Assembly (NCBI GenBank): GCA_020724905.1
Contig: DYGB01000001.1
Coordinates: 1,866 to 65,865, forward strand
Direction of reading: 5' to 3'
DNA: 64,000 nucleotides
Source: Candidatus Paceibacter sp.
GTDB taxonomy: Bacteria; Patescibacteriota; Minisyncoccia; UBA6257; JAGOQP01
Shown: positions 1-64,000 of the stretch, piece after piece
How positions within the stretch are numbered: the stretch's first letter is position 1
How the letters are laid out: every line of letters starts with the position of its first letter
Position numbers and translations under genes: made by a program
The notes under the pieces: generated by a model
The model's input: only the letters and a program-made list of their open reading frames with translations
Database searches by the model: none
What the model was told of the DNA's origin: nothing

Positions 1-1743
1 ATCGGAGTTGATATGAAAAGCTCTGTATACACAGAAGCATTTAGCTCTCTCTACTACGAAAGACAAGATGCTATGCAAGCACTTAAACAAGGTATCTATC
101 TACTCCAGATGTCTGGATCAGGAGACACCTGGTCAGTTCTTGCAGGACTCGCAACAGGAGTGTGTGGAACTGATGATTATGCATGTATGGGGTCTGATAT
201 TGTTGTTGGATTTGTCCCTGTTGTAGGAACGGTAAAAGATGTTGTACAGACAGTCGTATCAACCCTTATTGGGTCAGGAATGAAAGTTGTTTCCTTCTTT
301 AACGGAGATGAGCAAACAAGTCAAAAAGCAGATGAGTATTTTATCTCTGCAGGATTTGCTGCCGTAGGAGTTGTTGGTGTATTTGTAGGAGCGTACTACA
401 TAGATGAGGTAGCCAAAGCTGCAAAGTATGGAAAAGTGATAGCAGAATCTGGTGCTCTCATGAAAAAAGCAGCTACGCTCAACATAGATGACCTTGGTCC
501 TTCAGCAGCAAAGATAGGAACAGCATCTGATAAGCTCAGATTCGTAAAAAAGGAAGCACAAGAACTCATTGATTTCAGAAATGACAAGCTTCCCCTTATC
601 CACTCCAATCAAGGAAATCTTCGAGGAGCGCAGTTTGAGTTTGACATGAAGTTACGAGCTCTTGGAAACACCTTCGAACACTTTGAAACAGCAACTGAAT
701 TTGTAGGAAGATACGGTACGGATGCACCAGAAGTAACACGAGGAATGGATGTGGTGCTCTGGGCAAAGCTCAAACCAAATGCCAAAGGAGCAAGTGTGCT
801 CGACTGGGATTACTCAACGACAAAAATAGGAGTTGGAGCAACGCGCCCATCAGATCTTTCATCGTCATATAAACAACTCACTGATGTGGACATCATACTC
901 AAAGACAAAGAAACTGGAGAATACGCACTCATCTTTGTAAAACGAGGTGATGACACAGAAGCGTTTGCTAAAAATTCAGAACAACTCTACAAAGTAAGAG
1001 AATCCATAGCAATGTCACCAGACATGGAAGTATTTAAAAATTCAGACACCTTCGGTATCGTTGGACCTGATTTAATGATACAGCCAAGCATGGTGGCAAA
1101 AAATTCAACATTCCAACCTCTTGATTCAATATATGTACACAACCTCAAAACAACCCCAGTGTTTGTTGATAGTATCTATTACACAACACAGGGTAATATC
1201 GCTCTTGAATTCCACACGGAAGGAGAAGAGTCAAACAAAGGTATGTATGTATACAGAAGCATCGCAGAAGAAAATGATTTCTCTCTTGTTTCCCCTCTTA
1301 TTGTTGGACATGGAACTGATCAATCGTATCATGAATATCTTTTTACCGATGATGGCATAGTAGAAGGAACAAAGTATCAGTACCTCATTCATCAAATTCA
1401 TAGTGTAGGATTTGAAACATTCATATCCGATACTATCAATTCCCCAACAATAACATCAGTGGAAGAAGAAGTAGAAGTAACCTTCTCTTTGCAACAAAAC
1501 TACCCTAATCCATTTAATCCAGAAACGGTAATTCCATACAGTGTTGCAGAACCAAGTCATGTACGAATAGACATATACAACATACTTGGAGAAAAAATAG
1601 AAACGCTTGAAAATACAAAAAAACAAGCGGGATTACACCAGGTTATATGGAATGCTACTCATATACCATCAGGTATGTATATCTACAACATATATACAGA
1701 CACTGGGTATAAAGAAGCAAAAAAAGCTCTTTTATTGAAATAA
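1..1743 (+). CDS. 5'-truncated multidomain protein: pre-toxin TG-like hydrophobic segment, PD-(D/E)xK-like region, FCB-type beta-sandwich, and T9SS type A C-terminal sorting domain
   Basis: Frame is open from base 1 (ATC GGA GTT GAT ATG), so the true start may lie upstream. Motifs DIVVGFVPVVGTVKD; GAQFE...DVDII...IFVKRG...QL; C-terminal FSLQQNYPNPFNPET...IYNILGE...SGMYIY...KKALLLK. Confidence 0.75.
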   Translation: MGVDMKSSVYTEAFSSLYYERQDAMQALKQGIYLLQMSGSGDTWSVLAGLATGVCGTDDYACMGSDIVVGFVPVVGTVKDVVQTVVSTLIGSGMKVVSFFNGDEQTSQKADEYFISAGFAAVGVVGVFVGAYYIDEVAKAAKYGKVIAESGALMKKAATLNIDDLGPSAAKIGTASDKLRFVKKEAQELIDFRNDKLPLIHSNQGNLRGAQFEFDMKLRALGNTFEHFETATEFVGRYGTDAPEVTRGMDVVLWAKLKPNAKGASVLDWDYSTTKIGVGATRPSDLSSSYKQLTDVDIILKDKETGEYALIFVKRGDDTEAFAKNSEQLYKVRESIAMSPDMEVFKNSDTFGIVGPDLMIQPSMVAKNSTFQPLDSIYVHNLKTTPVFVDSIYYTTQGNIALEFHTEGEESNKGMYVYRSIAEENDFSLVSPLIVGHGTDQSYHEYLFTDDGIVEGTKYQYLIHQIHSVGFETFISDTINSPTITSVEEEVEVTFSLQQNYPNPFNPETVIPYSVAEPSHVRIDIYNILGEKIETLENTKKQAGLHQVIWNATHIPSGMYIYNIYTDTGYKEAKKALLLK

Positions 1744-1748
1744 TGTTC

Positions 1749-1775
1749 AAACGCTCTCTTTTTAAGAGAGCGTTT
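1749..1775. terminator. Bidirectional intrinsic terminator between convergent genes
   Basis: AAACGCTCTC-loop-GAGAGCGTTT inverted repeat right after the stop at 1743. Confidence 0.8.
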
Positions 1776-1781
1776 TATTAT

Positions 1782-2618
1782 CTACACATCTCCATTACAA
1801 ATCATATGAGCTTCTCTTTGAGCCTGAAGAAGATCAGATGCTTGTAATGATAATTTCTTTGCTACCTTCTCTACATCAATATGTAATATATCTCTCGCAA
1901 GTAACATACCCTCCTGACTGAGTCTCTCAAGTGCATATAAGGAAAGTGAAGGAAGAATAGTAATAGGATAGAGGCGTTTTGATTCAATCATTGACTCAAG
2001 CCCCCCACCATGTGGATAGCGCCATGCAAAAATAGAAAGCCCAACACACTCAGCATATGAGATAGCCTGAGATGTACATTTTGTATTAGTAACGATCCAT
2101 CCTTCATTGCTAAATGTATCTTTCCTTCCTCGAGCCTGAATAATATCCTCGTACCGGGCCTCTACATACAGAGCAACTTTCAAGTCAGATTTTATCCCTG
2201 CATTATTATGATATTTACACTCAATAAATAATCGTTTATTTCCCTTTGTTGCAACAACATCTATTTCATAAGACACACATTTCCCTGCAATAGTAACACC
2301 AACCTCAGTACTATATCCATCTTCTTGAAGAATACGAGCAACGTACTGTTCAAAGACATACCCTGCAGGACCTAAACGAAAAATAGCTTTTTTCAAAGAA
2401 TACTTCACTGCAGCAGGAGCATCATGAGAGATAAGGAAACGGAGTGCTCGTCGATAAATGTCATCTGAACTCATGCCTTCAAAAACACCTCCTGAAACAA
2501 ATGAGGAGGTATCTTTTGCAACACGAGGTGTTGTACCAGCGCGGAGAAGAGATGTTTTTAATTTCTTTTCAGAAAAACGTTCTTTTTCTCCTGATGATTT
2601 TATAATAAAAGGTTTCAT
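1782..2618 (-). CDS. ATP-cone domain / Mrr-like restriction endonuclease fusion protein
   Basis: N-terminal IIKSSGEKERFSEKKLKTSL (ATP cone); GYVFE...EIDVVA...IECK (PD-(D/E)xK nuclease). Confidence 0.8.
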   Translation of the reverse strand: MKPFIIKSSGEKERFSEKKLKTSLLRAGTTPRVAKDTSSFVSGGVFEGMSSDDIYRRALRFLISHDAPAAVKYSLKKAIFRLGPAGYVFEQYVARILQEDGYSTEVGVTIAGKCVSYEIDVVATKGNKRLFIECKYHNNAGIKSDLKVALYVEARYEDIIQARGRKDTFSNEGWIVTNTKCTSQAISYAECVGLSIFAWRYPHGGGLESMIESKRLYPITILPSLSLYALERLSQEGMLLARDILHIDVEKVAKKLSLQASDLLQAQREAHMICNGDV

Positions 2619-2632
2619 GAAACAGTACTCTT

Positions 2633-2818
2633 CTAGAGAGATTTGTTCATCTTCTTGATGCAGTCAGTACATGCAAGAACACGCTTGCCTTCAAGCGTCT
2701 TTGCTTTCTGCAAATTAGGATACTTACGCTTCCATTGTGTCGGATTATAATTTCCTCGCAACTTCACACGCTTTCCTCCCATTTGAGAACCTTTTCCGCA
2801 TACATCACATGATTTCAT
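2633..2818 (-). CDS. rpmB: 50S ribosomal protein L28
   Basis: MKSCDVCGK...KRKYPNLQ...ACTDCIK. Real start is ATG 2818; the longer track ORF runs into the ncRNA. Confidence 0.93.
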   Translation of the reverse strand: MKSCDVCGKGSQMGGKRVKLRGNYNPTQWKRKYPNLQKAKTLEGKRVLACTDCIKKMNKSL

Positions 2819-2847
2819 ATCAGTATAATAGGAATTACTAAATCGGT

Positions 2848-2977
2848 GAGCCCTACGAACAAAAGACTTCTCCTGGCCAAAAGCCATGTGGGTGGTCGCA
2901 ATTATGTACCACGGCACATAATTATGTAGACCTCCCAAGAGAAATTGTTTGATCCAGAATCTTTTGGTAGGGCTCCC
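2848..2977 (-). ncRNA. ssrS: Probable short 6S RNA (rod-like hairpin with central bubble)
   Basis: Minus-strand pairings GAGCCCTAC/GTAGGGCTC, CAAAAGAT/GTCTTTTG, TCTGG/CCAGG, then an unpaired bubble, TGGGAGGTC/GACCACCCA and AATTATGTGCC/GGTACATAATT. Own sigma70 promoter directly upstream. Confidence 0.65.
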
Positions 2978-2981
2978 TTTC

Positions 2982-3011
2982 AGTATACCCTCAAAAACAT
3001 CCTCTCGTCAA
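2982..3011 (-). promoter_or_regulatory. sigma70-type promoter for the ncRNA
   Basis: TTGACG (3011-3006), 18 nt spacer, TATACT (2987-2982). Predicted start coincides with the 5' end of the hairpin. Confidence 0.7.
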
Positions 3012-3022
3012 ACCATCCTTTT

Positions 3023-3616
3023 TTAAGCCTCTTTTTTCCATTCAATATCATACAACACTGCATCACGAGCATTTCGGTATGAGACAAGCTCACTCTCATC
3101 AAACCATAGTTTCAATTCATACTCAGCCTCAAATTCATTTGATGAGGCGTGTACAAGGTTTCGAACAGCACGACCATCAATATCAGCAATCTGATATGAA
3201 TCAACGGTAAAGTCTCCTCGAATTGTCCCCACATCAGAACTCAGCGGTTCTGTTGAACCAACAAGTTTTCGTACAATTTTTATCGCCTGATGGCCCTCAA
3301 TAGCAATTGCAACAACAGGACCAGAGGTAAGGAAAGAAACAAGTCCATGAATAATCTTTTCTCCTAGTGCGCGAGGATCTTCTCCTGTAGTATCCATTCC
3401 TGATTTCTTTTTCCCTTCAATAGATCGTTCTCCAAGCGCAGTTATTTCTTCTTCATTTTTTACATAGTGTGTATAAGCTCGCTTCTCATCAGGAACGATA
3501 AACTTCAACCCAACAATCTTTAACCCAACACGTTCAAAACGACTAATAATCTCTCCCACTAAACTTCTCTGTACTGCATCTGGTTTTAACAACACAAGTG
3601 TTCGTTCTTTTTTCAT
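3023..3616 (-). CDS. ndk: Nucleoside diphosphate kinase (long form with insertion)
   Basis: ERTLVLLKPDAVQRSLVGEII; GTIRGDF; RNLVHAS (catalytic His). Confidence 0.95.
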   Translation of the reverse strand: MKKERTLVLLKPDAVQRSLVGEIISRFERVGLKIVGLKFIVPDEKRAYTHYVKNEEEITALGERSIEGKKKSGMDTTGEDPRALGEKIIHGLVSFLTSGPVVAIAIEGHQAIKIVRKLVGSTEPLSSDVGTIRGDFTVDSYQIADIDGRAVRNLVHASSNEFEAEYELKLWFDESELVSYRNARDAVLYDIEWKKEA

Positions 3617-3624
3617 ATATATGA

Positions 3625-5034
3625 TTAGTTATCTTTTTTCTTCTCCACCGCTATATGGAGTTCGTTAAGTTGTTCCTGTGAAATAGGTGCTGGAGCATCC
3701 ATTAACAGATCACGCCCATCTCCTGTCTTTGGAAACGCAATAACTTCACGAATGTTTGGCTCACCTAACAAAAGTGAAATCAAACGATCAAGTCCCCATG
3801 CAATACCTCCATGTGGAGGAATTCCCAAAGAGAATGCCTTAAGCATATGTCCAAAGTGAGTCTCAATCTCCTCATCACTGTATCCAATGATAGAAAGAAC
3901 ACTTCGAAGTACATGTGGCTGATGAGCTCGAATACTTCCACCCCCTATTTCAAATCCGTTAAGAACAACATCATACTGTGTGGTAAGGATAGTATCAATA
4001 TCTCTCTTTTCTAAAATAGCATCAACATATTCCTTTTGAGGAGCTGAAAATGGATTGTGGGTAAAAGTCCATCCCCCACCATCAGTTTTCTCAAAAAATG
4101 GAAAATCAACAATCCATCCAAATGCTAATTCATGTGGATCACTTGTATCTTTACGAAGATCAGGTCGATCAGTTCCATACGTCTCCATTGCCTCCTTGTA
4201 GGTCAAGCGAGGAAATGGACGTTGAGAAATATGTTTTTGAGGAAACAGTGTTTCCACAAGATGCACAAGAAGCTCTTCATTTAACTGCATCACATCTTCT
4301 CGATCAACAAACGAAACCTCTAAATCCATCTGTGTAAATTCAGGTTGACGATCTCCTCGTGTATCCTCATCACGGAAACATCGAGCAATTTGAAAATAGC
4401 GCTCAACACCAGAAGCCATTAATAACTGCTTGTATTGCTGAGGAGCCTGAGGAAGTGCATAGAAAGATCCTTGATGTAATCGTGAAGGTACTACATAGTC
4501 ACGAGCTCCTTCTGGGGTAGAACGAGTAAGAATAGGTGTCTCAACTTCAAAGAATCCTTTTTGATCAAGCCATTGTCGAATTGTATGAATAATACGATGA
4601 CGCATACCAAGCATCGATGTAAGTCGCTTCCTTCGAAGATCAAGATATCGATACTTCATTCGCAATTCTTCTTTCACTTCATACCCATCACTCTCATGGA
4701 TATCAAATGGAGGAGTATCTGCTTCATTTAAAACTTCAATGCGATGGATATCAATTTCAATCTGTCCTGTTGGCAGGGCATCATTCACCATGTTATCAGG
4801 ACGCTTCTTTACTTCACCCTCAATACGAACAACCCACTCAGAACGAAGTGTGCTTGCAACAACATAGACAGACGCATCGGTCCATGGACCACAAACGGTC
4901 TGACATATACCACTTCTGTCACGAAGATCAAGAAAGATAATCTTTCCATGATCACGCCTGTTAGAAATCCACCCCTCAAGAACAACTGAAGATCCAACAT
5001 GATTAACACTTTCCCCTATCCACATCTGTTTCAT
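3625..5034 (-). CDS. aspS: Aspartate--tRNA ligase, bacterial type lacking the GAD domain, possibly non-discriminating
   Basis: OB fold RRDHGKIIFLDLRD; TPEGARDY; QIARCFRDED; PPHGGIAWGLDR; 469 aa. Confidence 0.93.
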   Translation of the reverse strand: MKQMWIGESVNHVGSSVVLEGWISNRRDHGKIIFLDLRDRSGICQTVCGPWTDASVYVVASTLRSEWVVRIEGEVKKRPDNMVNDALPTGQIEIDIHRIEVLNEADTPPFDIHESDGYEVKEELRMKYRYLDLRRKRLTSMLGMRHRIIHTIRQWLDQKGFFEVETPILTRSTPEGARDYVVPSRLHQGSFYALPQAPQQYKQLLMASGVERYFQIARCFRDEDTRGDRQPEFTQMDLEVSFVDREDVMQLNEELLVHLVETLFPQKHISQRPFPRLTYKEAMETYGTDRPDLRKDTSDPHELAFGWIVDFPFFEKTDGGGWTFTHNPFSAPQKEYVDAILEKRDIDTILTTQYDVVLNGFEIGGGSIRAHQPHVLRSVLSIIGYSDEEIETHFGHMLKAFSLGIPPHGGIAWGLDRLISLLLGEPNIREVIAFPKTGDGRDLLMDAPAPISQEQLNELHIAVEKKKDN

Positions 5035-5071
5035 ATACCACTTATCATACGAAAAAAGCAGAAAAACACAA

Positions 5072-5887
5072 CTATCGTTCTGTTATAACACGCAACTCAT
5101 CACCTTCCCACCACACAGATATTGTCCCATCACGATCAGTTCGAAATAACACCGAACCAATCTCCCCTACAATATCTTCTACATACGCGGCAGGATGCCC
5201 ATACGAATTCTCCCCCACACTCACCACCGATACCTGAGGAGAAACAGCTTTCAAAAACAGTGGAGAAGAAGAATATGCAGAACCATGATGAGGAATTTTA
5301 AGGACATGAGAAAAGAGTCGCTCCCCATACAGTTCCACCAACTCCTCCTCAACTGAGGCGGTAATATCACCGGTAAATAGTATACGCAGATTTCCAAGTG
5401 TTACATGAAGCACAAGAGATGCTTCATTAAGATCACGCATCACATCTTCTCCTGGAGGCCACAAAACACGAATACTCATATTCTCACCCTCTATACGATC
5501 ACCTTGAGAAAGAACAACACACGCAATAGAGTGCATACGACATAAGCTTTTCATCTCAGCCAAAGGAGGAGAAGAAAATGCGATAAAACCAATAGGAAAT
5601 GTTCTGATGATACGTGTCAGTCCTCCCATGTGATCATACTGATTGTGTGAGATAAAAATACCATCAATAAAACGAACCCCCTCTATCATCTCATTGATGT
5701 ATGAAAATACATGGTCATCTTTCCCTACATCAATAAGGAATCGTCTCCCCTGATAGGTAAGATACGCACCATCTCCCTGTCCCACTGAAATAAAATACAC
5801 TCCCTCTTCTTTTTCAAAAGAACCATCCCACACAAGAACAGCAGAGAAAAAAACACACACCACAATAAAAACATACCAATACCTCAT
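5072..5887 (-). CDS. ComEC C-terminal metallo-beta-lactamase domain protein
   Basis: SVGQGD; SHNQYDHMGG; LFTGDI; HHGS; NSYGHP; RTDRDG; N-terminal TM helix. Confidence 0.88.
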   Translation of the reverse strand: MRYWYVFIVVCVFFSAVLVWDGSFEKEEGVYFISVGQGDGAYLTYQGRRFLIDVGKDDHVFSYINEMIEGVRFIDGIFISHNQYDHMGGLTRIIRTFPIGFIAFSSPPLAEMKSLCRMHSIACVVLSQGDRIEGENMSIRVLWPPGEDVMRDLNEASLVLHVTLGNLRILFTGDITASVEEELVELYGERLFSHVLKIPHHGSAYSSSPLFLKAVSPQVSVVSVGENSYGHPAAYVEDIVGEIGSVLFRTDRDGTISVWWEGDELRVITER

Positions 5888-7353
5888 GAAATAATTCGTG
5901 TATATAGAGATGATCGAGTATACCGACCAATGATATATACAATACTTATGTAATAGGCGACCACTCCAATAAATGGAAATGAAACATCTATTGTTCCAAT
6001 AGAGGAGAACACATTACTCACCCACAAACTCATATCAAGTAACACTGAAAGAAGTTTTACCCCCACAGAGGAAATCCCCCAAGAAACAATTCCCCCTACC
6101 CCAACAATTCCTGCTCCAAGCATAATAAAAGGAATAAGAGGAAGAATAAATATATTGGCAATAAGTCCTCCAAAAGAAACAGAAGAAAAGAAAAAGAGAA
6201 GAATTGGTAATGCTCCAATCTGAGCAGATACTGTTTCAACAAAAATTTTCCAAAGGGTATAGAGAAATGGAGATGATAACGACACAATTCCCACAAGACG
6301 AGGAGCACAATACAAAATACCCCACAAAGCAGAAAACGAAAGAAGAAATCCAACATCATATACAAGAAGGGAAGGACGGAACAAAACCATTCCAACAGCA
6401 ACACACACCATGACATACCAATGCCACTGAGGACGAGAAAAGAGAGTTCCGATAAGTACGACAGACGCCATAGCAGCAGCACGCACCACTGATGCCTCTG
6501 CCCCAACAAGAACAACAAAGACCCATACACACAATAAACTCATCCCCACACTCCATCGTCGAGAAAGAAAGAGACGAAAGAGTATCGCAATAATAAACAC
6601 TACAATTGATACATTATATCCAGACAGAGCAACAACATGAATAATGCCACTCCCAATAAGCTTCTCAACAAGATCATCGGAAAAAGAAACACTGTCTCTT
6701 CCAATAATAGTCCCTGCAGCAAATGAAGCCTCATCAAAAGGAAGAACTCTACGAAGAGATGATACAATAGACTCCCGAAACGCATATAGACTCCTCAACA
6801 CACTTCCCTCCCCCTCAAAGATAGAAAGGTTAGAGGGAAAAAATGAAACATACTCCACACCACGAGCTTTCAAATACATCGTATCAGAAGAAAGGGGCTC
6901 AAGGTCATCGTGTAATACAACTCTATCACCATACGAGACACCACTATCAAGAGAATGAAGTACTCCAATAGACATACCACTCTCATCTTCAATAATAAAA
7001 AATTGGTACGAATCATACAGCCGTGGAGAAGAAGAAACTCTTCCTTCATAGACACCATCAAGAGCGCTCTGAGAAACTGTATGCATGTGCTCATACCACA
7101 TCCCATACCCCTGCCCTATCCCCACAAACACACACCCAAAAATAAAGACCAACACATACCGACGATAGGAAGGAATAATAAAAAAAATACTTGCACCTGC
7201 AAGTAATACTGATCCACTATATGAAATCCCCACCCCTCCATAGACATAAAACAAAGCGACACCCCCAAGAAAACAGCAGAGGAGGATAAATACAATCCCT
7301 CCCCCTCCCTGCCTAGAAATCAAACCCTCTCTGTGCTGAGCTCCCCTCATCAT
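5884..7353 (-). CDS. comEC: ComEC/Rec2 competence membrane channel (start uncertain)
   Basis: HVVALSGYN; SVVRAAAM; VGFLLSFSA; multiple TM segments; ATGA overlap with the MBL gene. Confidence 0.88.
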   Translation of the reverse strand: MMRGAQHREGLISRQGGGGIVFILLCCFLGGVALFYVYGGVGISYSGSVLLAGASIFFIIPSYRRYVLVFIFGCVFVGIGQGYGMWYEHMHTVSQSALDGVYEGRVSSSPRLYDSYQFFIIEDESGMSIGVLHSLDSGVSYGDRVVLHDDLEPLSSDTMYLKARGVEYVSFFPSNLSIFEGEGSVLRSLYAFRESIVSSLRRVLPFDEASFAAGTIIGRDSVSFSDDLVEKLIGSGIIHVVALSGYNVSIVVFIIAILFRLFLSRRWSVGMSLLCVWVFVVLVGAEASVVRAAAMASVVLIGTLFSRPQWHWYVMVCVAVGMVLFRPSLLVYDVGFLLSFSALWGILYCAPRLVGIVSLSSPFLYTLWKIFVETVSAQIGALPILLFFFSSVSFGGLIANIFILPLIPFIMLGAGIVGVGGIVSWGISSVGVKLLSVLLDMSLWVSNVFSSIGTIDVSFPFIGVVAYYISIVYIIGRYTRSSLYTRIIS

Positions 7354-7843
7354 AATGATGGAACACAGAGTCAATACGACTCACTACATCAGCGCGATCG
7401 ACAATCGCACTTGGTGCATTACGTCCACTTGTAATGCAGATCATATCCTCAGGCACCTTTTCTAATACACTAATAACTCCTTCTTCACTAACGAGCCCTA
7501 AAGACAGCGCAACATGTACCTCATCAAGAATAACCATATCCCACTGCCCTGAAGTAATTGCCTTCTCTGCCTCCCTAAGAGTATCAAGAGCAGCAGCACT
7601 GTGCTCTGCAAAAGGAATCATGTCTCCTTTTATACCAACAAACCCTTTCCCTCCTCGGATAATAGAAAAATTCTTCTGTTGCTCTTTAGAAAGCATCTCT
7701 ACATAGAGATGTTCTCCAGATATCCAAGGACCTTTGATAAACTGAACCATACATGCTTTCTTTCCCTGTCCAACAGCACGGACCATATGTCCAAGACATG
7801 ATGTTGTTTTCCCTTTCCCATCTCCGGTAATAACAAATAACAT
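7313..7843 (-). CDS. cobO: Cob(I)yrinic acid a,c-diamide adenosyltransferase (CobO/BtuR family)
   Basis: TGDGKGKTT; VQFIKG; ILDEV; SGRNAP; GFDF C-terminus. Confidence 0.9.
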   Translation of the reverse strand: MLFVITGDGKGKTTSCLGHMVRAVGQGKKACMVQFIKGPWISGEHLYVEMLSKEQQKNFSIIRGGKGFVGIKGDMIPFAEHSAAALDTLREAEKAITSGQWDMVILDEVHVALSLGLVSEEGVISVLEKVPEDMICITSGRNAPSAIVDRADVVSRIDSVFHHYDEGSSAQRGFDF

Positions 7844-7846
7844 AGA

Positions 7847-9019
7847 CTAGACAATAAACCCCTGTTGCATAGACTTTACAATACGATCCTCAAGCACATC
7901 ATATCCATGATAGTATCCATACCATTCATTCCAGAGCGCCTCATACTGATGATAGGTATACATAGTGTCACGATGCACCACCACTGACATAGACACGTCC
8001 ATAATGTTAAAACTGTACCGTTTTTCTCCCTCAACATATCCCATCCACGAGGTATCATCCCACAGTGATGCTGATAAAAAAGAATGTTTCTGTGCAAATG
8101 AAAAGAATGACCTCTCAGCTTTGTACCAATGAAGCGCTTCAGGATTTACATGAGGAAATGAAAGACGCCAATCATTACTTCCTTCTTTTGAAAGATACCG
8201 CTGTACGATAAGAATATCTGTATCAGACACCTTTTCTCTTTCCTCTATAACGTCCCCTCGTAAAAGTGAACTCAACACACCACCAAAATCCTCATCCTCT
8301 TTGTGATGTTCAAATAATCGTGTATAAAATAACACCTCGTAGATATAGTGAAATAACAACAATACTGTTCGAAGTAACTGTCCTTCAAAAACTCGTGTGG
8401 TAGGAATAACAAAGATAAGACCGAGTTCTTTAAGATGGCTCACATTGTGATACTTCTTCTTGATAAATGTATCTGCATGAACAGCATACGTTTCAGAGAG
8501 CACATGAAGATGTAATGCTCGATATTCAAAATCAGAAAAAGAGAGTTTCTCATATAAAGGAAAAAATGATTCATGTAACCATGTCTTTTCTTCTAAGAAA
8601 CGAAGTCCTGCAGCAATATCATACAAAGACTCTTTTGAGATAAGTTCTTCAACAGAGCCATACCCCAACGCAGCAAGCGTCCCTACAGGAGGACAGGTAT
8701 ATAAAAGGCGTTCAAATACTTTCCATGAAAGTACCCACCCATGAGGAGAAGCAAGTTCAGTTACAACTTCTTTAAACACGGGAGAAAATGCATCAGGAGA
8801 AATCTGTGGAGAAGAAAAGTACTTTTCAAGATCTTTGTTAAGGTCTGAAACAAGAGAAAATAAATGAGTATTATCAGAAAAAGACTTTTTCTTTAACAAA
8901 AGTCTCTGATACATATCCTCAATACCCCCTCCTTTAGAAGAAAAAAGCGTATCAATACGTTCTACCTCTTCTTTTGGAAGGGAAAGCGCATCACAAAGCC
9001 ATTGGTATGCATCACTCAT
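7847..9019 (-). CDS. Hypothetical protein (~390 aa) coupled to the PfkB kinase
   Basis: Long ORF; ATG 9019 overlaps the PfkB stop (ATGA); no recognised motif. Confidence 0.75.
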   Translation of the reverse strand: MSDAYQWLCDALSLPKEEVERIDTLFSSKGGGIEDMYQRLLLKKKSFSDNTHLFSLVSDLNKDLEKYFSSPQISPDAFSPVFKEVVTELASPHGWVLSWKVFERLLYTCPPVGTLAALGYGSVEELISKESLYDIAAGLRFLEEKTWLHESFFPLYEKLSFSDFEYRALHLHVLSETYAVHADTFIKKKYHNVSHLKELGLIFVIPTTRVFEGQLLRTVLLLFHYIYEVLFYTRLFEHHKEDEDFGGVLSSLLRGDVIEEREKVSDTDILIVQRYLSKEGSNDWRLSFPHVNPEALHWYKAERSFFSFAQKHSFLSASLWDDTSWMGYVEGEKRYSFNIMDVSMSVVVHRDTMYTYHQYEALWNEWYGYYHGYDVLEDRIVKSMQQGFIV

Positions 9020-10011
9020 GATAGTGGTGTTACCTGTATTGGGAATTCCTTCCAACGAGGAGAAGAAAACGCATCTTTCTTTAACGCTCCCTCAGAAGCT
9101 CCTTTGTGTTCCACAATTGATGTTGCATTCGCACTCCCCCTACGAAGTGCTTCCTGTATCACATCTACATCAAACGTATCGTGCCCAAGAAGTGTAGAAA
9201 TAAATCCAGAACCAAACCCATCACCAGCCCCTGTTCTGTCAACAAGTTTCTCTTCAGGAAACGATCCAGCCTCGTATCGATATGATCCATCAGAAACAAT
9301 TACTCCTTTTTTTCCTCGTGTCACCACAACAATACCTGCAACTTGTTTATCTAATACTGCAAATACTTTCTCTGGAGTATCAAAGGAAATACCGGTAATT
9401 ATAGCAGCCTCATGTTCATTAACAAATAACACATCAACAAAAGGAAGGTGTTCCCATAACTCTTTAGATCCTTCTTTGATGTGTACACTACTTGGGTTAA
9501 GGGCAACACGAATACCCTCTTTTTTTGCATGGGAAAGAAGACGATCAAATGTCTTGTATGAATAACCCGGAAGAGATACATACCACCACTGTGCAGCAAG
9601 TTTTTCTCCAACAATAGCATCAAGAGAAAACTGATCAAGCGCTCCGTGATGTGTGATAATACTTCTCTCACCATCTTGTAAAAGCACCACTGCCTGTCCT
9701 GTAGCACCCTCAACACGTTCAACCATATCATGAGAAACTCCTTCACGATCCAACCGTTCATATAACAAATTGGCAAACACATCATTCCCCACAGCACTCA
9801 CTAGTGCGGTAGAGTATCCTTGCCGTGAAAATGTAATTGCTGCATTAACAGCATTTCCTCCAGTCGTACTATACACTCCCTCAGATGCATGTTTTTCTCC
9901 AAACGGAATAGCTAGCGCTTTTCCACTTGGGTTCTCCCAAGTAACATAAGGAAAAGAAACATTCCAGAATGAATCAATAGTACTTGAACCAATACAGATA
10001 ACATCTTTCAT
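9016..10011 (-). CDS. PfkB family carbohydrate kinase
   Basis: GGNAVNAA; VNEHEA; VTRGKKG; DRTGAGDGF. Confidence 0.92.
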   Translation of the reverse strand: MKDVICIGSSTIDSFWNVSFPYVTWENPSGKALAIPFGEKHASEGVYSTTGGNAVNAAITFSRQGYSTALVSAVGNDVFANLLYERLDREGVSHDMVERVEGATGQAVVLLQDGERSIITHHGALDQFSLDAIVGEKLAAQWWYVSLPGYSYKTFDRLLSHAKKEGIRVALNPSSVHIKEGSKELWEHLPFVDVLFVNEHEAAIITGISFDTPEKVFAVLDKQVAGIVVVTRGKKGVIVSDGSYRYEAGSFPEEKLVDRTGAGDGFGSGFISTLLGHDTFDVDVIQEALRRGSANATSIVEHKGASEGALKKDAFSSPRWKEFPIQVTPLS

Positions 10012-10013
10012 AC

Positions 10014-11012
10014 CTAACTACGTTTTCTTTTTATAACTTTTTGAGTAGCAATAATAATATCAGAAGAAAGAAGTTTGTACTGTTTGTACAATTCATACCC
10101 AGTACCTGATTGACCAAATTGTCCATCAACACCAATAAACTCCATAGGAACAGGATTCTTTTTTGAAAGTAGTTCTGAAATTGCAGATCCAATTCCTCCA
10201 TAGATAGAATGTTCTTCAACACTCACCACAGCCCCCGCTCGAGCTACCCATGAGAGAATCTCTTTGGTATCAAGAGGAACAATTGAAGGAACGTTAATAA
10301 CGACACTATGAATCTTTTTCTTTTCAAGATCACGAGCTGCCTTAAGAGCTTCATGAAGTACCGGTCCTGCGCCAATCAACACAACATCAACACGTTTTGT
10401 TTTAGGAATCCAGAGTGGATAGGCTCTCCCTATCTGAAATGGTGTATCTTTTGTTGTGATAACAGGTGTTTTCTCTCTTTGTAAACGAATATATACAGGA
10501 CCCCTCACTCCTGCTGCAGCAACAGTAGCTCGTTGTGCCTCAAGCGCATCAAGAGGAACAAGAACTCTCATATTTGCCATAGAACGCATCAGTGCAATAT
10601 CTTCAAGACTCTGATGTGTTGCTCCATCAGGACCAGTTAACAGCCCCGCATGATGTCCTGCTATTTTGACATTCGAATCGTTATACGCACACAACGTACG
10701 AATCTGTTCCCAGTTTCTTCCAGGAGAAAATGTTGCATACGAGTTAATAAAAGGAATCTTTCCAGAAATACCCATCCCTGCAGCAACAGCTGCCATATTC
10801 TGCTCAGCAACACCAACATCAAAGAATCGATCAGGATAGAGACGAGAAAACCAGTGACATCGAGTTGATTCTTCCAAATCAGCGGTAATAACAACAACGT
10901 TTTCATTTTCTCCAGCTTCTAAAAGACCCCTCCCATACCCATCTCGAAGAGCCTGCATGTCTTCATGCCCTGAAAAAAGTGTGTGTGAAAGTGAAAGCGC
11001 TTTGTGTATCAT
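10014..11012 (-). CDS. Transketolase, C-terminal subunit
   Basis: GVAEQNM; GPDGATHQ; VEEHSIYGGIG. Confidence 0.93.
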   Translation of the reverse strand: MIHKALSLSHTLFSGHEDMQALRDGYGRGLLEAGENENVVVITADLEESTRCHWFSRLYPDRFFDVGVAEQNMAAVAAGMGISGKIPFINSYATFSPGRNWEQIRTLCAYNDSNVKIAGHHAGLLTGPDGATHQSLEDIALMRSMANMRVLVPLDALEAQRATVAAAGVRGPVYIRLQREKTPVITTKDTPFQIGRAYPLWIPKTKRVDVVLIGAGPVLHEALKAARDLEKKKIHSVVINVPSIVPLDTKEILSWVARAGAVVSVEEHSIYGGIGSAISELLSKKNPVPMEFIGVDGQFGQSGTGYELYKQYKLLSSDIIIATQKVIKRKRS

Positions 11013-11347
11013 GCTTCTTCTTTACCTAAACGAATAATACGAACGTGAAACCAAAAGAGTGGTAACCCTACAAGAATAAACGCAAGTGACTGAGAAAGTT
11101 CTCTGTGAGTACGAGCTGTTTGTTCTTTTTGTTGATATTCCTCTAACTGTTGTTGATCTATATCTTTCTCTCCATCAGGTGTTTCAAGCCGCATAGGGTA
11201 TGCATAGTATGAATCAGCATCGGTAAATACAAATGAGCGAAATCCAAGATCAATCATCTGCACAGATCCAATAACTAAAATAATGAGCCCAACTGATGCA
11301 AAGATATACAGATACAATGTTCGAATGAATGTAGATTGAAGTGCCAT
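11009..11347 (-). CDS. Small two-TM membrane protein
   Basis: TM helices at both ends (LYLYIFASVGL...; LAFILVGLPLFWFH) with a polar loop between them. Confidence 0.75.
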   Translation of the reverse strand: MALQSTFIRTLYLYIFASVGLIILVIGSVQMIDLGFRSFVFTDADSYYAYPMRLETPDGEKDIDQQQLEEYQQKEQTARTHRELSQSLAFILVGLPLFWFHVRIIRLGKEEA

Positions 11348-11362
11348 AGTTATATATATTAC

Positions 11363-12220
11363 TTATTCCTCCTCACTTTTAATTTTTCCCCCAAGCTTTC
11401 GAAGCTGTCGCAGTGCTTCTCGTGCTTGTTTCTTGTTTGGTGGCATCCCATGCCACACATATTCTCGTTCCATAAAATCAACTCCTTTCCCTGGTATGGT
11501 ATGAGCAATAATAACGGTTGGTTTCTCATAGACTGCCTTTGCTTCGAATACTGCGCCGATAAATTCCTCAATATTATGTCCATCAACATCAATAACGTTC
11601 CATCCACATGCTTCATATTTATCTCGAAGTGGCTCTAAAGGAAGTACATCCTCTGTATACCCATCAATCTGAATATTGTTCCGATCAATAACAGCGGTAA
11701 GGTTGTTGAGACGATATTTCCCTGCAAGCATAATAGCTTCCCAGGTATTTCCTTCTCCATGCTCTCCATCAGAAAGAACAACATAGGTTCGAAACTTCTT
11801 CTTGTCTAGTCGCGCACTCAATGCAACACCAATTCCCTGAGAGAGTCCTGATCCAAGAGGACCTGATGTTGTTTCAATTCCAGGAAGTGAAAGGCGGTGA
11901 GGATGTCCTTGTAGAGGAGAGGCAAATGAACGAAGTGTTTTTAACTTTCGGAGAGGAAAATATCCAGAACGTGCAAGCGCTGCATATTGGATAGGACAAA
12001 TATGCCCATTAGAAAGGATAAGCCGATCCCTCTCATCATATGAGGGATCCTTTGGATCATGGTTAAGAATATAAAAATAAAATGCACTCATTATATCTGC
12101 CATACCAAGAGGTCCTGCAGAATGCCCTGATCCTGCACTCTCAAGCATCCCAATAACATCTTGGCGTAATTGATTTGCAGTACTGTACAATTCTTTTATA
12201 CGTGCATGTGAGATATACAT
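11363..12220 (-). CDS. Transketolase, N-terminal (TPP-binding) subunit
   Basis: SGHSAG; RDRLILSNGH; LQGHP; SDGE...GNTWEA...DRN; GKGV...WHG. Confidence 0.93.
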   Translation of the reverse strand: MYISHARIKELYSTANQLRQDVIGMLESAGSGHSAGPLGMADIMSAFYFYILNHDPKDPSYDERDRLILSNGHICPIQYAALARSGYFPLRKLKTLRSFASPLQGHPHRLSLPGIETTSGPLGSGLSQGIGVALSARLDKKKFRTYVVLSDGEHGEGNTWEAIMLAGKYRLNNLTAVIDRNNIQIDGYTEDVLPLEPLRDKYEACGWNVIDVDGHNIEEFIGAVFEAKAVYEKPTVIIAHTIPGKGVDFMEREYVWHGMPPNKKQAREALRQLRKLGGKIKSEEE

Positions 12221-12221
12221 A

Positions 12222-12848
12222 TCAAAGTGATATAAGTTGACGATACGCTAATGATGGATCGTTATGCTGCCAAATAAAGGATGCGGAGATAATTCGTTCA
12301 ATTCCTTTCCCTCGTAAATGCAGTGCTGCTTCCGGTTCTATTCCTCCATCAACACTCAGTATACCATGCGCAGATACCTGCCTCAACGTTGTTATATGAG
12401 CATCAATCATATGAGAAAATGATTGTCCAGATGCACCAGGACTCACTGCGAGAAGTAATGTATGAGAAGCAACATGGGAAGAAAAAAATGAACGGATAGT
12501 TTCCTCTGTATCATGAATATCAAACACAGGAACACTTTTCTGATACTCCCACAGTGTATCATCTTTTACCGCTCGAGGATGAAAATATAGATAAGAAAAA
12601 AGATCGTCCTCCAAAAGATCTGCAACATCTTTACACGAATGCACCTCTCTCATCACATGTGCCTCATAGGTAAAAGACGGATACTGAGCCATCACCGCTC
12701 TGTCCCAATATGAATCTTGAGAAGAAAATGGTTTTTGAGATATATCAATATGTAGTGCTGAAGGAAATGGAGAAAAATGACTCACCGCCTCAAGACGCTC
12801 TGAGAAACATTCAGGAGAGGAACAATTAAGAGCAGGGATAACTATCAT
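12222..12848 (-). CDS. rpe: Ribulose-phosphate 3-epimerase (divergent)
   Basis: HIDI; EAHVM; VSPGASGQ; VDGGI; located between rpiB and transketolase. Confidence 0.82.
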   Translation of the reverse strand: MIVIPALNCSSPECFSERLEAVSHFSPFPSALHIDISQKPFSSQDSYWDRAVMAQYPSFTYEAHVMREVHSCKDVADLLEDDLFSYLYFHPRAVKDDTLWEYQKSVPVFDIHDTEETIRSFFSSHVASHTLLLAVSPGASGQSFSHMIDAHITTLRQVSAHGILSVDGGIEPEAALHLRGKGIERIISASFIWQHNDPSLAYRQLISL

Positions 12849-13312
12849 ACAGAACCAAACCCATTACGTGTTTCAATGTCTTTTATATCCTGGATACGTT
12901 TTAGATGTTGAGGATCATTATCAAACGGAGTATCAAGCCATGCAGATACAATTTGAATCGCCTCATCTCGAGAAAGCATATCAGCCCCCAGTGCAAGCAC
13001 ATTCGTATCATCATGTTCCCGAGATACTGCCGCATGCTCAGGAGAAAAACTTAATACACTTCGAATGAAACGAAATTTGTTTGCTACGATATCAACACCA
13101 ACACCAGACCCACAAATAACAATCCCCCGATGATTAAATGGATCTTTACTTACTGCCTCAGCAGTTTTTGCTGCAAACTCTGGATAATCATCATTCTCAT
13201 CGTACTCACTATTCCCACAATCAACAACGTGATACCCTACCGATTTCAGGTAGGTAATAATCTCTTCTTTAAGGGAAAATCCCCTATGATCAGCTCCAAT
13301 ACAAATAACCAT
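12845..13312 (-). CDS. rpiB: Ribose-5-phosphate isomerase B
   Basis: GADHRG; DDYP; ICGSGVG; ANK; REHDDTNVL. Confidence 0.94.
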   Translation of the reverse strand: MVICIGADHRGFSLKEEIITYLKSVGYHVVDCGNSEYDENDDYPEFAAKTAEAVSKDPFNHRGIVICGSGVGVDIVANKFRFIRSVLSFSPEHAAVSREHDDTNVLALGADMLSRDEAIQIVSAWLDTPFDNDPQHLKRIQDIKDIETRNGFGSV

Positions 13313-13338
13313 ATATCTTAGTATACAAAAAAATCTCC

Positions 13339-14316
13339 TTACTGTAACGTGGCAGAACTTGGAGTAATGCTCTGAACCTGATATCGCTCAGAAAGCTTGC
13401 TGTCAAATAACGAGACCGACTCAATTCCTTCCATAGAAACATCAACAATCCCCACCATTCCACGCATGGTTTCATCAGAAAAATACTGATCAAAGATAAA
13501 ATTCCCAAGGCTGTAAAAAATAACTCCTCCCTTGTACCAGGCAACATCTTGAACGACATGGGGATGATGCCCCACAACAATATCAACCCCTGCATCAATA
13601 AGACGATGTGCAAGATTCTCTTGTCGTTGATTAAATACTTCGTATTCCTCTCCCCAGTGCAGTGAAACAACCTGAATATCACTTATCTCCAAAGATTCCC
13701 TTACACGATCAAATACCAAAGGATCATCACACCCAAAAAGTCCAGGAGTATTTCCTGCACGAGCAAACTCTCCAAACACATCACTACAAGCAAAAAAAGA
13801 AACACGTGGATTTTCCCCCACAACAACAATTTCAGATGCTGCCTCCTTATTCTCCCCCACACCAACACTTTCAATACCATGTGCGGACAATATGCTAACA
13901 GTATCTAGTAACGCCTCAGCACCCCAATCATAAATGTGATTATTAGCAAGAGAAAGAACAGAAAAATGACTCTCTAAAAGACCCTCTATGACACGAGGAT
14001 CGGAACGAAAAGAATATACCGAACCCATATCAGTCCCTCTCTCAGAAATAGAAGTCTCTAAATTTCCAAACACAATATCACTATCAGAGAAAAAATCCTT
14101 ACTCACCCCAAAAGGATAGAGCGGATCATCTTCTTCCTTGATAATCTTCCCCACACTACGAGAAAGCATAATATCCCCCACAACTGCAATTGAAACAGAT
14201 TGAGGAGAAGAGTTTTCTTGCATGAGAGACTCATCCCTTTTCTCTTCAGGAGGAAATATAAAAACAAACGAAAGAATAAACAAGCACACAACACCTATCC
14301 ATAAAAATTGTCTCAT
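13339..14316 (-). CDS. CapA/PgsA family membrane-anchored metallophosphatase
   Basis: VGDIML; GNLE; LANNH; HWGEEY; GHHPHV; YSLGNF. Confidence 0.9.
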   Translation of the reverse strand: MRQFLWIGVVCLFILSFVFIFPPEEKRDESLMQENSSPQSVSIAVVGDIMLSRSVGKIIKEEDDPLYPFGVSKDFFSDSDIVFGNLETSISERGTDMGSVYSFRSDPRVIEGLLESHFSVLSLANNHIYDWGAEALLDTVSILSAHGIESVGVGENKEAASEIVVVGENPRVSFFACSDVFGEFARAGNTPGLFGCDDPLVFDRVRESLEISDIQVVSLHWGEEYEVFNQRQENLAHRLIDAGVDIVVGHHPHVVQDVAWYKGGVIFYSLGNFIFDQYFSDETMRGMVGIVDVSMEGIESVSLFDSKLSERYQVQSITPSSATLQ

Positions 14317-14319
14317 ATA

Positions 14320-15345
14320 CTAGGAACGGTGTTGAGCAATTGCTTCTGCATGAGCACGAAGTGTTGCTACATACCCCCACTCATTGTCATACCATGAAAG
14401 AATCTTTACCAAATCTCCATCAACAACACGGGTATAGGAAAGATCAACAAGAGCTCCATAGGGCATACCAATAACATCTGAAGAAACGATAGGATCATGT
14501 GTCACAGCAAAGGTTCCTCTCCATCGTGGGTCAGAAGCTCCTTTCTCTAAAATACTATTCACTTCCTCAACACTTGTTTTCTTCTTTGATACGAATACAA
14601 CATCAGCAACTGATCCAGCAATAACAGGAACACGAAAGGCAATACCATCAAATGTATCTGCAAATGATGCTTGTGCACGCCCCAGTGCATGAGCAGCTCC
14701 TGTGCTAGAAGGAATAATATTCTGAGCAGCAGCACGTCCTCGTCTCACATCCTTTCCTTTTTGCACTGTATCAACAAGACTCTGTGTTGATGTATACCCA
14801 TGGACCGTACTCAACATTGCCTTTGTAATACCAATTGTTTCAGAAAGAAGCGCAAGTGGAGGAGAAATTGCATTTGTCGTACATGATGCATTCGAAGAAA
14901 TAGAGCAGGTAGCAAGGTCACCCTCATTAACTCCAATGAGGACTGTTTTCCCCCTCTCCCCATCATCATCCTTAGAAGGAGCGCTCATGAGTACATGTGA
15001 AGCTCCTGCGCTCAAATGAGCAGAGGCTTTTTCATAGGTAGTAAATACACCTGTTGATTCGATAACAATATCAACACCTAGTTCTTTCCAGGGAAGCTTA
15101 GTAGGATCAGGTTCATGAAAAAACGGAATGCTTTTATCACCAACGATAATATGATCACCCTGAACTTTTACCGACTCACCAAAGGTACGATATACAGAAT
15201 CGTATGTGAGGAGATAAGCAAGATTATCTATATTACCAAGGTCATTAACCCCAACAATCTCACACCACTCTTGATTATAGACCTGCCTAAAAAATAATCG
15301 TCCGATACGACCAAATCCATTTATTGCAATACGTACTGGTTTCAT
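14320..15345 (-). CDS. gap: Glyceraldehyde-3-phosphate dehydrogenase (type I)
   Basis: INGFGRIGR; SNASCTTN; WYDNEWGY. Confidence 0.96.
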   Translation of the reverse strand: MKPVRIAINGFGRIGRLFFRQVYNQEWCEIVGVNDLGNIDNLAYLLTYDSVYRTFGESVKVQGDHIIVGDKSIPFFHEPDPTKLPWKELGVDIVIESTGVFTTYEKASAHLSAGASHVLMSAPSKDDDGERGKTVLIGVNEGDLATCSISSNASCTTNAISPPLALLSETIGITKAMLSTVHGYTSTQSLVDTVQKGKDVRRGRAAAQNIIPSSTGAAHALGRAQASFADTFDGIAFRVPVIAGSVADVVFVSKKKTSVEEVNSILEKGASDPRWRGTFAVTHDPIVSSDVIGMPYGALVDLSYTRVVDGDLVKILSWYDNEWGYVATLRAHAEAIAQHRS

Positions 15346-15390
15346 GTTTCTATTTTACCGCATGAAACATGATATATCCAGAAACACCCT

Positions 15391-16575
15391 TTATCGTATC
15401 TCTGCTCCTAACTCTTCTTGAGTTTTTTGAATAATGGTTCCTTGGATATTATTTACCTCATCATTGGTAAGGGTTCTTTCTGGAGAACGATACACGATAC
15501 GAAATGTGTAACTCACTTTCCCAGAACCAAATTTTTCTTTATTTCGATAGGTGTCAGTAAGTTTAACCTCCTCAATAAGATCATCAGCACAATCACGAAC
15601 AATTTCATAATAGTTATTCAAGCTTGTTTCCTCAGGAACAATAAAAGAAATATCTCGATAGGTCATAGGGTACTTACTCACCTCTTCATATACACTATCA
15701 AGACCTCTAAACTGATCTACGATACGAGGATCATCAGACCAAAATACACGGATATCAGGAATCTGCATCTTTGCCATAGCAAGTCGCTCAAGTCCAAATC
15801 CAAATGCCCATCCGTTATATACTTCAGGATCAACTCCCATACGTTTAAGAACTTCAGTGTGCACCACTCCGGCACCAACGACTTCAAGCCATTGTTTCTC
15901 TTCTTTTTCCTCTTCATCATTCCCCTTTCTCATAACTTCAATTTCAATCTGCGTACTTGGATTCGTAAACGGAAAAGTATCTTCTAAAAATCGATAGGTA
16001 ATACCATCTCCATAGATAGCTTTGGTAATAGCGGTTAACACTTCCTGTAGTTCAGGAATTCCAATAATATGTTTTTCTTTTTTGCAGATATAGAGTCCAT
16101 CTACCTGATGGAATACAGGAAAGTGATTCCTGTCTATCTCATCTTTCCGAAATACTTTCCCATGCGCTAAAAGACCCACCTCTCCTTCTTGTTCCAATTC
16201 TTCCATCGTTTCTTTCCGACGAAGATAGTAGGGCCACATCGTTGTCGTATGTGTTCGAAGTACATGAGTATCGTCAACATAATATGTATCAGTTTCATTC
16301 CGACTTGGATGATCTGAGGGTGTGTTTAAAATATCAAAATTATCCTCAACACTGACAATTTCAGGAAAATGCATTACATCAAACTGTGTAAACATATCCA
16401 ATGCAAGCACTGCATCAACAATATATTTGATAGGAGACCTTTCTTTTCGAGACAGATCAGGTAAGTGTAAAAGACGTTGCAAGCGAAGACCCTTAACATC
16501 TTCGCGTGTTTCAACGTCTTTTCTCAGTTTTTCACTGACAGGATCTGTGATATCGATATAATGTCTATCTGTCAT
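15391..16575 (-). CDS. Phenylalanine--tRNA ligase, monomeric (alpha catalytic domain fused to an FDX-ACB anticodon-binding domain)
   Basis: NFDILNTPSDHPSR; LRTHTT; FRKDEIDRNHFPVFHQ; FPFTNPS; GWAFGFGLERLAM; C-terminal SKYP..RDISF...YRSPERTLT..EVN...IR. Start ATG 16575; the track start lies inside the tRNA. Confidence 0.9.
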   Translation of the reverse strand: MTDRHYIDITDPVSEKLRKDVETREDVKGLRLQRLLHLPDLSRKERSPIKYIVDAVLALDMFTQFDVMHFPEIVSVEDNFDILNTPSDHPSRNETDTYYVDDTHVLRTHTTTMWPYYLRRKETMEELEQEGEVGLLAHGKVFRKDEIDRNHFPVFHQVDGLYICKKEKHIIGIPELQEVLTAITKAIYGDGITYRFLEDTFPFTNPSTQIEIEVMRKGNDEEEKEEKQWLEVVGAGVVHTEVLKRMGVDPEVYNGWAFGFGLERLAMAKMQIPDIRVFWSDDPRIVDQFRGLDSVYEEVSKYPMTYRDISFIVPEETSLNNYYEIVRDCADDLIEEVKLTDTYRNKEKFGSGKVSYTFRIVYRSPERTLTNDEVNNIQGTIIQKTQEELGAEIR

Positions 16576-16649
16576 AATAATCCCAGTGTACTGAAAAAAA
16601 GACTGAAAAACAAATAAAAACACCTCTTTAAAAGAGATGTTTATATCTG

Positions 16650-16735
16650 TGCGCGAGAGAGGACTCGAACCTCCACGGGACGTAATGCCCACTACCACCT
16701 CAAGGTAGCGCGTCTACCAATTCCGCCACCCGCGC
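16650..16735 (-). tRNA. tRNA-Leu(GAG)
   Basis: GCGCGGG acceptor stem; CTACC-TTGAGGT-GGTAG anticodon arm; long variable arm; GGTTCGAGTCC; no encoded CCA. Confidence 0.95.
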
Positions 16736-16790
16736 AAAAAGAACACTGCTATTATCAACTAAACGAATACTATTTGCAAGTATACATATA

Positions 16791-16820
16791 AAAAGAGAGC
16801 TCAGGCGAGCTCTCTTTTTT
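16791..16820 (-). terminator. Intrinsic terminator after rplS
   Basis: AAAAGAGAGCTC-loop-GAGCTCTCTTTT. Confidence 0.8.
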
Positions 16821-17145
16821 AGAGTGATACTCCAATCTTCTTTCGAGACATTCTCTTAGAGACTTTTCTAAGATAATAGAGTTTTGCACGACGAACACGT
16901 GTTGGTTCAGTTACCACGGTAACTGATGCAATAAGTGGTGAGTGAAATGGATAAATCTTTTCAACCCCAACACTGTCAACAACACTACGAACGATAAAGG
17001 TAGCATTCTTCTGCGTACCATTCTTTCGTGCAAGCACAATGCCACGAAACGGTGTTGTTCGTTCTTTATCTTTTTCCTTGATACGCTCTTGTACTACAAC
17101 GAGCATTCCAGGTTTAATTTTCTCAATTGCTTCTATTCCAGTCAT
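16819..17145 (-). CDS. rplS: 50S ribosomal protein L19
   Basis: RIKEKDKER; FRGIVLA; GVEKIYPFHSP; VRRAKLYYLR. Confidence 0.95.
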   Translation of the reverse strand: MTGIEAIEKIKPGMLVVVQERIKEKDKERTTPFRGIVLARKNGTQKNATFIVRSVVDSVGVEKIYPFHSPLIASVTVVTEPTRVRRAKLYYLRKVSKRMSRKKIGVSL

Positions 17146-17178
17146 ACGAAACGATACTACCTTAAAGAAGAAAAAATG

Positions 17179-17868
17179 TCAAAGAGAAACAAGCTCATTC
17201 ATATCACTCCACAGAGGAGCCTCAATAGTTCTCCTCTCACCATCAAGATCTAAAAATGAGATAGAAAAAGCATGAAGCAAATGCCGAAGCACAGGAACAT
17301 CCTTATTCTTTTTAGGGCTGTAGAGCTTATCTCCTACGATAGGGTGATTAATGCTATTCATATGTACTCGTATCTGATGCGTTCTTCCCGTACGGGGTGT
17401 TATTTCAAGAAGTGTACAGGTACGTCCTCCCCACTCAAATACTTTAAGGGGATTGTATGAGGTAATCGCCTCTTTCCTCATCTTCTGTCCATGAGTACTT
17501 CTTCGAGTTGACCCTCTCACAAGACCAATGGCAGCATCGATAGTTCCAGGTTCTGTCACCTCTCCATGAACAATCCCTAGATACACTTTATGTACCTGTC
17601 GTTCTAAGAACTGTTTTTTTATATGTATATAAAATTCCTGACTTCGAGCAACAAGAAGTACACCACTTGTTTCACGATCAAGACGATGTATAACACCAGG
17701 ACGATGTATAAGATCATCTCCTACCTCTGCGATTTCAGGGAACATCTCCTGAGCCCATGAAACAACTGTCTCAATTTCACTCTGATGAGAAAAGGTATGC
17801 ACAAGCACACCAGGAGGTTTATTGATAGCAACAACGTGATCGTCTGTATATACAACAGGAATATCCAT
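17179..17868 (-). CDS. RluA family pseudouridine synthase (no S4 domain)
   Basis: INKPPG; HRLDRETSG; TGRTHQIRVH; IVGDKLY. Confidence 0.93.
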   Translation of the reverse strand: MDIPVVYTDDHVVAINKPPGVLVHTFSHQSEIETVVSWAQEMFPEIAEVGDDLIHRPGVIHRLDRETSGVLLVARSQEFYIHIKKQFLERQVHKVYLGIVHGEVTEPGTIDAAIGLVRGSTRRSTHGQKMRKEAITSYNPLKVFEWGGRTCTLLEITPRTGRTHQIRVHMNSINHPIVGDKLYSPKKNKDVPVLRHLLHAFSISFLDLDGERRTIEAPLWSDMNELVSL

Positions 17869-17872
17869 TTTG

Positions 17873-17946
17873 TGGGCGATAGAGGACTTGAACCTCTGGC
17901 CTTCACAATGTCAATGTGACGCTCTAACCACCTGAGCTAATCGCCC
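17873..17946 (-). tRNA. tRNA-Val(GAC)
   Basis: GGGCGAT/ATCGCCC acceptor stem; TCACA-TTGACAT-TGTGA; GGTTCAAGTCC. Confidence 0.95.
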
Positions 17947-17959
17947 TCTATCTTTTATG

Positions 17960-18031
17960 TGCGTGTGGAAGGAATTGAACCTTCGACCTCTGTCTTATCA
18001 GGACAGCGTTCTACCACTGAACTACACACGC
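17960..18031 (-). tRNA. tRNA-Ile(GAT)
   Basis: GCGTGTG/CACACGC acceptor stem; CTGTC-CTGATAA-GACAG; GGTTCAATTCC. Confidence 0.95.
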
Positions 18032-18072
18032 AAAAACATACTACCCGATTGTATCCACAAATAACTTTTTTT

Positions 18073-18342
18073 TCAAGGTGTCACTGTTGGTTGAGACTCC
18101 CCTATCCCTAAATCAGACAATTCATCAAGATGAAATCCAGCTGATTCCTCCATCGTTGTTGTTTCAATATCAAGTGCAGTATCAATGCGTCCAGCAAGAA
18201 AACTAATTGAAACAACAAACAGAATAAGGACTCCAATGCTCAAAAGAATGCCAACAACAATAAATACCACCTCCTCACGTTGAGAACGAGACTCTGTGAT
18301 ACGTTCAAACCATCCTCGTATACGTACGATAAGTTGTTTCAT
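18073..18342 (-). CDS. Small single-TM hypothetical protein
   Basis: 89 aa, one TM helix, 3 nt downstream of the PilO-like gene. Confidence 0.65.
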   Translation of the reverse strand: MKQLIVRIRGWFERITESRSQREEVVFIVVGILLSIGVLILFVVSISFLAGRIDTALDIETTTMEESAGFHLDELSDLGIGESQPTVTP

Positions 18343-18345
18343 AGG

Positions 18346-18879
18346 CTATTTAAAATACACATACCCATTAAATGATAATCGCATCACATCACTCCGTTCT
18401 TGATTCCTCATATCAAGAGAATCAATACGAATAGAAAAGAACTGTTCTTCAAGATGTTTCATAAATGAAATAAGTTGAGAGGGTCGTCCCTCAGCAGTAG
18501 CAGAAAACGCAATTAAGTTAAGCCCTCCTCCTGCGCCAGGTTCTTCATTTCCAAATGAAAAGGTGAACACAACATCATCACCAGCAGCAACTTCCTTAAG
18601 TCTATTATTGTATTCAACTAAATCATCTTTACTAGGAACAAGAAGAAATACATCATCTTTGTACAAACGAGCTTGATCCCATTGCTTTTTAAGAATAGAA
18701 AGTCCTTCGGTTGATTGAATCAACAACGATCGTTGTGATTGAAGCGTTGCAATAGATTCAGCCTCCTTGTTAATATTCGCTCGAAAAAGAATGAAGAACG
18801 TAACAAAAATAATAATCACAACACCAAGAATAATTAATTCTCGTGTGAGTGCCTTTTTATAGTCAGTGCGAATAATCAT
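18346..18879 (-). CDS. PilO/GspM-like type IV pilus alignment protein
   Basis: N-terminal TM helix, coiled coil, VPSKDD, ferredoxin-like tail (AEG..QLISFMKHLE...IRIDSL). Confidence 0.6.
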   Translation of the reverse strand: MIIRTDYKKALTRELIILGVVIIIFVTFFILFRANINKEAESIATLQSQRSLLIQSTEGLSILKKQWDQARLYKDDVFLLVPSKDDLVEYNNRLKEVAAGDDVVFTFSFGNEEPGAGGGLNLIAFSATAEGRPSQLISFMKHLEEQFFSIRIDSLDMRNQERSDVMRLSFNGYVYFK

Positions 18880-18939
18880 AACAAAGAGTGGAAATCAATA
18901 TAGAAATGATACACAATAACAGTATACCGCAAAAGAGCT

Positions 18940-19590
18940 ATGCAACTCAATTACACAACACATATTTCTCCTCCACTCTCACATATCCCTCATCCCCCAA
19001 CGCAGCTCTACATACAGGGAACCTACACGCCAACACCCTATGGTGTTGCAGTGGTAGGAACTAGAAACCCTCTTATCTCATCAGAGCAAGAAGCATTTCT
19101 CTTCTCCTATATCTGTGCACAACAGGGCATTACCATTATTAGTGGTCTTGCCTACGGTATCGACGCCGCAGCACACACAGGAGCACTTGCAGCAAAAAAG
19201 CCAACATGGGCAGTTTGTGCTCATGGACTTAATCGCATCTACCCAAAAACACATACTCCCCTTGCCCATGCTATCCTTGAAGGAGGTGGAGCACTGATAT
19301 CAGAATACACACCACATACACCCCCTCTCCCAAAACAGTTTCTCCAGCGAAATAGAATTATTAGTGGTCTTGCAAGTGCTGTTGTTATTATAGAAGCTCC
19401 TCGACGATCAGGAACACTTAATACTGCTCGTCACGCTCTCGAACAAGGACGAGACGTATATGTATTTTCTCCTCTACAAGAACACAAAGAACGCTTCCAA
19501 GGGTCAGCTGACCTTATCGCTGATGGAGCAATTCCTATACGAAGCGCTCAAGACTTTTTATCCCTTCATACCTTCTATCCGTTGACATAA
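18940..19590 (+). CDS. dprA: DNA-processing protein DprA (core domain only)
   Basis: AVVGTR; ISGLAYGIDAAAH; FLQRNRIISGL; EAPRRSGTLNTA; lies upstream of topA. Confidence 0.92.
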   Translation: MQLNYTTHISPPLSHIPHPPTQLYIQGTYTPTPYGVAVVGTRNPLISSEQEAFLFSYICAQQGITIISGLAYGIDAAAHTGALAAKKPTWAVCAHGLNRIYPKTHTPLAHAILEGGGALISEYTPHTPPLPKQFLQRNRIISGLASAVVIIEAPRRSGTLNTARHALEQGRDVYVFSPLQEHKERFQGSADLIADGAIPIRSAQDFLSLHTFYPLT

Positions 19591-19609
19591 CACAAAAAAC
19601 GCATACACT
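19582..19609 (+). promoter_or_regulatory. Candidate sigma70 promoter for topA
   Basis: TTGACA, 16 nt spacer, TACACT. Confidence 0.5.
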
Positions 19610-19624
19610 CAGTGCAATAGACCT

Positions 19625-21817
19625 ATGAAATTACTTATCGTAGAATCCCCAACAAAAGCAAAGACCATAGCACGCTTTATCCCCGATAAAGACCTGAAAG
19701 TTGAAGCAAGTGTGGGGCATATTCGTGATATTCCAAAATCAAACAAAGACGCTATTGATATAGATAATGGCTTTACTCCCCGATACATCATCCCAGAAGA
19801 GAAGAAAAAAGTTGTTGCGCTGTTAAAAAAACAGATTCAAAAAGCTGATAGTGTCTATCTTGCAACTGACCCTGATAGAGAGGGAGAAGCTATCGCATGG
19901 CACATACAAGAAGTCTGTGATATCAAAAACCCTCAACGTGTGGTATTTCATGAAATTACCAAAGAAGCAGTATCAGAAGCACTGGCTCACCCTAGAGAGA
20001 TAGACATGAATCTCAAAAAAGCCCAAGAAGCACGACGTGTACTTGATAGGCTCTTTGGGTATGACCTCAGTGGACTAATCTGGAAAAAAGTACGCTATGG
20101 ACTTTCAGCAGGACGCGTACAATCTCCTGCACTACGTATTATTGTAGAAAAAGAAAAAGAGATACGAGCATTTAATCCAGAAACGTATTGGATTATCGAT
20201 GCTCTTTTTAACACAAAGAAAAAAGAAACACTTCCTGCTACATACGAAAAAACTCTCACAGACGAGAAGGAAAAAGATGAGATCCTTAAACGAATCCCTT
20301 CCGCTTCATGGCACATTGCTGGTATTGAAGAAACACAAGCAACACGAAAACCACGAGCTCCCTTTACCACCTCAACCCTACAACAAAGCGCTTCTTCATT
20401 TTTAGGATACTCCCCAAGTATCACGATGCGACTTGCTCAAAAACTCTATGAAGCAGGACATATCACCTACATGAGAACTGATAGTATCTCTCTGAGTAGT
20501 CAGGCAATTGGGCAGATGGCATCTGTAATAGAAAAGACGTATGGAAAAAACTATCTTGAAGTGCGACATTACAAGACAAAATCAAAAAATGCTCAAGAAG
20601 CTCATGAAGCAATCCGCCCTACCAATAGTGCTATCCCTTCAGCAGGAGCAACTCCTCAAGAAAAAAAGCTCTATGATCTTATACGAACACGAGCTCTCAC
20701 CTCTCAAATGAAAGATGCTCAAATAGAAAAGAAAAAGATTCTCATTACAGATGAAACAGAAACAGATACTTTTGTGAGTAATGGATCTCATATTATCTTT
20801 GATGGATGGCTCAAAGCAGACATCAGAGCAAAGCAAGAAGATGTATTACTTCCTCCATTAGAAAAAGGACAACCCCTTACCCTCGTCTCACATGAGAGCC
20901 AAGAAAAACAAACAGAACCACCACGACGATATTCAGAAGCAGGAATCATTAAAGAACTTGAAAAACGAGGTATTGGACGACCAAGTACCTACGCTACTAT
21001 TATCCAAACACTTCAAAAGAGAGGGTACGTGATAAAAGAGAAACGTTCCCTTATCCCAACAGATACTGGAGAGGTAGTAAGTAATTTTCTCTCACAACAT
21101 TTCTCAACCTATATCAGCGACTCATTTACCGCAGAGATGGAAGATGAACTTGATGAGATTGCACAAGGAGAACGCACCTATAAAAAAACTCTCTCAGATT
21201 TCTATACCTCATTCAAACAAGAGGTTGATAAAAAACAAGATATAGAAAAGCTCACTACGCTTGGGAAAGCTCCTGACACCATAGTCTGCCCTCTTTGTGG
21301 ATCAGGGATGGTACAAAAACTAGGACGAGGGGGAGTATTCCTCAGTTGTGATAGATTTCCAGAATGTCATGGATCACGAACAAAAGATGGAAAAGAAATA
21401 CAACCACCGAAGGATACCGGAAAAACATGTCCACACTGCGAAAAAGGAACATTAGTTGAAAAAGAAGGAAAGTATGGAAAATTCACTGCCTGTAGTAAGT
21501 ATCCAAAATGTACCTATATAGAGAAAAACGAAAAGCAAGAAAAAGAATATCTTGAAAAATATTCAACAGGAATTACCTGCCCTGTCTGTAAAAAAGGTCA
21601 AATGGTTGAAAGAAAAGGACGGTATGGAACATTTTACAGCTGTTCACAATATCCTTCTTGTACCTACACGACAAAAGCAAAGCCTCTTGATAAGATATGT
21701 GGATACACACGAGAAGATGGAACGACATGCCAAGCACTTATGATGGAAGGAACAAAAACAATTCCCCAGCGATGTAGTGATAAGACATGTCCAAACCATA
21801 ACCCTCATAAACTCTAA
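19625..21817 (+). CDS. topA: DNA topoisomerase I with C-terminal zinc ribbons
   Basis: IVESPTKAK; ATDPDREGEAI; SAGRVQS; ITYMRTDS; repeated CPxC...CxxYPxC. Confidence 0.96.
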   Translation: MKLLIVESPTKAKTIARFIPDKDLKVEASVGHIRDIPKSNKDAIDIDNGFTPRYIIPEEKKKVVALLKKQIQKADSVYLATDPDREGEAIAWHIQEVCDIKNPQRVVFHEITKEAVSEALAHPREIDMNLKKAQEARRVLDRLFGYDLSGLIWKKVRYGLSAGRVQSPALRIIVEKEKEIRAFNPETYWIIDALFNTKKKETLPATYEKTLTDEKEKDEILKRIPSASWHIAGIEETQATRKPRAPFTTSTLQQSASSFLGYSPSITMRLAQKLYEAGHITYMRTDSISLSSQAIGQMASVIEKTYGKNYLEVRHYKTKSKNAQEAHEAIRPTNSAIPSAGATPQEKKLYDLIRTRALTSQMKDAQIEKKKILITDETETDTFVSNGSHIIFDGWLKADIRAKQEDVLLPPLEKGQPLTLVSHESQEKQTEPPRRYSEAGIIKELEKRGIGRPSTYATIIQTLQKRGYVIKEKRSLIPTDTGEVVSNFLSQHFSTYISDSFTAEMEDELDEIAQGERTYKKTLSDFYTSFKQEVDKKQDIEKLTTLGKAPDTIVCPLCGSGMVQKLGRGGVFLSCDRFPECHGSRTKDGKEIQPPKDTGKTCPHCEKGTLVEKEGKYGKFTACSKYPKCTYIEKNEKQEKEYLEKYSTGITCPVCKKGQMVERKGRYGTFYSCSQYPSCTYTTKAKPLDKICGYTREDGTTCQALMMEGTKTIPQRCSDKTCPNHNPHKL

Positions 21818-21823
21818 CCATCT

Positions 21824-23524
21824 ATGTCTCTCTCACAAATTCTTGAAACATATCGAACATGGTTTCCTGATGATGCTGATGGCATTGTCCTTATCCAACA
21901 AGCATACCTGTACGCAGAAAAAATACACAAAGGACAAGAACGAGCAAGTGGAGAGGCATACATTACTCACCTCGCACACACAGCCCTGCAACTTGCACAG
22001 TGGAGACTTGATGCGCAAACAATTGCAGCAGGACTTCTCCATGACAGTATTGAGGACAAGCAAATTGCAACAGGAGAAATAGAAAAACGTTTTGGAAAAG
22101 ACGTCCTGTTCCTCATCGAAGGAGTAACAAAACTTTCAAAAATAAAATATAGAGGACAGGAACGAAGTCTTGAGTCCCTGAGGAAAATGATTCTTGCTAT
22201 CAGTAAAGATCTCCGTGTTATTTTTATTAAACTCGCTGATCGTCTTCATAATATGAAGACTCTTGATCACCTTCCCCCTCCAAAACAAAAACGTATTGCA
22301 CTTGAAACAGATGAGGTATACGCACCTCTTGCTTCACGACTCGGTATGCAACATGTATCAGGAGATCTTGAGGACCTTGCGTTCCCCTATCTCTATCCTG
22401 ATAAATACGAATGGATAAAAGAACATGTACAGGAAACCTACGATGCACGAAACAGATATCTTGAATACGTAAAGCCACTTGTTGAAAAACAACTTAAAAA
22501 GATAGGAGTTATTCCCCTCCGTATTGATTATCGAGCAAAACGAATCTCAAGCTTGTATAAAAAACTTCTCAGATATGAAATGAACCTTGAACACATTCAT
22601 GATCTTGTTGCGATGAGAATCATCGTAAAAACAATTGATGATTGTTACCTTGTTCTAGGAGCAATACACCAACTTTGGAGACCACTTCCAGGAAGAATAA
22701 AAGACTATATTGCACTTCCAAAACCAAATGGATACAGAAGTCTTCATACGACCGTATTTTGTTTAGAAAATAGACCAACAGAATTTCAAATACGCACACA
22801 GGAAATGCACGATGAAGCTGAACACGGAGCTGCTGCTCACTGGTTCTATGAATCACACAGAGGCACAAAACAACATAAAAAAGGAATCGGAACAGCAACA
22901 CAACAACACGAAAGCTCTATTGTAAAACAACTAAAAGAATGGCAAGAAGAATTCCCAGGAACAAAAGAATTTGTTGAAGCATTAAAAGTTGATGTGTTCT
23001 CAGATCGCATCTTCGTTCTCACTCCCCAAGGAGAGGTTATCGATCTTCCTCGAGAAGCAACCCCTATCGACTTTGCATACCACATACACAGTGAGGTTGG
23101 AAACTCTTGTATTGGAGCAAAGGTAAATAATAAGATTGTCCCACTCGACTACCAACTTCAATCAGGAGACTATGTAGAAATACTCACTCAGAAAGGAAAA
23201 AAACCATCATCATCATGGCTTGATACCGTACGAACAAATTATGCACGAAAAAAAATACGCCTCTCTCTTAAAAAGAAAATGCTTATCCCTAAAAAAACTG
23301 AATTTAGAATTACCTGTGAATCTCGAGTTGGAATGATAAAAGATATCTCCTCAATATTTTCACGAAACAAAATATCAATAACAAGTCTTCAAACTATTGA
23401 AAATGAAAAGTATCCTCTCATAAAAGCATTGGTTGATGTTGATAACAGAACACGAGCAGAACAAATTCTTCTCAAACTCAAAAAGATAGAGGGAGTAAAA
23501 GAGATATCATACAAACTTATATAA
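21824..23524 (+). CDS. RelA/SpoT family (p)ppGpp synthetase/hydrolase, internally shortened
   Basis: LLHDSIED; KLADRLHNM; KDYIALPKPNGYRSLH; TGS (TPIDFAYHIH); terminal ACT domain. Confidence 0.94.
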   Translation: MSLSQILETYRTWFPDDADGIVLIQQAYLYAEKIHKGQERASGEAYITHLAHTALQLAQWRLDAQTIAAGLLHDSIEDKQIATGEIEKRFGKDVLFLIEGVTKLSKIKYRGQERSLESLRKMILAISKDLRVIFIKLADRLHNMKTLDHLPPPKQKRIALETDEVYAPLASRLGMQHVSGDLEDLAFPYLYPDKYEWIKEHVQETYDARNRYLEYVKPLVEKQLKKIGVIPLRIDYRAKRISSLYKKLLRYEMNLEHIHDLVAMRIIVKTIDDCYLVLGAIHQLWRPLPGRIKDYIALPKPNGYRSLHTTVFCLENRPTEFQIRTQEMHDEAEHGAAAHWFYESHRGTKQHKKGIGTATQQHESSIVKQLKEWQEEFPGTKEFVEALKVDVFSDRIFVLTPQGEVIDLPREATPIDFAYHIHSEVGNSCIGAKVNNKIVPLDYQLQSGDYVEILTQKGKKPSSSWLDTVRTNYARKKIRLSLKKKMLIPKKTEFRITCESRVGMIKDISSIFSRNKISITSLQTIENEKYPLIKALVDVDNRTRAEQILLKLKKIEGVKEISYKLI

Positions 23525-23543
23525 ATGTTGTATACTATATACT

Positions 23544-24077
23544 ATGGAGAATGAGAAAAAGAGTATATTATCTTGGTTTAAACTCTTTAAAGAAAAAGGA
23601 GAAAGTGTAGATATTATTGCTTTTATAGCAGGAATTTTTTTCTTTTTCCTTGGAATTAATTTTATAATAAATACCTCAGGAATCATTACTCCTCTTTTAT
23701 TTTTTTCGATAGGATATATGTTTATCAGAGCAGTAAATATTAGAATTCACAGAGATAAAGAAAAGAAAGTAGAAGAGAAAATTCCTGAAATTAAAAAGAG
23801 GTCTTCCTTCACCTTATCAAAGAAACAAGTTGTTCTTGTAATTGTCTTATTACTTGTCAATGTAGTACTAATAGTATTAGAAGCAGGATTATTTACTCCC
23901 CTTATAGTACAGTTACCATTATTAGCACTTGCATTCCCTATCGCATTAGGAGAGATAATAACAGAAACTCCATCCAGGGGATATTTCTATTTCTCTCTGA
24001 TACTCCTTTCTCTATTACTTTTTATTTCACTAAGCATACTTTTATTTTTACTTATAAATGACATTCAATTTCTTTAA
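23544..24077 (+). CDS. Hypothetical membrane protein (AT-rich)
   Basis: Several hydrophobic helices; TATACT 7 nt before the ATG. Confidence 0.65.
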   Translation: MENEKKSILSWFKLFKEKGESVDIIAFIAGIFFFFLGINFIINTSGIITPLLFFSIGYMFIRAVNIRIHRDKEKKVEEKIPEIKKRSSFTLSKKQVVLVIVLLLVNVVLIVLEAGLFTPLIVQLPLLALAFPIALGEIITETPSRGYFYFSLILLSLLLFISLSILLFLLINDIQFL

Positions 24078-24414
24078 AAACTTCTATAAAGGAAGAATAA
24101 GTTCAACACAATATCTAAAAGCACGTTTTCTGCTAATGATATTGCTCATCATTATAATAATACTAGGTATCGTACTTGGACAAAAAGATGGCAGAATTGC
24201 CGTGGGAATGATAGTTGCCGGAATGGTTCTTTTTATTATATTCGATCAATCTATTTCTGTACGAAGACAACACGATTTAGGAAAAAATGGTAGGAATAAT
24301 ATATTTTTATTTTCCTTCCTGAATAATCTAGAAGATGGGGTGGATGCTGAAAATGAATATGGACCCCCTCCGAAAAAGAGAAACGTATTTAAAGTTATAT
24401 TAAATAAGGATTAG
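24058..24414 (+). CDS. DUF805-like membrane protein
   Basis: YKGRISSTQY...SISVRRQHDLG...ENEYGPPP. Confidence 0.8.
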   Translation: MTFNFFKNFYKGRISSTQYLKARFLLMILLIIIIILGIVLGQKDGRIAVGMIVAGMVLFIIFDQSISVRRQHDLGKNGRNNIFLFSFLNNLEDGVDAENEYGPPPKKRNVFKVILNKD

Positions 24415-25644
24415 CTATTCTGATATATGAACCAAACGTTCATACTTTACACTCCTTTCAGGACGAACAGGAGCGCCTGCTTTTATTCCCCAAGCACCAA
24501 TTCCCACTGCAAGGTCTGAAATAAAGGTATCAAGTGTCTCTCCACTTCGATGTGAGGCAACTGCTCTCATTCCATGGGCATACATATATGAAACAACCTC
24601 AAGCACTTCAGTTATCGTCCCTACCTGATTTGGCTTAACGATACATGCATTCACCGCCCCCTGCTTGGATGCCTCTGCTACACGAGGTAATTGTGTCACT
24701 GTTAAATCATCTCCAACAATTAAAAGATCTTCGCTTTTTACCTTTTCAAACAGTTCTGAGAATGAAGCAAAGTCATCTTCATGAAATGGGTCTTCAAGAA
24801 AGAGAAGTGGATAGGTATCGATGATGTGTACATATTCAGATAATAATTCCTCCTTTGATATCTCTTTTCCCTGATACAGATACATACCATCTTTGTAAAA
24901 TTCACTTGCTGCAGCATCAATCCCTATCCCACAAGGATAGTGATATTTCTCAATAAGGTCAGAGAAGATATCAAGTACCATATGAGGAGAATCAAATGGA
25001 GCAGAAAATCCAGCCTCATCTCCCATGGCAATATTTGCATCATCAAAATATGAAGACAACTTTCTTCCTAACTTTGAATACAGCTCCTGGATAAGCCCAA
25101 GCCCAACAGCGACATCGTCAACAAGAGGAATAACATGAAACTCCTGAAATGAAAGTGGAGATACATGAAATTGAGATCTCCATGCAGAAGAAAATGATCC
25201 ATGAGCACCTCCATTTACCAAATTAGCAACAAGATAGGGAGACTTCTTTTGAGCAGAAGGAACGCGAGAAAGAAATTCTTGATGTATATAGTCATACACT
25301 TCCTGTTTTCTTTCCCGTGACATAAGGCGAGCAAACGCAATAGAGAGAGCAAGCATCGTATTAGCCCCAAGCACATGTTTGTCCTCACTCCCATCCCATT
25401 GAGAAAGAAACATGTCAAAATCTTTCTGGGAAGAAAAATCCTCTTGGTACAACTCTTTATGTATTCGATCAAATGATCGTAATGCCTCCTGAAATGGAAG
25501 TGCAACCGCTTCATGAGAACCAGTACTCTTCCCATGAGGAACACTCGCTTTCACAGAAAATCTTCCTGAAGTAAGGACAACTTCAAGTGTTTGTTCCTTT
25601 CGAGAATCAAGAAGTGGACGAAGTTGAGCTGTATGAATATACAT
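24415..25644 (-). CDS. eno: Enolase (divergent)
   Basis: LDSR; GKSTG..EA; NGGAH; FQEF; LEDPF; GDDL; KPNQVG; SHRSGET. Confidence 0.92.
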   Translation of the reverse strand: MYIHTAQLRPLLDSRKEQTLEVVLTSGRFSVKASVPHGKSTGSHEAVALPFQEALRSFDRIHKELYQEDFSSQKDFDMFLSQWDGSEDKHVLGANTMLALSIAFARLMSRERKQEVYDYIHQEFLSRVPSAQKKSPYLVANLVNGGAHGSFSSAWRSQFHVSPLSFQEFHVIPLVDDVAVGLGLIQELYSKLGRKLSSYFDDANIAMGDEAGFSAPFDSPHMVLDIFSDLIEKYHYPCGIGIDAAASEFYKDGMYLYQGKEISKEELLSEYVHIIDTYPLLFLEDPFHEDDFASFSELFEKVKSEDLLIVGDDLTVTQLPRVAEASKQGAVNACIVKPNQVGTITEVLEVVSYMYAHGMRAVASHRSGETLDTFISDLAVGIGAWGIKAGAPVRPERSVKYERLVHISE

Positions 25645-25645
25645 A

Positions 25646-28120
25646 CTATGATTTCCTCTTTTTCTTTTTTGCTGACTGGAGATAAGAACGCGTCTTCATA
25701 ACTACATCAGGATTGAGGGACATACTCTCAATTCCCTCATCAACAAGAAACTTGGCAAACGAAGGGATATCAGAGGGAGCTTGTCCACAAATACCAATAT
25801 ACTTCCCTCTCTTCTTGCACACTTGAATAACAGAAGAAACACTTTTCTTAACGGACGGATCAGTTTCATGTGCAATCGTTCGTACTGCACCATGTCCATC
25901 ACGATCAATCCCCAACACAAGCTGGGTAAGGTCATTGGACCCAATGCTCATTCCATCAAATACATCAAGGAATGCATCAGCCTCAATCACATTAGAAGGA
26001 ATCTCACACATCACATATACTTTCAATCCTTTTGAAAGAAGGCCTTTTGATTGGATCAATTTTTTAACTTTTCTTCCTTCTTGAGGAGTACGGCAAAATG
26101 GAACCATCACATGCAGGTTATCAAATCCCATAGCAATACGAACCTTCTCTATTGCATCAAGCTCAAGCATAAATGCATCCTGAAAATCAGGGTGATAGTA
26201 TCGAGAAGCACCTCTCCATCCAAGCATAGGATTTTCTTCTTGTGGCTCAAAGAGTTCTCCTCCAATTAAATTACGATACTCATTTGTTTTAAAATCAGAA
26301 AACCGAACAATAACTTCTTTTGGATAAAATGCTGCAGCAATACGTGCAATACCGTAGGAAAGTCTATCAACATAAAAATCTGTTGGCTTTTCATCCCCAA
26401 TATACGCATCAATACTACGAAGAATTTTCTCTAGTATTTCTTTGCGAGAAGATGATGCTTTTGAAAGTTTCTCATATTCTTTTTTAAGTTCTTTGTAGCG
26501 AACAAGTGCCATAGGATGAATACCGATATCAGAAGCAATAATAAATTCTTCTCGAGCAAGTCCAACACCATCGTTAGGGATAAATGATTTTTCAAATGCG
26601 CTCTGTGGAGTAGCAATATTCATCATAATCTTTACCGGAAGTTTTGCTCCCTCTTTTACTTTCTGACGAGACACGGAAAAAGGAACACGTCCTGCAAGCA
26701 CAACCCCATCACTCCCTGTACTATCAACAGTCACAACATCTCCTGTGTGAATATTTCGAGTAGCAGTTTCTGTTCCTACAATACAGGGAATACCAAGTTC
26801 TCGAGATACGATAGCAGCATGAGATGTTCTCCCTCCTTTATCAGTTACGATAGCTCCTGCTCGTTTCATAATAGGTTCCCAATCAGGATCAGTCATATCA
26901 GTAACCAAAATCTCACCATCTTGAAAAAGATGCATATCTTTTGCATCAAGAATAACACGTGCTTTCCCACTCACAATATAACTCCCTACCGATGCTCCTT
27001 TTACAACAAGCGGAGCATCCCCTTCTCGTGTATAGGTAATGATAGTAGAAAAATCTTTTTGAGATTGTACAGTCTCAGGACGAGCCTGGACAATATAGAG
27101 CTTTCCATCGTTCCCATCTTTTGCCCATTCAATATCCATAGGAGTCCAGGTCCCCCGTCGCTTAGTATAATGATTTTCAATCGTAACAGCAGCTCGTGCT
27201 AACTCAAGTACTTCTGTATCAGAAAGTGTATAGGTACGTCTCTTTTTTTCTTCAACTGTTTCAATACGAGTAGGTTTCTTGTGTTTCTCTCCATACACCA
27301 TACGACGTTCTTTTTTTCCAAGTGATTTATGAATAATAGGAGAAACACCTTTCTTTTCTAAAAATGGTTTAAATACAATATATTCATCAGGGATTACCTC
27401 TCCTTGCACAATCATTTCCCCTAGTCCCCATGCACCATTAATAAGAACAATATCAGGAAATCCACTTTCTGTATCAATGCTAAAAAGAACCCCAGAAGAA
27501 GCCCTATCAGATCGAACCATTTTCTGCACCCCTACTGAAAGCGCAACAGAAAAATGATCAAATCCTTTATCCTGTCTGTATGAGATTGCTCTATCGGTAA
27601 ATAAGGAAGCAAAACAATTTCTCACTGCTTTGATAAGTGCTTCTTCTCCTCGAATATTAAGATAGGTTTCTTGTTGCCCTGCAAATGATGCATCAGGAAG
27701 ATCTTCAGCAGTCGCTGAAGAACGAACCGCAACATCAACCCCTTTCCCATGAAGTTTTTCTAGTTTTTTATACGCATCAGCAATATCAGCAACAATATCT
27801 TCGGGCATATGTGCTCGTTTTATTGCACGACGAACAGCAAGTCCCTTTCTTTTCAAACTTGCAATATTACGAGTGTTCACAGACGCCAATGTTTTTTTAA
27901 TGAAATCACGGAGTGACATCTTCCCCGTTAAGGTAGTAACAATACTTGAGTCAAGAATATGCCAATACGCATCGGCACTCACTGCAAACCCTCCAGGAAC
28001 ACGCACCCCTTCACCCTTTAACGCTGAGATCATTTCTCCTAGTGACGCATTCTTTCCTCCAACACGAGGAATGTCATCAAAAGAAAGATCAGAAAATGGA
28101 ATAACATACTGTTTTTTCAT
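25646..28120 (-). CDS. ppsA: Phosphoenolpyruvate synthase
   Basis: VGGKNASLGE; AVRSSATAEDLPDASFAGQ; GGRTSHAAI; EENPMLGWRG; SIGSNDLTQ. Confidence 0.96.
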   Translation of the reverse strand: MKKQYVIPFSDLSFDDIPRVGGKNASLGEMISALKGEGVRVPGGFAVSADAYWHILDSSIVTTLTGKMSLRDFIKKTLASVNTRNIASLKRKGLAVRRAIKRAHMPEDIVADIADAYKKLEKLHGKGVDVAVRSSATAEDLPDASFAGQQETYLNIRGEEALIKAVRNCFASLFTDRAISYRQDKGFDHFSVALSVGVQKMVRSDRASSGVLFSIDTESGFPDIVLINGAWGLGEMIVQGEVIPDEYIVFKPFLEKKGVSPIIHKSLGKKERRMVYGEKHKKPTRIETVEEKKRRTYTLSDTEVLELARAAVTIENHYTKRRGTWTPMDIEWAKDGNDGKLYIVQARPETVQSQKDFSTIITYTREGDAPLVVKGASVGSYIVSGKARVILDAKDMHLFQDGEILVTDMTDPDWEPIMKRAGAIVTDKGGRTSHAAIVSRELGIPCIVGTETATRNIHTGDVVTVDSTGSDGVVLAGRVPFSVSRQKVKEGAKLPVKIMMNIATPQSAFEKSFIPNDGVGLAREEFIIASDIGIHPMALVRYKELKKEYEKLSKASSSRKEILEKILRSIDAYIGDEKPTDFYVDRLSYGIARIAAAFYPKEVIVRFSDFKTNEYRNLIGGELFEPQEENPMLGWRGASRYYHPDFQDAFMLELDAIEKVRIAMGFDNLHVMVPFCRTPQEGRKVKKLIQSKGLLSKGLKVYVMCEIPSNVIEADAFLDVFDGMSIGSNDLTQLVLGIDRDGHGAVRTIAHETDPSVKKSVSSVIQVCKKRGKYIGICGQAPSDIPSFAKFLVDEGIESMSLNPDVVMKTRSYLQSAKKKKRKS

Positions 28121-28151
28121 ACAGTATCATTGTAGCATATCTTCTCTTTTC

Positions 28152-29249
28152 TTATGAGCGTGCATCTATAATGCGAGCACCTCCAAGTAACTGTCCCTTT
28201 TTATTATAAAAAACACACGATTGTCCCTGAGCAGGAAATGTCTGGACAGGAGAAGAAAATACAACAGAAAGGCCCTCTCTGTTGACAAGTGTCGCTGCAA
28301 GTGAAGGCTGTCTATATCGAGTCTTCACATACACAGGAACTTCACCTTTTTTTGCAAGCTGATATTCTGTTTGCGTATCTAGTATATTGGAACTCCCCAA
28401 CACTATTTCTGAAGTGTACGTAGAAGTATGATCAAATGGTGCTACATACAATGTGTTAGTGGTATCATTCTTTGAAACAACATATAGTGGCCCTGGACGA
28501 TCATGGGTAAATCCATGCCTCTGTCCAATAGTATACAGATGTGTCCCTTCGTGTACCCCAATAGTTGCTCCTTTCTCATCAATAACAGAACCTTCTTTTG
28601 TACCAAGGTGTTCTTTAAGAAAATCTCGAAAGTTAAACTGTCCTAAAAAACATACTCCCTGAGAATCTTTTTTATCTGCGGTAGGGATAGCATTCTCACG
28701 AGCAATACGACGAATCTTTTCTTTTTTATACTTCCCTATCGGAAACAACAGAGAGGGAAGAACAGCTTTATTAATATCCCACAAAAAATATGTCTGATCT
28801 TTATTCTCATCTTTCCCCTGATAGATACGATGTGTATGACCCCAATGGGTAATACGTGCATAATGGCCAGAAGCGATATACTCAGCCCCTAGTGAAGCTA
28901 TCTGATCATAGAGAAGACCAAACTTAATCTCACGATTACACACAACATCAGGGTTAGGAGTTATTCCTTCCCGATATCCTGTAAGTAAATAATCAACAAC
29001 TCGTTTCTTGTATTCTTTCTCAAAATCAAATACATAAAATGGTATAGAAAGGGTACGAGCAACAGCAGCTGCATCACGTGCATCCCTATCCTGACACCCA
29101 TCAACATTGTATCCTCGTATAAATGCTCCAATAACAGAGTATCCTTTTTTCTTTAAAAGAAGAGCAGCTACAGAAGAATCTACTCCCCCAGAAAGAGCAA
29201 CTAAAACTTTAGGCTTAAGTGTGGTATATCTATTCCAAATACGATTCAT
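28152..29249 (-). CDS. mnmA: tRNA-specific 2-thiouridylase MnmA
   Basis: SGGVDSS; TPNPDVVCN; KDQTYFL; KDSQGVCF; YTIGQR. Confidence 0.94.
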   Translation of the reverse strand: MNRIWNRYTTLKPKVLVALSGGVDSSVAALLLKKKGYSVIGAFIRGYNVDGCQDRDARDAAAVARTLSIPFYVFDFEKEYKKRVVDYLLTGYREGITPNPDVVCNREIKFGLLYDQIASLGAEYIASGHYARITHWGHTHRIYQGKDENKDQTYFLWDINKAVLPSLLFPIGKYKKEKIRRIARENAIPTADKKDSQGVCFLGQFNFRDFLKEHLGTKEGSVIDEKGATIGVHEGTHLYTIGQRHGFTHDRPGPLYVVSKNDTTNTLYVAPFDHTSTYTSEIVLGSSNILDTQTEYQLAKKGEVPVYVKTRYRQPSLAATLVNREGLSVVFSSPVQTFPAQGQSCVFYNKKGQLLGGARIIDARS

Positions 29250-29274
29250 ATTAATCTTATACTAGATACTCGCA

Positions 29275-30180
29275 TTAGTCTGATCGATTTGCACCATCGT
29301 ATATATATTTTTCACTGATTTTCCAAACACCTTTCTCTCGAAACGCTGGAATGTTTTGACGTCGAGCAGCATTAGTCATAGCAGGAGCAGACTTGCTATG
29401 TTTTTTTATATATTCAGACAAAGGAATAATAGGATCACCTCTTAGATAAGTAATTCGTTTATGTAAAGATTCTATGAGAGCAAGAGACACCACCTTTTCC
29501 ATCGTTTTAGTATTTTTATCATCACGATAATCATCAAAAGACCTATAATATTCTTTTTTCTCACTGTCCCGAATAATAATCATTGGAAACCCAAGTCGTT
29601 GAAGCTGAAAACAAATAAGTACACGACCGATACGACCATTCCCATCACAGAATGGATGAACTGTTTCAAAATTCAAATGGAACTTAACAATTTTGTCTAG
29701 AAAGTATGTAGTAAAATCACTCGTATATTCGGTAAGAATAGATTCAATCATGCGCTCAACATGCTCTGGAGCAGGTGCGACATGGGTACCAACTCGAACA
29801 TATTCTCCCTCAGTTCTAAATCGGCCAGCAATATTATCATCAATACCACCGATAAGCATCTGGTGCAAAAGCAAAATAATCTTTTTATTTATTTCTGTCT
29901 CTTGAGATTTGTTACGAACATATCCCATAACACGGGCAAGATTTTTCGCCTCAAACACCTCTCGAACTGAAACGTCTCGAGCAATTTCCATATCTAAAAG
30001 AATTTTTTCTGTTTCCTTTAGGGTGAGTGTAGAATTTTCAATAGCATTAGAATTATAAACACTTTCTGGCACCTCAGCTTCATCAATCATAACCAAAAGT
30101 GATTCTTTGTCTTTGCGGAGTGCATCAAACTCAGCTTTAAGAGCTGTTATTCGATCTTTAATTGGTTTAGTTGTTGCCAT
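29275..30180 (-). CDS. Fic domain protein (class II) with a putative C-terminal HTH
   Basis: HPFCDGNGRIGR; N-terminal inhibitory motif SNAIEN; tail LSEY...AARRQNIPAFREKGVWKI. Confidence 0.92.
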   Translation of the reverse strand: MATTKPIKDRITALKAEFDALRKDKESLLVMIDEAEVPESVYNSNAIENSTLTLKETEKILLDMEIARDVSVREVFEAKNLARVMGYVRNKSQETEINKKIILLLHQMLIGGIDDNIAGRFRTEGEYVRVGTHVAPAPEHVERMIESILTEYTSDFTTYFLDKIVKFHLNFETVHPFCDGNGRIGRVLICFQLQRLGFPMIIIRDSEKKEYYRSFDDYRDDKNTKTMEKVVSLALIESLHKRITYLRGDPIIPLSEYIKKHSKSAPAMTNAARRQNIPAFREKGVWKISEKYIYDGANRSD

Positions 30181-30204
30181 AGACTTTTTTACTACTATGC
30201 ATCT

Positions 30205-30233
30205 ATTATAGTCTATTCACGTAAAAAAGTCAA
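30205..30233 (-). promoter_or_regulatory. sigma70 promoter of the fic gene
   Basis: TTGACT, 17 nt spacer, TATAAT. Confidence 0.75.
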
Positions 30234-30235
30234 TC

Positions 30236-30276
30236 TTTAGTGAATGAGAGCCATATATTGCATGCCATTCACTAAA
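30236..30276. repeat. 11-bp perfect inverted repeat with 19-nt spacer (operator or efp terminator)
   Basis: TTTAGTGAATG...CATTCACTAAA; a related half-site ATTCACGTAAA lies inside the promoter spacer. Confidence 0.7.
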
Positions 30277-30329
30277 ATATGGGCAATTAAAGCCTCTATA
30301 CACTACTCTGCTTAGAAAATAGCCTGTAT

Positions 30330-30902
30330 TTATACTCCTTTCTCTACTCGTTCAACGTATTCTCCCGTTTCTGTATTAACTCGAATAATATCCCCTGTTT
30401 GTATAAAAAATGGAGTATTGACTCGAGCACCTGTCTTTACCGTCACTGCTTTTGACCCTCCTGATGCAGTATCTCCTTTTATACTTGGGGGAGCTTCAAT
30501 AACTTCAAGATCAATTTTTGCAGGAAGCTGAATCCCAACAAAAGTATCATTAAACCAGATTGAAAGAATTTCTGTCTGCTCAACAAGATAATTTTTCTTC
30601 TCTCCAATCTGTTCATCTGAAAGTGAAAACCTGTTTTGAGGATTTCCCACTTCATCAAACCACCACTCTCCTTTACGAGCATACAGGAAACGAGCATTCA
30701 TTCTTTCAAGATCAGCTTCTCCAATATCATCACTTGGCTGAAATGAAAGTTCTTTTACTTTTTGTCCGATAACGTCACGAAGTTTTACCTTCATAACTGG
30801 CTTTCTCTGTTGCATGCGCAAAAAAGAAGCTTCGAGAACTTCATAAAGAGTTTCTTCAAAAACGATAAACATGCCTGGACGAACTTCATTATATGAAATC
30901 AT
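30330..30902 (-). CDS. efp: Elongation factor P with atypical tip loop
   Basis: KVKLRD; FLY; LPAKIDLEV; KGDTASGGSK; TG..VNTPFFIQTGD.I.VNT..GEYVER. Confidence 0.93.
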   Translation of the reverse strand: MISYNEVRPGMFIVFEETLYEVLEASFLRMQQRKPVMKVKLRDVIGQKVKELSFQPSDDIGEADLERMNARFLYARKGEWWFDEVGNPQNRFSLSDEQIGEKKNYLVEQTEILSIWFNDTFVGIQLPAKIDLEVIEAPPSIKGDTASGGSKAVTVKTGARVNTPFFIQTGDIIRVNTETGEYVERVEKGV

Positions 30903-30927
30903 AGATAGATGTAGTGTTACGTGTATA

Positions 30928-32379
30928 TTATTTGTCTTTCCCTAATGCCTTTCGAATAACGTCTTTTAACTCTTTGACTGCTGTAGGTTTCTTTTCTCTT
31001 TCCTTGTGAGGTTTTTTCTTCCTCTCATCTTGTTTTAGTGTTTCAGCGAGAGACCGCTCCCCCTGTCGCGCAATCATCTCAGCAACACGCTCATGACTTC
31101 CAGCATATTCTTCCTGAATCTTTTTTTCAACCTCTCCTCGAGGAAGGGTAAACTTGTCACGAGAGTATTCCAAGATAACGTCATAGAGTGATTGTTTGGG
31201 GAGCGGTGGTGGAGGCAGTGTTCGAGCTGAGAAAGGACGAGATGACACCCCATCAATCATCAAACGGATATAGATATAGGTATTAGGAAGATTCACAAAA
31301 TCACTCGCCTCAAATTCCTCAAAGAATTCTTTTTCTAAAAATTCTGCATCATCTGCTCCTACCCGAAATACAATCATTGTTCCCACGTTACCAAAAATAG
31401 CAGATTTCACCCGTTCATTGTCATCAAGCTGATCAATATACTGGTGAGCAAGAATCAAACATAATCGATACTTTCGTGCCTCAGAAAGAATCGTTGCAAA
31501 TGATTCTGTTGCAAAGTTCTGAAACTCATCAACATAGAGATAAAAATCACGTCTCTCTTCTTGAGGAGTATCAACACGAGACATCGCAGCAAGCTGAAGT
31601 TTCGTAATAACCATAGCTCCAAGAAGCGCGGAGTTATCTTCACCAATTTTTCCTTTTGAAAGATTCACCACAAATATTTTCCCCTCATCCATGATACGTC
31701 GTGCATCAAATGATGAGTGTTCTTGTCCGATAATATTTCGAATCAACGGATTGGAGACAAACTGTCCCACCTTGTTCTGGATTGCAGCAACGGCCTCTGT
31801 TTCAAGTCGTTGTGTATAGCGAGCAAACTCATCAGCCCAGAATGAACGAACGATAGGGTCCTGAAGATTATCAACAATATTTTTCCGATACTCTTTATCA
31901 GAAAACATCTTCATAATCCCGAGCAATGTCGAATTAGGATACTCCAGCAATGCAAGAAGCGTATTGTTAAGAATATATTCCATGCGGGCAGACCAGGCAT
32001 CAGGCCATATCTTTTTAAACACAGACATAAGTCCAGAAGCAACCAAATGTCTTTGTTCAAAATCAACACGTTCAAGTGGATTAAATGCGATGGGGTAATT
32101 TGTATCAGCAGGGTTAAAATACACTACATCATTAACCCGCTCTTCAGGAATAAAGTGAAGTACTTCTTCAGCAACCTCACCATGTGGATCAACAATACAG
32201 ACTCCCTTCCCTGCTTTGATATCAGAAAGAACCATATTCAAAAGCAAGGTACTTTTCCCAGTACCTGATTTCCCAATGACATACATATGCTGTCTACGGT
32301 CAGCAGTTTTTACACCAAATATCCGTTCTTCATTTCGAAACGTTGTTTTCCCAAGGTGTAGAATATCTTTTTCATCCAT
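30928..32379 (-). CDS. VirD4/TraD/TrwB-like coupling ATPase
   Basis: RRQHMYVIGKSGTGKS; VDPHGE; LYVDEFQNF; SEARKY; AHQY; GNVGT. Confidence 0.88.
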   Translation of the reverse strand: MDEKDILHLGKTTFRNEERIFGVKTADRRQHMYVIGKSGTGKSTLLLNMVLSDIKAGKGVCIVDPHGEVAEEVLHFIPEERVNDVVYFNPADTNYPIAFNPLERVDFEQRHLVASGLMSVFKKIWPDAWSARMEYILNNTLLALLEYPNSTLLGIMKMFSDKEYRKNIVDNLQDPIVRSFWADEFARYTQRLETEAVAAIQNKVGQFVSNPLIRNIIGQEHSSFDARRIMDEGKIFVVNLSKGKIGEDNSALLGAMVITKLQLAAMSRVDTPQEERRDFYLYVDEFQNFATESFATILSEARKYRLCLILAHQYIDQLDDNERVKSAIFGNVGTMIVFRVGADDAEFLEKEFFEEFEASDFVNLPNTYIYIRLMIDGVSSRPFSARTLPPPPLPKQSLYDVILEYSRDKFTLPRGEVEKKIQEEYAGSHERVAEMIARQGERSLAETLKQDERKKKPHKEREKKPTAVKELKDVIRKALGKDK

Positions 32380-32394
32380 AGCTTCACTATACCA

Positions 32395-33597
32395 CTATTC
32401 AAGTGGCAAATTAACTGGAGGCGTACCTTTACGAGAATCAATCTTTCCAAGACGAGGAGCACGAACTGATGAGAGAGGAAAATGAAACAGTGTTGCCAAC
32501 TCTTCTGAAGAGAGTATAGGGAACGTTTCATCAACCAAACGATTCGTATATCCAAACCGTCGTGTCTTAAGATAATCAAAGAGAATACGTTTTTTCCGTA
32601 ACATCGTTGTTTTCTTTATCTTAGGAAACAACTTCATCTTGATTCCTCCTGCAACAGTAATCAATTTGTCAGGACGAAGACCATTCATGTGCTGTGTATT
32701 GAATTGTTGCAGTGATCCCATAACTGATGAAATGTTAAGAAAGCTAAAACTATCTTTCCGATCAATATAGACGAATCGAAGATTAGCCTGGAACACATGT
32801 TTTGATGCTTTGTTCTCAATTGCTCTTATCACATCCCTATCTCCTCCTGTCATATCAGATTTTCCTTCTTCATCTTTCTTCTTTTCAATAATAGCTTTAA
32901 TTTCTTTTTGGGCGTCATCTTTGATAGAGACACCTGTTGCAGGACCCGTTGGACTTATCAAAAGCTGTATACATACCATCTCATCATCTTTCAGTTTTGA
33001 CATTGCTTCAAACAATGGAGCAAGAGGATCAATACGTTCTTCCTCCTTTGAAAGTTCATGGAAAAAATCATGATACGTACGAATAGGATACACACTGTTT
33101 TTCACAAGGGTAAATCCTGATCCCCAAAGATCATAGGTATCATCAGGAAGTGTTGCGGGAAGATCATCCATGTAGTCTGTTGTCTCAGATATTTCAGCAT
33201 CAGGATATTGGGCATAGAGTGCTGATTCTACAAGATTTCGATAATCTTTTGGTGTACGAACATAAAAAGAAATACCTCCTCCTCGAGCAACCATCTCAAA
33301 AGAAATCCATATGTCTACTTTTCCATCCAGATACTTGTTTAACGCAGGAATTCCAAATGAATAAATACCAAATAAGCTCGCAAATACTTGCTCCATTGAT
33401 TTTGGGCCTCGTGCCTCCCCATGAGGAATACGAATCTGTAATATATTCCATTCAATTCCTTCTATAAACAAATATCGTTTATAAAAAAGCCGCATTTTCC
33501 AACAGAGAACAGCGGCAAAAATAGGAACAACAATCCACAGAGCAACAGAGAGTGCTTTATATACACCGACAATAAGAATATCCTCTAAAAACGGCAT
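32395..33597 (-). CDS. Membrane-anchored hypothetical protein next to the coupling ATPase
   Basis: N-terminal TM helix; SFEMV; YAQYPDAEI..DY; YPIRTY; ILSSEELATLFHFP; PPVNLP. Confidence 0.8.
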   Translation of the reverse strand: MPFLEDILIVGVYKALSVALWIVVPIFAAVLCWKMRLFYKRYLFIEGIEWNILQIRIPHGEARGPKSMEQVFASLFGIYSFGIPALNKYLDGKVDIWISFEMVARGGGISFYVRTPKDYRNLVESALYAQYPDAEISETTDYMDDLPATLPDDTYDLWGSGFTLVKNSVYPIRTYHDFFHELSKEEERIDPLAPLFEAMSKLKDDEMVCIQLLISPTGPATGVSIKDDAQKEIKAIIEKKKDEEGKSDMTGGDRDVIRAIENKASKHVFQANLRFVYIDRKDSFSFLNISSVMGSLQQFNTQHMNGLRPDKLITVAGGIKMKLFPKIKKTTMLRKKRILFDYLKTRRFGYTNRLVDETFPILSSEELATLFHFPLSSVRAPRLGKIDSRKGTPPVNLPLE

Positions 33598-33600
33598 AAA

Positions 33601-34629
33601 TTATGCAAGATGATAGTGTCCCTTATCGTTTTTTTTGAAAAACTTTTTATTCTGCAAATTAAGGAAAATAGTATTGTATTTCAATACACGTTCCTGAGAA
33701 ACAAGACTTACAATATCTTCAAGAGGAAGTGAACCGTGCTTCTTTAAAATACGTTGTAACACTTCACGTGTTGTTCCTGGTTCAACACCAAACTCTCGAA
33801 GAGAATACAGTCCTCGTCCAACCAACACAAATCGCTTATCTTTTATCAATTCATTATGTACTGTTTGAGGATGAGCTTTCTTTGTATCAAATTCAATATC
33901 ATTAATATGTTGTGCAATGTCACGAAAGTGCATTGGTTCTTTTCTTTTCTTCAAAATCAAGTATGACTTGTCACGAACTGTTTTTGGAGTAATCTCAGGC
34001 CATTCTACAAGTCCAAAATCTCCAAATGGATTTACTGAAAACTTCTTTGAGTTTAACAAATAGTTAAGCGCAATAAATTCTTTAATTTTGTGTTGTTTTG
34101 TTGCCTGAGCAAATAACTGATCAAATTCTTTTCTCTCAACCAACATTTCTTTTTTACTCTTAAGAAGTGTTCGTACTTTCTTTACAAATGATTTCAATTC
34201 TTTTACATGCTCTTCTTGGGTATACCAAAATGGATAGAACTCACTATTCTCTCCAAAAATCTGAGGCTTTTTAAAAGTAGCGAATAGTAATGAAACGTAT
34301 GGTTCGCTCACATCATGATCTTTAAAGACGAATTTCAAGTCATCAACTAATAAATCTGCGCGACGAATACCACCAAGAGAGGCGATATGATCAAGTGCCT
34401 TTTCAAGAAATGAAACAGCATCAGCATTATCCTGAGCTTCTCCTCGGATAGATTTAAGTGCTGCGTTTTCAATTTGACGAACTCGTTCTCGGGTAATTCC
34501 ATATTCTTCACCAAGAGAAGCAAGCGTCTGAGGCTCTTTCCCAAGTAATCCGAATCGACGAACAACAATATCTCGCTGTCGTTTTGGGAGCGAGGAAACG
34601 AGAGAATCCAATGTAGAATGTAATGTCAT
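33601..34629 (-). CDS. Sigma70 region-4 HTH plus HARE-HTH domain protein
   Basis: RRFGL...TLASLGEEYGITRERVRQIE; PMHFRDIA...QTVHNELIKDKRFVLVGRGLYSL. Confidence 0.82.
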   Translation of the reverse strand: MTLHSTLDSLVSSLPKRQRDIVVRRFGLLGKEPQTLASLGEEYGITRERVRQIENAALKSIRGEAQDNADAVSFLEKALDHIASLGGIRRADLLVDDLKFVFKDHDVSEPYVSLLFATFKKPQIFGENSEFYPFWYTQEEHVKELKSFVKKVRTLLKSKKEMLVERKEFDQLFAQATKQHKIKEFIALNYLLNSKKFSVNPFGDFGLVEWPEITPKTVRDKSYLILKKRKEPMHFRDIAQHINDIEFDTKKAHPQTVHNELIKDKRFVLVGRGLYSLREFGVEPGTTREVLQRILKKHGSLPLEDIVSLVSQERVLKYNTIFLNLQNKKFFKKNDKGHYHLA

Positions 34630-34686
34630 ACTCAATAAAATTATACCACTAATTATACTGTAGTTTTCAGGTAGTGTCTATATACC

Positions 34687-35583
34687 TTACTTACTTTTAC
34701 CAGATTTGTACCAAAGAGTCAATAGGGGGCTGGCAACACAGATCGATGAATAGGTTCCCACCAATGTCCCGATCAATACAATTAAGACAAAGAAGTTCAA
34801 ACTCACTGCTCCAAAGAACAGTAGTGCAAGCAGGACAAGGATAAGGGTAAGTGAGGTATTAATAGAACGAACCAATGTCTGAGAGATACTCTCCCCTACC
34901 TTTTCTTCAAAAACATCTCCCTTTTTCATATGTCCAATATTCTCACGAATACGGTCAAAGACCACAATCGTATCATGTACAGAAAATCCCATGATAAAGA
35001 GGATTGCAACAATAAAGTTGCTATCAAGCTCAATCCCATTGAGGTTCCCTAAAAATGCAAGTAGTCCAGCAGGGATAATAACATCATGAAAAAGTGTGAC
35101 CAAAGTGACAACCCCATATTTCCATGAAGTTATTGGGTAAGAAACCTTTCGAAATGCAAACGCGATATACAAAGAAACAGCAACAAGAACAAGTATCACT
35201 GCCCAGATAGCACGAGAACGAAGTTCTTCCCCCACCGTAGGACCAATAAATTCGAATCGTAACTCTTCAAATGCCCCCGCAGATTCTTCAAGTGCAGCTT
35301 CAAGAACTGGCTTTTCATCTTGGCTCAACTCTTTCATCTTTATCAACAAAAGTCCTTCTTCAGACAAGTCTTCAAAAGCTGATACATCAACAGCTCCTGC
35401 ATCCTGCAAGATACGCACTACCTCATCTTTAGAAACCTCCTCTTCAAAAGAAAGTCTCCAGAGCACTCCTCCAGTAAAATCAGTTCCTGGACGAAATCCA
35501 AAGACAGCGATACTCACAACACCAGCAAGAACTAACAATGCTGAAATACTCAAAAATATTTTTTTATATCGAATAACAAACAT
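34687..35583 (-). CDS. secF: Protein translocase subunit SecF
   Basis: GTDFTGG; IGPTVG; HDV; GFSVHDTIVVFDRIRE; RSINTS; GTYSS. Confidence 0.95.
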   Translation of the reverse strand: MFVIRYKKIFLSISALLVLAGVVSIAVFGFRPGTDFTGGVLWRLSFEEEVSKDEVVRILQDAGAVDVSAFEDLSEEGLLLIKMKELSQDEKPVLEAALEESAGAFEELRFEFIGPTVGEELRSRAIWAVILVLVAVSLYIAFAFRKVSYPITSWKYGVVTLVTLFHDVIIPAGLLAFLGNLNGIELDSNFIVAILFIMGFSVHDTIVVFDRIRENIGHMKKGDVFEEKVGESISQTLVRSINTSLTLILVLLALLFFGAVSLNFFVLIVLIGTLVGTYSSICVASPLLTLWYKSGKSK

Positions 35584-35584
35584 A

Positions 35585-36823
35585 CTATTTTTTATTACGA
35601 GAAAATACGATCATAAGGTTTCGCGTTACGACAATAGCGGTAAACATGCTGATGAGCACTCCTAAAAGAAGTGTTAGAGCAAGTCCTTTCACAAAACTTG
35701 AAGTGAACTGGAAAAGAATCAGCGCGGTAATCATAGTAGTAATATTCGAATCTCGAATTGATGGCCACGCACGAGTAAATCCTTCAGATACTGCAGCCAA
35801 ATACGATGAACCTTTTTTAAGTTCTTCTTTAGTTCTCTCAAAGATAAGAATATTAGCATCCACTGCCATACCCACAGAAAGAAGAAATCCTGCAATTCCT
35901 GCAAGGGTAAGGGTCACAAATAATTTAAATACTGAAAGCGTTAAAATAACATAGATAAGCAAAGCAATCGTAGCAAGTACACCTCTCCCACGATAGTAGA
36001 TAATCATAAAGAGTGCGACTGCTAAGGTACCCAACATACCAGCAAATACAGATGCATCGAGTGCATCTTTTCCAATATCAGCACCAACGTTCTGCTGACT
36101 GATACGTTCGATAGGAGCTGGAAGCGCTCCCGCATTAAAGCGTGAAACAAGTTCTTTGGCTTCATCTAAATTAAAGACTCCACTAATCACTGCTTCGCCA
36201 CTTGGGATATGTTCATTCACCCGAGGTTCACTAATTGGTTCTCCATCAAGGAAAATACCAACAATGTTTCCAATGTTTCTCTTTGTAACATCACTAAAAA
36301 TACCAGACCCTTCAGAGGTGAATGAAATAGTCACCTGTGGTTCTCCTGTTGTAGGATTAAATGAAAGCTGAGCTCCTTTAACATATCGTCCATCAAGTTC
36401 AGTAGGAATATATCCAACCGTTCCATCCTCAAGTTCTGTTAATTCACGAAAATCAAGAAATGGTGTTTCTCCAATTTGACGAACTGCTTCATCAATATCA
36501 GAAACTCCAGCAAGTTCAACGATAAGACGATATTCATCTCCACTTTGGGAGATAGAAACCTGAGGTTCTTTTACCCCAAACAGGTTCACTCGTCGTTCAA
36601 TAACATCTCGAAGTCCAGAAAGCGTGGTAGAAACATCATCTCCAGAGAGATGAGATGTGTCAACGTTGTACTCAAGTCGAGTACCACCGACTAAATCAAG
36701 TCCAAGCTTCCAATCAGTGCTGTTATACAACCATGAGGTATAAGGGGTTGGGTAAATAAAAAATGCCCCCACAATACTCAAGGCAACAACTCCTAAAAGA
36801 AACCATAGTGCCTGCTTTTTCAT
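35585..36823 (-). CDS. secD: Protein translocase subunit SecD
   Basis: LGLDLVGG; RRVNLFGVKEP; AGALP; GMAVDANILIFER; DSNITT. Start ATG 36823. Confidence 0.95.
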   Translation of the reverse strand: MKKQALWFLLGVVALSIVGAFFIYPTPYTSWLYNSTDWKLGLDLVGGTRLEYNVDTSHLSGDDVSTTLSGLRDVIERRVNLFGVKEPQVSISQSGDEYRLIVELAGVSDIDEAVRQIGETPFLDFRELTELEDGTVGYIPTELDGRYVKGAQLSFNPTTGEPQVTISFTSEGSGIFSDVTKRNIGNIVGIFLDGEPISEPRVNEHIPSGEAVISGVFNLDEAKELVSRFNAGALPAPIERISQQNVGADIGKDALDASVFAGMLGTLAVALFMIIYYRGRGVLATIALLIYVILTLSVFKLFVTLTLAGIAGFLLSVGMAVDANILIFERTKEELKKGSSYLAAVSEGFTRAWPSIRDSNITTMITALILFQFTSSFVKGLALTLLLGVLISMFTAIVVTRNLMIVFSRNKK

Positions 36824-36866
36824 ACAAGGGATATGATACCACAAAAGAGAAGAAGAGCAAAGAACA

Positions 36867-38144
36867 TTACTTCCGTGCAACAACAATTAAATCAGACACA
36901 TTAAGACATTTCTGTTTAATAGTAACATGACCACCTCGTTCTTTAAAAAAGTGGTATGAATTATGAGATTTTACATATGAAGGATCAATATCCTTTGCAT
37001 CAGCACTACATCCAATCGCTCCTGCAACAGGAACATTATCTTTCCCATCAGAAGCAATACTCCCCACACAGATATCTCCTTTAAGAGACTGTTTGGAAAG
37101 TTCAGAAAGTGCTCCTAGTACTACCTCCTGATTTCTTCCCCCTTCTCCACCTATGCATCCTGATACTAAGCTCTCCCCTCCAAATAGATACATTTCTCCT
37201 GGACGAATTGTAGTGAGGTATGGAGAAAGAAGCTTCGATGCCTCCCCCTGAAATGCAGTAGAGATAATTTTTGTTTGAAATCCTTCTTCTCTTCCCTTCT
37301 CAAGCATCGCAACAAGAGCATCTTCATTACATGCTAATAACAATGCACGAGATCTTTCAAAAATACGTTCATCTTTTACTGTTTCTTGTAAAAAAGGAAT
37401 CGCATCATGACATTCATATTTCTCAAGAATCGCCACCGCATCTTCTTTTCGTGACGCATCAAAGACGCTTGGACCAGAAGCAACAGTCCCTAAATCATTT
37501 CCACAGACATCTGAAACAACAAGGGATAGTATTGTTGCAGGATACGCAGCTTTGGCAAGACCACCTCCTTTCACAGAAGAAAGGTGTTTTCTGACAATAT
37601 TAATTTCTCTAATCTGAGCCCCTTTGTTGGTAAGTCGTTTAAATAAATCGCTCCCTACATCTTTTTCTTTTTCATCTCCACAGAGAAGAGAAGATCCTCC
37701 ACCAAGGATAAGAAAAATAACTAAATCATCCTCACTACATGTTTCAAGAACAGTAATAATGTGTTGTGTTGCCTTAATATTAACATCAGAAGGATGAGGA
37801 TGTGTTCCCTCATACACCTGAACCATCTCATGAGTAGAGATACTAGAAGCATATCCCTTTACATCAAGTGCGTAAGCTTCATCTACCCCCTCAACGTGGC
37901 CAGAAAAAAGAGAAACAACTCCCCGAGCACCCTTCCCAACCCCTACCACAACAACTCGTTTAAAATATTTTGTATCGTAGATATGATCGTCCCCTTTAAT
38001 AGAAAAAGAATGGTCACGAACATGAATCTTTTGAGGAATAATATGCTCCATATCAATCGCCTCAAGTCCAGCATCAAAAACACGAATAACCGATGATCGT
38101 AAATCATCTTCCCTTACTCCTTCCCTCTCTATAATATAGGACAT
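36867..38144 (-). CDS. Glycerate 2-kinase (DUF4147/MOFRL family)
   Basis: VGVGKG; HPHP; LGGGSSL; EINIVRKHLSSVKGG; SDV; ASGP; GGRNQE; SDGKD; NVSDL. Confidence 0.88.
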   Translation of the reverse strand: MSYIIEREGVREDDLRSSVIRVFDAGLEAIDMEHIIPQKIHVRDHSFSIKGDDHIYDTKYFKRVVVVGVGKGARGVVSLFSGHVEGVDEAYALDVKGYASSISTHEMVQVYEGTHPHPSDVNIKATQHIITVLETCSEDDLVIFLILGGGSSLLCGDEKEKDVGSDLFKRLTNKGAQIREINIVRKHLSSVKGGGLAKAAYPATILSLVVSDVCGNDLGTVASGPSVFDASRKEDAVAILEKYECHDAIPFLQETVKDERIFERSRALLLACNEDALVAMLEKGREEGFQTKIISTAFQGEASKLLSPYLTTIRPGEMYLFGGESLVSGCIGGEGGRNQEVVLGALSELSKQSLKGDICVGSIASDGKDNVPVAGAIGCSADAKDIDPSYVKSHNSYHFFKERGGHVTIKQKCLNVSDLIVVARK

Positions 38145-38145
38145 A

Positions 38146-41100
38146 TTATTTCTTTACCCCTATTGTCATCGATGTTCCTCTCAACGAAAGTTCTTTTTTG
38201 GCATCAACAGACGTGCCTGGTTCATACACAAATGCAACTGCATGAACTTCTTTTTTAAGTATACGCTCATGATTCTTCAAAAACGAGATAACATCATGGT
38301 GCCCCTGTATATGAAGGGTAATCTCATCATGAAATGCATATCCTGCATCTTGTCGAAGTCCTTGTACGAAACGAATAAATTCACGAATATCTCCTTCATC
38401 TTTAAGGTCTTCACTTAATGTCGTATCAAGAACGAAGTCTTCTTCTTGAGATACTCCAAAAACAATGCGCTTCACATTCACCTCATCTTGGAGAAGCGTA
38501 ATAAGTTGTGATGCATAGGTACCAGTCAATTTCTTTCGTTTACATGAAAGTGTTGCAAGTGGTTGACGCACCTTTATCTGAGCGCTTGCTCGTTGTGCAA
38601 GCACTTCACTTGCAGCATCCCTAACCCACTGCATATCAGCGATAAGTTTTTTGTAACGTGTATCAAAGCCATGTTCTGGCCATCCTTCAAGGTGAACTGA
38701 ATCAGCTCCTTTGATGGTGTAGAGATTTTTAAGTGACTGATAGAGCGCCTCTGAGAAAAATGGAATAAAAGGAGCGGTAAGTTTACTCAATGAAAGTAAT
38801 ACATAACCAAGTACTGAGGATGTCATCTCCCATTCTTTCTTTGTCTCAGGTTTTTGTAATCGTCGTCGAGAACGACGGATATACCATCGAGACATGTCAT
38901 CAACAAATGTTTCAACAGCAGATGAGGCACGGGTAATATCATACTCATCCATAGCATCTTTTACGATCTGCTCTGTCTCTCCCAATCGTGCCAAAATCCA
39001 TACATCAAGCACATGCTCACTTTCAGGTGCAGCGGAAAGAGAAAGTTTCTTCTTTCCATATAGTTCAAGGAATGAAAATGAGTTGTACATAACAAGCAAG
39101 AATCGTCTCAAGATATTCCCCACATCAGCTTCATCAAAATTCTTTGGTTCTCCTGGAGCATTGATAGTAAAGAAATACCAACGAATTGCATCGATACCAT
39201 ACTTTTCAATAAGTGCCCATGGGTCAACAACATTTCCTTTTGACTTAGACATTTTCTGTCCATTCTTATCAAGCACCAATCCAAGAGACACCACATTTTT
39301 GTATGGTGTTCCTAGTCCCAATAGAACTGCTGTTGCCATAAGGGTATAGAACCATCCACGTGTTTGATCAATTCCCTCAGAAATAAAGTCTGCAGGAAAT
39401 CCATGTGGCTTTTTACCCTCTGCCTTAAAAGGAAAGTGGGTACTTCCATACGGCATTGAACCAGAATCAAACCACACATCAGCAACATCAGGAACTCGTT
39501 TCATTACCTCTCCAGAATCAGAACGTAGGAAAACCTCATCAACATAAGGACGATGCATATCAATCATACCAAGCGCATCAATAGGGAGGTTATCAGAAAC
39601 ACAAGATACATATCCTCCCGTAGGAATAAAGTGTTTCTTTTCTTTCTTTATCATTTCCTCCATTGATAGATGTTCCATGACAGCACGAAACATACGAAGC
39701 GTATCTCCATGACTTACCACTGCAATGGTCTTGTCTGGATATTTCCTCTGCATCTCTTTGTAAAATTCTGTTACCCGTACACGAACATCATGTAGTGATT
39801 CAGCTCCCTCAGGAGCATCCATAACAGGATCGATATCTTTTTGAGAAAAGAATCCATAAAATTCAGAAATAGCTTTATGTGCATATATTCCTGCTTCTCG
39901 TTCTTTAATACGCTCATCAACAATGACACGCTTTACCCCAAGTTCCCGAGAAAGAAGCTCAGCTGTTTGTTTCGTTCGAGTATAAGGAGAAGAGACGATA
40001 ATATCAACATTCTCTTGTACAAGCTTTTTGGCTAAATGAGCAACTTCTTCTTTTCCTTTCTCGGTAAGACGGGAGGTATATTCTTTTGTTTCCTTCCCTG
40101 AAGCCCACCATCCTTCAACATTGGCACGAGCTTCTCCATGACGAATAAGAAGGAAGGTATTACTATGAGCACGATATGTCGTGAGATCTTCTAAGCTCTT
40201 TACCACCCGAATTTCTCCTGTATCAGATTTCCAGATAGGAAGTGGCGTACCCCAGTATCGTTCACGTGAAATTGCCCAATCTTTTGCCTGCGCAATCCAT
40301 TCTCCAAAACGCCCCTCTTTAATATGTGCAGGAACCCATGATACTCCTTTATTTGCTTTAAGAAGTTCTTTACGAAGTGAAGACACTTCAAAAAACCATG
40401 CTCGACGAGCCCAATAGATAAGAGGTGAAGAACAACGCCAACAAAATGGATATTCATGATCGCCGTGACCTCCCTTAAGAAGCAATCCCTTTTCTTCAAG
40501 GTATGCACTAATAACACTATCAGCCTCCTTTATCGGCTTTCCTTCTCCAATGCATCCTTCTGCTACTTTCCCATCAGCGGTAATGGTCTGAGGAAGTATA
40601 TGTTCTTCCTTAAGACCATCAGGAAATACAAGTGAAAAATCATCCTCTCCAAAACTTGGAGCAATATGAACAAGACCAGTCCCCTCATCGGTAGAAACAA
40701 AGTCAGCGCCACGAACATAATAGCGATCAAATGGTAAAGATACCTCTCCTTCATACGGAACAGCGGGAAGATACTCCCATCCAACCATCTCGCTTCCTTT
40801 CTTTTTTACCTTACTTGTTTCTTCATATCCTTCAGGAAGCTTATGAGCCCATACCTTCTTTCCTTCAAGAGAAAACTGATGATATATCACCTTTGGATCA
40901 AGGGCGATAGCAACGTTTGCAGAAAGTGTCCATGGTGTTGTCGTCCACACTAATAAAAATTCATTCTTCTTCCCCTTGAGAGGAAAAAGTACGTAGACCG
41001 AAGGATCACTCACCGTTTGATATACTCCTGGTTGTCCTAACTCATGGTTTGCAAGTGCTGTTTGACAGCGATAACAATACGGAGTCACTTTATATGATTC

Positions 41101-41616
41101 TTTTAAATACCCTCTTTCTGCGATACGAGAAAACACCCACCACAGACTCTCTATATATTCAGGAGCATAGGTAACATATGCATTATCAAGATCAAGCCAG
41201 TATCCAATGCGTTCGGTAAGTTTCTCCCACTCATCTTTGTAGCGAAAGATAGATTCTCGTGCTTTGTTATTAAACGTATCAATACCAATACGCTCAATGT
41301 CTTTTTTTGTTTGTATCCCAAGGCTTTTTTCAGTTTCTATCTCAATAGGGAGTCCATGTGTATCCCACCCTCCCTTTCGAGGAACACGGTACCCTTGCAT
41401 TGTTTTGTACCGAAGAAAGACATCTTTCATAGCACGAGCAAGAATATGGTGTATTCCAGGACGTCCATTCGCATACGGAGGACCTTCCCAAAAATAAAAT
41501 TCCTCTCCCTCTGTATTGTGAGAAAGGCTTTTTTCAAAAATCTTTTTCTTCTTCCATAACGAAAGAATGTTTTCTTCTACTTCCGATGCATTAAATGCTT
41601 TAAGTTTTTCTAACAT
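38146..41616 (-). CDS. ileS: Isoleucine--tRNA ligase (type 2) with an inserted histidine-phosphatase domain
   Basis: EGPPYANG.PGIHH; GWDTHGLP; WTTTPWT; GTGLVH; ISRERYWGTP; insert IRHGE...SHGD; DMHRP; WFDSGSMP; EGIDQTRGWFY; KMSKS. Confidence 0.95.
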   Translation of the reverse strand: MLEKLKAFNASEVEENILSLWKKKKIFEKSLSHNTEGEEFYFWEGPPYANGRPGIHHILARAMKDVFLRYKTMQGYRVPRKGGWDTHGLPIEIETEKSLGIQTKKDIERIGIDTFNNKARESIFRYKDEWEKLTERIGYWLDLDNAYVTYAPEYIESLWWVFSRIAERGYLKESYKVTPYCYRCQTALANHELGQPGVYQTVSDPSVYVLFPLKGKKNEFLLVWTTTPWTLSANVAIALDPKVIYHQFSLEGKKVWAHKLPEGYEETSKVKKKGSEMVGWEYLPAVPYEGEVSLPFDRYYVRGADFVSTDEGTGLVHIAPSFGEDDFSLVFPDGLKEEHILPQTITADGKVAEGCIGEGKPIKEADSVISAYLEEKGLLLKGGHGDHEYPFCWRCSSPLIYWARRAWFFEVSSLRKELLKANKGVSWVPAHIKEGRFGEWIAQAKDWAISRERYWGTPLPIWKSDTGEIRVVKSLEDLTTYRAHSNTFLLIRHGEARANVEGWWASGKETKEYTSRLTEKGKEEVAHLAKKLVQENVDIIVSSPYTRTKQTAELLSRELGVKRVIVDERIKEREAGIYAHKAISEFYGFFSQKDIDPVMDAPEGAESLHDVRVRVTEFYKEMQRKYPDKTIAVVSHGDTLRMFRAVMEHLSMEEMIKKEKKHFIPTGGYVSCVSDNLPIDALGMIDMHRPYVDEVFLRSDSGEVMKRVPDVADVWFDSGSMPYGSTHFPFKAEGKKPHGFPADFISEGIDQTRGWFYTLMATAVLLGLGTPYKNVVSLGLVLDKNGQKMSKSKGNVVDPWALIEKYGIDAIRWYFFTINAPGEPKNFDEADVGNILRRFLLVMYNSFSFLELYGKKKLSLSAAPESEHVLDVWILARLGETEQIVKDAMDEYDITRASSAVETFVDDMSRWYIRRSRRRLQKPETKKEWEMTSSVLGYVLLSLSKLTAPFIPFFSEALYQSLKNLYTIKGADSVHLEGWPEHGFDTRYKKLIADMQWVRDAASEVLAQRASAQIKVRQPLATLSCKRKKLTGTYASQLITLLQDEVNVKRIVFGVSQEEDFVLDTTLSEDLKDEGDIREFIRFVQGLRQDAGYAFHDEITLHIQGHHDVISFLKNHERILKKEVHAVAFVYEPGTSVDAKKELSLRGTSMTIGVKK

Positions 41617-41701
41617 ACTGCTATCTCTCTACACTATCAAAAAAAAGAGAATAAAAAAAGAACGATTGTAAGAATAGAAAAAGTACCATACAATTCCTAG
41701 T

Positions 41702-42142
41702 ATGAGCTTTGCAGACAATAAAAAAGCATATCATGACTATCACATCCTCTCAGAATATGAAGCGGGCATTCTTTTATCTGGACAAGAAGTAAAATCCCTC
41801 AGAAACAAGAGGGGATCACTTCAAGGAGCATACGTTAAAATCTATGGAGGTGAACCATGGCTCCTTAACATGCACATTCCACCCTATCAAGAAAAAAATG
41901 CACCTCCTCAATATGCCCCGGATCAGCCCAGAAAACTTCTTCTTCACAAAAAAGAACTTGATGAACTCCGTGGGCAAAGTGATCAAAAAGGATTGACAAT
42001 TATTCCTCTTTCATTGTATAGTAAGGGTCGTTACATCAAAGCAAAGATAGGAATCGGACGAGGAAAGAAGAAAGCAGATAAGCGAGAAACAATAAAGAAA
42101 CGAGATGTAGAAAGAAAGATACGACGAACACTACAACACTAG
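41702..42142 (+). CDS. smpB: SsrA-binding protein SmpB
   Basis: NKKAYHDY; EAGI.L.G.EVKS; RKLLLHKKE; GKKKADKR. Confidence 0.96.
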   Translation: MSFADNKKAYHDYHILSEYEAGILLSGQEVKSLRNKRGSLQGAYVKIYGGEPWLLNMHIPPYQEKNAPPQYAPDQPRKLLLHKKELDELRGQSDQKGLTIIPLSLYSKGRYIKAKIGIGRGKKKADKRETIKKRDVERKIRRTLQH

Positions 42143-42477
42143 GGGGGCGTCAGTTTCGACAAATGCACTCCTTAAAAAATTGCGAGTTGAGTTGAACATC
42201 TCATAAATCTGTTCACCATTTTATCTGCAAACAAAACTGCAGCTCCAGCACTTGCGTACGCGTAAGTGTTGGCTCTCGACATAAGCTCGAGACATCAGCC
42301 CTCAATGTCTGATGCGAGGATTACTGGTGTTATATATCTCAGACCCTCCTACGGAACTGGATAAGCCGTAGTACAGGTAAACTATCCACCTATTGAGGTG
42401 TCAGACGACATTCTGACTATGCTCGTAGATTGTTTTTTAAGATGTTTTTGGACGGGAGTTCAATCTCCCCGCCTCCA
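42143..42477 (+). ncRNA. ssrA: tmRNA; tag reading frame 42227-42265 encodes ANKTAAPALAYA*
   Basis: 5' GGGGGCG...TTCGAC pairs with 3' CGCCTCC-A, including the G3-U alanine identity pair; GAC-GGGAG-TTCAAT-CTCCC T-arm; adjacent to smpB. Confidence 0.93.
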
Positions 42478-42481
42478 CAAG

Positions 42482-42508
42482 AAAACAAGCACTCTTGCTT
42501 GTTTTTTT
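42482..42508 (+). terminator. Intrinsic terminator after tmRNA
   Basis: AAACAAGC-loop-GCTTGTTT followed by a T run. Confidence 0.75.
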
Positions 42509-42570
42509 ATTTCATGTTTCAGTATAGCCAGTTACTTAAAATTACTTCAAACCAATACAAGGAGCTTCCC

Positions 42571-42843
42571 ATGGAAAAGCACGTTCTTCTCATTATCTCT
42601 GATAAACCCATAACACCCCCAAAAGACATGGAAGGAGTACAACACTTCATCCATGAAATACTCCCTATCAAGCCAGGACCCCACCAAGGTATAGGGATAG
42701 AAAAATCTGCCCCCCAACACATGCTAGATAGATCTAACTACGCTGTATGGGGAGAAGGCACCCATGTTTCGGGAGCCATAACAGACTGGTTACACAACCT
42801 AGTAAATGTTATGGGATACCAACCGCATTACAAAAAACAATAA
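42571..42843 (+). CDS. Hypothetical protein (90 aa)
   Basis: AAGGAG 6 nt before ATG 42571; flanked by two terminators. Confidence 0.65.
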   Translation: MEKHVLLIISDKPITPPKDMEGVQHFIHEILPIKPGPHQGIGIEKSAPQHMLDRSNYAVWGEGTHVSGAITDWLHNLVNVMGYQPHYKKQ

Positions 42844-42854
42844 TAGTTATATAT

Positions 42855-42878
42855 AAAGGAGTCTTTGGGGCTCCTTTT
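42855..42878 (+). terminator. Intrinsic terminator
   Basis: AAAGGAGTC-loop-GGCTCCTTTT. Confidence 0.65.
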
Positions 42879-42896
42879 CTATTACTCTCCTTCTAT

Positions 42897-42926
42897 TTGA
42901 CAATACACAACAAAGAATGGTAATCT
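42897..42926 (+). promoter_or_regulatory. Promoter of infC-rpmI-rplT
   Basis: TTGACA, 18 nt spacer containing TG, TAATCT. Confidence 0.6.
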
Positions 42927-42980
42927 GTGTATGAAAAGCACGGTATGTGTTTTTCTTTTTTCAAAAGTAATTAGTTATAT

Positions 42981-43538
42981 CTGAAGATAAAACGGCGACG
43001 GCCACAACAAAGAAAAATTCCTCTGAATCGAAAGTTCGTTATCAACGAACGAATCCGAGCTTCATCCTTGCGCGTTATTGATGCAGAAGGAGAAAATAGA
43101 GGGGTCTGCACAAGAGAAGAAGCTCTTGCGCTCGCACAAGAACAAGGAAAAGATCTCATCATTATTAGTGATCAGGTTGATCCTCCTGTTGCCCGTATTA
43201 CAGACTTTGACAAATTCAGATATCAACACGAAAAACAGGAAAAAGAAAAGAAAAAGCAGCAAGCACAAAAAGGAGCAGGAGAAGTAAAACATATTCGCTT
43301 CTCAGGACGTGCTGCTGAAAATGATTTAAAAACAAAAATACGCCAAGTAGAGAAGTTTCTAGAACATGGAGCAAAAGTAGAGCTCATGCTCGTTTTAAGG
43401 GGAAGAGAGAAGGCAAATAAGACATGGGCATATGAACGACTTGACCATTTCCTCTCATTAATAGAAACTGAGTACAAAATAGTATCACCAGCGAAAAAAG
43501 GAGGACGAGGAATCATCGCACAGATAGTAAAAAAATAG
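42981..43538 (+). CDS. infC: Translation initiation factor IF-3 (non-AUG start; exact codon uncertain)
   Basis: Conserved INERIR lies upstream of the track's TTG 43068; in-frame stop at 42972; only CTG/ATA/ATT/ATC-type starts are available. Confidence 0.9.
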   Translation: MKIKRRRPQQRKIPLNRKFVINERIRASSLRVIDAEGENRGVCTREEALALAQEQGKDLIIISDQVDPPVARITDFDKFRYQHEKQEKEKKKQQAQKGAGEVKHIRFSGRAAENDLKTKIRQVEKFLEHGAKVELMLVLRGREKANKTWAYERLDHFLSLIETEYKIVSPAKKGGRGIIAQIVKK

Positions 43539-43539
43539 T

Positions 43540-43722
43540 ATGAAAAAATCAGTCACCACACGTATCAAAATAACAAAGAACCAGAAGGGACTTCGTCGTA
43601 ACATGGCACAGTGCCACTTTCGTGCGAAAAAATCATCACTCCAATTACAACGAACTGCTGGAAAGAAAAGTGTCCCTGCAACGTTGATAAAACGAGTCAT
43701 TAAAAAACAAGGTGAACTATAA
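43540..43722 (+). CDS. rpmI: 50S ribosomal protein L35
   Basis: KSVTTRIKITK...HFRAKKS; sits between infC and rplT. Confidence 0.85.
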   Translation: MKKSVTTRIKITKNQKGLRRNMAQCHFRAKKSSLQLQRTAGKKSVPATLIKRVIKKQGEL

Positions 43723-43734
43723 TAATTTAGATCT

Positions 43735-44082
43735 ATGCCACGAGTAAAACGAGGAACCAGTGCAAATAAGAAACGAGCACGCGTTCTTAAAAAAACAAAA
43801 GGGTTTATGTGGGGACGAAAGTCCAAAGAACGAGCTGCAAAAGAAGCTCTTCTTCACGCACAATCACATGCCTTTAAAGGACGAAAAGAAAAGAAACGAG
43901 TATTTCGTCGTCTTTGGCAGACACGACTCAATGCAGCAGTACGAGCACGAGGAACAAACTATAGTACATTCATCGCAAAAGCAAAAGAAAAGAGCGTACT
44001 CCTTGATAGAAAGATACTTTCAAATCTTGCAAAAGATGATCCAAAAGCATTTGATGCAGTCTACGAGACTGTGATGAAATAA
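43735..44082 (+). CDS. rplT: 50S ribosomal protein L20
   Basis: MPRVKRG; RRLWQTRLNAA; YSTFI; DRKILSNLA. Confidence 0.96.
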   Translation: MPRVKRGTSANKKRARVLKKTKGFMWGRKSKERAAKEALLHAQSHAFKGRKEKKRVFRRLWQTRLNAAVRARGTNYSTFIAKAKEKSVLLDRKILSNLAKDDPKAFDAVYETVMK

Positions 44083-44105
44083 AAATCTGCCTTAGGCAGA
44101 TTTTT
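44081..44105. terminator. Bidirectional terminator overlapping the NUDIX stop
   Basis: AAAAATCTGCC-TTA-GGCAGATTTTT. Confidence 0.8.
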
Positions 44106-44589
44106 TTTGATCATTCCCCTCCTTCCTTTTCTTGTGTTTCTTTTTCAAAAATCCATACGCTTGGCGTAACACCTTCCTATTCTCCTTATTCTTCTCTCCA
44201 GAAAAAATACGAAGTGCTTCTCGATATACAAACCATCCATATCCTTCAAAGTCTGGTTCGAGACGAACATTCTTTCCCTTTGTTTCTCCAAGATAAAATA
44301 TCACTGTCTTTGATATCCGTTGTCTATGTTTCGTAAAGACCCAATGCTCATACGCCTTAAACCCATTAATAATAGAAAAATCAGATCGTGACAGTCCTGT
44401 TTCTTCACGTGTCTCACGTAGTGCTGCTTCAAAACTCCTCTCTTCATTCTCTATCTTTCCCCGTGGAAAGGTCCAGTGAGACTTTCCTCTATACAGTATT
44501 AAAAAAAGCGGCTCTTTTTTTTCAAGCCGAAAGATGATAACACCAGAAGAAATTTCTTTCTTGTCTGTTTGTTTCTTTTGCATTTCCAT
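44092..44589 (-). CDS. NUDIX hydrolase (Ap4A hydrolase-like)
   Basis: SSGVIIFR; WTFPRGKIE...AALRETREETGL. Confidence 0.88.
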   Translation of the reverse strand: MEMQKKQTDKKEISSGVIIFRLEKKEPLFLILYRGKSHWTFPRGKIENEERSFEAALRETREETGLSRSDFSIINGFKAYEHWVFTKHRQRISKTVIFYLGETKGKNVRLEPDFEGYGWFVYREALRIFSGEKNKENRKVLRQAYGFLKKKHKKRKEGNDQKKSA

Positions 44590-44592
44590 ATA

Positions 44593-45738
44593 CTACAATT
44601 GATCTCTCTTAATACGACTTAAAATACCATCGATCTCCTCAGAGGAATAAAAATGAATGATAATCTTTCCTCCCTTTTTACTCTGTTCAACTCGTACAGG
44701 AGCTCCTAGTGTTTCAGACAATTCTCTTTCAAGTCGATGGAGTCGGACATCCCCTACCGATGTCACATGAGACACATGGTCTTCTTTTTCTTCGACAACA
44801 TCCCTTCTCTCAAGAGACTTCATATATCGTTTTAATTCACGAACACTCATCGTATCATTCCGAGCACGAAGGAATAATTCCTTTTGTATCTGTGGGTCTG
44901 ATACTTGTAATAGGAGCCGTGCACTACTCTCACTAATTTCACTTTTCAGAAGTGCATCTTGGATGTCACTAGGTAAAGAAAGTAAACGAAGTGTATTTGC
45001 AACAGATTCTCTACTCTTTCCCAGCTTTGCTGCAATTTCCCTCTGTGTCATACCAAATTCATCTGAGAGTCGTGCATATGCTCGTGCTGTTTCAATACTA
45101 CTTAACTCTTGTCTTTGAATGTTCTCAACGATAGCCATTTCAAGAGAATGAGATTCTTCTCCTTTCTTTCGAACAATCGCAGGAACAGTTTTAAGACCAG
45201 CTTTCTTTGCCCCAAGAAGTCGTCGATGCCCTGCAACAAGCTGATATGAAACTCGTGTCCCTAGTTCAGTTTCTCGCTCTTTTTTCTCAACCACAAGAGG
45301 TTGAAGAATACCATATTCACGAATTGATACTGCAAGTTCACTAATTGCCTGTTCATCAAATGTTTTTCGAGGTTGATACGGGTTAGCAACAATCTTTTCT
45401 ATCTCTATCTGAAATACAGGACCCATCTCATGGAGCTTTTCTTCTTCCTGTTCATATACAGGAGGGGGTGAAGAAGGAATGTGAGAAAAAGAAGGTGTTT
45501 CTTCTTCTTGTCTTTCATATGAAGGAGTATAGGTATGAGTACTTCTTTCATGAGAAGGCTCAAATCTTTCTTCTGGTTGCTCAGAAGAAAGATCGGAAAG
45601 AACGCCAAGTCCTTCGCGTTCTTCTCGTACTATTTCTTCCTCATCCTGAGAAGTTATATCATCATCAAACAGAGCGTCATCATCCGCCCTCTGAATATCT
45701 CTTCTAGGGATAAGTGATTCAAGTCCTTTTCCTGACAT
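44593..45738 (-). CDS. parB: Chromosome partitioning protein ParB/Spo0J
   Basis: KGLESLI; NPYQPRKTF; GILQPL; VAGHRR; ENIQR; SRESVANTLRLL. Confidence 0.93.
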   Translation of the reverse strand: MSGKGLESLIPRRDIQRADDDALFDDDITSQDEEEIVREEREGLGVLSDLSSEQPEERFEPSHERSTHTYTPSYERQEEETPSFSHIPSSPPPVYEQEEEKLHEMGPVFQIEIEKIVANPYQPRKTFDEQAISELAVSIREYGILQPLVVEKKERETELGTRVSYQLVAGHRRLLGAKKAGLKTVPAIVRKKGEESHSLEMAIVENIQRQELSSIETARAYARLSDEFGMTQREIAAKLGKSRESVANTLRLLSLPSDIQDALLKSEISESSARLLLQVSDPQIQKELFLRARNDTMSVRELKRYMKSLERRDVVEEKEDHVSHVTSVGDVRLHRLERELSETLGAPVRVEQSKKGGKIIIHFYSSEEIDGILSRIKRDQL

Positions 45739-45775
45739 ACAATATCACCATTATGACAAAAAATACTCTAAAACG

Positions 45776-46573
45776 CTACCACGCAACAAAATTATGTGCC
45801 TGAGGTTTATTCTGTTCATCAGCGATAATCTCACGAGCAAGCGATTCATAGGCACGAGCACCTTGTGATGAACGGTTGTGTAGGATAATAGGTTTTTTAA
45901 AGCTTGGAGATTCTGCAAGTGAAACAGAACGAGGGATAACGGTATTAAACACTCGATGAGGGAAATGTCTTCGTACTTCCTTTGCTACTTCACGACTCAA
46001 CACCTCTCTTCTGTTATACATAGTAAGAAGCGCTCCTCCGATTTTAAGGTTGGTCTTGAGGTTTGTGTTAATAAGGGTAATAGTTCGAAGTAATTCCCCT
46101 AGTCCCTGAAGACTGTAGTATTCAGTCTGTATAGGGATAAGTACTTCATCAGAAGCAACTAACCCATTAAGAGTTAGTAAGCTTAAACTAGGAGGAAGAT
46201 CGATAAATACATAGGCGTATTGATGACGTACACGAGAAAGAAGTCGGCGCAAAAGAAACTCTCTATCCCCTACATCAATAAGCTCTACAAGAGCTCCAGC
46301 TAAATCTGAATTTGCGGGCAAGATATCAAGGTGTGGTATTTCTGTTTTTCTCACAGACACATCAAAAGGAACATCCCCTAAAAAAGAATGATACACACTG
46401 TACTGTAATGTATGTGGAGTAATACCAAGTCCTGATGTTGCATTCCCCTGAGGATCAAAATCAACGATAAGAGATTTCTTCCCAAGCGTCGCTAAATACG
46501 CAGCCAAATTTATAGTTGTTGTTGTTTTCCCTACTCCTCCTTTTTGATTACAAACGGAAAATACACGAGCCAT
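45776..46573 (-). CDS. parA: Chromosome partitioning ATPase ParA/Soj
   Basis: NQKGGVGKTTT; DPQGNATSG; DLPPSL; LAESPS. Start ATG 46573. Confidence 0.95.
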   Translation of the reverse strand: MARVFSVCNQKGGVGKTTTTINLAAYLATLGKKSLIVDFDPQGNATSGLGITPHTLQYSVYHSFLGDVPFDVSVRKTEIPHLDILPANSDLAGALVELIDVGDREFLLRRLLSRVRHQYAYVFIDLPPSLSLLTLNGLVASDEVLIPIQTEYYSLQGLGELLRTITLINTNLKTNLKIGGALLTMYNRREVLSREVAKEVRRHFPHRVFNTVIPRSVSLAESPSFKKPIILHNRSSQGARAYESLAREIIADEQNKPQAHNFVAW

Positions 46574-46623
46574 AACTAAATTGATTTTATCCCAAATCAG
46601 TGATAGTATCAACGAGAAATCAT

Positions 46624-46707
46624 GGGCGAGTGTCGGAATTGGTAGACGAGCACGACTCAAAATCGTGTGGCCTAGTTGCCGTGAGGGTTCGATTCCCTCC
46701 TCGCCCA
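46624..46707 (+). tRNA. tRNA-Leu(CAA)
   Basis: GGGCGAG/CTCGCCC acceptor stem; CACGA-CTCAAAA-TCGTG; long variable arm; GGTTCGATTCC. Confidence 0.95.
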
Positions 46708-46786
46708 CATAGAATATCTTTACAAAATATACATATTGTGATTTTATAATATTAGTATTCTAAAACTAATAAAAAAGAGGCGTCCC

Positions 46787-47176
46787 GTGAAACAAACACT
46801 ATATTTCTATGGATATCATGGAAATGAACAAGTACGATGTGGTGCAGATACACACGTTATATCAGAAATCCGCATCCCTCAAGATCAAAGATTTTATCCT
46901 CCATTTACCATTGATTTCACCGATGCGAACAAATTACTAAGGATTGGTGAAGTGGCAGATATAGTAGTAGGAGATATGGGGCTTCTAAAGAAGGCTACAC
47001 GTCTTGGGATTAGGGAAAATCCCCCTCCTCACATACCTCAAGAAGAAACAGCACAGAACACGTACGATCCATACGATCCAAATGAATTCAAGCAGGTATT
47101 CAGATGGAAAAAGAAACGTGTTTGGATTGTTGAAAATTTTTCATGTCTCTTAAGGCATAAAGTAGGATCAAAATGA
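46787..47176 (+). CDS. Hypothetical protein (129 aa)
   Basis: GTG start preceded by AGAGG; fills the gap downstream of the tRNA. Confidence 0.55.
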   Translation: MKQTLYFYGYHGNEQVRCGADTHVISEIRIPQDQRFYPPFTIDFTDANKLLRIGEVADIVVGDMGLLKKATRLGIRENPPPHIPQEETAQNTYDPYDPNEFKQVFRWKKKRVWIVENFSCLLRHKVGSK

Positions 47177-47209
47177 CTTCATATTACAATACGAAAGGAG
47201 GTGAGTATT

Positions 47210-47347
47210 ATGGGAAAGGGACAAGGAAGAAGTAGTAATAGGGGAACCCCTCGTGGTCGCAGACATCCAGGCCAAGGCGGAGGACCAAAGAGAAAACCGA
47301 AGCCAAAGCCAAAACGTAAGAAAATGGGTCCACGAAGAAAAGCTTAA
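47210..47347 (+). CDS. Small basic Gly/Arg/Lys/Pro-rich protein (45 aa), absent from the ORF track
   Basis: AAAGGAGGTGA then ATG; MGKGQGRSSNRGTPRGRRHPGQGGGPKRKPKPKPKRKKMGPRRKA*; terminator follows. Confidence 0.7.
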   Translation: MGKGQGRSSNRGTPRGRRHPGQGGGPKRKPKPKPKRKKMGPRRKA

Positions 47348-47361
47348 CCTCTATGAATGCA

Positions 47362-47390
47362 GAGCCAGAGATATTTCTCCGGCTTTTTTT
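47362..47390 (+). terminator. Intrinsic terminator
   Basis: AGCCAGAGA-TATT-TCTCCGGCT (one mismatch) followed by a T run. Confidence 0.65.
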
Positions 47391-48549
47391 ATTCAAACCT
47401 TTTCACCACCACCCTTCTTAAATGTTGTGGTATATGGATAAGTACCTCATAAGGTATACACCCACATACACGAGCAAGAGAAGACACTGAACAGGGACTC
47501 TCCTCTTTTTCACTAATAATAACCACCTCATCTTCTCTTTTCACTCCCTTAATATCAGTAACATCACAAGATGTAATATTCATACTTACCCTTCCAAGAA
47601 GAGGAGCTTTTTTACCATGAACAAGAAAAGATCCTGTATTTGAAAGTCTTCGATCAACTCCCTCAAAGTATCCAACAGGAACAGTCGCAATCTTCATCTC
47701 TTTGTCTGTAGTAAATGTTCCTCCATACCCTACAGACTCACCAGGACCAAGTGTTCGTATCTCACTTATCCGAGACACCATGCGAAGTGCAGGAACAAGT
47801 GGCTCTACTATCGTACCAGGATTAATTCCATAGAGCCCAATACCAGCACGGGCACAGTTCGCATCAATAAGTTTGTGATGTGCAATCCCCCCAGAATTGG
47901 CGATATGGTAATAGGTGATAGAAGGAATACGTTTCTTACACACGCCAACAATTTGATTCCATACATTAATCTGATGCCTACTCAAAGGGAGAGTAATATC
48001 TTCAGATGCGGCAAAATGTGACATTACTCCCTCAAGAGAAAGCGATGAGGAAGTAATGATATCAAGTGCAGCAGCAAGATCTTTTGGAGCGATACCCTGT
48101 CGATGCATCCCCGTATCAATTTTAAGATGAATAGAGCTAGAACTTTCCTGTATCTCAGATAATTGCTCTAAAGAAGTAATTACAAATGAAACATGCTGTA
48201 ATGAATTATTCTCAATGACACTCCGTGGTGTATACCCCATTACAAGAAGTGGCGTTTTAATACCTTCCATACGAAGTGTCTCTGCTTCAAAGTAAGAATC
48301 AACGCAAAAAAAAGGAGATCCCCCCTCCTTTTCAAATAACAAAGCAACAAGGTTTAACCCATGCCCATATGCATTACTCTTTAATACAGGAGCAATACTC
48401 CATTCAGGAGCAGTCTTGCGCAAAGAAGCAAGATTTCCTAGTAACGCATCTTCACTCACCTGTATCATCACAACCGATTCCCTCTGTGTGAACCGTTTTC
48501 GGATACTTCGAATACGTCGTATAAGAGAACGAATCATACGCACAAGCAT
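47389..48549 (-). CDS. alr: Alanine racemase
   Basis: VLKSNAYGHG; HLKIDTGMHRQG; MSHF; VGYG; GRVSMN; IPYE. Confidence 0.94.
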   Translation of the reverse strand: MLVRMIRSLIRRIRSIRKRFTQRESVVMIQVSEDALLGNLASLRKTAPEWSIAPVLKSNAYGHGLNLVALLFEKEGGSPFFCVDSYFEAETLRMEGIKTPLLVMGYTPRSVIENNSLQHVSFVITSLEQLSEIQESSSSIHLKIDTGMHRQGIAPKDLAAALDIITSSSLSLEGVMSHFAASEDITLPLSRHQINVWNQIVGVCKKRIPSITYYHIANSGGIAHHKLIDANCARAGIGLYGINPGTIVEPLVPALRMVSRISEIRTLGPGESVGYGGTFTTDKEMKIATVPVGYFEGVDRRLSNTGSFLVHGKKAPLLGRVSMNITSCDVTDIKGVKREDEVVIISEKEESPCSVSSLARVCGCIPYEVLIHIPQHLRRVVVKRFE

Positions 48550-48561
48550 AAAAACATACTA

Positions 48562-49044
48562 CTAATCAGCCTTTATCTTTAACTTTTTGCTTTCTTTTTT
48601 GTTGAGCTTTGGAAGTACAATTTTAAGAACACCATTTTTCAATGAGGCTTTTGCCTTGTCAGGGTCTATCTCTTCAGGAAGTACCACGGAACGAGAGAAT
48701 GTTCCCCAAAAACATTCTTGATACAAGAAATCATCTTCCTGTATTTTTTCTTTTCGCTGTCGCTCTCCTCGAATAGAAACAGACTCAGCGTTAATAGAGA
48801 TATCAAGATTGTCACTTTCAACACCTGCAACCGTTGATTCAACCACAATACTGTCCCCATCTTCATAGACATCAATGGTAAGGTGTCCCTCAGCTTCTTC
48901 ATCTGAGTCCTCTTTCACGTTTAACGCAACATCTTCCTTTGCTGAGGCTGATGCTTTCATAAGTTCAGGATCATAGGATTCATCAGATGATGCATCACTC
49001 CCATAGGATCCCGTTAAATGATCAAAAAAATCCTTGTTGGTCAT
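48562..49044 (-). CDS. Hsp20/alpha-crystallin small heat-shock protein
   Basis: DVYE; ECFWGTFSRSVVLP; ASLKNGVLKIVLPK; terminal LKI. Confidence 0.92.
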   Translation of the reverse strand: MTNKDFFDHLTGSYGSDASSDESYDPELMKASASAKEDVALNVKEDSDEEAEGHLTIDVYEDGDSIVVESTVAGVESDNLDISINAESVSIRGERQRKEKIQEDDFLYQECFWGTFSRSVVLPEEIDPDKAKASLKNGVLKIVLPKLNKKESKKLKIKAD

Positions 49045-49081
49045 ATATATTCAGTATAGCGTACTTAAAAAGAAAACAAAA

Positions 49082-49759
49082 CTATTCAGAAAAACCCTTT
49101 AAATCCTCAAAATCATACAATACAAAGAATCCAACGAGTATTAAAAAGACGACAGGATAGATAAGAAAGTTGTTAAACTCAGTAATAAGAATATTAAAGA
49201 GAGTATGTACAAGTGATGCAACAATAATACCCGCTACGACAAATCGCCCCTCAAGACCCAGCTTTATCCCCCGAGCCCAATAGTGTCCAATAATACCAGC
49301 ACTCAATGCATGTAGTAATGTTGCCCCAATAAAGCGAAGTACAATTGTTCCCACAACATCTCCTCCAGACTGAAGGGCGATAAACACATCTTCAACGGTA
49401 GCAAATCCAAGGGCTCCGGTAATCATATAGATCATCGCATCAATAGGCTCATCAAAGTATTTACTCTTCCTCACAACAATATAGACGAGTAAAAACTTTG
49501 AGATCTCTTCAATAAATGCAAAGGAAAGAAAGGGAGCAATATTTTCTTCATATAAACGAGGAAGTTCAAAGACTATCCCTTGGACAATATCATTGAGAAA
49601 GTACTGGGCAAAAAAAGCAACGAATGCAGAAACAGCTCCCATCGCATAGGTGAGTGCAATCATTTTTCGAGGCTCAGGATGAGAATCTTCACGAAGGAAA
49701 AAAGCCAACCAAAGCAGAGAAGGAATAAGTCCTAGTGCCAGTGCGATAACCGTATCCAT
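49082..49759 (-). CDS. PrsW family intramembrane protease
   Basis: HPEP; IEEISK; FDEPIDA; LGFATVE; LLHA; VHTLFN. Confidence 0.88.
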   Translation of the reverse strand: MDTVIALALGLIPSLLWLAFFLREDSHPEPRKMIALTYAMGAVSAFVAFFAQYFLNDIVQGIVFELPRLYEENIAPFLSFAFIEEISKFLLVYIVVRKSKYFDEPIDAMIYMITGALGFATVEDVFIALQSGGDVVGTIVLRFIGATLLHALSAGIIGHYWARGIKLGLEGRFVVAGIIVASLVHTLFNILITEFNNFLIYPVVFLILVGFFVLYDFEDLKGFSE

Positions 49760-49771
49760 ATATATACTATA

Positions 49772-51163
49772 CTATACATCTATGTGTTTTCGAATCAGAT
49801 CAGAAAACACATCTCCTCGATGAAATTCATTTTGGAACTTCTCAAAGCTTGAACCCCCAGGAGAAAAGACAATACGCGTATATCCTTTCTGAACGATGGC
49901 AATAACAATAGCTTCAAGAGACTCGTAAGTAGACTTCCCCTTATACGCCTCATATGAAGAAAGTTCCCCTAAGAGTTTTTCTGTTCCACTCCCCTCAAGG
50001 AAAAATACATCATCTGGAGAAACACGCTCTCCAAGAACAGATGCAAGTCCACTCATATCAAGCCCTTTATCTGTCCCTCCAATAACAAAGGCGGTTCCTG
50101 GTACATAAAATCGCTCTAAGGCAGCAATAACAGCATCAGGGCTAGTTGCAGCACCATCATTAACAACAAGATACTTCTCATTCTCAACAATCTTCTCCTG
50201 ACGCAAAGGAATGCTTGGAAGCGTAGCAATACGCTCAAAGAGACCCTCCCAGGACCCTTTAAAGAGATACGAAGCTAAAAGAGAAGCAAGGAGATTATAT
50301 TTCATATGACGCCCCATATCAGAAGGCACTATCCCCACTCTATACTCACCCTTCTCATCTCGGAATCGAATGGTTTCATCTTCAAGATACAGCCCCTTCT
50401 TTTCTTGAGGAAGTAAGCTAAGAGAGATACACCATTGTTGAGACTGATACGAAAGTGTCTTGAAAAATGAATACCCTGGATCATCTGCATTAAAAATCAC
50501 ATGATCATCTTTACCCTGATACAATGCGATACGAGCCTTAATTGATCCATACACCTCCATTGTCTTATGACGATTAATATGATCAACGAATAGATTTGTA
50601 AGGACAGCAACATGAGGAGCAGGAAGTGTCTCATCCATATATTCAAGTTGAAACGATGAAGTCTCAACAACAAGAGGATCACCTTCTCCTTCCTCGACTC
50701 TCTCTGCAAGCCAGAAAAACCCTCTCTGAGGCATATTTCCCCCATACAAAGAAGACCCTAGTATATGAGCAATCCACTGTGTTGTGGTTGTCTTTCCCCG
50801 AGTTCCCGTAACAGCAATATAGGGAGTGATGCGATCACCATACTCTTTTAAGAAAAAAGATAGGTCATTATATACAGGAGCATACTGCTGAGCACACTTC
50901 ACCCACTGACTATCCTGAGGAACAGCAGGACTACAAATAACAGCATCAGACCCGATAAAGTCCTCTTTCTCGTGTCCTCCACAATGGAATGTTATTCCTT
51001 CTTTTCCTAGGAATTGATCAAGGGAATCTTTTAGTTCTTCCTTACTCTTTTGATCAGTAACATGAACCGCTATCCCCCTCTTTAAGAAATAAGAAATAGC
51101 AGCAAGTGATCCCCCCAGTCGTCCAAGCCCCATGATAGTAACTTTCTGTATCGGTATATGCAT
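49772..51163 (-). CDS. murD: UDP-N-acetylmuramoyl-L-alanine--D-glutamate ligase
   Basis: MGLGRLG; VTGTRGKTTT; ETSSFQL; NL..DHINRH; NDGAAT; GGTDKG; FSPG.SSF..F.N..HRG. Confidence 0.9.
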   Translation of the reverse strand: MHIPIQKVTIMGLGRLGGSLAAISYFLKRGIAVHVTDQKSKEELKDSLDQFLGKEGITFHCGGHEKEDFIGSDAVICSPAVPQDSQWVKCAQQYAPVYNDLSFFLKEYGDRITPYIAVTGTRGKTTTTQWIAHILGSSLYGGNMPQRGFFWLAERVEEGEGDPLVVETSSFQLEYMDETLPAPHVAVLTNLFVDHINRHKTMEVYGSIKARIALYQGKDDHVIFNADDPGYSFFKTLSYQSQQWCISLSLLPQEKKGLYLEDETIRFRDEKGEYRVGIVPSDMGRHMKYNLLASLLASYLFKGSWEGLFERIATLPSIPLRQEKIVENEKYLVVNDGAATSPDAVIAALERFYVPGTAFVIGGTDKGLDMSGLASVLGERVSPDDVFFLEGSGTEKLLGELSSYEAYKGKSTYESLEAIVIAIVQKGYTRIVFSPGGSSFEKFQNEFHRGDVFSDLIRKHIDV

Positions 51164-51184
51164 GCATATACTCTATCAAAAAAG

Positions 51185-51207
51185 AAAACCGGCATAAAGC
51201 CGGTTTT
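51185..51207 (-). terminator. Intrinsic terminator
   Basis: AAAACCGGC-loop-GCCGGTTTT. Confidence 0.8.
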
Positions 51208-51208
51208 A

Positions 51209-51694
51209 TCATTTTTTTGAAAATCGTTCTAGGAAAAGATCATTCCCTCGAGAACGAAATTCTCGGATTCTTTTTAGCACCTTTTTAAAAAAGGCGATGA
51301 GAACGTCATGCTCTTTTTTGACGACCCTGTCAGTTTCACTATATATGTGATAGACAGTGTCAATATTTTGAACATAAAGTTCTGCAAATATATCCTCAAG
51401 AGCATCAAGCTCTCTTCCTATATAATCATAAAAGAAAAAGAAGTCATCATCCCCATAAAACATATGAGAACGAATATGTTCTTCAAATATTGTAATATCA
51501 TACAGATGCTCTGCAAGGGTTTTTTCAAAGTAGTTCCGCGCCCATCCATCTGTCCATACAAGATATAAATCTGACATACTTAACGAAAATGGATCAGATG
51601 TAGTACTTCTCATTTGGACACTTTCTCGGACCAATGTCCCCTGAGGCGTCACTGCAGACACCCCAAGCTCTTTCTTTTTTACAATCCCAGACAT
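51209..51694 (-). CDS. Hypothetical protein (161 aa)
   Basis: AAAGGAGG SD before the ATG; ends at the terminator. Confidence 0.7.
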   Translation of the reverse strand: MSGIVKKKELGVSAVTPQGTLVRESVQMRSTTSDPFSLSMSDLYLVWTDGWARNYFEKTLAEHLYDITIFEEHIRSHMFYGDDDFFFFYDYIGRELDALEDIFAELYVQNIDTVYHIYSETDRVVKKEHDVLIAFFKKVLKRIREFRSRGNDLFLERFSKK

Positions 51695-51706
51695 TTTTCC
51701 TCCTTT

Positions 51707-51937
51707 TTATAACGCAAGAAGATGTTGAGCGAAATAAGAAACATCTTCTAGGAGTTTCTTATCAATTTCCATGTGGTGAGCAATGTGCTCAACCACTTCT
51801 TTGGCAAAACCTTGATCAATGTAGTCAGGGTTTGCGATAACCTCAATAAAACCCTTTATTACTTCCTCATCAGAAAAATTTTCTGGAGGAGGGGTTCCAT
51901 GAACCCGTGTGTAGGCTTCTTTAACTAGAGAATCCAT
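51707..51937 (-). CDS. Hypothetical acidic protein (76 aa)
   Basis: TAAGGAGGT SD before the ATG. Confidence 0.7.
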   Translation of the reverse strand: MDSLVKEAYTRVHGTPPPENFSDEEVIKGFIEVIANPDYIDQGFAKEVVEHIAHHMEIDKKLLEDVSYFAQHLLAL

Positions 51938-52008
51938 AATTGTACCTCCTTATATTATTAATGTGCGTAAATCTATTATACCCTAAAAAGTTTTCCTTGT
52001 CACTACCA

Positions 52009-52943
52009 TGTTATGGTTCAATAGCTTTGCAACACCTGTGTGTGATACAACCATAGATATATGCCATATACGTCAAATCCTCATATACCAGAGGTACGCA
52101 GACAAGCAGTTATGCATGTACGCTCTGGATGGTCGATGCGCATGACCGCTCGTCACTTTGGAGTCCAGCCCAGTACTATTTCTCGATGGGTGAAACGAAT
52201 GCCCTCTCATGGAAGGAGTGTCATTCAAACCCTTTCTTCACGCCCTCTGGGACATCCTCGAGCACTACCTCCTGATGTGGTGCGTGCTATCATCTCATAC
52301 CGAGAGCGGTATCATCGTTGTGCAGACGTGATTCACTGGCATCTGAAAAACGATGGCTATCACCTCTCCCTCTCGTCAGTGAAACGAACCTTGAGAAGAA
52401 ATCATCTCACCTATCCTTCTCTCTGGAAGAAATGGTATCACTCCACTCCTCGCCCCGTCCCTCAATCCCCTGGAAAACTCATTGAAATTGATACCATTAT
52501 GGACGGTCCTGTACACGGGAGAATCTATATCTACACACTTCTGGATGTGTGTTCTCGCTGGGCATATGCAGCTCCTTCACTGCATGCTCGAGCAGGCATC
52601 AGTGTGCAGATGCTCCGTTCTGCACAGACAGCCTCTCCATTTCGATTTGAAACAATTCAATCAGATCATGGAAGTGAGTTCTCACGCTACTTCACCAAGG
52701 GATGTGACACCCTTCATATGATCCATCGTCACAGCAGAGTGAGAACCCCTACCGACAACGCCCATCTGGAACGATTTAACAGAACCATACAACATGAGTG
52801 TCTTTCCCATGTTCCTCGGAGATTATCGATCTATACCAAAGAAATTTATGACTATATCCACTATTACAATTATGAACGTCCTCATATGTCGCTGGGGATG
52901 AAAACGCCTATGGAAGTGTTGCGAAGCTATTGAGTTTTATACA
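52009..52943 (+). mobile_element. Complete IS481-like insertion sequence (935 bp)
   Basis: TGT...ACA ends; 18-bp inverted repeats at 52018-52035 and 52916-52933 (17/18 match); TACCA direct repeats at 52004-52008 and 52944-52948. Confidence 0.88.
52061..52933 (+). CDS. DDE transposase (HTH plus integrase core)
   Basis: ARHFGVQPSTISRW; IEIDT; LDVCSRW; QSDHGSEF; NAHLERFNRT; YNYERPH.SL..KTP. Confidence 0.92.
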   Translation: MPYTSNPHIPEVRRQAVMHVRSGWSMRMTARHFGVQPSTISRWVKRMPSHGRSVIQTLSSRPLGHPRALPPDVVRAIISYRERYHRCADVIHWHLKNDGYHLSLSSVKRTLRRNHLTYPSLWKKWYHSTPRPVPQSPGKLIEIDTIMDGPVHGRIYIYTLLDVCSRWAYAAPSLHARAGISVQMLRSAQTASPFRFETIQSDHGSEFSRYFTKGCDTLHMIHRHSRVRTPTDNAHLERFNRTIQHECLSHVPRRLSIYTKEIYDYIHYYNYERPHMSLGMKTPMEVLRSY

Positions 52944-55117
52944 TACCACTCTTCAGCAATCAATGCAGACTTCTTCTTGTCAGGAAGCCGTTGATAAATA
53001 GCTTCTGTCACAAATGGCATAAACGGATGTAACATCACAAGTGATTCTAATAACAACATAAACAGTACCTTCCGAGCAGATGCCTGTACTAAGAGTTCCT
53101 CTGAAGAAAGATCCTCTTTAAACAGAATGTCTTTCTTTGCCTCAATAAGCTCATCAGCAAGAACATGCCATACATAGTGGTAGGCATCCTCAGCAGCTTG
53201 AGAGAAACGATACTGATCCATCTGTTCTGCTACACGTTGCTTTGTCTTTATACATGTTTCATACAGCACTCTATCTTCATCAGTTACAACGCTCTCCTCA
53301 AGAGCTCCTCCCTTCTCTACATGAGTAATAATAAAACGAGCAATATTCCACAATTTGTTTGAAAAATTTCGGTATCCTTTTATCTTCTCCTCAGAAATCA
53401 CTACATCTTGTCCTGGAGAATTTCCTACAATCAGCGCCATACGTAATGCATCAGCACCATACTGATCAACAATACCCAACGGATCAATAACATTTCCTTT
53501 AGACTTAGACATCTTCTTTTTATCTTTGTCTCTCACTAGTCCATGCAAATATACTGTCTTAAATGGTATCTTTCCTGTGGTATAAATCCCCAGCATCACC
53601 ATACGAGCAACCCAGAAGAAAAGAATATCATAGGCTGTCTCCATAACACTGGTTGGATAGAATGTATCAAAATCTCCTTCCCCTGTTGTCTGAAGTGTCG
53701 CAAAAGGCCACTGCCCTGATGAAAACCATGTATCAAAGACATCAGTTTCTTTTCTAAATGATGTCCCAGAACATTTCTTACATACACTAGGAGCTTTCCC
53801 ATCAATACACACCTCCTCTTTTTCACACGATTCACAGTAATAGACTGGGATAGGAATACCCCAGACAATTTGTCGTGAAATATTCCAATCTCGTATATTC
53901 TCAAGCCAATGGAAAAATATTTTCTTTTGAAAATCAGGAATAATAGTAATATCTCCACGCGTTACCGCATCAATTGCAGGTTGTACGATCTTCTCTTTCC
54001 CCTTATCTGTTAAATCAACAAACCATTGAGAAAGTATCATCGGCTCAATAACCCGACGACACTTGTAACAGACACCAACCTGATGTGTGTAGGATTCTCG
54101 TTTCTCAAGTAGTCCCTTCTCCTCAAGAATCTCAATGGCTTTCTTTCGAGCATCAGAAATATTCATCCCTTCAAGTTCTCCTGCATTGCTATTCATCTTC
54201 CCAAAGAAATCTATCGTCTCGATAGTAGCAAGATGGTGTCGCTTTCCAATCTCAAAATCCAATGCATCATGTGCAGGGGTAATTTTAAGAGCACCTGTAG
54301 CAAATGATTGTTCAACCGCCTCATCAGCAACAACAGGAATACTTTCTCCAGAAAGAGGATTGAGGACCTTTTTGCCAATCCAGTTAGAGTACCGTGGATC
54401 ATCAGGATGCACTGCAACCGCAACATCTCCATAGATGGTCTCCGGACGTGTTGTTGCCACAGAAAGAGACCCTTCTCCATCTTCACAACGGTACGTAACA
54501 TAAAAAAGCTCGTCATCCTTCTCCTCCCATGACACCTCAAGGTCAGAAAGTGCTGTTTGATGTTTTGAACACCAATGCACCGTACGCTTGTCACGATACA
54601 CAAGCCCATCATCATAGAGCTTCTGAAATGTCCTGTATACCACCTCAATGACGTCAGGATCAAGGGTAAAGGTAGAACGGGACCAATCACAAGAGGCACC
54701 TAGTTCTTGCACCTGTCCCTCCATATGCTTCTTGTTCTCCTGGGTAAATGCAAAGATACGCTCATAGAGCTTCTCTCTTCCTCCCTCTTCTTTTAACACT
54801 TCAAATCTACTTGTTCCCTCTTTTTCTAGCTTTTTTTCAAATACCACCTGTGTTTCGAATCCTGCATGATCAGCAGCAGGAAGCCACAGAGCTCGTTTCC
54901 CTCTCATGCGAGCAAAACGCGTCATCATATCCTCTATGGTAATACCAACTGCATGCCCCACATGTAATGATCCATTCGCATTAGGAGGAGGCATGATAAT
55001 ACAGAACGGTTCCTTTGTTTCATCGCTATCAGGAGCAAAAAATCCACCCTCTTCCCAGAGCGTGTAGATGCTTTTTTCTTGTGAATGGTTGTAGGGTTGT
55101 AGGAAATCCTCGTGCAT
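52937..55117 (-). CDS. valS: Valine--tRNA ligase lacking the C-terminal coiled-coil arm
   Basis: PPPNANGSLHVGH; DHAG; ATTRPET; KITPAHD; WNISRQ; DTWFSS; KMSKS; LHPFMPF. Start ATG 55117. Confidence 0.95.
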   Translation of the reverse strand: MHEDFLQPYNHSQEKSIYTLWEEGGFFAPDSDETKEPFCIIMPPPNANGSLHVGHAVGITIEDMMTRFARMRGKRALWLPAADHAGFETQVVFEKKLEKEGTSRFEVLKEEGGREKLYERIFAFTQENKKHMEGQVQELGASCDWSRSTFTLDPDVIEVVYRTFQKLYDDGLVYRDKRTVHWCSKHQTALSDLEVSWEEKDDELFYVTYRCEDGEGSLSVATTRPETIYGDVAVAVHPDDPRYSNWIGKKVLNPLSGESIPVVADEAVEQSFATGALKITPAHDALDFEIGKRHHLATIETIDFFGKMNSNAGELEGMNISDARKKAIEILEEKGLLEKRESYTHQVGVCYKCRRVIEPMILSQWFVDLTDKGKEKIVQPAIDAVTRGDITIIPDFQKKIFFHWLENIRDWNISRQIVWGIPIPVYYCESCEKEEVCIDGKAPSVCKKCSGTSFRKETDVFDTWFSSGQWPFATLQTTGEGDFDTFYPTSVMETAYDILFFWVARMVMLGIYTTGKIPFKTVYLHGLVRDKDKKKMSKSKGNVIDPLGIVDQYGADALRMALIVGNSPGQDVVISEEKIKGYRNFSNKLWNIARFIITHVEKGGALEESVVTDEDRVLYETCIKTKQRVAEQMDQYRFSQAAEDAYHYVWHVLADELIEAKKDILFKEDLSSEELLVQASARKVLFMLLLESLVMLHPFMPFVTEAIYQRLPDKKKSALIAEEWYV

Positions 55118-55173
55118 AACTACCCTGTATTCTATATGAAAAAGAAGTCTTTGCAAAATAAAAAAAGTATGTC

Positions 55174-55734
55174 CTACATACTTTTTTCTTCTTCTCTGGG
55201 AATCTTTTTCCACATATCCTTCCCCCAGAGTTGCCAGAGTATATACACAACTCCAATAGCAATAACGGTTCCTCCAACAATATCCCCAAACCAATGAACT
55301 CCTGAAATGACTCGGGAAAGCGCAGAGAGAAGTGCAAGCGCTCCAGCCCACAGTCCTGTTTTTTTATGTATTAAAAAGATAACCGCAGCGATACCAAACA
55401 TGGTAACAGTATGCCCAGAAGGAAACGCCGCAGTATGAGAAAGGGTGTAAAAAAGAGGTTCAAAGGAAAGCGCAGAAAAAGGACGAATTCGTGCAGTAAA
55501 ATACGAAAGACTCTGAGTAATAAGCCCCCATGAAATAATAAACTGGAACAATAAAAAAAGAACAAAAAATAACCGTTCTTTTATCGATACCCTATATCGT
55601 GCAATAACGATAAGAAACAAGATAATGAGTATGTATATCACCAATCGTGCTAAAAGCACCCACATCCAAGAAAAAGACCCTCCAGAACCAAGGGAAAACA
55701 ACCATTCAGATATAGCACTATCAAATGCGTTCAT
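55174..55734 (-). CDS. PAP2 family phosphatase (undecaprenyl-diphosphatase-like)
   Basis: RIRPF; FPSGH; SRVISGVHWFGD. Confidence 0.9.
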   Translation of the reverse strand: MNAFDSAISEWLFSLGSGGSFSWMWVLLARLVIYILIILFLIVIARYRVSIKERLFFVLFLLFQFIISWGLITQSLSYFTARIRPFSALSFEPLFYTLSHTAAFPSGHTVTMFGIAAVIFLIHKKTGLWAGALALLSALSRVISGVHWFGDIVGGTVIAIGVVYILWQLWGKDMWKKIPREEEKSM

Positions 55735-55737
55735 ATG

Positions 55738-55947
55738 TTATTTCTTCACAAACGAGAGAAACCCCATAAATCGAGCCCTCTTGATTGCTTGAGCTAACAT
55801 GCGTTGATGCTTTGCGCAGGTCCCTGTGTGACGAGGATCAACAATTTTTCCCTGTCCAGAGATAAAGCGACGAAGAAGCATTACGTCTTTATAGTCAACC
55901 TGTTTTACATTTTGTGAACAGAAAAAACACTGCTTCATTTCATTCAT
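55738..55947 (-). CDS. rpsR: 30S ribosomal protein S18
   Basis: CFFC; VDYKD; GKI; TGTCAKHQR; AIKRAR. Confidence 0.96.
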
Positions 55948-55957
55948 ACGATATAAG

Positions 55958-56413
55958 TTAAAATGGTAAATCTTCTGGTTTTATTTCATCATCAACAGAC
56001 ACTTCAGGGACATTGTCTTCAAGAGAATCATCAAATCCAGAATCTTCTTTCTTTGATGATGCACTTGGTGAAGAGCCTCCTCCACTTGAGCGAGGACCAA
56101 ACTGGATTCGTTCACACACGACTTCAGTAGTTTTTCGTGTCTGATCATCTTTATCCTTCCAGCTTCGTGTCTGTAAACGTCCCTCAATCATAACCAGTGA
56201 TCCTTTTGAGAGGAACTGTGATGCAAGTTCAGCCTGACGACCCCATACGACAATATTATGAAATTCAGTATCTTCTTGCTTGGCACCAGATTTATCAACC
56301 CAGTTTCGATTAGTAGCAATACTAAAATTAGCAACAGACTGACTTGTTGCGGTAGATTTTACCTCAATATCAGCTGTCACACGACCAATAAGAATAACTT
56401 TGTTTAAATTCAT
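55958..56413 (-). CDS. ssb: Single-stranded DNA-binding protein
   Basis: [11 protein letters not shown]; EFHNIVVWG; EGRLQTRSW; EDLPF tail. Confidence 0.96.
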
Positions 56414-56450
56414 ATATAGGTATGCTACCACAGAATATATGAGAGCACAA

Positions 56451-56855
56451 TTACTCTAAAATATCCTGTAATGTCTTTTCTAAATCCTCATTTGTTACCT
56501 CAGAAGCACTCTTTGTAGGGGTCGTCTCGCTAGAAAATGACCGCTCCTCTCGTTCCTGTCTTTGTACAGGAGCTGGATTACTCACAACAAGTGTTCGAAG
56601 AACAGATTCTTTTTCAAGCTCTGTTTGACGAAGTATCTTTGGAACAGCTGTACTCTGAGCAGAAAAATGAATAAAACCAAATAATGCACTTGTCTGTTTC
56701 TCGATAGGATAAGCTAAAGACATCTGCTTAAGAGGAGATTCATATAAAATCTCTGCCTCTTGTTCTGCAAGAAGACGCTTAATAAATGAAAGCCCCTCTT
56801 CATTTCGAAGAAGAAACCCTATCTCATATGTAGTTGTATCTTTTATTTCTTCCAT
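56451..56855 (-). CDS. rpsF: 30S ribosomal protein S6
   Basis: YEIGFLL; LAYPIEK; VLR; rpsF-ssb-rpsR order. Confidence 0.88.
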   Translation of the reverse strand: MEEIKDTTTYEIGFLLRNEEGLSFIKRLLAEQEAEILYESPLKQMSLAYPIEKQTSALFGFIHFSAQSTAVPKILRQTELEKESVLRTLVVSNPAPVQRQEREERSFSSETTPTKSASEVTNEDLEKTLQDILE

Positions 56856-56900
56856 AAATATACTCAAGCAAACTACCACACCTCTTCTAAAAACACAATA

Positions 56901-59900
56901 CTATTCCTCAGTTTCCTCACTTCTCTTCCCTGCCTTCATCTCTTGATGTATTTTGAGCCCCGTTCCTGCAGGAATAAACCGTCCAATGATAACATTTTCC
57001 TTAAGGCCACGAAGGTGATCAACACGACATTCTGTTGCTGCATTCACCAATACACGAGCTGTTTCTTGGAATGATGCTGCTGAAAGGAAACTTTCTGTAG
57101 AAAGCGATACACGACTGATACCAAGGAGTAACTGCTTTGCCTTCGCAGGAGTCTTTCCTTTTGTACGAAGTTTTCGATTTACTTCCTGAAGTTGTGACTT
57201 TTCAACTGTCTGTCCAACAACAAAGTTACTATCTCCAGGTTCTTTAATCATAACTCGAGAAAACATCTGTTTTGCAATGATTTCAATATGCTTGTCACTG
57301 ATGATACTTCCGTTTGAAACGTAAATCTTTTGAACTTCGTTAATAACATACTTCTCAACAGCTTCTTTTCCTTTCAATTGGAAGAGTTCCTTAAGATCAA
57401 GACTTCCTTCATAGAGCTGTTGTCCCTTTTCAATAACATCTCCTTCTTTTACATAGATAGAAACGTTTCGAGGAACTGGGTATTCAGAAACATCCTTCTT
57501 GCTTCCTTTCTTTCCTGCTTTCTTTCCTGTTTCACGAAGTGTGATAACACGAATACCTTTCTTGTCTTCAATACTCTCAACAACACTCTCTTCTTTTGAA
57601 AGTGCAGCTTTTCCTTTTGGAGGACGTGCCTCAAAAATTTCTTCAATACGAGGAAGCCCTGAGGTAATGTCTTTTTCAGCAACACCTCCACTGTGAAAGG
57701 TTCGCAGGGTAAGCTGTGTTCCTGGCTCTCCAATAGACTGAGCAGCCACGATACCAACAGCCTCACCCCTCTCAATTGGAGCTAATCGTCCAAGATCAAG
57801 TCCGTAACACTTTGAACACACTCCATATAATGACTTACAGGTTAATGGAGAACGAACCATAACCTCACTCACATCAGCTGTATCAATCTTTTCTGAAAGA
57901 TCTCGATCAACAATATCACCAGATCGAGCAACAACCTTTCGTCCATCTTTTACATCTTGAGCAAGTGTACGTCCAAAAAGACGTGTTCCAAAATTAAATC
58001 CATATTCATTCCCTACCGATCGCTCAACAAGAACTCCTTCGGTAGTACGACAATCTTCTTTGTTAATGGTCATTGATTGACATACATCAACCATACGACG
58101 AGTAAGGTATCCAGCTGATGCCGTTTTAAGAGCAGTATCGGTAAGTCCTTTTCGAGCACCATGGGTTCCGATAAAGAACTCAAGCACAGAAAGTCCCTCC
58201 TTGTATGAAGAAATAACAGGAAGCTCAATTGTATCTCCCTGGGGATTGTTAACAAGCCCCTTCATTCCCGTCATCTGAATTGCCTGAGACCATGATCCTC
58301 GAGCTCCTGACTGAATAATATCAAAAATAGGATTTGTCTTATCTTTACTCAAGGTAGCAGGGACAACATCAGATACTTGTTTCTTAGCCTTGTCCCAAAT
58401 ACGAATAATTTGAATTTTCTTTTCTTCTTCATCAAAGTATCCATCTTCATACTGTTCATGTACCTTTTCGACCGCTTTTCGTGCAGCTTCAATAATTGCT
58501 TTCTTTTCTTTTGGAATATCAAGGTCAAAGATACTCCAGGTAATTCCTGAAAGAGCAGCCCATTCAAATCCAAGTCGTTTTACGTTATCAAGAAATATCC
58601 ATGTGCGTTCTATACCAAAGATATCAATATGACGAGAAACAAGTTTCTGAAGATTCTTCTTGTCCATCTCTTCATTAATGTATCCAAACTCTTTAGGTAA
58701 GATAGTATTGAAGATAATTCTCCCACATGATGTTACTTCATCAGTTATTGACCCTACGCGAATTGGTTCATTCACCTTAATCTGTCTAAATTCAAATGCG
58801 ATAAGGACCTCATCAACATCACTGAAGTTTCGAAGTGCCTTCTCATCCTTAAGCGCCTCTTCAAGATGAGGAATCTTGGTAAGGTAGTATGCTCCAAGCA
58901 CAATATCCTGAGATGGTGTTGCAATAGGATCACCATTTGAAGGACGAATAATATTCAATGAAGAAAGCATACGTGTCTTTGCTTCATGTTGTGCATCATC
59001 AGAAAGTGGAAGATGGACCGCCATCTGATCACCATCAAAGTCAGCGTTAAACGCACTACATACCATTGGAGGAATACGGAGCGCAAGATCTTCAATAAGG
59101 ACAGGATAAAATGCCTGCACACCAAGCCTGTGAAGCGTAGGAGCACGGTTCAATAGAACTGTTTTGTCCTGAATAACTTCTTCTAAAATCTCCCATACCT
59201 CAGGAATACCCTGTTCAATAAGACGATTTGCATTCTTGATATTGTGAGCCATTCCTCGCTCAAGAATCTGATTAATAACAAATGGTTTAAACAACTCAAG
59301 AGCCATCTTCTTTGGAATACCACACTGGTTTAAACGAAGTTCAGGACCAACAACGATAACTGAACGTCCAGAATAATCAACACGTTTCCCCAATAGGTTC
59401 TGACGGAATCGTCCCTGTTTCCCCTTCAAAATATCTGCAAGAGATTTCAATGGTCGATTCTGAGCTGACATCTGTTGTCGTCCAAATCGAGCACTGTTAT
59501 CAATTAACGCATCAACAGCTTCCTGAAGCATACGCTTCTCGTTGGTGATAATAATCTCAGGAGCATGCAAGTCCATCAACTTCTTAAGACGATTATTTCT
59601 GTTAATAACTCGTCGATACAAATCATTCAAATCAGAACTCGCGAATCGGTTTCCATCAAGTGCAACCATAGGACGAAGATCTGGAGGAAGTACAGGAATA
59701 ACAGTTAAAATCATCCATTCAGGACGAATATTATTTTTCAAAAATGTCTTTAACACTCGAAGACGAGCTCCTAGTTTTTTCTCTGCAATAGAATCTTTTC
59801 TTTTCTTCAATGCATCAATCTTCTTTTCAGTATCGGTAATCTCTTTTTTAAGATTGAGATTCTCAAGAATATTTCGAAGTGCCTCTGCACCAGAACCAGC

Positions 59901-60518
59901 TTGAAATACATCACCAAATCGACGAGACAAATCAAAGTATTCAGCTTCTCCAAGCACCATACCAATATGAAGATCCTGGAGAAATTGTCGTGTACGAGAA
60001 TATACAGTCTCAAGTTCAGCAAGCATCTCTTCGTCAGCTAACTGTTTCTTCTTATCATTGTATTCAGCTTTTAGATTCTCCAATGCAGCACTGCGATTAT
60101 CCTCATCAACATGGCTCACCATGTAGGCAGCATAGTAAACAACTTTTTCTATCTTGCTAATAGGAGCATCAAAGAAGAGTCCCAAACGTGACGTTCCAGT
60201 TTTTAAGAACCAAATGTGAGTAACAGGAGTTGCAAGACTGATATGTCCCATACGTTCACGACGAACAATGGCACGAGTTACCTCAACACCACACTTATCA
60301 CAGATAGTTCCTTTATATCGAATACCCTTAAACTTTCCACAGTAACAACGATAATCTTTTGTAGGACCAAAAATACGTTCAGAGAACAATCCATCTTTCT
60401 CAGCACGTTGGGTACGGTAGTTTATTGTTTCAGGCTTGGTTACCTCTCCATATGAAGATGTTAACACTTCTTCAGGTGAAGGAATTTTAAGCCGTAAAAA
60501 ATCAAAATCAAATGCCAT
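56901..60518 (-). CDS. rpoC: RNA polymerase subunit beta'
   Basis: KPETINYRT; GRFRQNLLGKRVDYSGR; NADFDGD; AQSIGEPGTQL; GLKENVI. Confidence 0.98.
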   Translation of the reverse strand: MAFDFDFLRLKIPSPEEVLTSSYGEVTKPETINYRTQRAEKDGLFSERIFGPTKDYRCYCGKFKGIRYKGTICDKCGVEVTRAIVRRERMGHISLATPVTHIWFLKTGTSRLGLFFDAPISKIEKVVYYAAYMVSHVDEDNRSAALENLKAEYNDKKKQLADEEMLAELETVYSRTRQFLQDLHIGMVLGEAEYFDLSRRFGDVFQAGSGAEALRNILENLNLKKEITDTEKKIDALKKRKDSIAEKKLGARLRVLKTFLKNNIRPEWMILTVIPVLPPDLRPMVALDGNRFASSDLNDLYRRVINRNNRLKKLMDLHAPEIIITNEKRMLQEAVDALIDNSARFGRQQMSAQNRPLKSLADILKGKQGRFRQNLLGKRVDYSGRSVIVVGPELRLNQCGIPKKMALELFKPFVINQILERGMAHNIKNANRLIEQGIPEVWEILEEVIQDKTVLLNRAPTLHRLGVQAFYPVLIEDLALRIPPMVCSAFNADFDGDQMAVHLPLSDDAQHEAKTRMLSSLNIIRPSNGDPIATPSQDIVLGAYYLTKIPHLEEALKDEKALRNFSDVDEVLIAFEFRQIKVNEPIRVGSITDEVTSCGRIIFNTILPKEFGYINEEMDKKNLQKLVSRHIDIFGIERTWIFLDNVKRLGFEWAALSGITWSIFDLDIPKEKKAIIEAARKAVEKVHEQYEDGYFDEEEKKIQIIRIWDKAKKQVSDVVPATLSKDKTNPIFDIIQSGARGSWSQAIQMTGMKGLVNNPQGDTIELPVISSYKEGLSVLEFFIGTHGARKGLTDTALKTASAGYLTRRMVDVCQSMTINKEDCRTTEGVLVERSVGNEYGFNFGTRLFGRTLAQDVKDGRKVVARSGDIVDRDLSEKIDTADVSEVMVRSPLTCKSLYGVCSKCYGLDLGRLAPIERGEAVGIVAAQSIGEPGTQLTLRTFHSGGVAEKDITSGLPRIEEIFEARPPKGKAALSKEESVVESIEDKKGIRVITLRETGKKAGKKGSKKDVSEYPVPRNVSIYVKEGDVIEKGQQLYEGSLDLKELFQLKGKEAVEKYVINEVQKIYVSNGSIISDKHIEIIAKQMFSRVMIKEPGDSNFVVGQTVEKSQLQEVNRKLRTKGKTPAKAKQLLLGISRVSLSTESFLSAASFQETARVLVNAATECRVDHLRGLKENVIIGRFIPAGTGLKIHQEMKAGKRSEETEE

Positions 60519-60532
60519 ATATCACAATTTAA

Positions 60533-63500
60533 TTACATCTCATCCTCAGACAAATCTTCTTCATGAATAGGATCCATCTTAAGTCCGAGGGCGTTAATTT
60601 CATTCGTCAACACATTAAAGGCTGACGGATTGTTCGACGTTTTAATAGTTTCTCCTTTCACAATCGCTTCAAATACTGATGCTCGTCCAAGGACATCGTC
60701 GGATTTTACCGTGAGCATTTCCTGCAATGTATGCGCAGCACCATATCCTTCCAATGCCCACACCTCCATTTCTCCAAATCTCTGTCCACCAAATTGAGCT
60801 TTTCCTCCAAGTGGCTGTTGTGTTACCAGTGAGTATGGTCCAATAGAACGCATGTGAATCTTATCCTCAACAAGGTGAGACAATTTCAACATATAAATAT
60901 ATCCAACTGTTGCATCCTGCCCTAGCTGTTTTCCTGTTCGTCCATCATAGACTGTCAATTTTCCATTATCGTTATACCCAGCTTTCTGTAATTCTCTTTT
61001 AATGTCATCTTCTTTTGCTCCGGTAAAGACAGGAGTAACCGCACGATACCCTTGCTTAAGAGCAGCAAGGCCCAAATGCGTTTCAAGAATCTGCCCTAAG
61101 TTCATACGAGACGCAACACCAAGTGGATTTAACACAATATCAACTGGAGTTCCATCTTCAAGGTATGGCATGTCTTCAACAGGACGAATCTGTGAGATAA
61201 CACCCTTGTTTCCATGTCGTCCTGCAAGCTTGTCACCCGCACGAACACGTCGCAATTGAGCAACTTCAATTTGTATACGTTTAATAACACCTGGTTCAAG
61301 CTTGTCACCTCGTTCACGAGAAAATATTTTAATACCAACAACCCGTCCCCATTTTCCATGAGAGAGATAAAGAGACGTATCTTTCACATCACGAGCTTTT
61401 TCTCCAAAAATAGAACGAAGTAGTTTTTCCTCAGCAGTTAATTCAGTTTCTCCTTTTGGAGAAATCTTTCCTACCAATATATCTCCAGAACGAACTTCAG
61501 CACCAATACGGATAATACCCTCTTCATCAAGGTTACGAAGTTTCTCTTCAGAGACGTTTGGAATATCAGATGTTGTTACCTCAGGTCCTAATTTTGTATC
61601 ACGAACATCACACACAAAGTCTTCTATGTGAACTGATGTAAATCGATCTTCTTGAGCCACTCTCTCAGAAAGCACAATAGCGTCTTCAAAGTTTCCTCCA
61701 AAGAATGGAATAAAGGCAACAAGAAGGTTTTGACCAAGAGCCAACACTCCATGATCAGTAGAAGGTCCATCAACAAGAACATCTCCCTTCTTCACTTTCT
61801 GTCCTACATTTACTAATACTTTTTGGTTAATAGCTGAATACTGGTTTGATCGTTTAAACTTACTCAAACGATATGTTTTTGATCCAAGTTTCTTGTATGA
61901 AAGAGTAATTGAGTTTGCGTCAGCTTTCTTCACCTCCCCTGCATCTTCAGCCACGATAACACGTCCAGAATCACGAGCAACATATTCTTCATTTCCAGTA
62001 CCAACAAGTGGCATCTGTGGGTTAATAGAGGGAACAGCCTGACGTTGCATGTTTGATCCCATAAGTGCACGGTTTGCATCATCGTGTTCAAGAAATGGAA
62101 TCAAGCTTGTTGCACTACTGATAACCTGCACAGGAGATACATCGATAAGGTTCACGTCTTTTCGAGAACAGAGTCCAGGTTCTCCATTAATACGAGCTTC
62201 AATAATATCATCAAGCAATCTTCCTTTCTCATCGAAGTTAACTCCTCCTTCTGCAATATTGTGTTTCACCTCTTCAGCAGCATCCATCCATACAATCTCA
62301 CTTGTGACCACACCGTTTTTCACACGTGCATAGGGGGTCTCTAAGAATCCAAGTTCATTAACTCGAGCAAATGTCGCTAAATGGTTAATAAGACCAATGT
62401 TTGGTCCTTCTGGAGTTTCAATAGGACAAATACGTCCATAGTGAGATGCGTGAACATCTCGCACTTCAAACCCTGCTCTTTCTCGAGTAAGTCCCCCCGG
62501 ACCCATCGCAGAAAGACGTCGTTTATGTTCTAGTTCTGCAAGAGGATTTACCTGATCCATGAACTGAGACAACTGAGATGATACCAAAAATTCTCTCACT
62601 ACAGATGAAAGTGGTTTTGGATTAATTAAATGAACAGGAGTCAATAATTCTGGCTCTGTTGTTGACATACGATCCTGTACAATACGACGAATACGAGCAA
62701 ATCCAACACGCATACGATTCTGCAAAAGCTCTCCAACAGAACGGACTCGTCGATTTGAAAGACTATCAATATCATCAGCTCGTCCATGAGGATCATTATT
62801 CAAACGAATAACTTCTTTTATAATCTCAACGAGATCTTCTTTTCGAAGTAGATGTGTATCAACTGAATCACTAATACCAAGTCGTTTATTTAACTTGTAT
62901 CGTCCTACATCAGAAAGACTAAATCGATCTTTCCTTTGAAACATCCCATCGATAAGACTTTTAGCATTCTCAACACTTGCCAAATCTCCTGGGCGAAGTC
63001 GCTTATATATCTCAATATATGACTCATCCACGCTATGAGCGCCATCTTTTTTAAGTGTTGTTTCAATGTGTTGTATCTCCCCCGTATCAACATCAGCAAA
63101 TGCTGCGCGAATCTCATCATCGCTCTTAAATCCAAACACTCGCAACACATCACTTACCGCTACTTTTCTATGTTTATCGATCTTTACCCCGATAAATCCA
63201 TCATTTTCAGTCTCAATTTCCATCCAACTCCCTCGATCAGGAATAATCTTTGCTCCAAACTGTCTTTTTCCTTTTAATATTCGTGAGGTAAAGTTAACCC
63301 CTGAAGAACGAATAAACTGTGATACCACAACTCTCTCAACACCGTTGATAATAAATGTTCCCCGATCAGTCATGATAGGATACTCACCAAGATACACTTC
63401 TTGTTCTACTTCTTTCTTTGTCTTAAGGTGAACCAATCGTACCTTCGCTCGCAACGATGCCTCATAGGTAGCATCACGCTCCCATGATTCTTCCTCGCTA

Positions 63501-63709
63501 AATTTAGGCTCATCAAATGAATGTCCTAGAAAATATAATTCAAATTCTTCTCCTGTATAATCAGAAATAGGAGAGATCTCTTTGAAGAGATCTTTAATTC
63601 CTTTTTGCACAAACCATCTCCATGACTGAAGCTGGATCTCAGCTAAAAATGGTCGAGGGGTAAGGTCCCCTGAATGTTTTGAAAACGAACGAACCTCAAG
63701 TGTATGCAT
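60533..63709 (-). CDS. rpoB: RNA polymerase subunit beta
   Basis: GTFIINGVERV; SQFMDQ; ETPEGPNIG; GDKLAGRHGNKG; GGQRFGEMEVWA. Start ATG 63709. Confidence 0.98.
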   Translation of the reverse strand: MHTLEVRSFSKHSGDLTPRPFLAEIQLQSWRWFVQKGIKDLFKEISPISDYTGEEFELYFLGHSFDEPKFSEEESWERDATYEASLRAKVRLVHLKTKKEVEQEVYLGEYPIMTDRGTFIINGVERVVVSQFIRSSGVNFTSRILKGKRQFGAKIIPDRGSWMEIETENDGFIGVKIDKHRKVAVSDVLRVFGFKSDDEIRAAFADVDTGEIQHIETTLKKDGAHSVDESYIEIYKRLRPGDLASVENAKSLIDGMFQRKDRFSLSDVGRYKLNKRLGISDSVDTHLLRKEDLVEIIKEVIRLNNDPHGRADDIDSLSNRRVRSVGELLQNRMRVGFARIRRIVQDRMSTTEPELLTPVHLINPKPLSSVVREFLVSSQLSQFMDQVNPLAELEHKRRLSAMGPGGLTRERAGFEVRDVHASHYGRICPIETPEGPNIGLINHLATFARVNELGFLETPYARVKNGVVTSEIVWMDAAEEVKHNIAEGGVNFDEKGRLLDDIIEARINGEPGLCSRKDVNLIDVSPVQVISSATSLIPFLEHDDANRALMGSNMQRQAVPSINPQMPLVGTGNEEYVARDSGRVIVAEDAGEVKKADANSITLSYKKLGSKTYRLSKFKRSNQYSAINQKVLVNVGQKVKKGDVLVDGPSTDHGVLALGQNLLVAFIPFFGGNFEDAIVLSERVAQEDRFTSVHIEDFVCDVRDTKLGPEVTTSDIPNVSEEKLRNLDEEGIIRIGAEVRSGDILVGKISPKGETELTAEEKLLRSIFGEKARDVKDTSLYLSHGKWGRVVGIKIFSRERGDKLEPGVIKRIQIEVAQLRRVRAGDKLAGRHGNKGVISQIRPVEDMPYLEDGTPVDIVLNPLGVASRMNLGQILETHLGLAALKQGYRAVTPVFTGAKEDDIKRELQKAGYNDNGKLTVYDGRTGKQLGQDATVGYIYMLKLSHLVEDKIHMRSIGPYSLVTQQPLGGKAQFGGQRFGEMEVWALEGYGAAHTLQEMLTVKSDDVLGRASVFEAIVKGETIKTSNNPSAFNVLTNEINALGLKMDPIHEEDLSEDEM

Positions 63710-63877
63710 AAATATAGGGATGTTAGTGTAACACAAACAAAAAAAGGCCCACTCCTTGCGGAGGTTTCTTTATGTGTTGTAATTAGTTATATACTTGCTT
63801 CGCTACGCACAATAGTAGTAGTGAATGCTCTGATTTATAAAACCTAAGTCTCAGAGTTACATGTGATGAAAAAAAAG

Positions 63878-64000
63878 TCAAGAGCGTTCTCGTATGTTCT
63901 GAACATCAGCAAAGACTGCACCAACAAACCCTACAAGAATCATTCCCCCAACAGCCCACCACAATACAGAGACTGGGACGATAAGTAACGACTCATGAAC
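63878..64000 (-). CDS. C-terminal fragment of a membrane protein (runs off the window)
   Basis: Open frame VHESLLIVPVSVLWWAVGGMILVGFVGAVFADVQNIRERS*. Confidence 0.5.
   Translation of the reverse strand, partial: VHESLLIVPVSVLWWAVGGMILVGFVGAVFADVQNIRERS

Follow-up and report, generated by a model that had tools for sequence, protein, structure and literature searches.

A single-chain, mitochondrial-type phenylalanyl-tRNA synthetase gene, with no other PheRS gene found, in a Patescibacteria genome

A review (PMC3275996) presents the heterotetrameric phenylalanyl-tRNA synthetase (PheRS) as the form shared by every known prokaryotic species, and names no monomeric class II synthetase other than the mitochondrial enzyme. 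The organellar class bears the name PheRS-M in AARS Online, according to the accessible part of PMC11580382. Kijima et al. 2024 observed that viral PheRS groups with the organellar enzymes and suggested that these proteins are monomers (PMC11304981, accessible portion, in which neither "CPR" nor "candidate phyla" occurs). The architecture is already known from organelles and giant viruses, and an NCBI model, NF051887 "PheS-related mystery ligase SrmL", exists for one bacterial branch. The SrmL name did not occur in the literature searched for it, and we know of no biochemical function for these proteins. In the literature outside most subscription journals, no bacterial one-chain PheRS was found to be described, and none is described in the accessible parts of PMC8136816, PMC11580382, PMC4494062, PMC5370408, PMC6744442, PMC7373986, PMC5388404 and PMC10810186.

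The present analysis concerns such a gene on a bacterial chromosome. The explanation retained, at a probability of roughly 0.85, is that its product, P0001, would be the stand-alone housekeeping PheRS of this bacterium, similar to human FARS2 and devoid of post-transfer editing.

Gene, domains and sole-gene status

The window, that is the whole stretch of 64,000 nucleotides that was analysed, belongs to a genome assembly (G000) of 575,572 bases in 9 contigs that is 98.5% complete. Translation of window:15391-16575 on the minus strand gives P0001, 394 residues followed by a stop. The features of the locus are the following:

15391..16575, minus strand: single-chain phenylalanyl-tRNA synthetase gene (P0001), 394 aa, from frame, domains and model
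16450..16575, minus strand: N-terminal extension, residues 1-42, with two short helices in the model; PF02912 unmatched in the genome
15709..16449, minus strand: class II catalytic core, residues 43-289, from PF01409 and alignments
15394..15678, minus strand: FDX-ACB (B8) anticodon-binding domain, residues 300-394, from PF03147
16618..16642, minus strand: terminator-like hairpin in the interval from tRNA-Leu to the start codon, fold z-score -4.65
16649..16735, minus strand: tRNA-Leu(GAG), upstream neighbour
16819..17145, minus strand: rplS, upstream, marking the slot common with pheS-pheT of the relative G005
14320..15345, minus strand: gap (GAPDH), downstream, marking the slot common with pheS-pheT of the relative G001

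An alternative GTG frame of 435 residues begins within tRNA-Leu(GAG), and close homologues mostly measure 382-384 residues, with alignments that begin at residue 1-3; the ATG at 16575 is therefore the likely start, and the GTG start was rejected for its overlap with the tRNA. The hairpin is strong, none of 200 shuffles matching it in stability, and some 40 nt separate it from the start of PheRS. It directly follows tRNA-Leu; the PheRS gene may need read-through past this predicted terminator or a short promoter of its own. On the other side, 45 nt separate the gene from gap. The third-position GC content (GC3) of the gene, 0.27, falls inside the range of five neighbours (0.24-0.30) and thus gives no sign here of recent transfer. 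Same-strand genes after PheRS (window 10014-15345, minus strand) comprise gap, a CapA-family gene and rpiB as well as, by eye, genes resembling rpe, the halves of a split transketolase and a PfkB kinase. Elsewhere in the genome, ARAGORN identified a tRNA-Ile with a TAT anticodon (G000:C7:156247-156320), which is unusual for bacteria, where a lysidine-modified CAT is mostly found instead.

As an earlier note on this DNA had proposed, the frame joins a PheRS alpha core (PF01409, 197.7 bits) to an FDX-ACB domain (PF03147, 88.7 bits). All the motifs quoted in that note are present, namely N79-R92, YY at 98-99, LRTHT at 106-110, GWAFGFGLERLAM at 255-267, SKYP at 300-303 and RDISF at 307-311, but the spacer between the last two counts three residues and not two. 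The N-terminal coiled coil of PheS is absent as claimed, although some 40 residues precede the core and form helices at 12-23 and 27-37 in the model. Near residues 215-227, the core also contains an acidic insertion, about 11 residues long.

The best NCBIfam score of P0001 was obtained with NF051887 (255.8 bits, under the cut-off of 300), followed by the organellar model TIGR00469 (252.1 bits, just under the cut-off of 258.35) and the PheS model TIGR00468 (185.4 bits, under 237.45). A relative from the same clade, P0121, passes TIGR00469 with 264.3 bits. The organellar resemblance that had been noticed from the motifs was found again by sequence and by fold. The best PDB sequence matches were to human mitochondrial PheRS (E 3e-54), those to bacterial alpha chains being weaker (E 9e-41), and when an AlphaFold2 model (50-row alignment, pLDDT 94, pTM 0.90) was submitted to Foldseek, the top ranks were held by six tRNA-free human FARS2 structures (TM 0.77 over about 400 columns), with the open tRNA complex of FARS2 (0.57) and bacterial alpha chains (0.54 at most) lower. 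The closed pose of the model brings no independent support, since AlphaFold has seen human FARS2 structures. Matches in the ESM Atlas were solely clusters of the same family. Direct searches with P0001 found no relative in the viral contig database and no full-length relative among annotated phage records, in which a single partial match (L054, 25.6%) lacked B8 and was excluded from trees.

The named close homologues of P0001 come from Paceibacterota/Parcubacteria. Across G000, P0001 was the only strong match to PF01409, the two weak ones (23 and 15 bits) lying in other frames of about 490 aa. A search of the genome for pheT with TIGR00472 returned only the B8 domain of P0001 and two weak unrelated stretches. 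As to separate domains, B3/4 (PF03483), B5 (PF03484), the PheS coiled coil (PF02912), the PheT catalytic-like module (PF17759) and the YbaK/ProX domain (PF04073) were unmatched across G000, in searches that were each positive in 11-14 of 14 control genomes. The earlier note had reported no adjacent pheT and predicted a lack of Tyr editing; neither pheT nor B3/4 was found anywhere in the genome, and P0001 was the only PheRS gene found when canonical pheST was sought. A single tRNA-Phe(GAA) is present.

Distribution and a chromosomal slot shared with pheS-pheT

Among 41 relatives including G000, the one-chain gene was found in 23, the canonical genes in 17 (one with PheT only) and neither in 1. 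In a sample of the class, a hand count at E below 1e-55 gave the one-chain gene in 106/401 genomes, about a quarter, with 13 lacking a match; in a sample of the phylum it was present in 20/300 besides G000. The two states are close to mutually exclusive. The PheT module PF17759 was matched in 0/43 carriers versus 17/18 non-carriers, and all 43 carriers had exactly one match to TIGR00468. In the same way, 134 of the 136 carriers searched (out of 139) had no B3/4, whereas the domain was present in 24/24 pheST genomes used as controls. These counts refer to genomes that are kin rather than independent and mostly metagenome assemblies; the carriers without B3/4 include six single-contig genomes. 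One carrier, G290, showed a weak B3/4 match of 50 residues, and another, G413, had the one-chain gene and a complete pheS-pheT pair on separate contigs (L356, L357). Two one-chain copies were also observed in G626. Both G413 and G626 may represent either real intermediates or binning errors.

Both states were encountered within 20 families (hand count) and in family f1, and even within the genera g49, g294 and g359. In families f1, f155 and f34, the one-chain gene and pheS-pheT occupy a common slot. The same five upstream and five downstream genes surround the one-chain gene of G516 and the pheS-pheT pair of G348, two members of g294. In the family of the window, four upstream genes match those of G005, a pheST genome with two further ORFs in between, and the downstream gap-rpiB arrangement matches that of G001, also a pheST genome; gap follows the one-chain gene in 7/8 family loci examined. 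In g49, the one-chain gene lies in the same interval between a UvrD-like gene and gyrB, inverted relative to pheS-pheT. In a 73-row carrier tree (quick LG+G4), families f155, f188, f194 and f156 each formed one clade, and f33, f52, f34, f166 and f203 were split across starred branches. The tree follows families only in part, which suggests vertical descent mixed with transfer among CPR. Within Patescibacteria, the one-chain gene and pheS-pheT would have replaced one another repeatedly in a common chromosomal slot.

Among canonical CPR PheS, some measure just 225-255 aa and have no N-terminal coiled coil (L142:4216-4962, L143:4280-4960, L351, L352, L360, L361). The PheT encoded downstream of them measures about 600-756 aa and retains B3/4; the two represent a two-subunit form that is reduced. 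CPR PheT is often devoid of B2, according to the accessible part of PMC5370408.

Residues, trees and competing explanations

By alignment and spacing, P0001 possesses class II motifs 2 and 3, the Phe-pocket aromatics, the Ala gate and the G34/A35 contacts, the residues concerned being R143, R264, F201, F203, A257, D308, S310, D341, Y343 and R394; T357 is a further B8 residue of note. Its pocket residues align with E. coli F248/F250/T251/A294. Judging from motif spacing, they would also be the equivalents of the Phe-pocket and G34/A35 contact residues whose roles in M. tuberculosis PheRS are given in the accessible part of PMC8136816, with further pocket roles in that of PMC3275996. Catalytic, Phe-pocket and anticodon residues are 93-100% conserved in 212 distinct CPR sequences, F203 and Y343 being F or Y only. 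Conservation reaches 100% for H89, R92, R107, R143, H156, Q157, F201, T204, A257 and R264 and, in B8, for D308, S310 and D341, with R394 at 99%.

Two pocket positions depart from this pattern. The amino-group network includes a Gln (Mt Gln180; human Gln124) that is replaced by Trp in 211/212 CPR sequences (W114 in P0001), and the partner of this Gln, a Glu (human Glu159), is replaced by Asp in 187 and Gly in 25 (D159 in P0001). The Gln is kept in 34/35 canonical PheS, 10/10 Bacteroidota, 19/22 viral and 33/45 eukaryote-like sequences. With both replacements, the CPR pocket is that of neither known enzyme. In the human enzyme, Gln124 and Glu159 bind the hydroxyl of m-Tyr (accessible text of PMC3275996). 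W279 is invariant (100%) among the one-chain sequences of CPR, eukaryotes, viruses and Bacteroidota and was found in 0% of 35 canonical PheS. Four diagnostic columns unite CPR with the organellar, viral and Bacteroidota forms, and in five others CPR keeps the canonical state, which is retained by 11% of eukaryotic sequences at most; such a split is as expected for an early branch.

The wider family was collected through a representative search, which returned eukaryote-like sequences, four of them named organellar/eukaryotic proteins (Branchiostoma, Blumeria, Irineochytrium, Salpingoeca) and the others labelled from their N-terminal extension and, where scanned, their TIGR00469 score. It also returned short one-chain forms on viral contigs, some with phage genes (rIIA, RNA ligase) and some labelled as giant-virus assemblies. 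A one-chain PheRS is encoded at L068:3959-5062, L083:4001-5044 and L085:3992-5098, on large viral contigs that also have genes typical of phages (Thg1, NAD ligase, rIIA, RNA ligase), so the family extends beyond the giant viruses that infect eukaryotes. A genome scan with one pattern (best 80 matches) listed 344-aa one-chain genes in Bacteroidota, among them at least the cultured Chryseobacterium, Pedobacter, Sphingobacterium and Myroides (loci L145-L154, e.g. L146:4001-5035, L149:3899-5035, L151:3899-5035 and L154:3992-5032). These genes adjoin AraC and GNAT genes, and pheS and pheT were also kept in 3/3 isolate genomes checked, which makes the one-chain copy an accessory one; Sphingobacterium tabacisoli has two. 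They fall in the organellar/viral subclade, belong to experimentally tractable organisms and, among the matches listed, come closer to FARS2 than any other form from cellular prokaryotes. Hits in a Berkiella assembly (L155, phage-like neighbours) and a Nitrospiraceae assembly (L144, no Pfam match in the four neighbours examined) were rejected as true cellular genes and are probably mis-binned viral contigs.

Several side observations were made in this collection. Two one-chain proteins, P0125 and P0126, have Trp at several sites where Gly is otherwise conserved, the pattern that would arise if UGA=Gly had been read as Trp; this code assignment presumably points to Gracilibacteria/Absconditabacteria as the carriers. 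In the 872-aa P0155, a mitochondrial-type PheRS comes after an AlaRS-like region; this protein is either a fusion or a gene-model artefact. SrmL also occurs in Patescibacteria records and on actinobacterial and Azotobacter plasmids (P0297, P0323, L049:3911-5029, L050:3836-4948). Its pocket has His for Phe201 and Glu for Gly234, which suggests a substrate other than Phe.

A core tree of 45 rows and 235 columns (LG+C20 PMSF, unrooted) separated all one-chain forms from canonical PheS (100/99). Three groups were recovered among them: CPR with one Oligoflexia protein (100/99), SrmL (100/100), and eukaryotes with viruses and Bacteroidota (99/98). When a 52-row set was rooted with 10 archaeal-type PheS, the one-chain clade (100/100) arose inside a bacterial polytomy, eukaryotes were monophyletic (97/98) and CPR fell outside the clade of eukaryotes, viruses and Bacteroidota (99/98); eukaryotes were not monophyletic in the 45-, 77- (quick) and 159-row trees. 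The one-chain split was also recovered from B8 only (70 rows, 109 columns including 14 linker residues; 96/84), and organellar, viral, Bacteroidota accessory, SrmL and CPR members made up the one-chain clade in each domain tree. A nesting of the catalytic domain in ordinary bacterial PheS, against which the earlier note had set its proposal, was not seen. Partial proteins and near-duplicates (60-95% identity thresholds by group) had been dropped before tree building, as had the long-branched Mesomycoplasma PheS, which was part of the 159-row tree only. The stem of the one-chain clade is long (0.65), and outgroup sampling was thin (10-14 named bacteria, no Rickettsiales).

Topologies were compared by AU tests (20,000 replicates) under two models, LG+F+G4 and C20-PMSF. 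The order of the three one-chain subgroups was left free (p 0.41-0.55). Donor constraints on the rooted set were not rejected, whether the donor was CPR PheS (0.63), alphaproteobacterial PheS (0.10) or a lineage outside all canonical PheS (0.44); the first concerns the origin of the whole one-chain family and is a separate claim from a fusion local to CPR. The rejection of alphaproteobacterial constraints on the unrooted set restates one-chain monophyly.

Two alternative origins have to be weighed against a single fusion event shared by P0001 and the organellar, viral, Bacteroidota accessory and SrmL proteins. The first one, put forward by the earlier note beside a relation to the source of the organellar enzyme, is convergence, in which a deletion within the operon would have joined a CPR pheS to the last domain of its own pheT, the grouping with organellar forms being due to long-branch attraction. 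The gene does lie in the pheS-pheT slot, the outcome expected of such a deletion, the coiled coil is already missing from some CPR PheS, the stem is long, and the more conservative SH test did not reject a grouping of CPR one-chain forms with CPR PheS (p 0.12-0.13). Nevertheless, the same grouping was rejected by AU under both models (p 0.003 and 0.002), both domains give the same split, the P0001 core is 32-41% identical to canonical cores versus 44-47% to Bacteroidota one-chain cores, and a deletion would not produce the inverted gene of g49. Convergence is accordingly given little credit, and the presence of one clade in both domain trees together with the rejection of a CPR-local fusion favours a shared origin. 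The other possibility is that CPR captured the gene from the eukaryotic organellar enzyme, directly or through a virus. It draws on a tree uniting CPR with eukaryotes to the exclusion of viral and Bacteroidota forms, which AU did not reject (p 0.065 and 0.075), on the free order of the subgroups and on the viral contigs that offer a route. On the contrary, CPR branches outside the eukaryote, virus and Bacteroidota clade in the rooted tree, where eukaryotes are monophyletic, keeps the five canonical columns that few eukaryotic sequences retain, and has in P0001 no remnant of a transit peptide. Capture is thus considered unlikely, though a more serious contender than convergence. A single origin of the one-chain forms appears quite probable, with P0001 on an early branch of its own. 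Lying outside the organellar clade, CPR enzymes are placed by the trees as cousins of FARS2 and not its closest relatives; the idea that they are related to the source of the organellar enzyme did not find the same support, viral and Bacteroidota copies being closer.

Other readings concern what the protein is. It could be an SrmL-like ligase acting outside translation, with pheST merely missing from incomplete assemblies, given that SrmL provides its best NCBIfam score and that most genomes are metagenome assemblies. That score is under the cut-off, however, and SrmL (118 sequences) has lost H89, F155, F201 and G234 as well as the terminal Arg, all of which P0001 keeps; membership of P0001 in SrmL was therefore rejected, and the exclusivity of the one-chain gene and B3/4 nearly excludes this reading, which is held to be very improbable. 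It could also be the same enzyme, of the same origin, working as a homodimer through its N-terminal helices. This helical extension is specific to CPR and absent from organellar and viral sequences, and most class II synthetases are oligomeric; the full-length structural match of the model to the monomeric human enzyme argues against a dimer, which is regarded as a minority option.

In the housekeeping PheRS reading, one chain would activate Phe with ATP in its class II core and read the GAA anticodon with its own B8, with a closed-to-open swing on tRNA binding as in human FARS2 and no need for a beta subunit. Independence from a beta subunit is almost certain, and charging of tRNA-Phe by P0001 very highly probable from its sole-gene status. 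The lack of Tyr editing is also highly probable. A monomeric state is likely, and the swing may be reasonably expected by analogy. Since a post-transfer editing site is lacking, fidelity would have to rest on the synthetic pocket, which has been remodelled in the CPR clade (Trp114, Asp159). A role of any kind in fidelity for these two residues is tentative, and a tighter pocket offsetting the lost editing is offered as a hypothesis only.

In a broader view, the "mitochondrial" monomeric PheRS would not be an invention of mitochondria but a twig of an older, mobile one-chain family of single prokaryotic or viral origin. Its survivors would be the sole enzyme of about a quarter of Paceibacteria, the Bacteroidota accessory copies, the forms of large phages and giant viruses and the SrmL ligases, with a CPR branch that swaps with pheS-pheT in place down to the genus level and whose rebuilt pocket offsets lost proofreading. 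This broader view is considered an even bet.

Significance and comparison with known systems

A large bacterial group that relies on a one-chain PheRS clearly departs from the heterotetramer rule. It also adds branches from prokaryotes that lie outside the organellar clade, which makes the origin of FARS2/MSF1 testable. Congeneric pairs that differ only in the swap provide a natural experiment on the value of Tyr/m-Tyr proofreading in reduced genomes. In addition, genetic-code engineering may benefit from an enzyme that is compact and has an unusual pocket, and completeness scores and marker trees based on pheT will misjudge carrier genomes.

Compared with heterotetrameric PheRS (PheS/PheT; TIGR00468/TIGR00472; PDB 3PCO, 7K98), P0001 shares the catalytic motifs, the aromatics of the Phe pocket and the anticodon residues, its gene takes the same chromosomal slot in relatives, and its clade arises within bacterial-type PheS in the rooted tree. 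It differs by lacking the coiled coil, the beta subunit, B3/4, B5 and the catalytic-like module, and its gene is about 1.2 kb versus about 3 kb for pheS-pheT. SrmL has the two-domain layout and forms a bacterial branch of the one-chain clade, but its Phe pocket and anticodon surface have diverged, its branch is very long, P0001 scores under its cut-off, and two named copies lie among accessory plasmid genes. The PheRS of Nucleocytovirus and of the phage-like contigs (L068, L083, L085) are also single chains, of 338-400 aa, in the same overall clade; unlike P0001, they belong to the organellar subclade and mostly keep the Gln/Glu pair (19/22).

The closest match is the organellar monomeric PheRS (human FARS2, PDB 3CMQ/3TUP/5MGV; TIGR00469), which also combines core and B8 in one chain, lacks the coiled coil, a beta subunit and the B3/4 editing domain, has W279 and the pocket Thr (T204; Thr235 in the human mitochondrial enzyme), and belongs to the same clade in both domain trees. 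In contrast, P0001 is encoded on a bacterial chromosome, has no transit peptide, scores just below the TIGR00469 cut-off and lies outside the organellar clade. Human Gln124/Glu159 correspond to its Trp114/Asp159, the other pocket residues being kept. It lacks the animal/fungal insertion after motif 2 and possesses N-terminal helices of its own. Within the overall explanation, P0001 would work like PheRS-M and share its origin, from a branch outside the organellar clade.
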